Source: a virus
Lineage: Duplodnaviria; Caudoviricetes
IMG/VR virus record: IMGVR_UViG_3300032261_000044
Coordinates: 1-33,814 of that record
Length of the DNA stretch: 33,814 nucleotides
Strand: one strand, 5' to 3'
Part shown: piece after piece, positions 1 through 33,814 of the stretch
Layout of the letters: each line of letters begins with the position of its first letter
Position numbering within the stretch: the stretch's first letter is position 1
Made by a program: the position numbers and the translations under genes
Notes under the pieces: model-generated
What the model was told of the DNA's origin: nothing
Database searches by the model: none
What the model saw: the letters and a program-made list of their open reading frames with translations, nothing else

Positions 1-90
1 GATGCCACTGAAGCCCTCCGCGCCGCGTTACGGCAGATCATGGTGAACCCCGGACAGCCTGAGCCTCCGGCCCCCGCCCTCGGCGGATAA
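1..90 (+). CDS. 3' end of an upstream phage head-module gene (partial)
   Basis: Open frame DATEALRAALRQIMVNPGQPEPPAPALGG to TAA at 88-90, just before the scaffold-like gene. Confidence 0.5.
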   Translation, partial: DATEALRAALRQIMVNPGQPEPPAPALGG

Positions 91-163
91 GGCGGGAACA
101 AGCCTGGGCGTCCCTGGTCCGCCGAAGTCAGCAACCGGGAAACCGGCTGACAAGGGAGAACGA

Positions 164-1210
164 ATGCCTGTTGATCGGGAGACCTTGAAGTCGACTATCC
201 GCGAAGCCGTGGGCGAGGATGGAGAACTCTACGCCATCTTGGAGCAGAAGCTATTGGCCAGCGACGATCTGGCCACCAAGTTCCTGGGCGGCTTCATGCG
301 CAACCGGGACTACACTACCAAGACCCAGGCCCTGGCCAGCGACCGGCAAACCATGGAAGGCCAGGCCAAGCAGCTCGAGGGGCAGGTGGAGCAGTACCGG
401 CAGATGCTTGAAGCCGCCGAAGTGGAGAAGGCCAAAGTGCTGAAAGATCTGGCCGGTCACAAGATCAGCGTGGCCCAGTCCAATGCGCGGCTGAAGCACA
501 TCAAGGAGGTTTACCAGCTCTCCGACGATGACATCCCCAATATTCCCGACCAGATCGAAACTTTTCAGTCCAGGAGGCCCGTGGACACTTCTACCGATAT
601 CGACACCAGGCTCGCGGATTTCAAGAAAGAATTCCGCGACGACATCAGCAAGTACATCGCCGAGAAGCTGGTGCCTGAGCTGGGCGGCATGGCGCAGCTC
701 GACATCGTCTGGAGTGACATCCGCGACGAGCACCGCGAGCTGACCGGCAAACGCCTCAGCGCCAAAGAGTCCCAGGAGCTGTTGAACGAAGCCGACCGGA
801 GAAGCCGCGCCGGGAAGCCGATCTCGCTCAAAGCGCTCTGGGAGGAGAAGTACGACGCCTCCGCGCTGCGGCAGAAACATCACGACGACAGCCTGTCGAA
901 GGAGCTGCGGGCCAAGTGGGACGCCGAGCAGGCGGCCAAGATCAGCGAAGCCGCCCTGGCGGGCGTGCATCCCCTGGGGCCGGATCAGCAGGGACTGCGC
1001 ACGTCGCAGATCTTCGGGCACAAGTTCAAGGTGCATGAAGGGACCGAGCCGCTGGCCGCTCCCAAACTGCGCGAGACTCCGAGCGCCTCTGAGCGCCAGG
1101 CCGTTTCGGGCGCGGAGCGCGCCAGCCGGAGACATCTGGAACGGCGCGCCGCTGGCGTTCCCATGGGCGCTCCCGACGAACGCAAGGCGGGCGGCGGGAA
1201 GGCGGCTTAA
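164..1210 (+). CDS. putative capsid scaffolding protein
   Basis: 348 aa, charged and helical/coiled-coil; AAGGGAG RBS; immediately upstream of the capsid gene. Confidence 0.6.
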   Translation: MPVDRETLKSTIREAVGEDGELYAILEQKLLASDDLATKFLGGFMRNRDYTTKTQALASDRQTMEGQAKQLEGQVEQYRQMLEAAEVEKAKVLKDLAGHKISVAQSNARLKHIKEVYQLSDDDIPNIPDQIETFQSRRPVDTSTDIDTRLADFKKEFRDDISKYIAEKLVPELGGMAQLDIVWSDIRDEHRELTGKRLSAKESQELLNEADRRSRAGKPISLKALWEEKYDASALRQKHHDDSLSKELRAKWDAEQAAKISEAALAGVHPLGPDQQGLRTSQIFGHKFKVHEGTEPLAAPKLRETPSASERQAVSGAERASRRHLERRAAGVPMGAPDERKAGGGKAA

Positions 1211-1229
1211 GTGAAGGAAGGAGGTTCCC

Positions 1230-2375
1230 TTGGCGGACCCATTACTCGATGAGATCAACACGACCACATTGCCGGAAATCAACGACGCGGCCATCGAAGA
1301 CAATTTTTTCCTGGCCAGCGTTCTCCAAGCGCACCTCCGCGCTAAATGCCTCGTGCCCTTTACCGGCGGCGCGTTCACCCGCAACGTGTTTCTGTACAAC
1401 CCGCTGAACGGCGGCGCGTACGCCAAAGGCATCGGCGGGTTTAACCTCACCAAGCCGCAGACCCTGGGCTCGACCGTGTTTGATCCCAGGTATTACGTGG
1501 TGATGATTATCGAGTACCTGGAGGACATCTCCGTGCTGAACACGGGCGACCTGGCGGTCTTCTCGCTACTCGAGACCGACATGGCCAACGCCTACCAGAC
1601 CATCAGCGCCATCATGGCCCTGGACATTCAGCAGAACGGCCAGATCGCTCCCCGCACGATCAACATCAACGGCTGGACCGAAGCCATCAATGACGGCTTC
1701 GTGCCATCCTGGGATGGCAATGTCTACACTACGTACGGCACAGCTTTACGCAACGGGAACGTTCGCAAAGCGCTTAATGGAAATGTCTACTGGGCAGGCA
1801 AAGCCGACGGCACCGCAGGGACTATCACCTACCCTGTTTTCAACGCAGCGTATAATCTGGCGAAACGAGGCACGGACGAGCCGGATTTGTTCTGCGCCAA
1901 CAAGCCGTTCGTTTCTTTTGTTGAAAACCGCATTCAGCCGCAACAGCGCTTCGGCCAGGACAGCGCCAGCGTCAAAGACCCCTATTTCGGGGCGGTGGGA
2001 TTTAGATTCAAAAACTCCGTCGTGATGATGGACGACTACTTCCCGTCCGCCCTGGGCTTCCCCTACAGCGATCCCGCCAACGGCGGCCTGGGCAACAATC
2101 TCACCGGCACCATCCCCTACACCGCACCGGCGGTTCCGGCCAACAACTTCCCGCCGTCGAGCGTGACCAGCCTGGTGGTGGGCGAGGTCGGAGTTTTCTT
2201 CAACACCAGCCGTTGGAAATTCCGCGTGTCCAACGACGTCGAGTTCGGCTTCAACCCCACGGATTTTATCCGCGCGCCCGACAACACGCGCGTGGCGAGC
2301 CAGCTCAAGGCGGCGGTCAATCTGGAATGCGTCGCGCCGTGGTCGAACACGCAGCTCTACGGAGTGAACTCTTGA
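1230..2375 (+). CDS. major capsid protein
   Basis: 381 aa, TTG start after GGAAGGAGG; N-terminus (LDEINTTTL..I.DNFF), size and position typical of HK97-fold coat proteins. Confidence 0.8.
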   Translation: MADPLLDEINTTTLPEINDAAIEDNFFLASVLQAHLRAKCLVPFTGGAFTRNVFLYNPLNGGAYAKGIGGFNLTKPQTLGSTVFDPRYYVVMIIEYLEDISVLNTGDLAVFSLLETDMANAYQTISAIMALDIQQNGQIAPRTININGWTEAINDGFVPSWDGNVYTTYGTALRNGNVRKALNGNVYWAGKADGTAGTITYPVFNAAYNLAKRGTDEPDLFCANKPFVSFVENRIQPQQRFGQDSASVKDPYFGAVGFRFKNSVVMMDDYFPSALGFPYSDPANGGLGNNLTGTIPYTAPAVPANNFPPSSVTSLVVGEVGVFFNTSRWKFRVSNDVEFGFNPTDFIRAPDNTRVASQLKAAVNLECVAPWSNTQLYGVNS

Positions 2376-2385
2376 GGAGGAAGCT

Positions 2386-2991
2386 ATGCCAGTAGGCGGA
2401 ACGGCCTTTTTCGGACAGAACCAGTCGCCGCGCATCACCACCACGTATCTCAATCAGCTGAACCGCAAGGGCGATCCTGCGCCTGGTGCGCCGGTCTCGA
2501 CCGCGCAGGTCTCGGGCTCCATCGTGCAGCCTTACGCGGGCTTCGAGGGCGGCAAGCTGACCATCACCGACCCCTTCGCTACCATGTTCGCCGATCCGGC
2601 GGTGGGCCCGCTCTACGGCGGCGTTTACATGTACGTGCAGTTCGCCGCCAATGCGCCCACCGCCAACGCACGCGGCCAGATCGTGTACTGGTCCGATATC
2701 CTGCACTACGTCGTCACCGATGACCCGGCTGCCAGCACCAACGGAGTGGCCGGAGTCACCATCAACGCCACCACTGCTGGCAACTGGGATTTCATTCAGA
2801 TCGCGGGGATCGCCGAGGTGTCATTCAGCGCCGCTGCAGCGATCGGCACGATGCTGAAGGCGTCCGGCAATCAGGCAGCGGTCGCCACGGTGATGGACAA
2901 CACCTACCTGGGTACTGCTGAATTGACCGCAGGCGTCGCAGGCGCGGTTTCGCCGGTGCTGCTCAATATAATGGCGGGCTTCAACTACTAG
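2386..2991 (+). CDS. putative capsid decoration/cement protein
   Basis: 201 aa, Ala/Gly/Thr-rich, beta-type composition; GAGGAGG RBS; follows the capsid gene. Confidence 0.5.
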   Translation: MPVGGTAFFGQNQSPRITTTYLNQLNRKGDPAPGAPVSTAQVSGSIVQPYAGFEGGKLTITDPFATMFADPAVGPLYGGVYMYVQFAANAPTANARGQIVYWSDILHYVVTDDPAASTNGVAGVTINATTAGNWDFIQIAGIAEVSFSAAAAIGTMLKASGNQAAVATVMDNTYLGTAELTAGVAGAVSPVLLNIMAGFNY

Positions 2992-2999
2992 GAGGAATC

Positions 3000-3110
3000 A
3001 TGGCGCGGAAAGTCACTAAGATCGGATTTACGCGCGGCGGGGTGAAGCGCTCCAAACGCGGCCTGCCCGGTATGCGCGTCGGCAGCCGTCGCGGGGGACG
3101 GAGATACTAG
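3000..3110 (+). CDS. 36-aa highly basic peptide (not in ORF track)
   Basis: GGAGGA RBS; MARKVTKIGFTRGGVKRSKRGLPGMRVGSRRGGRRY; stop abuts the next ATG at 3111. Confidence 0.7.
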   Translation: MARKVTKIGFTRGGVKRSKRGLPGMRVGSRRGGRRY

Positions 3111-3470
3111 ATGCCTGCTGTCGTAATGTCGCGCTTCAGCTACCCCAAGGTGCCGGGAGACGGGCCCTGGTCGGTGGTCGACGTCACCGGGCCCACCAGC
3201 TACCCGTTCTTCGTAGGAGCGCCCGGAGGAGCCAGCGGCGGACAGGAAATCTCGGCGGCGGACTGCGGACTGCAGGAGATCGATTTCGCCATATCCATGG
3301 GCTCCAACGACGGCCTGTATTTCGCGGAAGTCTATCCCGACCACTTCAGCCCGGGGAATCCGATGCGCGGGGTGTGTCTGGCCTGGATCGTCTCCTCCAC
3401 CGGAGCGCAGGCTACCGGGGGCACGAATCTGAGCGGATCTACCATCCGGCTCCTGGTCATCGGGCGGTGA
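3111..3470 (+). CDS. hypothetical virion protein
   Basis: 119 aa, tightly packed in the structural operon. Confidence 0.6.
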   Translation: MPAVVMSRFSYPKVPGDGPWSVVDVTGPTSYPFFVGAPGGASGGQEISAADCGLQEIDFAISMGSNDGLYFAEVYPDHFSPGNPMRGVCLAWIVSSTGAQATGGTNLSGSTIRLLVIGR

Positions 3471-3490
3471 AGCTAGGCGCGTGGCTTCCT

Positions 3491-4057
3491 TCATTGGATG
3501 GCATGCGTCTCATCAGAATGTTCTTTTATGTGACATGACCTGCAAAGGGTTAGCCCATTGGAAACGACATAGCGTTTCTCTTTGTCTTTTAACCAGGGAA
3601 TAATATGGTGGGCACAAAGAGATCTGACAGATCGGCGGCAGTTCTGGCAAGTGAATTGATCTCGCTCGAGGACTGCACGCCTCCATTCTATGTATGCGCG
3701 TCGATGGCCGTTTCTCTTAGGTCCGTCTTTGATCTTGCGTTGGTCGGCGCATGTTCGCGAGCAACAGATTCTATGCAGGGGAGCATTGAGCGGAAGGGGC
3801 CTGCCGCATTGTACGCATTTCCGCGCCGCGCAGCATTGAGAGCACATCTTGCGAAGAGCGGCGCGGGACTCGAAAGATTTGCCGCAGGAGACGCACGTCC
3901 GGCCAAATATAAAATCCGGGTGATTGCCCAGCAAATGGGCCGCATCAGGATTAGTTTTAGTTCTTCGCAGTGCCGCGCAAGATATGCTGCAACAGACGAT
4001 TCGCGATTTACTATGCGTAAAGCCGCGACCGCAATTGGGGCAGGTTTTAGCGAACAT
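3491..4057 (-). CDS. HNH homing-type endonuclease with N-terminal zinc-finger repeats
   Basis: WRRAVLERDQFTCQNC..AHHI..W......RY.VSNGLTLCRSCH HNH signature; repeated CxxCG motifs; likely start MFAKTCPNCG at 4057; visibly more AT-rich than its flanks. Confidence 0.85.
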   Translation of the reverse strand: MFAKTCPNCGRGFTHSKSRIVCCSISCAALRRTKTNPDAAHLLGNHPDFIFGRTCVSCGKSFESRAALRKMCSQCCAARKCVQCGRPLPLNAPLHRICCSRTCADQRKIKDGPKRNGHRRAYIEWRRAVLERDQFTCQNCRRSVRSLCAHHIIPWLKDKEKRYVVSNGLTLCRSCHIKEHSDETHAIQ

Positions 4058-5111
4058 GTCTGCTGATTTTACAACGATGACGGCGGAGCTGGTGGGCACG
4101 GTGCCGCGCATGAGCGCGCTGCACGCGCAGCAGTTGATCAACCGCAGCTGGGCGCGCATCCGCGATTCGCGGCTGTGGTCGTTCCAGTTCGTGGCCGACG
4201 CGCAGCTGTTCGTGCCCTACGGGATCACCGGCGGATCGGTCTCGGCGACCTTCGGCTCCACCCAGATCGTGGCCGACGCCTCGGCGGCGGCGGCCTTCAA
4301 TGCCGTGGCCACGGCCAACCCGCCGCTGGCCTCCCCCACTCTGGGCGTCGGGCGTCAGATCCGCGTCGGTTCGACCAACGGAATCTCGACGCCCACCGGC
4401 CCCAACTACAACATCGTCGCCTGGGACGGCGCGAGCAAGCTCACCATCGACCGGCCTTACGGCGAGGCCACGGTTTCGCGCGCGGCCTACCAGGTGCTCA
4501 AGTGCTACTACGCGCCCCCGGCCCCGCCGCCCTTCCAGAATCTGTCGCCGGACCTGCGCTTCGTCAGGTACATGTCGATCACCAACAAGAACAACGGCTA
4601 CACCATCTTCGGACCTAATCTTTACTGGTCCCAGGCCCAGCTGAACGCCATCGATCCCCAGCGCGGCGGGCAAGGCGATGCTTACATCGTCGCCAACTAC
4701 GGACGCAACAGCCTGGGCCAGCCGGTGGTCGAACTCTACCCCAATCCGGTCCAGTTCACGACCTACAGCGCCAGCTACTGGACGCGCTGGCCGGATCTGA
4801 GCGGGAATCAGGATCTGCCGCAGATGCCCTACGAGCTGCCCGACCTGGTGATGTTCCAGTCCAAGGCGCTGGCAGCGGACTGGGCGCTGGCCAACGTCAA
4901 CACCTTCCCCGAGCTGGGGCAGACCAACTGGGTGGCGTACCGGCAGACGCAGACCGCCGAATACCGGGCGAGCGTCATCAACTGCTTCAAGCAGGACGAT
5001 GAGATTTATCCGCACATCCCCTTCCGCCAGGGCCAGGGGTTCATGTTCCCCCTGGGAGGCCAGTTCCTGCAGTCGCACGATGTGACCAGCATCTTACCGA
5101 GAGGTTACTAA
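4056..5111 (+). CDS. putative head-tail adaptor / tail protein
   Basis: Likely start MSADFTTMTAELVG at 4056, where GC-rich codon usage resumes; adaptor-like N-terminal helix and 'VELYPNP' motif. Confidence 0.55.
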   Translation: MSADFTTMTAELVGTVPRMSALHAQQLINRSWARIRDSRLWSFQFVADAQLFVPYGITGGSVSATFGSTQIVADASAAAAFNAVATANPPLASPTLGVGRQIRVGSTNGISTPTGPNYNIVAWDGASKLTIDRPYGEATVSRAAYQVLKCYYAPPAPPPFQNLSPDLRFVRYMSITNKNNGYTIFGPNLYWSQAQLNAIDPQRGGQGDAYIVANYGRNSLGQPVVELYPNPVQFTTYSASYWTRWPDLSGNQDLPQMPYELPDLVMFQSKALAADWALANVNTFPELGQTNWVAYRQTQTAEYRASVINCFKQDDEIYPHIPFRQGQGFMFPLGGQFLQSHDVTSILPRGY

Positions 5112-5291
5112 ATGGATTCTACATTGGAGTCGGTTATGCTCTTTCAGCACTACCAGACCACTACGCCCTACTCGCCCGCTCCCTCTCCGCCGGCGGCGGT
5201 GGTCCGGGAAGCCGAACCCCTTCGTCCGAATTCAGACGAAGGGGTTTCGCGCGACCAGCCCGAGCAGCCGGAGACGCCCGCCCATGGCTAA
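5112..5291 (+). CDS. 59-aa Pro-rich hypothetical protein
   Basis: ATG immediately after the previous TAA, GAGG upstream; MDSTLESVMLFQHYQ...PAHG. Confidence 0.4.
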   Translation: MDSTLESVMLFQHYQTTTPYSPAPSPPAAVVREAEPLRPNSDEGVSRDQPEQPETPAHG

Positions 5292-5390
5292 GCCCAAAGA
5301 GGAAAAACAGTAGGACCTGCCGCCGTTCGATACTGAGGAAGAGAACGACGATGACGACGACGACGATGACGACGAAGGAGAGAAGAAGAA

Positions 5391-5600
5391 ATGGCTAAGA
5401 ACATCAATTCGTCTCTGGGCGCAGCCGAGTCCGGAAAGGTCGGGCCCCTGCGCAGCCCCATGTGCTCCAACCTGGCGATCGCCGAGAACAAGATGAAGCT
5501 CAATCCCAGCGTGGCGGCCAACACCACCAGGCCGGGAATCGCCAAACAGTCCGCGCCCATCCGCTCGCCCATGAACGGCGGGAGCATTGTGAAGTACTGA
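5391..5600 (+). CDS. hypothetical protein
   Basis: 69 aa, GGAG upstream, packed against the next ORF. Confidence 0.55.
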   Translation: MAKNINSSLGAAESGKVGPLRSPMCSNLAIAENKMKLNPSVAANTTRPGIAKQSAPIRSPMNGGSIVKY

Positions 5601-5601
5601 T

Positions 5602-5787
5602 ATGGCCAACGATCAATTTGGCAGGCCGCTGGTGGCCGGCGATACGGTGACGATCCAGGGGCAGGTGGTTAAGGTGCTGGACGATCCCAACTACATCAAC
5701 TGCACCGTGCAGCTGGCGCAGCTGATGCCGCCTGCGGGAACCCAGGTGAACGTCCAGCTCAATACGGCGCAGGTCGTCAAGGGCTAA
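5602..5787 (+). CDS. small beta-rich hypothetical protein
   Basis: 61 aa, MANDQFGRPLVAGDTVTIQGQVVKV. Confidence 0.6.
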   Translation: MANDQFGRPLVAGDTVTIQGQVVKVLDDPNYINCTVQLAQLMPPAGTQVNVQLNTAQVVKG

Positions 5788-5800
5788 TCCCCTTCCGGTC

Positions 5801-7147
5801 ATGGCCGCGCCGGGCTACACCTACCTCACGCTGGGGCAGGCGCGGACAGAACTGGCCTCGCGCCTCGAAGACCCCGGCTATGTCTTCTGGACCGCCCCGG
5901 AGCTGAACGATCTGATCGCCGAAGCGGTGCGCACGTGGCAGGCTTTGACCGGCACCTATAAGCAGCGCGCCACTTTTCAGATCTCCCCCAACGGCGGCGT
6001 GGGCGGGAGCGCCTTCTACGATCTATCCAACTTCCCTTCCGGCATCCTGGGCTTCTTCGTCACCGATTCCCAGGTGGTGAACATGGCGCTGGCGACGCTG
6101 CTCGAGCCGCCGCTGACGGCTGGCTGGACCGGCACCGGGCAGTTCCAGTTCGTGCAGATCGTCAATGCGCTGCAGAACCGCATCAACCGCTGGATGACCG
6201 ATACCGGCGCGAACGTGACGCGCCTGATCCAGTTCACCGGCGGCGGCGCTTCGGCGTCGCGCATCTTCCTCCCCGAAGGCGTCCTCGACGTGCGCCGCGC
6301 CGCCTGGCTCAACACTGCCAACGTCTACAGCACGCTGTGGCGCGACGACGAGTTCGCCATGCAGGCCTTTCTCAATCCCGGCTCGCTCACGCCGCGCGAT
6401 CCGCCCATCGTGTGGGGCAAGTTCACCGTTCCGCCGGTGGGCCTGGAGGTCTATCCGCCGCCGCTCAACCCCGGCCAGCTGGAAACCCTGGTGGTGGAGA
6501 ACGGGCCGCAGATCGGCCTCACCCCGGCGGCCATCGTCGCCTCTCCCACCTTGCTCAAGATTCCCGAGGATTTCGTCTGGGGCATGATCTTCGGCGCGCT
6601 TTCCGACCTGTTCGCCGCCGACGGCCCCATGCGCGATCCCGACCGCGCCCTCTACGCCGAGAGCCGCTATCAGGAATCGGCGGAACTCTACCGTATGAAC
6701 CCCACCTTGGTCGATACTCAGATCAACGGCGTCCCCGTGTGGACCGGATCGGTGTTTGAGATGGACAGCTTCCTGGCTTCGTGGCAGGCCGCGCCTGGCG
6801 TGCCGCAGTTTGCGGGCATGGCGGGCCGCAACCTGGTGGCGTTCGGACCCGCGCCCAATGGCGTCTATAGCGCCACCATGGACGTGGTCGCGAATATTCC
6901 CGTACCCAGCGCCGACGGCGACTTCATCCAGGTGGATCGCGGCGCGCTCAATCCGCTCCTCGATTACGCTCAGCACCTGGCCGCGTTCAAGATGGCCGGG
7001 GCGGAGTTTCATAACACCGGCCGGCTGCGGCAGAACTTCTATCTCGCGGCGGCGACCGAGAACGCCCGCCTCACCAAGGGCAACTTCTACCGCTCCGCCA
7101 TGCAGCTGCCCGCCCTCCGGCAGCAGGCCGAGGTGCCGAGGGTATGA
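5801..7147 (+). CDS. putative head-tail adaptor / tail tubular protein
   Basis: 448 aa; LTLGQARTEL..RLED....FWT..ELNDLI.EA N-terminus typical of adaptor proteins. Confidence 0.6.
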   Translation: MAAPGYTYLTLGQARTELASRLEDPGYVFWTAPELNDLIAEAVRTWQALTGTYKQRATFQISPNGGVGGSAFYDLSNFPSGILGFFVTDSQVVNMALATLLEPPLTAGWTGTGQFQFVQIVNALQNRINRWMTDTGANVTRLIQFTGGGASASRIFLPEGVLDVRRAAWLNTANVYSTLWRDDEFAMQAFLNPGSLTPRDPPIVWGKFTVPPVGLEVYPPPLNPGQLETLVVENGPQIGLTPAAIVASPTLLKIPEDFVWGMIFGALSDLFAADGPMRDPDRALYAESRYQESAELYRMNPTLVDTQINGVPVWTGSVFEMDSFLASWQAAPGVPQFAGMAGRNLVAFGPAPNGVYSATMDVVANIPVPSADGDFIQVDRGALNPLLDYAQHLAAFKMAGAEFHNTGRLRQNFYLAAATENARLTKGNFYRSAMQLPALRQQAEVPRV

Positions 7148-7236
7148 CGCTTCCCGAATGCATTCTGCTGGCGTTGGTGATCACGCTTGTCGTGCTATGG
7201 ATCGGAGAGCGCTGGCCCGGAGGAGGCGATTTCTAA
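7144..7236 (+). CDS. 30-aa single-transmembrane peptide (not in ORF track)
   Basis: ATGA overlap with the upstream stop, stop abuts ATG 7237; MTLPECILLALVITLVVLWIGERWPGGGDF. Confidence 0.55.
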   Translation: MTLPECILLALVITLVVLWIGERWPGGGDF

Positions 7237-8022
7237 ATGCAGCGAGCGCAGGGATTCGCCCAGCAGGGCAACCAGGTGGTCTACACGGCGGGGCACGGCA
7301 GCTCGACCATGGTGCAGGGGAGCTGGCCGCTCGCCACGGTGACGGTCTATGACTCCGGCACCACTACCCTCGCCGCCATCTATGCCGATAACCAGACGCC
7401 CGCCACGGTGCTGGCCAATCCGTTTACTGCCGATAGCAATGGCCACTGGTTCTTCTATGCTCCGGACGGGCACTACGACATCATGCTTCAGGGCGAGGAC
7501 GGGCTGAACTGGACGATCGGCGATGTATTTTTGAGCGACACCCCGGGACAGCCTGGTCCGGCAGGACCGCCAGGCGCGGCAGGACCGCCGGGGGCGGCGG
7601 GACCGGCGGGCCCGCCAGGCAGCATCTCCCCGTGGACGGGCCCCGTGGACGGAGGGGGCTTCAGCCTCTCCAATGCGGGCGACATCAGCATCAACGGCCA
7701 CTTCTACCGCTCGGGCGTGCAGATGGCCATCAACGCGCAGAATGTGGTGACCGGGTCGCGGGCGGCTGACGTGGTGTATCAGAACACCAGCGGCAAAACC
7801 CTGTTCGTCAACACCTTCTGGAATTTGGGCGGGAAAAACAGCACGCTTACCTGTGTCTCTGACGCGGTCGATCCGCCGACCACGACAGTCGCGCAGATTA
7901 ACAGCAATGCTACGGCGCAGAGTGTCGTCCAGCTGTTTTTCATGGTGCTGCCCAATTACTACTACGAATGCCAGGTCTCGGCCGGAACGCCGAACCTGGT
8001 TGTCTGGGTCGAATATGCCTGA
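7237..8022 (+). CDS. fibre/spike protein with short collagen-like segment
   Basis: N-terminal virion-attachment-like domain (TVYDSGTTTLA.IY.D..ANPFTADSNG.W.FY), then GQPGPAGPPGAAGPPGAAGPAGPPG and a small C-terminal beta domain; GGAGGAGG RBS. Confidence 0.7.
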   Translation: MQRAQGFAQQGNQVVYTAGHGSSTMVQGSWPLATVTVYDSGTTTLAAIYADNQTPATVLANPFTADSNGHWFFYAPDGHYDIMLQGEDGLNWTIGDVFLSDTPGQPGPAGPPGAAGPPGAAGPAGPPGSISPWTGPVDGGGFSLSNAGDISINGHFYRSGVQMAINAQNVVTGSRAADVVYQNTSGKTLFVNTFWNLGGKNSTLTCVSDAVDPPTTTVAQINSNATAQSVVQLFFMVLPNYYYECQVSAGTPNLVVWVEYA

Positions 8023-11000
8023 GTTTCAGCGCAAGACCGTGCCGTTTCTGCATCGCGGGATGAACTGGAATTCTCCCGTGGAAAAGCTCCAGGACGGACA
8101 GGTGTCCTGGGCCAAGAACGTGCGCGTGCTCGAGCAGGGTACGGTCTCCTCCGCGCACGGCCACACCCTGGACTTCGATGGCATCCCCGCGAATTATCTG
8201 CATTCGATCTCGCGGTTGAATGTCCTGAGCCAGGCCACCGAACCCGGCGGCGTGATGGCCTTCGACCAGAACCTGCGGCGCACTTACGTGTTGGGCGCGG
8301 ATCAGAACCTCTACGTCTTTCAGGACCAGGCCACGCTGGCCAACGCCAGCCTCAATCCCGTCCGGACTCCGCAGGCCGCGACCAACGGATTCAGCGGCAA
8401 TCCGCTCAGCATCATCGATGTCGAGCCTGCCGGTGCGGCGGTCGCTTGGAAGTATATCGCCGACTCCAAGCAGATGGTCACGGTGGGCTACTATCCAGGC
8501 GATGCCAAGGGCTCGCAGATGGCGCGCTGTCTGCAGATCGGCCTGCCGGTGCCGGTGTCGACCAGCATCCCCACCATGGTCAGTGGCGGGAATCTTCTCG
8601 GCGGCTATCAGTGGGCCTTCGCCTATCGCAACATCCAGACCGGCGCACGCTCCAACCCCTCCGCCGCCACGCGCGCCAACACCAAATATCCGGCCACCCG
8701 GATGACGTCGGACGGCACGCCCACCGGCACCTCCGTGCCGTTTCATGTCACGCTGCAGTTGCCCAGTGTTCCGCTCGATCCGCAGGCCGTGCCGCCCGCA
8801 GCCGATACGCACATCGTGGTGGATGTCTACCGCTTCGGCGGCAACATCCTCCGCTGGGCGCTGGTGGGAACCGGCGCAGGCGGCAGCACCTTCACCGACG
8901 ACACGCCCGATCTGAATCTCCTGGCTGCGCCTTCCCCGCCGCAAGTTACTGACGCCTCCACCGGACTGACCAGGTTCAACTTGTACCAGCCGTTTGTTAC
9001 CCAGGACATCCGCCGCCAGGGCAGCGGCACGCTGTCGCAGCAGGGCACGATCAATGTTCCCGGCGAGACGCCGCCCGTCAACCGGGCCATCTGGACTTTG
9101 AACGACAACAACCACGCCTTCAAGACGAACTGGATACCAGGGTCAACCATCTACGTGAATGGTCAGGCCTTCAGCATTTACCAGGTGTGGTCGGACAATA
9201 TCATCGAGCTGGCCCAGGATTTGAACGGCGTGCTCACCGCTGGTGCGGTGACCTGGTCCACCAACGCGGGAACGCTCATGAGCGGCCAGCCGCTGCCGCA
9301 TATCTGGGGCCCGTACGGCGTCGGCCAAAGCGGCTCCTATGTCTTCGCGTGCGGCGATCCCAACGCGCGCGGAACGCTCTACTGGACCAACGGGAACGAT
9401 CCCGATTCGACCGACATCGTGAATAACATCGTCGTGACTTCGCCTTCCGAGAAGCTGGTGACGGGCGCAGTCTACGACGGCCAGCCTTACTGCTGGAGTA
9501 CGGAGAGACAATTTCAGATCTTTCCCTCCTTGACGATCTTCGGGCAATTCACGACGCAGGAGGTGGCGGGAGCCAAGGGGGTGTGGCTGGAGTGGAGCCT
9601 GTCGGTGCAGTCCAATGGCCTGGCGGATCAGTCGGTCAGCTGGCGCGGCAAAGACGGCATCTACGATTGGAGCGCGGGCGGCGGGCTGGTGCGTCTCACC
9701 GATCCGCTCTATTCGTTTTTCCCGCATGACAACAATCCCGGCATCGCGCCCGAGGGCATCCTGCCGTTTATCGGCACGGGCTCGCACCACCCGGAGAGCG
9801 TCGGCAGCCTGGACGACACTCTGCCCAAATATCATCGGCTGTGCTGGTTTCAGGGGCTGCTCTACTACGACTTCGTGGCCAATATTCCGGAACCGGCCAG
9901 CCCCAACGTGGGCATCTCCAACTGGTCCACCCTGATCTGGGACTCGGTCAATATCCCCGGCGGCGGCTGGGTCTCGCTCGATCAGCCGTTTGCCTCCGCA
10001 GGCAAGCCCGAGACGCTTTATCCCATCGTGCACGGCATCGACATCGGTGCCAACGATCCCGCCTTCGATGCCACGCCGCAAACCAGCGCTTTCGGGCCCA
10101 TCTACGGCCCCATGTCGCGCGGGGGCTCGCTCAAGGTGCTGTGGGGAGGCCCGTCGTCTCTGGTGAGCGGCGGCTCGGCGGGCGGGGGCACCATCTTCGA
10201 CTACTACGGCCTGACCAGGGGGTTCGAATCGCGCTTCATGACCCGCGCCGAGGACGCGGGCGACCCGCGCCTGATGAAGCTCTGGGGCGATTACTGGATC
10301 GACTGCACGCCCCTGGCGCAGTTCACGGTCTATCCGCTGGCTTCCTTCAACACGCTGGCGCTCGAGCCGCGCACCGTGCCGGTAGGGCCCAGCACGCTGG
10401 GCGTGCGCATGCAGTTCCCGCTCGATTTTCTCGAGTTCGTGAACGCCGGGGGCTGGGGACTGCTCTCGCCTACTCTCGGGCTGGATGTGATCTGGGTAGG
10501 CAACAGCGGCCAGTTCGCGGCCTCGCTCAATGAATGGCAGCCCACGTTTGTCATCAAGCCGGAGCTGATCGAATTCCGCGCCACCGACCGCGACGACCAG
10601 GGACTCAACAAGGCGAAATATCTGATGGGCTGCAACATCGAGGCGGACACGCGCGAGTTCATCGATCCCACCACCGGCCTGCCGCTGATCGCGCCCAATA
10701 TCACCCAGACCATCAACGTCAACGTCATCGTGGACAACAACGTGGTGGCGACTTTGACCCTCTACCATCCCGGCCAGACGGAGAAGCCCTACGGCTTTGA
10801 GCCGGTGGCCGGTTACGAGTTTCAGGTGCAGTTTCAGTTCGAGACCCAGGCCACCGTGTGGTGGCAGCTCTATAAAGTCAGCTGGATCTTCGAGCCCTGG
10901 CCGGACGACGTGGCGCGCAAGTATCCCTTCACCAACCTGGGCGACACCAGCGACAAATTCATCCAGGGCATTGTCCTGCCCATGGAAACCGGCGGCAAGG

Positions 11001-11557
11001 ACACCACCGTGGGCGTCTGGTTCGACGACAGCAACCAGACCGAGGCCTGGACCAAGAGCACCCTCCCTTTGAAGAAGACCGGCGTGGTGCTGGATATGCC
11101 GCAGCCGATCATTGCGCACTTCATCCAGTTTCAGACCGTCACTCCGGGCCGCATCTGGCCGGAGGAAGCCAAGGTGGTGTGGGAGCCCGTCCCCGAGCTG
11201 ACCAATACCTGGCAGACGCAGGAGACCGATCACGATCTGGCCACCTGGCACCATTTGCGCGACTGTTTCATTGCCTATATGGGTAATGGGGATGCGCCCG
11301 TGCTCGAGATCGATGACGAGTACGAAACCATGCGCTATACGCTCGATCCGGCGGCGGTGAATCAGTTCGTGCGCGCCTACCGGGTGCTCAAGCCGATGAA
11401 GGCCAAGTGGCACCGCTACCGCGTTACCTCGGTTGCGGGCATCCGCCTCTACGTCAAGGACACGGTGGTGCGGCTCAAGGAGTGGGGCAGCACGGGTCCG
11501 TACCTCAACGCGCAACCGTTCGGCGATCTGAGCCGAGCTTCGGGAGCAAGAATGTGA
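8015..11557 (+). CDS. large tail protein, probably nozzle/stabilisation type
   Basis: About 1180 aa from MPEFQRK; beta-rich; position between adaptor and ejection genes. Confidence 0.6.
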   Translation: MPEFQRKTVPFLHRGMNWNSPVEKLQDGQVSWAKNVRVLEQGTVSSAHGHTLDFDGIPANYLHSISRLNVLSQATEPGGVMAFDQNLRRTYVLGADQNLYVFQDQATLANASLNPVRTPQAATNGFSGNPLSIIDVEPAGAAVAWKYIADSKQMVTVGYYPGDAKGSQMARCLQIGLPVPVSTSIPTMVSGGNLLGGYQWAFAYRNIQTGARSNPSAATRANTKYPATRMTSDGTPTGTSVPFHVTLQLPSVPLDPQAVPPAADTHIVVDVYRFGGNILRWALVGTGAGGSTFTDDTPDLNLLAAPSPPQVTDASTGLTRFNLYQPFVTQDIRRQGSGTLSQQGTINVPGETPPVNRAIWTLNDNNHAFKTNWIPGSTIYVNGQAFSIYQVWSDNIIELAQDLNGVLTAGAVTWSTNAGTLMSGQPLPHIWGPYGVGQSGSYVFACGDPNARGTLYWTNGNDPDSTDIVNNIVVTSPSEKLVTGAVYDGQPYCWSTERQFQIFPSLTIFGQFTTQEVAGAKGVWLEWSLSVQSNGLADQSVSWRGKDGIYDWSAGGGLVRLTDPLYSFFPHDNNPGIAPEGILPFIGTGSHHPESVGSLDDTLPKYHRLCWFQGLLYYDFVANIPEPASPNVGISNWSTLIWDSVNIPGGGWVSLDQPFASAGKPETLYPIVHGIDIGANDPAFDATPQTSAFGPIYGPMSRGGSLKVLWGGPSSLVSGGSAGGGTIFDYYGLTRGFESRFMTRAEDAGDPRLMKLWGDYWIDCTPLAQFTVYPLASFNTLALEPRTVPVGPSTLGVRMQFPLDFLEFVNAGGWGLLSPTLGLDVIWVGNSGQFAASLNEWQPTFVIKPELIEFRATDRDDQGLNKAKYLMGCNIEADTREFIDPTTGLPLIAPNITQTINVNVIVDNNVVATLTLYHPGQTEKPYGFEPVAGYEFQVQFQFETQATVWWQLYKVSWIFEPWPDDVARKYPFTNLGDTSDKFIQGIVLPMETGGKDTTVGVWFDDSNQTEAWTKSTLPLKKTGVVLDMPQPIIAHFIQFQTVTPGRIWPEEAKVVWEPVPELTNTWQTQETDHDLATWHHLRDCFIAYMGNGDAPVLEIDDEYETMRYTLDPAAVNQFVRAYRVLKPMKAKWHRYRVTSVAGIRLYVKDTVVRLKEWGSTGPYLNAQPFGDLSRASGARM

Positions 11558-11895
11558 GCACCTCCGGCGTTCCCGGCCCTCCCAGCCAGCCTGCCAGCGG
11601 ATGGTTCCCCAATCTCGAAGGCCTCAATTTGCCGCGCGCCCTGACCAATGGCCTGCAGCAGGGCTTTTCGCTCATTTATTCGCTGCGCGATGCGGTGAAC
11701 CAGCTCCAGGCGACGGTTCAGGCCATGATCCAGTACGGCACCAGCGGGCAGCGAGGGAAGGTGAATGCGCAGGCGGTCCCCAACGGAGCACTGTACTTGG
11801 AGACCGACACCGGGAAGATCTATCAATCGCGTCTCAGTTCCAACTCGACCACCCGGACCTGGATTTTGGTGGTCAATGGAGTACCGGGGCCATAA
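11554..11895 (+). CDS. hypothetical virion protein
   Basis: GTGA overlap with the upstream stop; contains GALYLETDTGKIY, a motif seen in fibre-like proteins. Confidence 0.55.
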   Translation: MSTSGVPGPPSQPASGWFPNLEGLNLPRALTNGLQQGFSLIYSLRDAVNQLQATVQAMIQYGTSGQRGKVNAQAVPNGALYLETDTGKIYQSRLSSNSTTRTWILVVNGVPGP

Positions 11896-11915
11896 TATAA
11901 CCCAAGGAGCAGGCG

Positions 11916-12719
11916 TTGGCTACCACGATCGTTTCGCCATCCGGCGGTTCGGTTCCCGGCATGGACCAGATCGACCATGCCTTTGGCCGGATCTATAACA
12001 TGTTCGGCAACCTGGGCGGGAGTAACTACTCCACCGGAGGTTTCGGGCCCGGGGGCGTGTCGCCGCAGCCGGTATCGGGATCGGACAACTCGCTGACCGC
12101 GTTCTGGCGCGGGTTGAGCAACCTGGCAGGCACATCCGTTCCCAGTTTCCTCGAGGCGGGCGGCAATCTGCTGGGCACCGGCATGGGCGTGACCCAGGGA
12201 GGCCTGGGCATGACCGGGACCGGCTTCGGGACCACGCAGCGGGGCCTGGAGACTCTGCAGCCCTCGATCGACTTCTACCAGAAGCTGCTCTCGGGCGATC
12301 CCACGGCGGCCACCGCCGCGCTCGCTCCCACGGCGGCGAATATCGCCAACATCACGGCGGGCGCGACCAACCAGGCCGGCCAGGGAATGCCGGGCGGGGG
12401 CTACCGCGCGGCTACGCTGGCGGGCCTGCCGTTTGCGCAGGCCGCGCAGGTAGGCAATGCAGCCCTGCAGCTGCAGCCAGCGGCGGCTCAGGCACTGGGC
12501 CAGCTGGGCGGCGAGCAGGCGCAAATCGGCGCGGAGCAGGCCGGGATCGGCCAGGGCGTTTCGGCGACCGGGCTGGGCGTCGGGCAATTGGGCACCGTGC
12601 TTACCGGCCAGGGCCTGCAGACTTTGCAAAACACCATCGCGGATATCTTGTCCAAGATGGGGATCAACATTCAGGGCGGGACCGCGAACCTGTTCAGCCA
12701 GGTCGTGGGCTCGCTGTAG
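11916..12719 (+). CDS. Gly/Ala/Gln-rich putative ejection (pilot) protein
   Basis: 267 aa, AAGGAG RBS, low-complexity helical composition typical of internal virion proteins. Confidence 0.55.
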   Translation: MATTIVSPSGGSVPGMDQIDHAFGRIYNMFGNLGGSNYSTGGFGPGGVSPQPVSGSDNSLTAFWRGLSNLAGTSVPSFLEAGGNLLGTGMGVTQGGLGMTGTGFGTTQRGLETLQPSIDFYQKLLSGDPTAATAALAPTAANIANITAGATNQAGQGMPGGGYRAATLAGLPFAQAAQVGNAALQLQPAAAQALGQLGGEQAQIGAEQAGIGQGVSATGLGVGQLGTVLTGQGLQTLQNTIADILSKMGINIQGGTANLFSQVVGSL

Positions 12720-12729
12720 GAGGTCTCTT

Positions 12730-13044
12730 ATGGGACTGTTTCGTGACATTGCCAGAGCCGCCACCGCCGGGGGCGCAGGGGCCGCCGCCGGGGGTGCCAG
12801 CGGAGGCACAGCGGCAGCGGGCGGAACGAGTGCAGACGAAGAGAGTTTCGGCAGCAAAGCCGGACGGATAGCCAAACGCGCGGGCAAATCGATAATGGAG
12901 TCGCCGAAAAGACAGGTGGGCGTGGACACCGGCCAGTATTCGGTTGGCTCCATGGGCTTGGCGGGCTCCGTTCCCGGCCAATCGTCCGACAGCGACTTTT
13001 CCAACGGACGCCGCAAGCGCAGCAACGGCAAAAACAGGGGGTGA
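12730..13044 (+). CDS. small putative internal virion protein (MGLFRDI N-terminus)
   Basis: AGGAGG RBS before ATG 12730; Gly/Ala-rich with a basic tail. Confidence 0.6.
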   Translation: MGLFRDIARAATAGGAGAAAGGASGGTAAAGGTSADEESFGSKAGRIAKRAGKSIMESPKRQVGVDTGQYSVGSMGLAGSVPGQSSDSDFSNGRRKRSNGKNRG

Positions 13045-13047
13045 GCC

Positions 13048-14049
13048 ATGAGTCTGGATCTTTTATTGGGGGCCACCAGCGTGGTGGGAATGGCCGGGGG
13101 CGTCTGGGCGCTGGTGCTGCACCGCAAAAACGGCAACGGGAACGGCAAGCCCGCGCCCGAGGCGCATGTCGCCCAGATCAAGCCGCCCGCCTGGACCGAG
13201 AACCTGGAGCAGGTCGCGGATGTGTGCCGACAGGCGGGGACCGATCTCGAACATAGCCTGGGGAGCTACGTCCTGCGGCTGGAGGCGCTCTCCACCATTC
13301 CGCCGCCTCCTCCTCCGGAGCTTACGGCTAATCTGGAGCGCATTAACGACCGCCTGGAGGGCCTTCTCCGGCTGGGGCCGCCACCGGCTCCGCCGGACTT
13401 AACGCCCAGCCTGGAGGCCATCGCGGATCGCCTGGAGGAAGTGGCGGCTTCGATCCCCGAACTGGATGGCCGTCCCGAGCTGGCCGCCGCGCTGGCGCGC
13501 GGCCTGGCGGAGCTGCCCGCGCTGCTTTCCCGCCAGGTGGCGGAGATCGTGGCCGCCGAGCGCAAATCCATGCAGCCGCTGTTGAGTGCAGCGGCGGGAT
13601 TTCTCACGAGCCCGCCGCCCGCCACGATTGCGGTCCAGGGCGGGACCAATTGGCCCGGGCCCCCACGGCTCACGGGTCCGGCTCCCGCTTTGCCGAAAGC
13701 GCCGAGCCCGCCGCCGCCGATCCCGTCGGTTCCGCCTCCCTACGTGGGCGGAACGGTGTGGACTCCGGCGGGAACGGTCGCCAATCTGCTGCTGTTGATT
13801 CAGCAGCAGCTGGCTCCCAACTGCCCGGGCACCTGCGTGGAGTTCCGGCTGGAGGCGGACGCCGAGGTTTATGTGGGGGCCGCTTCGTCCATCGGCGGCG
13901 CGCTCACCACTACCAACTACGCTTATGCTCTGGCGGCGGCTACGCCGCGCCTCTACCGCTCCAACTTTGCGGGCAGCTCCACCCCCATCGGCGATCTGCA
14001 GGTGCTGGCCAGCGTGGCCACGGCGCTGCATGTCGAGGTGCAACTCTAG
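13048..14049 (+). CDS. membrane-anchored Pro-rich protein with C-terminal beta domain
   Basis: N-terminal hydrophobic helix, helical/Pro repeats, C-terminal domain paralogous to 14063-14428. Confidence 0.65.
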   Translation: MSLDLLLGATSVVGMAGGVWALVLHRKNGNGNGKPAPEAHVAQIKPPAWTENLEQVADVCRQAGTDLEHSLGSYVLRLEALSTIPPPPPPELTANLERINDRLEGLLRLGPPPAPPDLTPSLEAIADRLEEVAASIPELDGRPELAAALARGLAELPALLSRQVAEIVAAERKSMQPLLSAAAGFLTSPPPATIAVQGGTNWPGPPRLTGPAPALPKAPSPPPPIPSVPPPYVGGTVWTPAGTVANLLLLIQQQLAPNCPGTCVEFRLEADAEVYVGAASSIGGALTTTNYAYALAAATPRLYRSNFAGSSTPIGDLQVLASVATALHVEVQL

Positions 14050-14062
14050 GAGAGTCATAGTC

Positions 14063-14428
14063 ATGGCCACACCAATCCCACCCAGACCTTCGGTTCCCAC
14101 GCCGTATGTTGCTGGCACGGTTTCGATTCCGGCGAATCAGCCATCGAGTCTTCTGGACCTGATCCAGCAGCAGATCAGCCGCGACTGTCCGGGCACGTCG
14201 GTGGAATTCCTGCTCTGGCCGGACCCTTGCAATCAGGCACCCATCTGGGTCGGGGCTTTCATGCAGATCCCGGGTCCGCTCGACGTGACCAAGTACGCGT
14301 ATTACCTCACGCCCATGGCAGAGCCACGCCTTTACCGCAGCTCGTATCCGGGGACTTCTACGGTAATCGGCGTGGTGCAGGTGTTTTCCCAGCCCCCGGC
14401 CAAGCTGCACGTGGAAGTTCAGGAGTAG
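14063..14428 (+). CDS. stand-alone paralogue of the preceding C-terminal domain
   Basis: AGGAG RBS; MATPIPPRPSVPTPYVAGTV...LHVEVQE, 121 aa. Confidence 0.7.
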   Translation: MATPIPPRPSVPTPYVAGTVSIPANQPSSLLDLIQQQISRDCPGTSVEFLLWPDPCNQAPIWVGAFMQIPGPLDVTKYAYYLTPMAEPRLYRSSYPGTSTVIGVVQVFSQPPAKLHVEVQE

Positions 14429-14436
14429 GAGGTCTT

Positions 14437-14646
14437 ATGGGTTTAATCCGCGATATCGTGTCCGGAGTCACCGGCATCCCGCTGGGCGGCTCGAAGCGCT
14501 CGACGAGCAATAACACCAGCTCCGATACGGATGAGACCGACGATCCCGGAGCCGGTTCCGGCTACGGCGAGAAGTACGGCACCAGGGTGCTGCGCGCCGT
14601 CAAGCGATCCACCAGGCGCATCGGCGACAAGGGGGAGGGACGATGA
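14437..14646 (+). CDS. small putative internal virion protein (MGLIRDI N-terminus)
   Basis: AGGAGG RBS; 69 aa with an acidic middle and basic tail. Confidence 0.6.
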   Translation: MGLIRDIVSGVTGIPLGGSKRSTSNNTSSDTDETDDPGAGSGYGEKYGTRVLRAVKRSTRRIGDKGEGR

Positions 14647-14819
14647 TGACCGGCGATGTGCGCGACAAGTTCGATCTGATGGCGGCCCGCCACGATCACC
14701 GCCGCGCGGCCCAGGCCGGCGGTCCCCGGCAGATGGCGCGCGACTACGGGCGGGCGCGCGGCTCCGACCGCTTCCCCGCCAAGTCCGTGCGCAAGCCCAA
14801 ACGATCCGGAAAGCGCTAA
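14643..14819 (+). CDS. 58-aa basic peptide (not in ORF track)
   Basis: GGAGG RBS, ATGA and TAATG overlaps at both ends; MMTGDVRDKF...RKPKRSGKR. Confidence 0.55.
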   Translation: MMTGDVRDKFDLMAARHDHRRAAQAGGPRQMARDYGRARGSDRFPAKSVRKPKRSGKR

Positions 14820-16834
14820 TGGGAATCTTTCGCGATCTGGTCAGCAACGTTGCCAATGCCCGCATGATGGAGGAGCAGCAGAAGCTCGCCTACAACCTCA
14901 GTCTGGGCACATCGCTGCTGAACCTGGCGCGGAACCCCACGGCCAAACCGGGGGAGCGGGCCGAGGCGGCATCGCTGTTCACCGATCTGATGAGCAAGCA
15001 TGGCGGCAAGCAGGGCAAGGCGCTGCAGCCCAGGATTCAGTCGCTGCTGACCGGATATATCTCCTCCACCATGGGCGGCAGTCAGCAGCCCGAAGATCAA
15101 CCTGGCGGAGCTACGCCTAGCGGATTGACCGGCCAGCAGCAGCCGTTTCCCGGCGTCGCGCCCGGGATTCGAGGCATACCCCAGCAGGAGCGGGAGCAGA
15201 TCGCGGGACAACTGGGCCCCCAGGCCACACCAGCCTCTTTGGCTACAGGGCAAGCTGGCCTCACGCCCGCCGCCCGGGCGCAAACGCAGATCCGGCAGCA
15301 GCGCGGCGGCTTCGGCGGCGCGCTCCGGCATCTCGCCGGAGGCCTGGGCACGGTGGGGAAGGAGATGCTGGGCGTGCCTCCCGGCCAGCCGGAGACGCCG
15401 TGGGACCCCAGGGCCTTCCAGATGACCCCGGAGCAGCAGCGCCGCTATGACTACGAGGAGAACCTGAAGATCGGCCAGGCCGCAGGCCTGCACGGCGATG
15501 CCCTGACCAATTATGCGCTCACCGGCAAGCCGCCGTCCGACTTCGGCAGGCTCACCGGGCCGACCGACGCGGAGATCCAGCAGGCGGGCGAGCAGTTCGA
15601 CAGGCTCATCGCGCCCCAGATGAAGCAATCGGGAATCGATGACCAGCGGATGGCGGCGGCGCGCGTGCAGTACGTGGCGGGTGTGAAGCTCGCCAATATG
15701 CCGCCCGAGCAGCTCTACACCTACACCGATGCCAACGGCGTGCCGCAGACTGTCGTGCGGCGCGGCGGCATGTGGGTGGACTCCAACACCGGCCAGCAGG
15801 CGGCGCTCCCGGCGGGCGTGCAGCCCGCGAGAATCGGTCAGCAGCGTGCTCCCACCGCAACCGACACGGCCCGCAGTCTGGCCGAAGCCGGATACGCCGC
15901 CGAAGTCCTGAAAAAGCCGGTGAGCCAGATGACGGACGAGGAGCGGCTCAAGGCCTGGGGATGGGGACGCCAGAAGATGACCATGGACCCGAGATTTGCG
16001 GTACAGATGGGCACGGTGCCCAGGACCCAGCAGAATCCCCAGGGCGATCCGGTCATCGATCTTTACGCCGAGGAGTTCATCACGCGCGGCTTCACGCTTC
16101 CCGGAGCCATGGGCGGCCAAGGCTTCCCGCGCCAGGAGCAGGTTGCGGCGCGCGCGGTCGAGATGCTGCAAACGGCGGGTTACAGCATCGGCGATCTGCC
16201 CGGTATCCGCGAAGGCATCAAGGCCAACGCGAAGGAGTTTGACAAGGTAGTGCAGATGGGCGGCCAGCTGGCCATCTTCAACGGCACCATCCAGTCGAAC
16301 CTCGCCAACCTGCGCGTGCTGAACGCCAAGTACGAGCGCAGCGATTTCCCGTTCGCCAACCGCGTGTGGAATGCCTGGACCACCGGCAAGGGCGACACCG
16401 GCGCCGTGAACTTTGCGGCGCAGCTTCACATCCTGGCCATCGAGTGGGCCAAGGCCATGACCGGGCTGATGTCCAATGCCAACGTGCAGGTCACTAGCGC
16501 CGCCGACGCCGAAGCCATCATGTCGCGCTACCTGTCAAAGTTTCAGGTCAACGAGCTGTTCGATCAGGTCATTGTGCCCGATCTGCAAGGCCGCGAAAAC
16601 GCCCAGAACAGGGAAAAGAGGGACCTGCAAAACGCCATCCGCAACTTCGGCACGCTCACCCCGCAGGAGCCCACGACCGGCGCGGCTACGCTGCCGCCGC
16701 CACAGAAGCAACCTGCGCCTACGCCTACGCCAACTCCTGCTCCGGCGCCCAGCCCCACTCCCGCGCCCCGCCAGGGCGGCCCCGGCGATAAGGTAATAGA
16801 GTACCTCAAGCGGCATCCGCTGCCGAAGCGATAA
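14819..16834 (+). CDS. large putative ejection/internal virion protein (MGIFRDL N-terminus)
   Basis: Likely start at TAATG 14819; Gln/Gly/Pro-rich, helical; position in the module. Confidence 0.6.
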   Translation: MGIFRDLVSNVANARMMEEQQKLAYNLSLGTSLLNLARNPTAKPGERAEAASLFTDLMSKHGGKQGKALQPRIQSLLTGYISSTMGGSQQPEDQPGGATPSGLTGQQQPFPGVAPGIRGIPQQEREQIAGQLGPQATPASLATGQAGLTPAARAQTQIRQQRGGFGGALRHLAGGLGTVGKEMLGVPPGQPETPWDPRAFQMTPEQQRRYDYEENLKIGQAAGLHGDALTNYALTGKPPSDFGRLTGPTDAEIQQAGEQFDRLIAPQMKQSGIDDQRMAAARVQYVAGVKLANMPPEQLYTYTDANGVPQTVVRRGGMWVDSNTGQQAALPAGVQPARIGQQRAPTATDTARSLAEAGYAAEVLKKPVSQMTDEERLKAWGWGRQKMTMDPRFAVQMGTVPRTQQNPQGDPVIDLYAEEFITRGFTLPGAMGGQGFPRQEQVAARAVEMLQTAGYSIGDLPGIREGIKANAKEFDKVVQMGGQLAIFNGTIQSNLANLRVLNAKYERSDFPFANRVWNAWTTGKGDTGAVNFAAQLHILAIEWAKAMTGLMSNANVQVTSAADAEAIMSRYLSKFQVNELFDQVIVPDLQGRENAQNREKRDLQNAIRNFGTLTPQEPTTGAATLPPPQKQPAPTPTPTPAPAPSPTPAPRQGGPGDKVIEYLKRHPLPKR

Positions 16835-16837
16835 GCC

Positions 16838-19666
16838 ATGGCCGACGAAGCCCTGCGCGAAAAGCAAGAACAGGAAAAACTCGCCAAGGCGCGCGATCAG
16901 GCCAAGCGGGATGAGATGGCGGGCTGGATCAGGCGCACCTTCTCCGATCCGGAGTTTCGCGCGCTCGACAGCAAGGACAAGATCAGCATCATGGAGCAGG
17001 CCGATCCGGAGTTTCAGTCGATTCCCGATATGGCCGACAAGGCGCGCGTCGTTCAGTCGTACCTGTACCAGGTTCCCAAAGGGATGCCCTCCACCGGCAG
17101 CGCGTGGCGGGACTTTGCGGAGAGCTTCGTGGGGGCCGCGATGCAGCCGGTCTACTACGGCGGCGAACTTGTGCGGCGCGGCGAGCAAAAGCTCTTCGGC
17201 AAAACGGGCGAGAAGCTGGAAGAGATGGGCGTGCCCAAAGGCATGGTCGAGTTCATGGGCCTGGAGGGGCATCCGTTAGAGCGGCCCGAGACGCAGTATT
17301 TTCTCCGCCCCACGGAGAGCTTTGCGGGCAAGGCAGGCGCGATTGCGGAGCCGATCGTAGAGCTGGCGCTCGCGCCCGAGCTGAAAGCCACCAAGGTGCC
17401 CAAGCTGCTCAAGAGCGGGCAGGCGCTGATGCGCGCGGGCAAGCCCGTGCTGCGCGAGACGCTGCCCTCCTTCCTGGCGCGGTCGGCCACCGAAGGCGTC
17501 AAGCTGGGCGTTCAGGCCGGGCTGCACGGAGACAAGCCGGTTCCCGGCGCGATCCTGGGAGCCTCGATGCCCATGGCCGGCTGGATGGTGAATAAAATCG
17601 TCGCGCCGTCGCTGGCAGGCAGCGCCCGCTGGCTCTACAATCGCGCGCTCAATCCCACCACCAAAATAACCAAGGGTGAAACCGCCGAAGTTGTGCCCGA
17701 GCTGCTCGAGCGCCATTTCTGGAGGGCCACGTTCCCGCGCCTGAAGGATGCCGCCGAGGAGAACCTGGCGAATGCCGAGCAGGGCGTCGGTCAGGCCGAG
17801 GCCGCTGCTATCAGACGGTCGCAGCGGACCTACACCACGACCGGATACTACCGCGTGAGCCGCACGCCGCCGCCGCGACCGGGGCCGGCCACCATCAACG
17901 TTCCCCCGGCGGGCGGAGCAGGGGCGGCAGCGGGCGCGCCTGGAGCCGCCCCAGCGGCAGGAGGCGCGGCGGCGATCCCTGGCGGGGCGGGGCCGCTGGC
18001 GCAGGCGGGCGGGGAAGAGATGCTGGGGCCGGAAGCCGCCGCGCGGGCGCGCCGGTCACAGGCCGCCTGGGAGCGGCGGCGGCAGTTTTCCGGACGTGGT
18101 GCGCCGCCGCCACCGCGAGGCGCGCCTGGTGCGGGAGCGGGGACGGCGGGCGCGGGAGGCAGGGCGGGGTACGGCGTCTACACGGCCACGCCCGGGCTCG
18201 TGGACGTGAAGCCAGTCTTCGACAGGCTGCAGGCCGAGTTGGCGAAGACGCATGTGAGCGGAGTCTTCCCTTCGCCCCAGGCCGGGACTCTCTACAACCA
18301 GTTGCGGGATCAGCTCAACCGGCTGGCCATGGTGGCCCAAACCGGCTGGACTCCGCAGGGCCGCTACGGCTGGTACATGACCCTGCCGCAGGCCATCAAG
18401 TTCCGCCGCATCCTGGATAAACCTCTGGGGCAGGCGGGCGTGTTCTACAACGATCCCGCCTGGGCCTCGCTGTTCCATGTGCAGGAGATTGCCGCCAACT
18501 CGCTGCGCGGCGTCATCAAGGACAATTTCCCCGAGCTGGTCAAGCCCTATCAGGAGTATCACCTCTGGAAAACCGGCATCCACATCATGGAGCAGACCGA
18601 GAGGCGGAAGATCGGCCAGATCGGGTTGCTGCATGTGCTCGCCACCGCCGGCCCGCTGGTGGGGCGCGGGATCATGGGAGGTGATATCGCCTCTGAGCTG
18701 GGGGAGGTGGTGCTGGCCAACGCCGCCATGTCACTGGTGAGTTCCCCGGGAATGCAGACCATGACTGGCGTGGGGTTCCAGCGGATCGCTGACGCGCTCG
18801 AGAGCCGCAACGTGACGGCTTTCCTGCAAGCAGCGGGGACGGTGGTGAGGCCGCGCCAGGACCAGGAGGAGGACTACAACGTTCCGCCGCCCGTTCCGGG
18901 GCGCGGCGGTGAGCCCGCGCCTCGGGCGGCAGCGCCAGCAGGCGGACGCGGAATGCCAGTGGTCGAAGCGGCACGAGGACCGGTGGCTGCGGAAGCAGGC
19001 CGGGGAGCGCCCGCCGTGACGCCGAAGACGCCTGGTACGGCGGCGGCGGCTCGGCCCAAGCCGAGCCCCTTCGCCCAAAGCGCCACGCCGCCCCCGGGAA
19101 CGACCTGGGAATACTGGGGTCTGAAGCCGCCGGTGGGGAACCAGCCGCCCCAGCCCACCGGGGAGTTCCGGCGCGGCCTCCGGCTGGAGCGGCGAGCGCC
19201 CCAGGCGGCACCGCCGCGCGCCGCCCGGCCTCCTGCCGGAAGAGCAGGGGGTCGGGGACGGCCGGATTTCACCGCGCAGTACCAGCAGGTAGGGCGGGCG
19301 ACAGGCGTGCCTGCCGGTCTGTTGCATGCCATCGCGCAGTTGGAATCGAGCGGCAATCCGGACGCGGTTGGCGGCTCCGGCGAGATTGGCCTGATGCAGT
19401 TCATGCCCGCTACGGCGAAGGCGTTGAAGGTAGATCCGCGCGATCCCGAGCAGTCCATCCGGGGCGCGGCCACGCTGCTGCGGCACCTGATGCAGAAGTA
19501 CCGGGGGGATATCGCGAGCGTGCTCGCGGCCTACAACGAGGGGGAAACCGCCTTTGACCGGCGGCGGCGGCGCGGCCAGGCGCTGCCCGCCATCACCCAG
19601 CGCTACGTGCGCAATGGGCTGGCACTGCTCGGGCGGGGCGGGCAGAGTCTGGCCGGAGCGCGCTAA
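16838..19666 (+). CDS. internal virion protein with C-terminal lytic transglycosylase (SLT) domain
   Basis: AIAQLESSGNP.AVG..GEIGLMQFMPATA ... LAAYNEG SLT motifs in the last ~130 aa. Confidence 0.85.
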   Translation: MADEALREKQEQEKLAKARDQAKRDEMAGWIRRTFSDPEFRALDSKDKISIMEQADPEFQSIPDMADKARVVQSYLYQVPKGMPSTGSAWRDFAESFVGAAMQPVYYGGELVRRGEQKLFGKTGEKLEEMGVPKGMVEFMGLEGHPLERPETQYFLRPTESFAGKAGAIAEPIVELALAPELKATKVPKLLKSGQALMRAGKPVLRETLPSFLARSATEGVKLGVQAGLHGDKPVPGAILGASMPMAGWMVNKIVAPSLAGSARWLYNRALNPTTKITKGETAEVVPELLERHFWRATFPRLKDAAEENLANAEQGVGQAEAAAIRRSQRTYTTTGYYRVSRTPPPRPGPATINVPPAGGAGAAAGAPGAAPAAGGAAAIPGGAGPLAQAGGEEMLGPEAAARARRSQAAWERRRQFSGRGAPPPPRGAPGAGAGTAGAGGRAGYGVYTATPGLVDVKPVFDRLQAELAKTHVSGVFPSPQAGTLYNQLRDQLNRLAMVAQTGWTPQGRYGWYMTLPQAIKFRRILDKPLGQAGVFYNDPAWASLFHVQEIAANSLRGVIKDNFPELVKPYQEYHLWKTGIHIMEQTERRKIGQIGLLHVLATAGPLVGRGIMGGDIASELGEVVLANAAMSLVSSPGMQTMTGVGFQRIADALESRNVTAFLQAAGTVVRPRQDQEEDYNVPPPVPGRGGEPAPRAAAPAGGRGMPVVEAARGPVAAEAGRGAPAVTPKTPGTAAAARPKPSPFAQSATPPPGTTWEYWGLKPPVGNQPPQPTGEFRRGLRLERRAPQAAPPRAARPPAGRAGGRGRPDFTAQYQQVGRATGVPAGLLHAIAQLESSGNPDAVGGSGEIGLMQFMPATAKALKVDPRDPEQSIRGAATLLRHLMQKYRGDIASVLAAYNEGETAFDRRRRRGQALPAITQRYVRNGLALLGRGGQSLAGAR

Positions 19667-19808
19667 TAGCGCTTCCTCCCTTTTAGCCGTTCCCACATTC
19701 CTATGGCGCAGCCCGCCAACATTACCACGGCGAAAATGGCCCCAAAGATGTAGAGCGGCTCACGTATGCCTAGAGCGTCCAGCACCAGAAGCACCATCAC
19801 GAACACGA

Positions 19809-20732
19809 TCATTCCTCCTCCTTCCACTTGAGCCCCAGCCGGTCGTTGGGGGCGTTAGCGAGATCCTGCTCCGTGCCCAGATAACGCTCCGTCGTCTGGA
19901 TCGACTGATGGCCTAACAGCATCTGGATCTGTTCGAGTTTGCCGCCGTGGGTGCGGCAGAGTTTGGCGCAGGTGCGCCTCAGATCGTGGGCCTTGAGGGT
20001 CACGCCGATCTCGCGGCCATAGCGCGCCGCCAGCCGCAATATCCCGCTGCCCGAGATGGAGTCGCGGGTGATCTGGCCGTGGCGGTTGACGGCCCTGAGG
20101 ATGCGTCCGGTGGAGAGTTGTGCCGCCTCCTTCCAGCGGTCGATGGCGATCTTCACCCACCCGGGCAGGGGCACCGTGCGGATGCGCCCCCGCTTGCCCC
20201 GGATGTCCACCAGGCAAAAGCGCCCGTCGCGCTCCCCGACGTGTTCGAAGGTAAGTTGTGCTGCCTCGGCTCTCCGCAGGCCGCAACCCACCAGCAGGGA
20301 CAGGGCGCAGCGGTCGCGCTTGCCCTTGACGGTGTCAGGCTCCGGGGCCTGGATGAGCGCCTGGGCCTGCTGCTGGGTCAGCCAGTTGCCCGCCCGGTTG
20401 CCGCTCAGCCGGACGTTAGGCACCTCGTCGATCCCAGCGGCGGTGGCAGCGTCGAGGTAGCCGTTGTGAGCAGCCTCCCGGGCCAGCTTGCGGATGGCCG
20501 AGAGGCATATGTTGATGGTCGAAGGCGCAAGGCCGCGCTTCTCCAACTCGGCGCGCCAGGCCTGCACGCTGGCGCGGTTAAACGGAAGCGCGCAGGCGGC
20601 GCGCCAGTCGAGAAACTCGACCAGGGCGTGGCCGTAATGGCGCTTGGTCTCTTCGCTCGAGACGGTGTCAATGACCAGCGCGAGCACGCTATCGAGCGAG
20701 GCGGTTCGGGGGACGAGGGCGAGGGCGGTCAC
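19809..20732 (-). CDS. tyrosine recombinase/integrase (XerC/D-like, SAM-like N-domain)
   Basis: GLRRAE (R), GKRG (K), HDLRR, LLGH, TERY catalytic set; GTG start at 20732 after GGAAGGAGG; 307 aa. Confidence 0.92.
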   Translation of the reverse strand: MTALALVPRTASLDSVLALVIDTVSSEETKRHYGHALVEFLDWRAACALPFNRASVQAWRAELEKRGLAPSTINICLSAIRKLAREAAHNGYLDAATAAGIDEVPNVRLSGNRAGNWLTQQQAQALIQAPEPDTVKGKRDRCALSLLVGCGLRRAEAAQLTFEHVGERDGRFCLVDIRGKRGRIRTVPLPGWVKIAIDRWKEAAQLSTGRILRAVNRHGQITRDSISGSGILRLAARYGREIGVTLKAHDLRRTCAKLCRTHGGKLEQIQMLLGHQSIQTTERYLGTEQDLANAPNDRLGLKWKEEE

Positions 20733-20974
20733 TAGAGGTCCTCCTTCCGCTGGTGGCTTCTGAGCTTGGGCTCTTCGCAGTCGTGGCCGCGCCTCAGAGC
20801 GCGCTTGAGCGTCATCTGGCCGCAGGCGCAGCGCGGCTTGTCGGTCGAGCGCGGCGCGCCGGGACCGGCCCCGCAGGTGCGGCGCAGGGCCGCCAGCTCG
20901 CGCGCCCGCTCGGTGCCGATGGGTTTGCCGCGCGCTCCGGCGACGGGGTTGTTCTGGGGATTTTCCGTTCTCAT
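20732..20974 (-). CDS. small basic Cys-containing hypothetical protein
   Basis: 80 aa; TAGTG coupling to the recombinase. Confidence 0.55.
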   Translation of the reverse strand: MRTENPQNNPVAGARGKPIGTERARELAALRRTCGAGPGAPRSTDKPRCACGQMTLKRALRRGHDCEEPKLRSHQRKEDL

Positions 20975-21141
20975 GGCTGCCTCTCATCGTTGGCCAGCGC
21001 CTCCAGTAACTCGCGCGCATGGGCTATGGTATGGGCCAGTTCCTCGCGGACGAAGTGCGCCGCGTCGGAAGCTTCGCTAGGCATCATTTCGAGGCCCCCC
21101 TCCAGGGCCTCGAGATTGGTAAGCAGTGTCTTGTAGCTCAT
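20971..21141 (-). CDS. 56-aa helical hypothetical protein (not in ORF track)
   Basis: ATGA overlaps at both ends; MSYKTLLTNLEALEGG...NDERQP. Confidence 0.6.
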   Translation of the reverse strand: MSYKTLLTNLEALEGGLEMMPSEASDAAHFVREELAHTIAHARELLEALANDERQP

Positions 21142-21386
21142 CCTCTGAACCTCCGCTCCTCCAGCCGCGTGATGCGCTCGCCGTGGTCGTTGAGCTTATC
21201 GCCGAGGCGCTCGTTGAGCCGCTTCTCCAGCTCGACTAGCTCGAGCTTGATCTCGGTACGGACCAACTCGATTTCCTTGCGAATGCCGCGCGCTTCCGCG
21301 TGCATCGCCCAGATGAACGGGGCGGTCACCACAGTGATCAGCACGCCTCCGATCGAGGCCACCAGCTTCCACATATCGGGACTCAT
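21138..21386 (-). CDS. single-TM plus coiled-coil membrane protein
   Basis: GAGGAGG RBS; MSPDMWKLVASIGGVLITVVTAPFIWAM, then heptad repeats. Confidence 0.65.
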   Translation of the reverse strand: MSPDMWKLVASIGGVLITVVTAPFIWAMHAEARGIRKEIELVRTEIKLELVELEKRLNERLGDKLNDHGERITRLEERRFRG

Positions 21387-21793
21387 TCGGCCTCCTCGCG
21401 CGCCCCAAAGCCCGTGGCGCATAGGGCGCACTCGTTCACGTGATAAAAACGAGCCTCTTTCCCGGAGAGATACGAACACTTATTCCGGACCCCGTGGTAG
21501 GGAAGGCCATTCTCGGTGGCGGTGACGCGGAAGAATCCGCCGCGCGTGCGCAGCCAGCGTACGGTGACGACGATGCCGGATATCAGACGGCCCGCCGAAT
21601 CTTCCCACGACACCGCTTCGCCCGGGCTGAAATGTGCTCTCATTGCCGTTACGTCCTCCTGACACTCGATCTTCTTGCCTATGTACAGCTGCTCGTCTTT
21701 CAACTCCTGCCGCCGCAGGTGACGGCGGTGCCCGCAGGCGAGCAGCACGGTCGACCACTCGCCCCAGCCGAGGATGTGCTCGATGGTGGTCAT
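21383..21793 (-). CDS. hypothetical protein
   Basis: Likely start MTTIEH at an ATGA overlap with GGAGG upstream. Confidence 0.5.
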   Translation of the reverse strand: MTTIEHILGWGEWSTVLLACGHRRHLRRQELKDEQLYIGKKIECQEDVTAMRAHFSPGEAVSWEDSAGRLISGIVVTVRWLRTRGGFFRVTATENGLPYHGVRNKCSYLSGKEARFYHVNECALCATGFGAREEAE

Positions 21794-22308
21794 TGCCTTA
21801 GCCTCCGGCTTTTCGGGTCGCGGTACGGATAGCCGCACTCGTCACAGCGCAACTCCTGTAAACGCCAGCCCTTCCTGATATGCTCCGCAGCGCATTGGTC
21901 GCGCATCAGATCCACCTCCAGGTGATCAATCTGGTGCATCAGTTCCTCGAAGGTCTCAGTTTCAATCACTGCCTCGACACTGAATATGCGCCCGCTATCC
22001 CACTCGGCCCAGAAATGCACTTGCGCCTGTCCAGGCGAGATCTCGACGTCTCCGAACCGGATCTCCTTGCGCGGCGCGGTCGAAACCTTGCGCGGCAAAC
22101 CGCTCAAACCGGCGGATTCGGGATTGCCGTCATCGGTCGAAGCCTCGAACCACTCGCGCATCCATTCCCAAACACCGGGCGCGCGTTCATCCCATACCGT
22201 TTTGTCGCGCGACCACACGGACCATTTGAGGTCTACCGTGCGCTCGTATTTTTCATTGAAATGCTCTGATTCTGGCGGATCTGCAGAATGCATCGGATTT
22301 TGTAACAT
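21790..22308 (-). CDS. hypothetical protein
   Basis: 172 aa; preceded by the shared leader AAAAGGACATAGAC. Confidence 0.6.
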   Translation of the reverse strand: MLQNPMHSADPPESEHFNEKYERTVDLKWSVWSRDKTVWDERAPGVWEWMREWFEASTDDGNPESAGLSGLPRKVSTAPRKEIRFGDVEISPGQAQVHFWAEWDSGRIFSVEAVIETETFEELMHQIDHLEVDLMRDQCAAEHIRKGWRLQELRCDECGYPYRDPKSRRLRQ

Positions 22309-22358
22309 GTCTATGTCCTTTTCTGCGGCTGTGCCGCATCTGCGATACGTTGCAATTT

Positions 22359-22381
22359 CACGGTACCACGGTGGTACCGTG
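22359..22381. promoter_or_regulatory. 23-bp palindrome, operator-like
   Basis: CACGGTACCAC-G-GTGGTACCGTG; the core CACGGYGGTACCG recurs at 27798-27810 and 28094-28106. Confidence 0.5.
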
Positions 22382-22448
22382 CTCGATTCCGTTGTGCTAC
22401 ACTGAGGGCGTCTATTGTCCTTTCACTCGGGTGTGCCACACTCGGGCG

Positions 22449-22481
22449 AAAAACGGCGGGAACGCAGGTTCCCGCCGTTTT
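22449..22481 (-). terminator. intrinsic terminator (possibly bidirectional) closing the small-gene operon
   Basis: AAAACGGCGGGAAC-GCAG-GTTCCCGCCGTTTT perfect hairpin with a T run on either strand, just after the stop at 22490. Confidence 0.75.
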
Positions 22482-22489
22482 ATTTAGCG

Positions 22490-22801
22490 TCATGGCCGTG
22501 CCTCCCGGTAGCGCGGCACGAAGCAGTGTTCCAGCTGGCCGGTTTCGCGGTTCAGACACCGCCGGATACCGGCGATATCGTGAGTGAAGTCGTCCTTCAG
22601 ATACTGCTCCGCCCGGTCGAAGTCTTGGTGACTGCCCGCCATGATGCGGGCAGTGCCGGCAGCGTCGTCCAGGTGCTGGCAGTAATACTCCGCGCCCTGG
22701 AGGGTCACGCGGTAGTCGCCGTATTCGTCGCGCCGAAACTTCCCGCCCAGGCGTCTGATGTACTCGCGCGCGATGGCCTGGGTCAGGCGAGGGCCCCTCA
22801 T
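22490..22801 (-). CDS. hypothetical protein
   Basis: 103 aa, ATGA-coupled to the upstream gene. Confidence 0.6.
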   Translation of the reverse strand: MRGPRLTQAIAREYIRRLGGKFRRDEYGDYRVTLQGAEYYCQHLDDAAGTARIMAGSHQDFDRAEQYLKDDFTHDIAGIRRCLNRETGQLEHCFVPRYREARP

Positions 22802-23499
22802 GCCACCCTCCCGATCTGCACAAACGCGCCGCTCTCAAGTGTGCGGATCTTCCGGCCTTTCTCCCGCAGGCCCACGATTACGCCTTTCGGGTCGAGGAAT
22901 CTCAGGTCATGCTTGTCCCCGTCGATTACCTCCACCCCGTGCCAGGTGGCGGGCTTTCGGCCACGGAACACCACCGCTACGTTGATGCCATGCTCCAGGG
23001 CCTTCATGGAATGCTTGAGGTTTTCGCCGCTATAGCTATAGGTCAGATGATAGTTCTCCATAGTCCTCTCCCATGGCCTGTCGAGCTTGGTGTAGTCGTA
23101 GAACGGCACCCTCGGGAAGCGCCGCGCCATGGTGCGCGCGAGCTTGGGCTGATCTGACGTTCCGTTCAGCCGCTCGGCGGGTTTGAGTCCCCGGTTTTCG
23201 GCTTCCAGAATCAGCTTCTCCGTGTCCCGCTCCAGCCGGTCGCAGAAGCCGTTGAAGTCCGCGATGTAGTCGAGCGTCTTGGCGACGCGGGCTTCGAGGA
23301 TCGAGGGGTAAACCTCGCTCATGCCCGATTGGTTCAGGCAGGCTAACGTGCATTCTTCACTTCTGCCTGCACACATCTCATGCACGCCGTCGGCGGATTT
23401 AGCGGGCGCGAGGTAGAGAATGGCCGTGAGCCATCCCCAGGCCTTGCCCTTTTTGGTCTTAGCGTCCCGGTCGACACTAAGCAAGTCGTATTTTGCCAT
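22798..23499 (-). CDS. GP88-family protein (Cys-triad, radical-SAM-like)
   Basis: LYLAPA..C......C...CL..SG, RLNGTSD, FYDYTK, YHLTYS, NVAVVF, DGD.HDLRFLD motifs recalled for this phage family. Confidence 0.75.
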   Translation of the reverse strand: MAKYDLLSVDRDAKTKKGKAWGWLTAILYLAPAKSADGVHEMCAGRSEECTLACLNQSGMSEVYPSILEARVAKTLDYIADFNGFCDRLERDTEKLILEAENRGLKPAERLNGTSDQPKLARTMARRFPRVPFYDYTKLDRPWERTMENYHLTYSYSGENLKHSMKALEHGINVAVVFRGRKPATWHGVEVIDGDKHDLRFLDPKGVIVGLREKGRKIRTLESGAFVQIGRVA

Positions 23500-23800
23500 T
23501 GTCTATGTCCTCCTCTTCGTCGTCGCCGGTCCCGGCGCGGGTAGCGATGAGGACATCGCCCGCGATGCCGTCGTGCCACGCTATGCCGGTCTCGCGGTGG
23601 GCGATGCGATCAGCTTCGACGTTGCAGGGCAGGTCGTTGAGCTTGCCCTCTTCGTTGAGATACATGACCGTGCCGCCGTTCAGCTCCAGAGCTTCGATCA
23701 AGCCCCCGGCGTAGCGCTGTAGCTCATCGAGGGTGAAGGTTTTGCCATTGGCGGGCATGACGGATTCGCCTGCCGCGCCTGCTTTAATCCAGAGTGCCAT
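23477..23800 (-). CDS. DUF3846-like protein
   Basis: P.NG..FTLDELQ..GGLIE....MYLNEEGKL..LP.N..A....I.GDVLI pattern. Confidence 0.7.
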   Translation of the reverse strand: MALWIKAGAAGESVMPANGKTFTLDELQRYAGGLIEALELNGGTVMYLNEEGKLNDLPCNVEADRIAHRETGIAWHDGIAGDVLIATRAGTGDDEEEDIDNGKIRLA

Positions 23801-23828
23801 GTCTTTTTGTCCTTTCGTTGTCTTGTGC

Positions 23829-24134
23829 TTATTCGTCGTTGTCGTCCAGGCTTTGCTCCAGCCCGTTGGCGGTCCGGTCGATATCCTCCACGATCCAGTT
23901 CAGCGCGTCGCGGAATTGCTCCACCGCTTCGCGGCTGGTCATGCACTTCGCCGCGATATTGAGCGGGGCCAAGAAGCGCTGGACCGCCCGCAGTGCCGCT
24001 AGTTCGAGGCGTTCGTCGGCGGTTTCCCAGATGCAGTCGAACAGGTCCTTGGCCTGTGCCTGAGTCTGCGCCTGCAGGAGCATGGTCTTGAACATGTGCT
24101 CATAGTCGGGAGTGAGCACGATCTCGTTTGGCAT
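23829..24134 (-). CDS. helical hypothetical protein
   Basis: Start MPNEIVLTP after the shared leader. Confidence 0.65.
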   Translation of the reverse strand: MPNEIVLTPDYEHMFKTMLLQAQTQAQAKDLFDCIWETADERLELAALRAVQRFLAPLNIAAKCMTSREAVEQFRDALNWIVEDIDRTANGLEQSLDDNDE

Positions 24135-24160
24135 CGTCTTGTCCTTTCGTTGTCTTGTGC

Positions 24161-24370
24161 CTACTGGTTGCCGTCCTGCCCCTCGGGCGGAGTGAACTCC
24201 ATCCTCCAGCACGTGCTGCATATGCCGCTGAGGAGCATCTCTCTTTCCTCCCTGGGGACATGCGGCATGGCCTTCTGGATAAGTGCGCCTCCGGCCCAGG
24301 CGCGCCACTGGTCCTCGGTGCAGTGAATGATTTGGGGCGTGCCGCAGCTTACGCAGCAACGGACAATCAT
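24161..24370 (-). CDS. small zinc-binding hypothetical protein
   Basis: MIVRCCVSCG...LIQ.AMP....ERE.LLSGICSTCW; GGAGGAG RBS. Confidence 0.65.
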   Translation of the reverse strand: MIVRCCVSCGTPQIIHCTEDQWRAWAGGALIQKAMPHVPREEREMLLSGICSTCWRMEFTPPEGQDGNQ

Positions 24371-24690
24371 GGCCGCTCCTCCCCTGCGGGTGCGAAGTCG
24401 AAGGCCAGTTGTGCGGCTTCGAAGCTCCGGCCGCAGTCGTAGCATTCCCAGGTAGCGCCTTCGAGCGGCTCGGTGTAGCGCCCGCCGCAGTGCGGGCATG
24501 GCAGGCCTTCGACTTCTTGGTTGCGCTGGTCCTCGTCTTCGTCCAAGCGGCGAGGGTCCTGGTCCTCGGGCATGGTGCAGTCGGGGCACAGGCTCAGCCG
24601 CACTCCGTGGCGGAGTACGGAGTACGACGCGGGCACGCGGCAGCGGCCGGCGACGTGGTTGATGGCATCGAGATCACATTGGCATTTCAT
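24367..24690 (-). CDS. zinc-ribbon hypothetical protein
   Basis: CPDC, CPHCGG and CYDCG motifs; shared leader. Confidence 0.6.
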   Translation of the reverse strand: MKCQCDLDAINHVAGRCRVPASYSVLRHGVRLSLCPDCTMPEDQDPRRLDEDEDQRNQEVEGLPCPHCGGRYTEPLEGATWECYDCGRSFEAAQLAFDFAPAGEERP

Positions 24691-24715
24691 ACGTCTATGT
24701 TCCTTTCCTTGTGCT

Positions 24716-24883
24716 TCAAGCGTTGACGTTCAGGTCCTGCGCCAGCGACTGCGCAGCCTTGTCGGCGGCATTGATCGCGGTCTGTTTGGCCTCGTCTGGC
24801 GGGAGTTGGCATACGGTAACAAGGTAGTTGTAGACCCAGTTGCCGATCTGGTTTGCGATGTGCTTCAGCCGTTTGTCGTTCAT
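24716..24883 (-). CDS. 55-aa hypothetical protein
   Basis: MNDKRLKHIANQ... after GAAAGGAC. Confidence 0.6.
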   Translation of the reverse strand: MNDKRLKHIANQIGNWVYNYLVTVCQLPPDEAKQTAINAADKAAQSLAQDLNVNA

Positions 24884-24957
24884 GTAAGTCCGGTCCTTTC
24901 GTTGTGCGCGTTCGATTATTCGCCCGCGCAGGCGGAAACCCGCGCGGGCTTTCTGGT

Positions 24958-25263
24958 TTAGGTGTGGATGTAACCGTCGTACTCCACCCCCACATACATG
25001 CCCCACCGCTGGAAATACCAGTGGTCCCGGTTGTGCCTAAGCTCGGCGAGTATCTCCACAGCTTGGTCCGGCCATGCCCGCGCGATAGCTTCGAGGACTG
25101 CCTGCGGGATTTCGTCCCCGTCCAGAGGCTCGTAGGTATTGCCCACAGGCAAGCCCGTCTCCCTGTCGGCGTGGGCGTCAAAGTCGCCGTTCGTCCATAC
25201 GCGGCGGGATTCGTCCCAATCGAGGGTGTAACCATCGGTTGTGCGGAACTTTCGTTGTGCCAT
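24958..25263 (-). CDS. hypothetical protein
   Basis: 101 aa, shared leader. Confidence 0.65.
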   Translation of the reverse strand: MAQRKFRTTDGYTLDWDESRRVWTNGDFDAHADRETGLPVGNTYEPLDGDEIPQAVLEAIARAWPDQAVEILAELRHNRDHWYFQRWGMYVGVEYDGYIHT

Positions 25264-25266
25264 AGT

Positions 25267-25509
25267 CTAGTGTCCTTTCGTTGTGCGCGTTCGTTTATTC
25301 GCCCGCGCGGGCAGGCTGATGTCCCTGCCTTGCTCGATAGCCGTCGCACAGCTATTGCAGTAGGCGTACTCCGGGCGGATGTGGACCAAGCGTCCGCAAC
25401 CCTGGCAGCGCTTCTCCACCGATTCACGCTGTGTGCGATGGTAGAAGGCTATGTCCTCGGCATCTTCGATGTCGTAGAAGCCGTAGTTATCGTCGTAGTA
25501 ACTTGCCAT
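25267..25509 (-). CDS. small zinc-finger hypothetical protein
   Basis: CQGC..CNSC; shared leader. Confidence 0.65.
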   Translation of the reverse strand: MASYYDDNYGFYDIEDAEDIAFYHRTQRESVEKRCQGCGRLVHIRPEYAYCNSCATAIEQGRDISLPARANKRTRTTKGH

Positions 25510-25571
25510 TGTCTTTGTCCTTTCGTCCTAGAACGGGGGGAGAGACTAAGCTCTCCCCCCGGTCCTGTAGT

Positions 25572-25751
25572 TCACACCATAAGCAGGAGTTGCTCTGCCC
25601 CGTACACGCGTGCCATGCCGCATGCCTCGCAGACATACCGCTCGGCGTCAGGTTCCACTCCGTAGGCTTCCGCTCCACACGCGAGACAGAAGCCTCGGCT
25701 ATCGTCTTCGTCGATAGCTTCGATGATTTGTTCTAAGCTAATCTTTGCCAT
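25572..25751 (-). CDS. 59-aa zinc-ribbon protein (not in ORF track)
   Basis: MAKISLEQIIEAIDEDDSRGFCLACGAEAYGVEPDAERYVCEACGMARVYGAEQLLLMV after the shared leader. Confidence 0.75.
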   Translation of the reverse strand: MAKISLEQIIEAIDEDDSRGFCLACGAEAYGVEPDAERYVCEACGMARVYGAEQLLLMV

Positions 25752-25769
25752 TGTCTTTGTCCTTTCGTC

Positions 25770-26021
25770 CTAGACTTCCTTCCACGTCCAATCCCAATAG
25801 GCGCCGGTCCCGTAGTCGCCCGCGTGCGAGCCTAACTCGTACAGCGTCACGCCCTGTAGCCAGTACAGGCAGTAGTCTGTGTGGAAGGTATCCCTGCCGT
25901 CCATGTACTCTACGCCCTGCCATCGCTCGCGGACGTAAGCCTGCACGCCCTTCAGCGTGGGAAAGGAGCGGACTGTTACCGGTCCACGGCCTTCTTCCTG
26001 GAATCTCACGGTGTATGCCAT
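25770..26021 (-). CDS. hypothetical protein
   Basis: 83 aa, directly downstream of hammerhead HH-c; shared leader. Confidence 0.65.
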   Translation of the reverse strand: MAYTVRFQEEGRGPVTVRSFPTLKGVQAYVRERWQGVEYMDGRDTFHTDYCLYWLQGVTLYELGSHAGDYGTGAYWDWTWKEV

Positions 26022-26034
26022 TGTCTATGTCCTT

Positions 26035-26100
26035 TCGACCTGTCTCTTCAGCACGGGTAGGTCAACTCCCATGGACCACGGGTTACCCCGTGGTTTCGAC
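26035..26100 (-). ncRNA. type II hammerhead ribozyme HH-c
   Basis: GUC GAAA CCACGGG-GUAA-CCCGUGG UC^ CAUGGG-AGUUGACCUA-CCCGUG CUGAAGA GAC AGGUCGA: full core, three stems, pseudoknot UUGACCU/AGGUCGA; predicted cut 26074/26073. Confidence 0.93.
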
Positions 26101-26328
26101 TCAGTTCACTTTGGCTGGATCTTTCCAGACAGAGCGCCCGTCAGAAAGGGGAATGTGATCAGCGGGGATGTCCGTGAAGTACTCTTGAGAGACTTCCTGT
26201 CTCAAGCTTGCGAGTATGTCCGTAGCATCCACGTCGGCGGGTTCCATCTCTTCCTCCGACAGCCATAGCAGATACCGTATGGCACTGGTTAGCTTGCCTA
26301 ACGCCGTAGTCTTCTCAATCCTAGTCAT
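26101..26328 (-). CDS. hypothetical protein
   Basis: 75 aa; its stop abuts HH-c. Confidence 0.65.
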   Translation of the reverse strand: MTRIEKTTALGKLTSAIRYLLWLSEEEMEPADVDATDILASLRQEVSQEYFTDIPADHIPLSDGRSVWKDPAKVN

Positions 26329-26331
26329 GGT

Positions 26332-26595
26332 CTATGTCCTTTCGTTGTGCTTCAAGCGTTGACGTTCAGGTCCCCCGGTGCAGGGATAGTCCCGCAAGGC
26401 TTGGTTCCAGATCAGGCGAACGTCTTCGCCCACGCTGTAGCCGTGCTCCCCGCGAATCCTCCGGACATCGGCGTCGGCCAGGGCTTTCCAGATCAGGGTA
26501 CGGCAGGCTAGCACCTGTCGGCAGTTAAGGCATTTTCCGCAGCGTTTGTGCATGTCTAGTTTGTCCTTTCGTCGGGGTTCAGTGAGGTTAAGCAT
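26332..26595 (-). CDS. small Cys-rich hypothetical protein (alternative start 26553)
   Basis: CGKCLNC motif; two in-frame ATGs, each preceded by the shared leader. Confidence 0.6.
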   Translation of the reverse strand: MLNLTEPRRKDKLDMHKRCGKCLNCRQVLACRTLIWKALADADVRRIRGEHGYSVGEDVRLIWNQALRDYPCTGGPERQRLKHNERT

Positions 26596-26613
26596 CGTCT
26601 ATGTCCTCTCCGT

Positions 26614-26679
26614 CAGCCTGTCTCTTCAGCATGGGGGAGGCTATCTCCCATGGACCACGGGTTACCCCGTGGTTTCGAC
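26614..26679 (-). ncRNA. type II hammerhead ribozyme HH-b
   Basis: GUC GAAA CCACGGG-GUAA-CCCGUGG UC^ CAUGGG-AGAUAGCCUCC-CCCAUG CUGAAGA GAC AGGCUG; pseudoknot UAGCCU/AGGCUG; predicted cut 26653/26652. Confidence 0.93.
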
Positions 26680-26933
26680 TACCACGTGGACAAGTCCCCC
26701 CGTATCGCGCGTGCTGCGGAGTAGGAGTCCCAAGCTTCGTTCCGCTTTTCGTCCTGCGGGGACTGCCACCCCTTACCCTCACAGCGAAAGCAGATACCGC
26801 CCGGTCCCGTGGGCTTGCCGTTGACCACAGCGGTGATGAACTGTCCCGTCCCCCCGCACCGCTCACAGCGGTGGCCTAGGACCGTCTTCCCGTCGTGGAC
26901 TTCCCCCGTGCTTTTCCGTAGGTAAAGTTTCAT
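26679..26933 (-). CDS. small DnaJ-type zinc-finger (CxxCxGxG) protein
   Basis: CERCGGTG and CFRCEGKG; start 26933 after GAGGACATGGAC; flanked by hammerheads on both sides. Confidence 0.7.
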   Translation of the reverse strand: MKLYLRKSTGEVHDGKTVLGHRCERCGGTGQFITAVVNGKPTGPGGICFRCEGKGWQSPQDEKRNEAWDSYSAARAIRGDLSTW

Positions 26934-26946
26934 GTCCATGTCCTCT

Positions 26947-27016
26947 AGCCTGTCTCTTCAGCATGGGGAGGCTGTCTCCCATGGACGGCAACATCTCACG
27001 ACGTCGCCGTTTCGAC
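26947..27016 (-). ncRNA. type II hammerhead ribozyme HH-a
   Basis: GUC GAAA CGGCGACGUC-GUGA-GAUGUUGCCG UC^ CAUGGG-AGACAGCCUC-CCCAUG CUGAAGA GAC AGGCU; different stem III still 10 bp with a GNRA loop; predicted cut 26984/26983. Confidence 0.93.
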
Positions 27017-27021
27017 TACGA

Positions 27022-27345
27022 CTACGCCTTACGGCTAAGCTTCGAACCGTTGGCCTTGATGAACCCCTTAATCTCGCCGGCCATGCCCAAGAGCCTCTCC
27101 CATTGCTCCACGTACAGGGTGAAGGGGAACCGTCCCATACCGTAGACCGAGAGAGCGCCCTTCTCCGATACCCGGAGGGTTAACCCGTTAGCGGGCTTCG
27201 CTCTGAGCGCTTCGTTCTCCCGCTGCAGGCGCTCGAGTTCCACTTCAAGCAATAGCTGTTGCTCGGTCTTCACCGGGATGATGGGGGTTGCTGTTGGCGT
27301 GGTGTCTACCCCGCCGTTAATCGATGGACGAATCGTCTTTGCCAT
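27022..27345 (-). CDS. conserved hypothetical protein, first gene of the operon
   Basis: Coiled coil followed by RVSEKGALSVYGMGRFPFTLYVEQWERLL. Confidence 0.7.
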   Translation of the reverse strand: MAKTIRPSINGGVDTTPTATPIIPVKTEQQLLLEVELERLQRENEALRAKPANGLTLRVSEKGALSVYGMGRFPFTLYVEQWERLLGMAGEIKGFIKANGSKLSRKA

Positions 27346-27384
27346 TGTCTATGTCCTTGTCTGCCGAGCCTTCCGGCAATTTCG

Positions 27385-27413
27385 ATCGTGACCGAAACAA
27401 CGCGGCAAGTCAA
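27385..27413 (-). promoter_or_regulatory. sigma70-type promoter for the small-gene operon
   Basis: TTGACT-17 nt-CACGAT, about 40 nt upstream of ATG 27345. Confidence 0.55.
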
Positions 27414-27480
27414 GCGGTTTCTGCGGGCAACTGTGAGCGGCCGCACAAACTGCCGGGCGGCCGCTCGGACGGCCGGACGG

Positions 27481-27509
27481 CTGCAAACGGCGCTCAGCGC
27501 CGTTTGCAG
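27481..27509. repeat. perfect 14-bp inverted repeat
   Basis: CTGCAAACGGCGCT-C-AGCGCCGTTTGCAG. Confidence 0.8.
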
Positions 27510-28761
27510 AATGCCGATTGCTGAGGCGGAAACAGCCCGCCCTGCAATCGGCGGACACCTACCCAACCCGTTACACCCCCCCCTCGCAAATTTAGCGCTA
27601 AAGTGACTAGGACTAAGGGCATTGTCGTAGACTGATAGCGGGAGAGGGGAAAGTCTGTCTGCGTGATAGGACTGCGAGGGTAAGTGTCTAGCCTTCAACA
27701 GGATAGCAGCGAAGACAAGGCTCGCGCAAGGGGGTAGGGCGCGTTAAGCGTACCGTTACGCTCGTTGTACCGATAGCGCGGTAATGCCGTGCTGCGGCAC
27801 GGCGGTACCGGAGACCGCGTCACTCGCGGCAATTCCGATTACCACGCGTTACACGCCCCCTGCTATCACCGTAGGCCTACGGCATAGACCAAGGCTAAGT
27901 CCACAGCAAAGTCGTAGACTCGCGTGCGCGTAGCGCGTAGCGCGTAGCGCGGGACGTTGTCCGGGGGCCTGGCTGGGCCTAGGCCCTATTGACCTCATCC
28001 CCGGATAGAATTTTCCGGCAGAATTTTCCGCCGGAATTTTTCGCGCATTTCTCAACGGATTCTCAACCAAAAATCAACACAAGCCATTGGTGTCACGGTG
28101 GTACCGGAGTGGGTATAAAATAGGATGAGCCACTCCGCAGGAGAGCACCGAGGGGTATGAGCGAGCCAGATGTGTTGAGAGCACCTAGCCGAGCGAGCGA
28201 ACGAGCCGCATAGCGGGGAAATTTACCGCTATGCGGTAAAATTGCAGCCAAGCACTCCCTCCCCCTCCAACCTCCCCCTCCCTCTGGGGGAAAGTTCCAT
28301 GGAATTTCCGTGGAGTTTCGGGCGGCTCAATCTTCCGCATATTTTCCGCATAGCTTCCGCTTACGCGGCATGACGTTTGTCTCGCTGTTTCCGCCGGCAA
28401 GCGTCACGGCAAGGTGTAGCGATTCCGCCACATGGTCCTGTACCCATAGCTGAAGAGGGCGGCGGAATCAGTACCTGGGATTTCGCCTGGAGTGTTTCAC
28501 GTGAAGGGGCTGGCCGGGTCTAGCGGGTCCTGGGCGGTTCTTAGAAAATCTGGGGGAGCAGGTTCCCGGGCCTGCGCCCCCGGGAGGAGATCGCTTTTAA
28601 CTGCCCAAATCCGGCGGACAGCCCGCTATTCCGGCAACCGTTGATGCTGGGAGATTGCAAGATCCACAACAACCCGTTGCCGCAAGACGCCCGGAGGATG
28701 CCGGGGCGTTTTCGGGTGAATTTTCGAGCTGTCCGTCAATTCCCGAGTATAATCCTAGCCA

Positions 28762-28995
28762 ATGGCGCGCATGGTGAATCGATTGATCGAACCCCAGACG
28801 CGCCGCCGCCGGGTACCGCGCGAGGTCTTCGGGTACCCGGGGACGGAGAATTATCTGGAGGGGGAGCCGCGTCCTCCGGAGCGGGTGCCGGGCGATCCGG
28901 CGGCGCTCGAGCGGCTGCGCACTTCCAAGGCTCGGGCGGAGCGGCTGCGGGCCGCGCCGCGCTCGCTCGGTCGGAGGAAGAAGCGTTATGGCTAG
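28762..28995 (+). CDS. Arg-rich hypothetical protein
   Basis: 77 aa; TATAAT shortly upstream; overlaps the next start. Confidence 0.45.
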   Translation: MARMVNRLIEPQTRRRRVPREVFGYPGTENYLEGEPRPPERVPGDPAALERLRTSKARAERLRAAPRSLGRRKKRYG

Positions 28996-29218
28996 GAAGT
29001 CGCCCAAGCTGACTGCTGCCAAGCGCCGTTCGCTTCCCAAGAGCCAGTTTGCGCTGCCGGGGCGGGACGGCTACCCGGTGGACACGCCTGGTCGGGCGCG
29101 GGCCGCCAAGGGAAGGGCCACGCAGGCGGTGAAAGCGGGGCGGATGAGCGAAGCCACGGCGGCCAAGATCCGCGCCAAGGCGGATCGCAAGCTGGGGCGC
29201 GGGGCGAAGAAGCGGTGA
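28988..29218 (+). CDS. small basic protein (DUF6582-like)
   Basis: GGAGGA RBS; R.SLPKSQFALP....YP.D...RAR.A pattern. Confidence 0.6.
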   Translation: MARKSPKLTAAKRRSLPKSQFALPGRDGYPVDTPGRARAAKGRATQAVKAGRMSEATAAKIRAKADRKLGRGAKKR

Positions 29219-29493
29219 GGGACTACTCACGCATCCCCGCGACCACGCTCGAGACGCTGAAGGCCTGGATCGAGCACGGGCGTCCCATGGGCTCGTTCTG
29301 CACAGCCATCGTCAGCAATGATCTCCGCGAGGCCTGCATCCGCGCCGACGAGCGCAACCGCGCCGCCCTGTTTGAGATCGTCGCCTGGCTGCATAACTAC
29401 GCGCCCATCGGATCGTGGGGATCGCCCCAGGCACTCAAGAGCTGGCCGCGCATGTTGTCGGCCAAGGCCAGCTCGGCCAGCAGGGCGGTGTAG
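29215..29493 (+). CDS. conserved phage hypothetical protein
   Basis: GTGA coupling; G.F..A...NDL.EA..RAD..N...L..IV.WL...AP..SWGS. Confidence 0.65.
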   Translation: MRDYSRIPATTLETLKAWIEHGRPMGSFCTAIVSNDLREACIRADERNRAALFEIVAWLHNYAPIGSWGSPQALKSWPRMLSAKASSASRAV

Positions 29494-29588
29494 GGACTTG
29501 GGGGGACTCGAAGTAGTGTAAGATGAGGAATCGAAATACCTGCCCGGGGGTCTGATTCCCGGGACACCCCTATCACCTGAAGCGCACC

Positions 29589-29696
29589 ATGTACCGCCAC
29601 GACTTTCTGAAGGTCCTGTGGATTGTGATTGTGGCGTCGCTCGTGCTCGCCCTCTACCGGCAATGGGAGATGCGCGCCAACTCGCGGGGCCGCTGA
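29589..29696 (+). CDS. 35-aa single-TM peptide (not in ORF track)
   Basis: MYRHDFLKVLWIVIVASLVLALYRQWEMRANSRGR; no clear RBS. Confidence 0.4.
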   Translation: MYRHDFLKVLWIVIVASLVLALYRQWEMRANSRGR

Positions 29697-29697
29697 T

Positions 29698-30237
29698 CTA
29701 CGGCAGCTTCCGCTGCGGTGCTATGGCTTCGTCCTGATCCCAGACGCGCCGCCCCTCGAATTTCCCCAGCTTGATATGCCGCAGCCCCGGAAAACACCAC
29801 AGCGTGTAGTAGTTCGAAGGATCGAGCAGGCGCGACTCCGCAGGGTAGAGTTCGAATGCCTCGCACTCGGGACCGGCCAGCTGATTTTTGATTTCCTGGA
29901 ATTCGCGCCAGTCATGGCGCGCCGTGCCGTCGTGCGCGCTGATGCCCAGCTGGATCATGCCAGTGGAGGTGCCGAACACCTTGTCCTCGCGGCGGCGCAG
30001 CGTCACGTCGTAGAGATCGTTTCGCCACAGCTCGTCGGGATCATCAGGGGCCGCGTCCGGGCCGCGTTTCTCGACCAGGTCAAGCGGGTGATAGAGACCC
30101 GTCTCCTCTAAAGCCGCCAGGGGGTGATGTTTTTTCCAGGCGGCGACCAGCTCCGCCAGGTCGCGCTGGTAGTCTGTAATCTTGCGGTAGTCACGCAGGC
30201 GCTCACGCACGATCTGGTGTTTGATCTCGTCCGTCAT
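29698..30237 (-). CDS. conserved phage hypothetical protein
   Basis: GGAGGAG RBS; DWREFQEIKNQLAGPECEAFELYPAESRL.D motif. Confidence 0.7.
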   Translation of the reverse strand: MTDEIKHQIVRERLRDYRKITDYQRDLAELVAAWKKHHPLAALEETGLYHPLDLVEKRGPDAAPDDPDELWRNDLYDVTLRRREDKVFGTSTGMIQLGISAHDGTARHDWREFQEIKNQLAGPECEAFELYPAESRLLDPSNYYTLWCFPGLRHIKLGKFEGRRVWDQDEAIAPQRKLP

Positions 30238-30470
30238 CTCTCCTCCATTTTCTCAGCTCTTTTTTCTTGATTGCTGGGGCGGGGGTCGCGATAGGGATCA
30301 CCCTTCCACTCTTCGATCGGGGGACAGGCGCATTCGAAGGCGTGCTGCCGGTGGATCGTACACCAGAATTCTCCGCAGCGGCAGGGAACCCAGGCGGGCC
30401 TGGCTTTACTGCGTTTTCCCTGTTTTTGTGGTGAAGCCGGTTTCTTCGTAGCGGCCTTCGTTGCGGGCAA
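30234..30470 (-). CDS. small Cys/His hypothetical protein (start uncertain)
   Basis: CRC..C..H..H...C.C; ATGA-coupled to the downstream gene. Confidence 0.45.
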   Translation of the reverse strand: MPATKAATKKPASPQKQGKRSKARPAWVPCRCGEFWCTIHRQHAFECACPPIEEWKGDPYRDPRPSNQEKRAEKMEER

Positions 30471-30687
30471 TGAATTCCTTCATGGCGGTCAGCATGTCCT
30501 GGCGGTTGACGCTGGCGATATAGCTCATCCGGCACTCCTCATTGCCGGACAGGCCGAACATCAGTAGCGCGAATCCATACTGCTCGCGGCTGTTTTGGGT
30601 GGCTTCCGCCAGGGCACCGCCTATCATTCTGGCGATGTCATTCATCACTTCCCGGACGCTCTCTTCAATGGGCTGTTCTTTTTCCAT
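30406..30687 (-). CDS. conserved phage hypothetical protein
   Basis: Start MEKEQPIEE; GFALLMF...MSYIAS.NR.DM..AMKEFI. Confidence 0.65.
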   Translation of the reverse strand: MEKEQPIEESVREVMNDIARMIGGALAEATQNSREQYGFALLMFGLSGNEECRMSYIASVNRQDMLTAMKEFIARNEGRYEETGFTTKTGKTQ

Positions 30688-30692
30688 ATTGT

Positions 30693-30893
30693 TTATGTCT
30701 TTTCTTCTCCCGCCGTCTCCGGCGCTTCGACGAATTCGGCTTTCTCGAATTCGGCTTTCAGCGCTTCGAACTCCTCCCCGGCGCGCACCAGGAAGTGGCC
30801 GCACAAAGCGAAGGTGCGGTCGCGGGCGGAGGCCACGAACAGGCCGCAGCTGACGTGTTTGCCTTCGGGGCGGTAAACGATACGGAAGATCAT
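30693..30893 (-). CDS. hypothetical protein
   Basis: 66 aa, ATGA-coupled. Confidence 0.55.
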   Translation of the reverse strand: MIFRIVYRPEGKHVSCGLFVASARDRTFALCGHFLVRAGEEFEALKAEFEKAEFVEAPETAGEEKT

Positions 30894-31066
30894 TTGCGGG
30901 CTGCTTTCTCCGGGTTGAGCTTGGCAGCCAGCTCGGCCTCCAGCCGGGAAAGGCGGGCGATGTTCCGGCGCTCCAGCGCTTCTCTCAATTCATGCTGCTG
31001 GCGGGCGGTCATCTGGTGCCACCTGCCGGCCCAGTGGCCCGCCCTCAAAAGATCGGTGTTTTCCAT
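30890..31066 (-). CDS. 58-aa hypothetical protein
   Basis: AAGGAG RBS before MENTDLL. Confidence 0.6.
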   Translation of the reverse strand: MENTDLLRAGHWAGRWHQMTARQQHELREALERRNIARLSRLEAELAAKLNPEKAARK

Positions 31067-31098
31067 ATTCAACTCCTTTTCTCCGATATTGAGATTCC

Positions 31099-31296
31099 GT
31101 GAGACTGTGAGACCGGTAGAGGGGTGAGACTGGTGGGACTCTATCCCCCTATATAATTTTTCTAATGATGTTAAGTTATAGATAAATAAGGACTTGTTGA
31201 GTCTCACCAGTCTCACCCCCCATAGCCTGTCTCACGTCTCTCCAGTCTCAGCAGTCTCACCTGTCTCGACGGTATCGCCCGTCTCACCAGTCTCAT
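31099..31296. other. putative replication origin (inverted iterons around an AT-rich core)
   Basis: GTGAGAC x3 plus one variant on the left, GTCTCAC x5 plus four variants on the right, AT-rich 31142-31198; directly after the primase/helicase stop. Confidence 0.8.
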
Positions 31297-33104
31297 TCAT
31301 ATTGGTAACTTGCACGTCCTGAAATCTTTAGCCGTTCCACATCGGGGGCAAAGCGGTATGTTCCCCCCTTCGAGCGCCAGAGCGCGTCCGCCGAGACTAG
31401 CGCCGCCAGATGGCGGAACACGGTGGGGCGCGCAATCCCGAGCGGCTCCTCCAGGTCCTTGGCGGTGAACTCCTCGGTCCGGATATGGCGCTTGATCTCG
31501 TGGATCAGGTGATAGAGCGGAGCCGCCGCGCCGTCGATTACGTGCTCGAACAGGCCGCTCGCGGGATCGTAGCGCAGCGTCAGCTGGTGCTCTTTGAGAT
31601 GGCGCGAGCGCAGACGCAGGAGGCGCTCCGGCGCGTCGATCCCCAGTTCGCGGTAGCGCGTGATGGCGATCTGGCACTCCGTCGCCATGGTCAACCCGAA
31701 GGTGCCCGCGCCTCTCGCGTCCCAGTCGAGGGCGCTGTTAGAGCGCGTGGTGATGGATTCGTGGTGCAGCAGCAGGATCAGGCAGGAGAGGCGCTTGGCG
31801 AGCGCGTCCAGTTCGGTGATGTCGCGGCGCTCTTCCAGCACGATGTCGCCGCCGGTCTTGTGTGCTGGCCTTAAAGCGGTGTAGCTGTCGAGGACCACCA
31901 GCACGGCTTGGGTGCGGGGCACGATGATTTCCAGCCATTCCTTGAAGCCCTCGCCGAGCGGAATCGGAATGCGGTCGGGACCGTAGTAGTGAATGGGAGC
32001 GCTCCTCGGCACCTGGGCGCGCAGGTAGATGTCCTTGAAGGTGGCGTTGCCGCCGGGATCGTCCTTCTCCATCACGATCACCGCTCCGGGGGCCTTGAGC
32101 GAGTAGTAATCAAACAGCGGGCGGCGGGTGGCGAGGGCGATCGCGACCTGGGCCGCGAACGCCGTTTTACCCGAGCGCTGCGCGCCGATCATCAGCGCCA
32201 GGCCGCGCCGGGGCAGAAGGTTCTCGATCAGCGTCTCAGGCAGCGGGATGTCCAGGTCGAGGACCTCGGCCACCGTGAGAGGCGAGGGCAGCACCGCCTC
32301 GCGCTTCTCTTCGGGAGCGGGCTCTTGGTCCCCGGGCCCCGCCCGGTAGCGCTGGGCGATGTCGGCGGCCAGGGTTTCGATGTGGTCGCGCGCGTACGGC
32401 TCTTCGCAGCGCTGCTGGTTGATCTCCCAGAGCGCCGCCAGGATTTCGGGGTGGCCGCAGCCCTTGTGGCGCATGGCGCAGCCCATCCGGAACAGCGTGG
32501 GATGGCGCTTGCCTTTGGGGATGCGCTCGGGCAGCTCGAAGGGCTCCGTCGGGCCCGTGTGGTGATTGGCCGCCGCCATGATTTCCACCACCAGCCAGGG
32601 ATTGGCGGGGTTGATCCTCTCTTCGAGGATCGACTTCTTGGCGGTGTCCCACACGTATTCCTTGCCCGAGGGATGGATCGAAGGCGGCACCACGATGTAG
32701 CCGCCTTCGCCCTTGACGTCGATCCCTGGCCAGACCCCGTTGTGGCAGGGCATCTTCGCCCCGGGGGGATTCTGCCAGAGAAGCTGCGAGCCGCCGCCGC
32801 CGGTCATCTGCTGGATAGTGTCGGCGAGCGCGGTGTGGCGGGCCACCAGGGCCATGAGTGAATCGTCGCCGCCGTGGCGCGGATCGACGTCCAGGGCCCA
32901 GAAGGCGACGCCGGTGGGAATTCCGATATTGGCCTTGGGCCACTTCTTCCACCACTGGCGGATAATGGTTTCGTCCAGGGTGGCGTCTTTGTGGCCGTGC
33001 GCGGTGAGGGGCTCCTTGGCGCGCGGCTTGAGCGGGAAGACCGGCCAGCCCAGGCGGGCGGCGTAGGCCAGTGCGGCTCTGAGGAAAGGATTTTCTTCTT
33101 TCAT
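31293..33104 (-). CDS. bifunctional primase-polymerase fused to PriCT, RepA-like (AAA_25) helicase and C-terminal HTH
   Basis: GWPVFPL..K.P, ANIGI.TG, LDVD, GIDVKG.GGYIV.PPS.H.SG..Y; Walker A GAQRSGKT; Walker B LVVLDS. Confidence 0.9.
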   Translation of the reverse strand: MKEENPFLRAALAYAARLGWPVFPLKPRAKEPLTAHGHKDATLDETIIRQWWKKWPKANIGIPTGVAFWALDVDPRHGGDDSLMALVARHTALADTIQQMTGGGGSQLLWQNPPGAKMPCHNGVWPGIDVKGEGGYIVVPPSIHPSGKEYVWDTAKKSILEERINPANPWLVVEIMAAANHHTGPTEPFELPERIPKGKRHPTLFRMGCAMRHKGCGHPEILAALWEINQQRCEEPYARDHIETLAADIAQRYRAGPGDQEPAPEEKREAVLPSPLTVAEVLDLDIPLPETLIENLLPRRGLALMIGAQRSGKTAFAAQVAIALATRRPLFDYYSLKAPGAVIVMEKDDPGGNATFKDIYLRAQVPRSAPIHYYGPDRIPIPLGEGFKEWLEIIVPRTQAVLVVLDSYTALRPAHKTGGDIVLEERRDITELDALAKRLSCLILLLHHESITTRSNSALDWDARGAGTFGLTMATECQIAITRYRELGIDAPERLLRLRSRHLKEHQLTLRYDPASGLFEHVIDGAAAPLYHLIHEIKRHIRTEEFTAKDLEEPLGIARPTVFRHLAALVSADALWRSKGGTYRFAPDVERLKISGRASYQYE

Positions 33105-33189
33105 CGGGCTTGTCCGGGGGAGGTGCCGGGGGTGGATGGATGGCGGCGCGGGAAAACGCCGCGAAAATCAAAGGGCCGGGAGACATGGG

Positions 33190-33549
33190 CTAGCCTTTCT
33201 TCTGGTAGCGGTCGAGCCACTCGATGAGCGCTTCGAGGCTGTCGACCACCGCCACCGGCACGCCGTGGCCGTCCAGCTCCAGTTCGCGGATCTTCATCAC
33301 CTGCGCGGGCGAGAGCTTCCCGCCCGGGCGCTTAACCTCCATGAAGAAGAGCGGAATTACGTAATCCGGCAGGCCCGGTTCGCCGACGGTGACGGGCCGG
33401 GGGTTTTTGCCTAGGGTTGTGAATAGTCCCGATTGCAGCCGTACCGGGCGGTAGCGGTGCAGCGCCAGGTAGTCGAGGCACTGCTTCTCCACGTCGTTTT
33501 CCGTGAGCTGGATCTTGCCGGGCGAGCGTAAGCGGAAGCGCGCCATCAC
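33190..33549 (-). CDS. VRR-NUC (PD-D/ExK) nuclease, Holliday junction resolvase-like
   Basis: E.DVE..C..YL, G.PD, FMEVKRPGGKLSP.Q. Confidence 0.8.
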   Translation of the reverse strand: MMARFRLRSPGKIQLTENDVEKQCLDYLALHRYRPVRLQSGLFTTLGKNPRPVTVGEPGLPDYVIPLFFMEVKRPGGKLSPAQVMKIRELELDGHGVPVAVVDSLEALIEWLDRYQKKG

Positions 33550-33806
33550 TCCTCCTCGTTGAAGCGCACCAAACGGAATTGGCCGTTATCATGCTCCAGG
33601 CGTCCGTCCACAGGCCAGGGGATGATGCGCTTGAGGGTCTTGGGAGTGTAGTCGCTCTCCTGCAAATCGCCGTATTCGTCGTACCACTCGCGATAGCGCG
33701 TTCCGGCCTCGCGCAGCTCGCAGGATGCCAGCTGGCCGCTGCGGTCGAGGACGAAGATCTCCTCGTTGGCATTGAATTGGCTGGTGTAGCGGATCCCGGC
33801 GGGCAC
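33546..33806 (-). CDS. hypothetical protein (start uncertain at window edge)
   Basis: Stop overlaps the VRR-NUC start. Confidence 0.5.
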   Translation of the reverse strand: MPAGIRYTSQFNANEEIFVLDRSGQLASCELREAGTRYREWYDEYGDLQESDYTPKTLKRIIPWPVDGRLEHDNGQFRLVRFNEEE

Positions 33807-33814
33807 GCGCCATT

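Follow-up and report, generated by a model that had tools for sequence, protein, structure and literature searches.

The small-gene operon of a new uncultivated phage carries self-cleaving RNA motifs between its first genes, which raises the question of what a phage would gain from cutting its own transcript at these junctions. The locus is part of a 58%-complete virus contig of 33.8 kb (IMGVR_UViG_3300032261_000044); by the window we denote this whole stretch of 33,814 nucleotides. Profile searches of the window recovered phage genes for capsid, scaffold, lytic transglycosylase, primase-polymerase and integrase, and all 24 sequencing runs that contain the stretch are soil DNA. Among the capsid relatives in genome bins, three of four are labelled Terriglobales or Sulfotelmatobacter and one Rugosimonospora. 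This points weakly to Acidobacteriota as the candidate host, weakly because the binned contigs of these relatives are short or stand-alone.

A descriptor for the three hammerhead permutations, applied to both strands of the whole window, detected exactly three hammerheads, here called HH-a, HH-b and HH-c. All are of type II and all lie on the minus strand. An earlier note on this DNA, made from the letters, had claimed type II hammerheads at three of the first four gene junctions, and the descriptor agrees with it down to the cuts: the C17 positions place the predicted cleavage after C26984, C26653 and C26074, where the note had expected it (26984/26983, 26653/26652 and 26074/26073). In 200 dinucleotide-preserving shuffles of the window we obtained 7 loose matches in total and 0 strict ones, a strict match having stems as long as those of HH-a, HH-b and HH-c; the three motifs occur far above chance expectation. 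A pattern search of the source record gave 3 reverse-strand matches, the control pattern 1, and neither of two descriptors found a further hammerhead or variant core elsewhere in the window. The motifs sit on the coding strand in the intergenic gaps of junctions 1, 2 and 4, within 1 kb, and flank gene 2 and genes 3-4; the descriptor search found no hammerhead at junction 3. Other ribozyme classes were not found at the remaining junctions with Rfam and folding, which showed plain hairpins or little structure instead. Coordinates are collected in Table 1.

Table 1. Features of the small-gene operon and its surroundings, in window positions.
Feature	Position	Strand	Remarks
Candidate promoter	27385..27413	-	TTGACT, 17 nt, CACGAT; from a two-sequence alignment with G005
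Gene 1	27022..27345	-	107 aa; no Pfam or PHROG family
HH-a	26947..27016	-	type II; descriptor, folding, alignment
HH-a stem II, 5' strand	27016-27014	-	
HH-a GAAA	27013-27010	-	
HH-a stem III	27009-26986	-	
HH-a cut	after C26984	-	predicted
HH-a stem I	26983-26962	-	
HH-a CUGAAGA	26961-26955	-	
HH-a stem II, 3' strand	26954-26952	-	
HH-a pseudoknot tail	26951-26947	-	
Gene 2	26679..26933	-	84 aa; CxxCxGxG zinc-finger-like
HH-b	26614..26679	-	type II; shares its first G with the UAG of gene 2; pseudoknot tail 26619-26614
Gene 3	26332..26595	-	87 aa; no family; no match in G005
Gene 4	26101..26328	-	75 aa; no family; no match in G005
HH-c	26035..26100	-	type II; directly 3' of the gene 4 UGA; pseudoknot tail 26041-26035
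Gene 5	25770..26021	-	83 aa; first gene past HH-c; no match in G005
Plain GC-rich hairpins	~25530-25560, ~24922-24950	-	two junctions without ribozyme
Junction-repeat pair	24701-24737/26337-26373		
Junction-repeat pair	24893-24933/25272-25312		
Junction-repeat pair	23802-23843/24134-24175		
Repeated ribosome-binding motif	22308..27361	-	CGAAAGGACATAGAC-like, then a start codon; 9 places in the span
Terminator-like hairpin	22450..22481	-	14 bp and a U run, after gene 15
Tyrosine integrase	19809..21020	-	same strand as the ribozymes, ~5 kb downstream

All three copies share the core elements CUGAAGA, GAAA and GUC, in agreement with the type II pattern CUGANGA/GAAA/UH. Stem II has 3 bp and is open at its ends, while stem I (6 bp) and stem III (10, 7 and 7 bp plus an A-U pair in HH-a, HH-b and HH-c) are closed by loops. 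The stem III loops read GUGA, GUAA and GUAA and are all GNRA tetraloops, as the earlier note had seen. Behind stem II follows a 3' tail of 5-7 nt which pairs with loop I and thus forms a pseudoknot in each copy: AGCCU/AGGCU (5 bp) in HH-a, UAGCCU/AGGCUG (6 bp) in HH-b and UUGACCU/AGGUCGA (7 bp) in HH-c, where the class asks for at least 4 bp. It is this tail, and not GAC, that adjoins or overlaps the Shine-Dalgarno region, and in HH-c it extends into the ribosome-binding motif; the suggestion that the ribozyme ends at the Shine-Dalgarno sequence thus applies to the tail but not to GAC as the end. Read from these features, HH-a, HH-b and HH-c belong to the type II hammerhead structural class.

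The pairing is supported by sequence changes. We aligned the three copies with the orthologue of HH-b in the closest complete relative of the phage (G005), which carries a CUGAUGA core and two compensatory pairs in stem III. Pairing is kept in 98.9% of the 88 cells, and 6 of the 22 pairs change on both sides, four of them in stem III and two in the 7-bp pseudoknot of HH-c. Only 1 of 500 shuffles equals the observed pairing and compensatory changes, a result which is supportive only, as the four rows are related and the structure was read from the same rows. Folding with a model that leaves pseudoknots out gives stem III a pairing probability of 0.96-1.00 in all copies; stem I is firm only in HH-c and the G005 orthologue in this model, and for HH-b it drops from 0.75 with 15 nt of upstream sequence to 0.02 with 40 nt. 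The fold that competes with stem I in HH-b is absent from the prediction for its G005 orthologue.

The earlier note had proposed an Infernal cmsearch with the Rfam model as a check, and this search matches none of the three. Rfam 15 gave no hammerhead match in the whole window (E <= 1) or in 26000-27060 (1061 nt, E <= 10), and none at gathering score in seven loci of relatives, four of which carry hammerheads according to the descriptor. The motif itself being present, the failure is one of model sensitivity, and the assignment is made to a structural class rather than to an Rfam family, since the Rfam 15 models stay below the gathering threshold. A common phage hammerhead subtype thus escapes Rfam 15. 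Matches to MIR533, snoRNA and Sphinx families scored far below gathering and were rejected.

The five small ORFs on the minus strand of 26000-27400 each have a Shine-Dalgarno motif, and the ribozymes stand at the head of a 15-gene cluster on this strand, ~5 kb upstream of the integrase gene. Pfam and PHROG profile searches, which covered the cluster genes except a 55-aa ORF at 24716-24883, returned no informative family for genes 1-5. The look-alike clusters of gene 1 are hypothetical proteins, some of them commonest in Acidobacteriota, and gene 2 has weak matches only (DnaJ_CXXCXGXG, E 0.009; phrog_127, E 2e-4). A homologue of gene 5 in another relative (G009, 52%) has no ribozyme in front. 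Both boxes of the candidate promoter fall on the blocks that are conserved ahead of gene 1 in G005; a promoter consensus scan reported 0 sites in 19500-29500, the candidate being below its threshold. We found no terminator-like site at the three ribozyme junctions, and the hairpin behind gene 15 likely ends the operon. The ribosome-binding motif repeat, with 10 matches in the window, precedes genes with and without a ribozyme.

Several further observations concern the operon and its neighbourhood. Gene 3 has two in-frame ribosome-binding motifs, each with an ATG, 42 nt apart (26553-26611); the ATG at 26553 would yield 73 aa, and the double start is perhaps a relic of junction duplication. Three near-identical pairs of junction repeats (37-42 nt, 81-97%) carry no ribozyme, and in genes 3 and 7 the junction repeat is translated through as a protein tail. 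Upstream of the operon, about 1.2 kb (27400-28600) hold no convincing genes and show several inverted repeats and short tandem words; G005 and another relative, G007, have a comparable gene-poor stretch ahead of their small-gene clusters. An 18-nt near-palindrome, a possible operator candidate, flanks the cluster on both sides (22361-22378 and 28089-28106). Directly downstream of the primase-polymerase gene, the stretch 31107-31235 forms a long, imperfect hairpin, AT-rich at its centre and with recurring GAGAC/GTCTC words, which looks like a replication origin; a weak chance match to MIR533 falls on it.

What would the three motifs do in such an operon? Hammerhead cleavage after GUC leaves a 2',3'-cyclic phosphate and a 5'-OH end. 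The canonical core, the pseudoknot and the phage examples tested elsewhere make it very probable that these RNAs cut themselves soon after transcription. A transcript from ~27378 to ~22445 would then be divided at the three junctions into pieces of ~395 nt (gene 1), 331 nt (gene 2), 579 nt (genes 3-4) and ~3.6 kb (genes 5-15). Each upstream piece would end in the stem III hairpin with its cyclic phosphate, each downstream piece would begin with a 5'-OH at the first base of stem I, and as only the 3 bp of stem II hold them together, the products should separate fast and the cut should be effectively one-way. We consider the processing of the operon transcript into separately stabilised pieces the best explanation of the locus, with a probability of roughly 0.6. 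Its purpose would be to uncouple lifetime and translation of each small gene from its neighbours. The '1-2-gene mRNAs' of the earlier note fit the first three pieces, but the piece past HH-c keeps about 11 genes.

The same cuts may have the opposite effect. All three candidate host genomes encode RNase E/G and also RNase J, the latter above cut-off, so that cutting could destabilise the pieces instead: each cut would expose a 5'-OH to host RNase J and thereby shorten or grade the expression of the first early genes. RNase J requires an unpaired 5' end, which argues against such timed decay, as does the position of the cut at the first base of stem I, where no unpaired leader is left if stem I forms. 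Whether it does differs between the products in pseudoknot-free folding: the HH-c product retains the 5' stem I hairpin, while for HH-a and HH-b the model predicts that other folds compete at the 5' end of the product, in favour of decay. The 'standardised, hairpin-capped ends' postulated previously are thus uncertain. According to one study, 5'-OH ribozyme ends are stable in E. coli, and in Gram-positive bacteria RNase J1 degrades them, among them glmS and hammerhead products (PMC7967978). With a candidate host that is assigned from binned contigs only, we regard timed decay as possible, if unlikely.

Circular mRNAs might also arise from the pieces between ribozymes if their ends were ligated, either in a reversal of the cleavage reaction or through RtcB of the host. 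The ends of the pieces are those that RtcB accepts by established chemistry, RtcB was found in 2 of the 3 candidate host genomes, and the identical GUC/GAC strands would let both ends of one piece rebuild a hammerhead. Such ends would be held together by merely 3 bp, RtcB is absent from the window and from G005, both of which were searched, and Perreault et al. sought spliced or circular products of phage hammerheads and, according to the main text, found none (PMC3088659). This makes circularisation highly improbable.

The position of the ribozymes with respect to the preceding stop codon is tightly kept across phages. Relative to the upstream stop, HH-a starts at +5, HH-b at -1 and HH-c at 0, in accordance with the earlier note, which had placed the starts 0-5 nt past the stop with HH-b sharing the G of UAG. 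Gene 1 ends in TAG TCG TAG (27016-27027, minus strand), and HH-a, which overlaps the second, in-frame TAG, is thereby also in the -1 register. At the 5' edge of HH-a it is a 6-nt duplication that places this second stop at -1, as if the ribozyme cassette had arrived carrying its own stop codon.

We surveyed this register with an exact pattern built on HH-a, HH-b and HH-c, which matched 71 stretches of a viral collection. A full hammerhead is present in 67 of them, more than one in 30 and eight in 6 (counted as loci, some overlapping), with up to 8 hammerheads per 8-kb stretch in other phages. The CUGAAGA core with a 3-bp GUC/GAC stem II is a common phage subtype. We compared 112 distinct type II copies by their distance from the upstream stop: 50 show -1, in every case with UAG, 19 show 0 and 17 have a distance of 1-5. 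The -1/0 register is thus found in 69 of 112 copies versus 6 of 350 non-ribozyme GTCGAA sites, control sites that lie mostly inside genes. UAG precedes 63 of the 111 ribozymes with an upstream ORF call and 65 of 344 other junctions, and a start codon with Shine-Dalgarno sequence follows 15-32 nt further on in 93 of the 112 copies. Pseudoknots of at least 5 bp occur in 84 of 112, whereas 1000 partner swaps gave 31 on average and never more than 43. In 56 of 73 ribozyme junctions, stem III begins 6-7 nt past the stop; the plain hairpins that the same loci have at their other junctions begin anywhere from 3 to 74 nt past it, with a median of 11 nt (n=32). All these counts overstate the number of independent events, because GTC was prescribed by the seed for 62 of the 112 copies, gene calls were crude and many copies are kin. 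Six loci (L006, L010, L014, L059, L061 and L066) show arrays of 7-8 type II hammerheads, one at each junction, and CUGAAGA, CUGAUGA and CUGACGA cores are mixed within single arrays.

Such a register invites an explanation by translation. A ribosome at the upstream stop would cover stem II and GAAA, so that the ribozyme could cut only in the absence of translation of the upstream gene; in a second form, translation would release HH-b from its competing fold. The -1/0 register, the excess of UAG and the tighter placement compared with plain hairpins are all as expected from gating, and so are the type I copies in relatives of the phage, 4 of 5 of which start at 0 from the stop. The same pattern would arise from genome compaction or from the copying of one stop-carrying cassette, the figures are subject to the fixed GTC, the kinship of copies and the mostly intragenic control named above, and the second form is weakened by the G005 orthologue, for which the competing fold is not predicted. 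We hold translation gating, in both forms taken jointly, to be quite improbable.

The relatives show how dispensable the ribozymes are. A capsid search led to 28 loci, from which 16 records were examined whole, 13 of them at least 90% complete; the three-type descriptor covered 16 of the 21 relative records, the other 5 being fragments below 20 kb. Hammerheads occur in 4 of the 13 near-complete relatives: a single type II copy in G005, and type I copies in G018 (one), G020 (one) and G008 (three). Shuffled sequence, 450 kb in total, yielded 0 matches. Every one of the six copies falls in the small-gene cluster, five of them with a start at -1 or 0 relative to a stop. The earlier note had suggested a survey of related phages for the junction placement; it recurs in these few relatives. 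As the equivalent gene cluster of relatives uses a different permutation, what recurs is cutting at junctions and not one particular sequence. The genes that follow the ribozymes differ among G005, G008, G018 and G020. The descriptor found no hammerhead in 9 of the 13, including G007, whose capsid is 95% identical and whose small-gene junctions carry plain hairpins; and among the loci with a gene 1 homologue, only 3 of 33 have a hammerhead within 7 kb. The ribozymes are optional in this phage group, and given these numbers their benefit is not essential. A loose pattern search of four bacterial genomes gave background only. In G018, the type I copy at C1 ~30910-30970 (minus strand) has CUGAGGA as its core and an additional base ahead of stem II, and the tip of its stem III is similar to that of HH-a. 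The capsid gene match of G018 is split after residue 20-24, and in L116 and L136 it spans ~220 nt more than in other relatives; an intron or insertion is possible in these cases.

G005 shares its gene order with the window. Gene 1 is followed there by a hairpin, gene 2 (located in contig L160 by tblastn) and the HH-b orthologue, and the homologue of gene 6 comes next; missing between otherwise collinear genes are genes 3-5 together with HH-c. At junction 1, a plain 8-bp hairpin takes the place of HH-a, followed by the same ribosome-binding sequence. It begins 10 nt past the stop, compared to 6-7 nt for stem III in most ribozyme junctions; such spacing would be expected of two structures that both act as a 3' barrier. 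In this view, the ribozyme is one optional filling of a junction cassette that consists of stop, structure and ribosome-binding motif; among relatives, the place of the structure is empty or taken by a plain hairpin or a type I hammerhead. A junction hairpin at L160:4070-4110 of G005 has flanks like pieces of the stem III and stem I of HH-b and, to judge from the sequence, may be a worn-down ribozyme or chance.

Cassettes of this kind could also act at the level of DNA, where near-identical junctions would allow small genes to be gained, lost and swapped by recombination, with the ribozymes copied along. HH-b and HH-c have 36 identical nt in common and HH-a and HH-b 22, and the gap in G005 and the duplication at the HH-a edge fit this explanation as well. 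So does an unrelated phage family with eight-ribozyme arrays, in which one gene is missing together with its ribozyme from one of four arrays and the slot after gene B is filled by different genes; in the same family, some genes were added without a ribozyme (M before L). Gene shuffling needs no ribozyme, since junctions that lack one also have the repeated ribosome-binding motif, and the compensatory changes and invariant core show selection on the RNA fold. Recombination would hence account for the spread of the copies and not for the retention of their core. We found 0 deletion or circle joints, and no mini-circle, in the contigs of 4 of the 24 runs, contigs in which rare variants are dropped; the window and G005 are too diverged to place indel breakpoints against the cassettes. 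A precedent exists in the PeSL cassettes of T4-type phages (PMC2839356). As the reason for the ribozymes' presence, recombination is unlikely in our view.

Taken together, processing of the transcript ranks ahead of timed decay, recombination cassettes, translation gating and circularisation; processing, timed decay and recombination cassettes do not exclude one another. Counting against processing are the Rfam models that do not score HH-a, HH-b and HH-c, the stem I probability of 0.02 for HH-b with 40 nt upstream, a covariation signal drawn from four related copies and the 9 of 13 relatives without a hammerhead. The protein-free cutting of a polycistronic transcript which the earlier note had proposed is the best reading of the sequence; most relatives do without ribozymes. 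A wider idea is that phage junction hammerheads in general are translation-gated cutters locked to the stop and interchangeable with type I, type II or plain hairpin fillings; the ribozyme usually shares the last G of the stop, and a terminating ribosome would switch the core off. We judge this idea improbable. If gating and cassette both applied, window and G005 would represent a natural swap experiment on the purpose of bacterial self-cleaving ribozymes. In any case, the same junction with a ribozyme here and a hairpin in G005 allows a direct swap test of cutting versus hairpin.

The serial layout has been known since 2011. The main text of Perreault et al. (PMC3088659) describes clustered hammerheads that flank single genes or short gene blocks in prophages, proposes the processing into operon- or single-gene mRNAs, reports that three tandem phage arrangements were cut to the expected sizes in vitro, one of them also in vivo, and finds the pseudoknot between loop I and 3' tail to be required for fast cleavage. 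The novelty implied in the earlier note is thereby not supported: layout, cleavage in vitro and hypothesis were all published. A 2019 review calls the role of self-cleaving ribozymes of bacteria and phages undefined, with the processing of polycistronic RNA as a suggestion, and locates them near each other and near phage genes, as here (PMC6765202). Like the clusters of Perreault et al., our locus has several close hammerheads in series between small genes, in a phage context near an integrase, and the identities of the flanked genes vary. Their type II, by the Fig. 2 legend (PMC3088659), is that found here, with stems I and III closed, stem II open, a canonical core and a pseudoknot of at least 4 bp. 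The present locus is smaller than many arrays and differs in its phage and in the candidate host, Acidobacteriota; a triple arrangement, as in our locus, was described and tested there. HH-a, HH-b and HH-c further stand apart by their CUGAAGA core with a 3-bp GUC/GAC stem II and by not being scored by Rfam 15.

PeSL cassettes are likewise small repeated cassettes in a variable small-gene region with gene gain and loss nearby, but consist of a promoter and a terminator hairpin instead of a ribozyme or hairpin and a ribosome-binding motif (PMC2839356); at the three junctions here, our scans found neither the strong sigma-70 promoter nor the terminator hairpin of a PeSL cassette. The analogy to ribozyme insulators drawn in the earlier note remains a resemblance, with nothing showing that natural copies buffer the upstream context. 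RiboJ-type synthetic insulators place a self-cleaving RNA directly upstream of the ribosome-binding site and so define the 5' end; they are engineered, and the natural copies may be likened to them as a works-like comparison only.

Altogether, the locus is an ordinary further example and not a new kind of system. The main text of PMC3088659 contains no occurrence of 'stop codon', 'Shine' or 'ribosome' and thus no discussion of the fixed stop register and the plain-hairpin swap, and a literature search of partial coverage found neither their register to the stop codon nor their exchange for hairpins treated in a paper on phage hammerheads. What is worth keeping is the natural swap of ribozyme and hairpin at one junction, the fact that one phage group uses both type I and type II, and how tightly the ribozymes keep to the stop codon.
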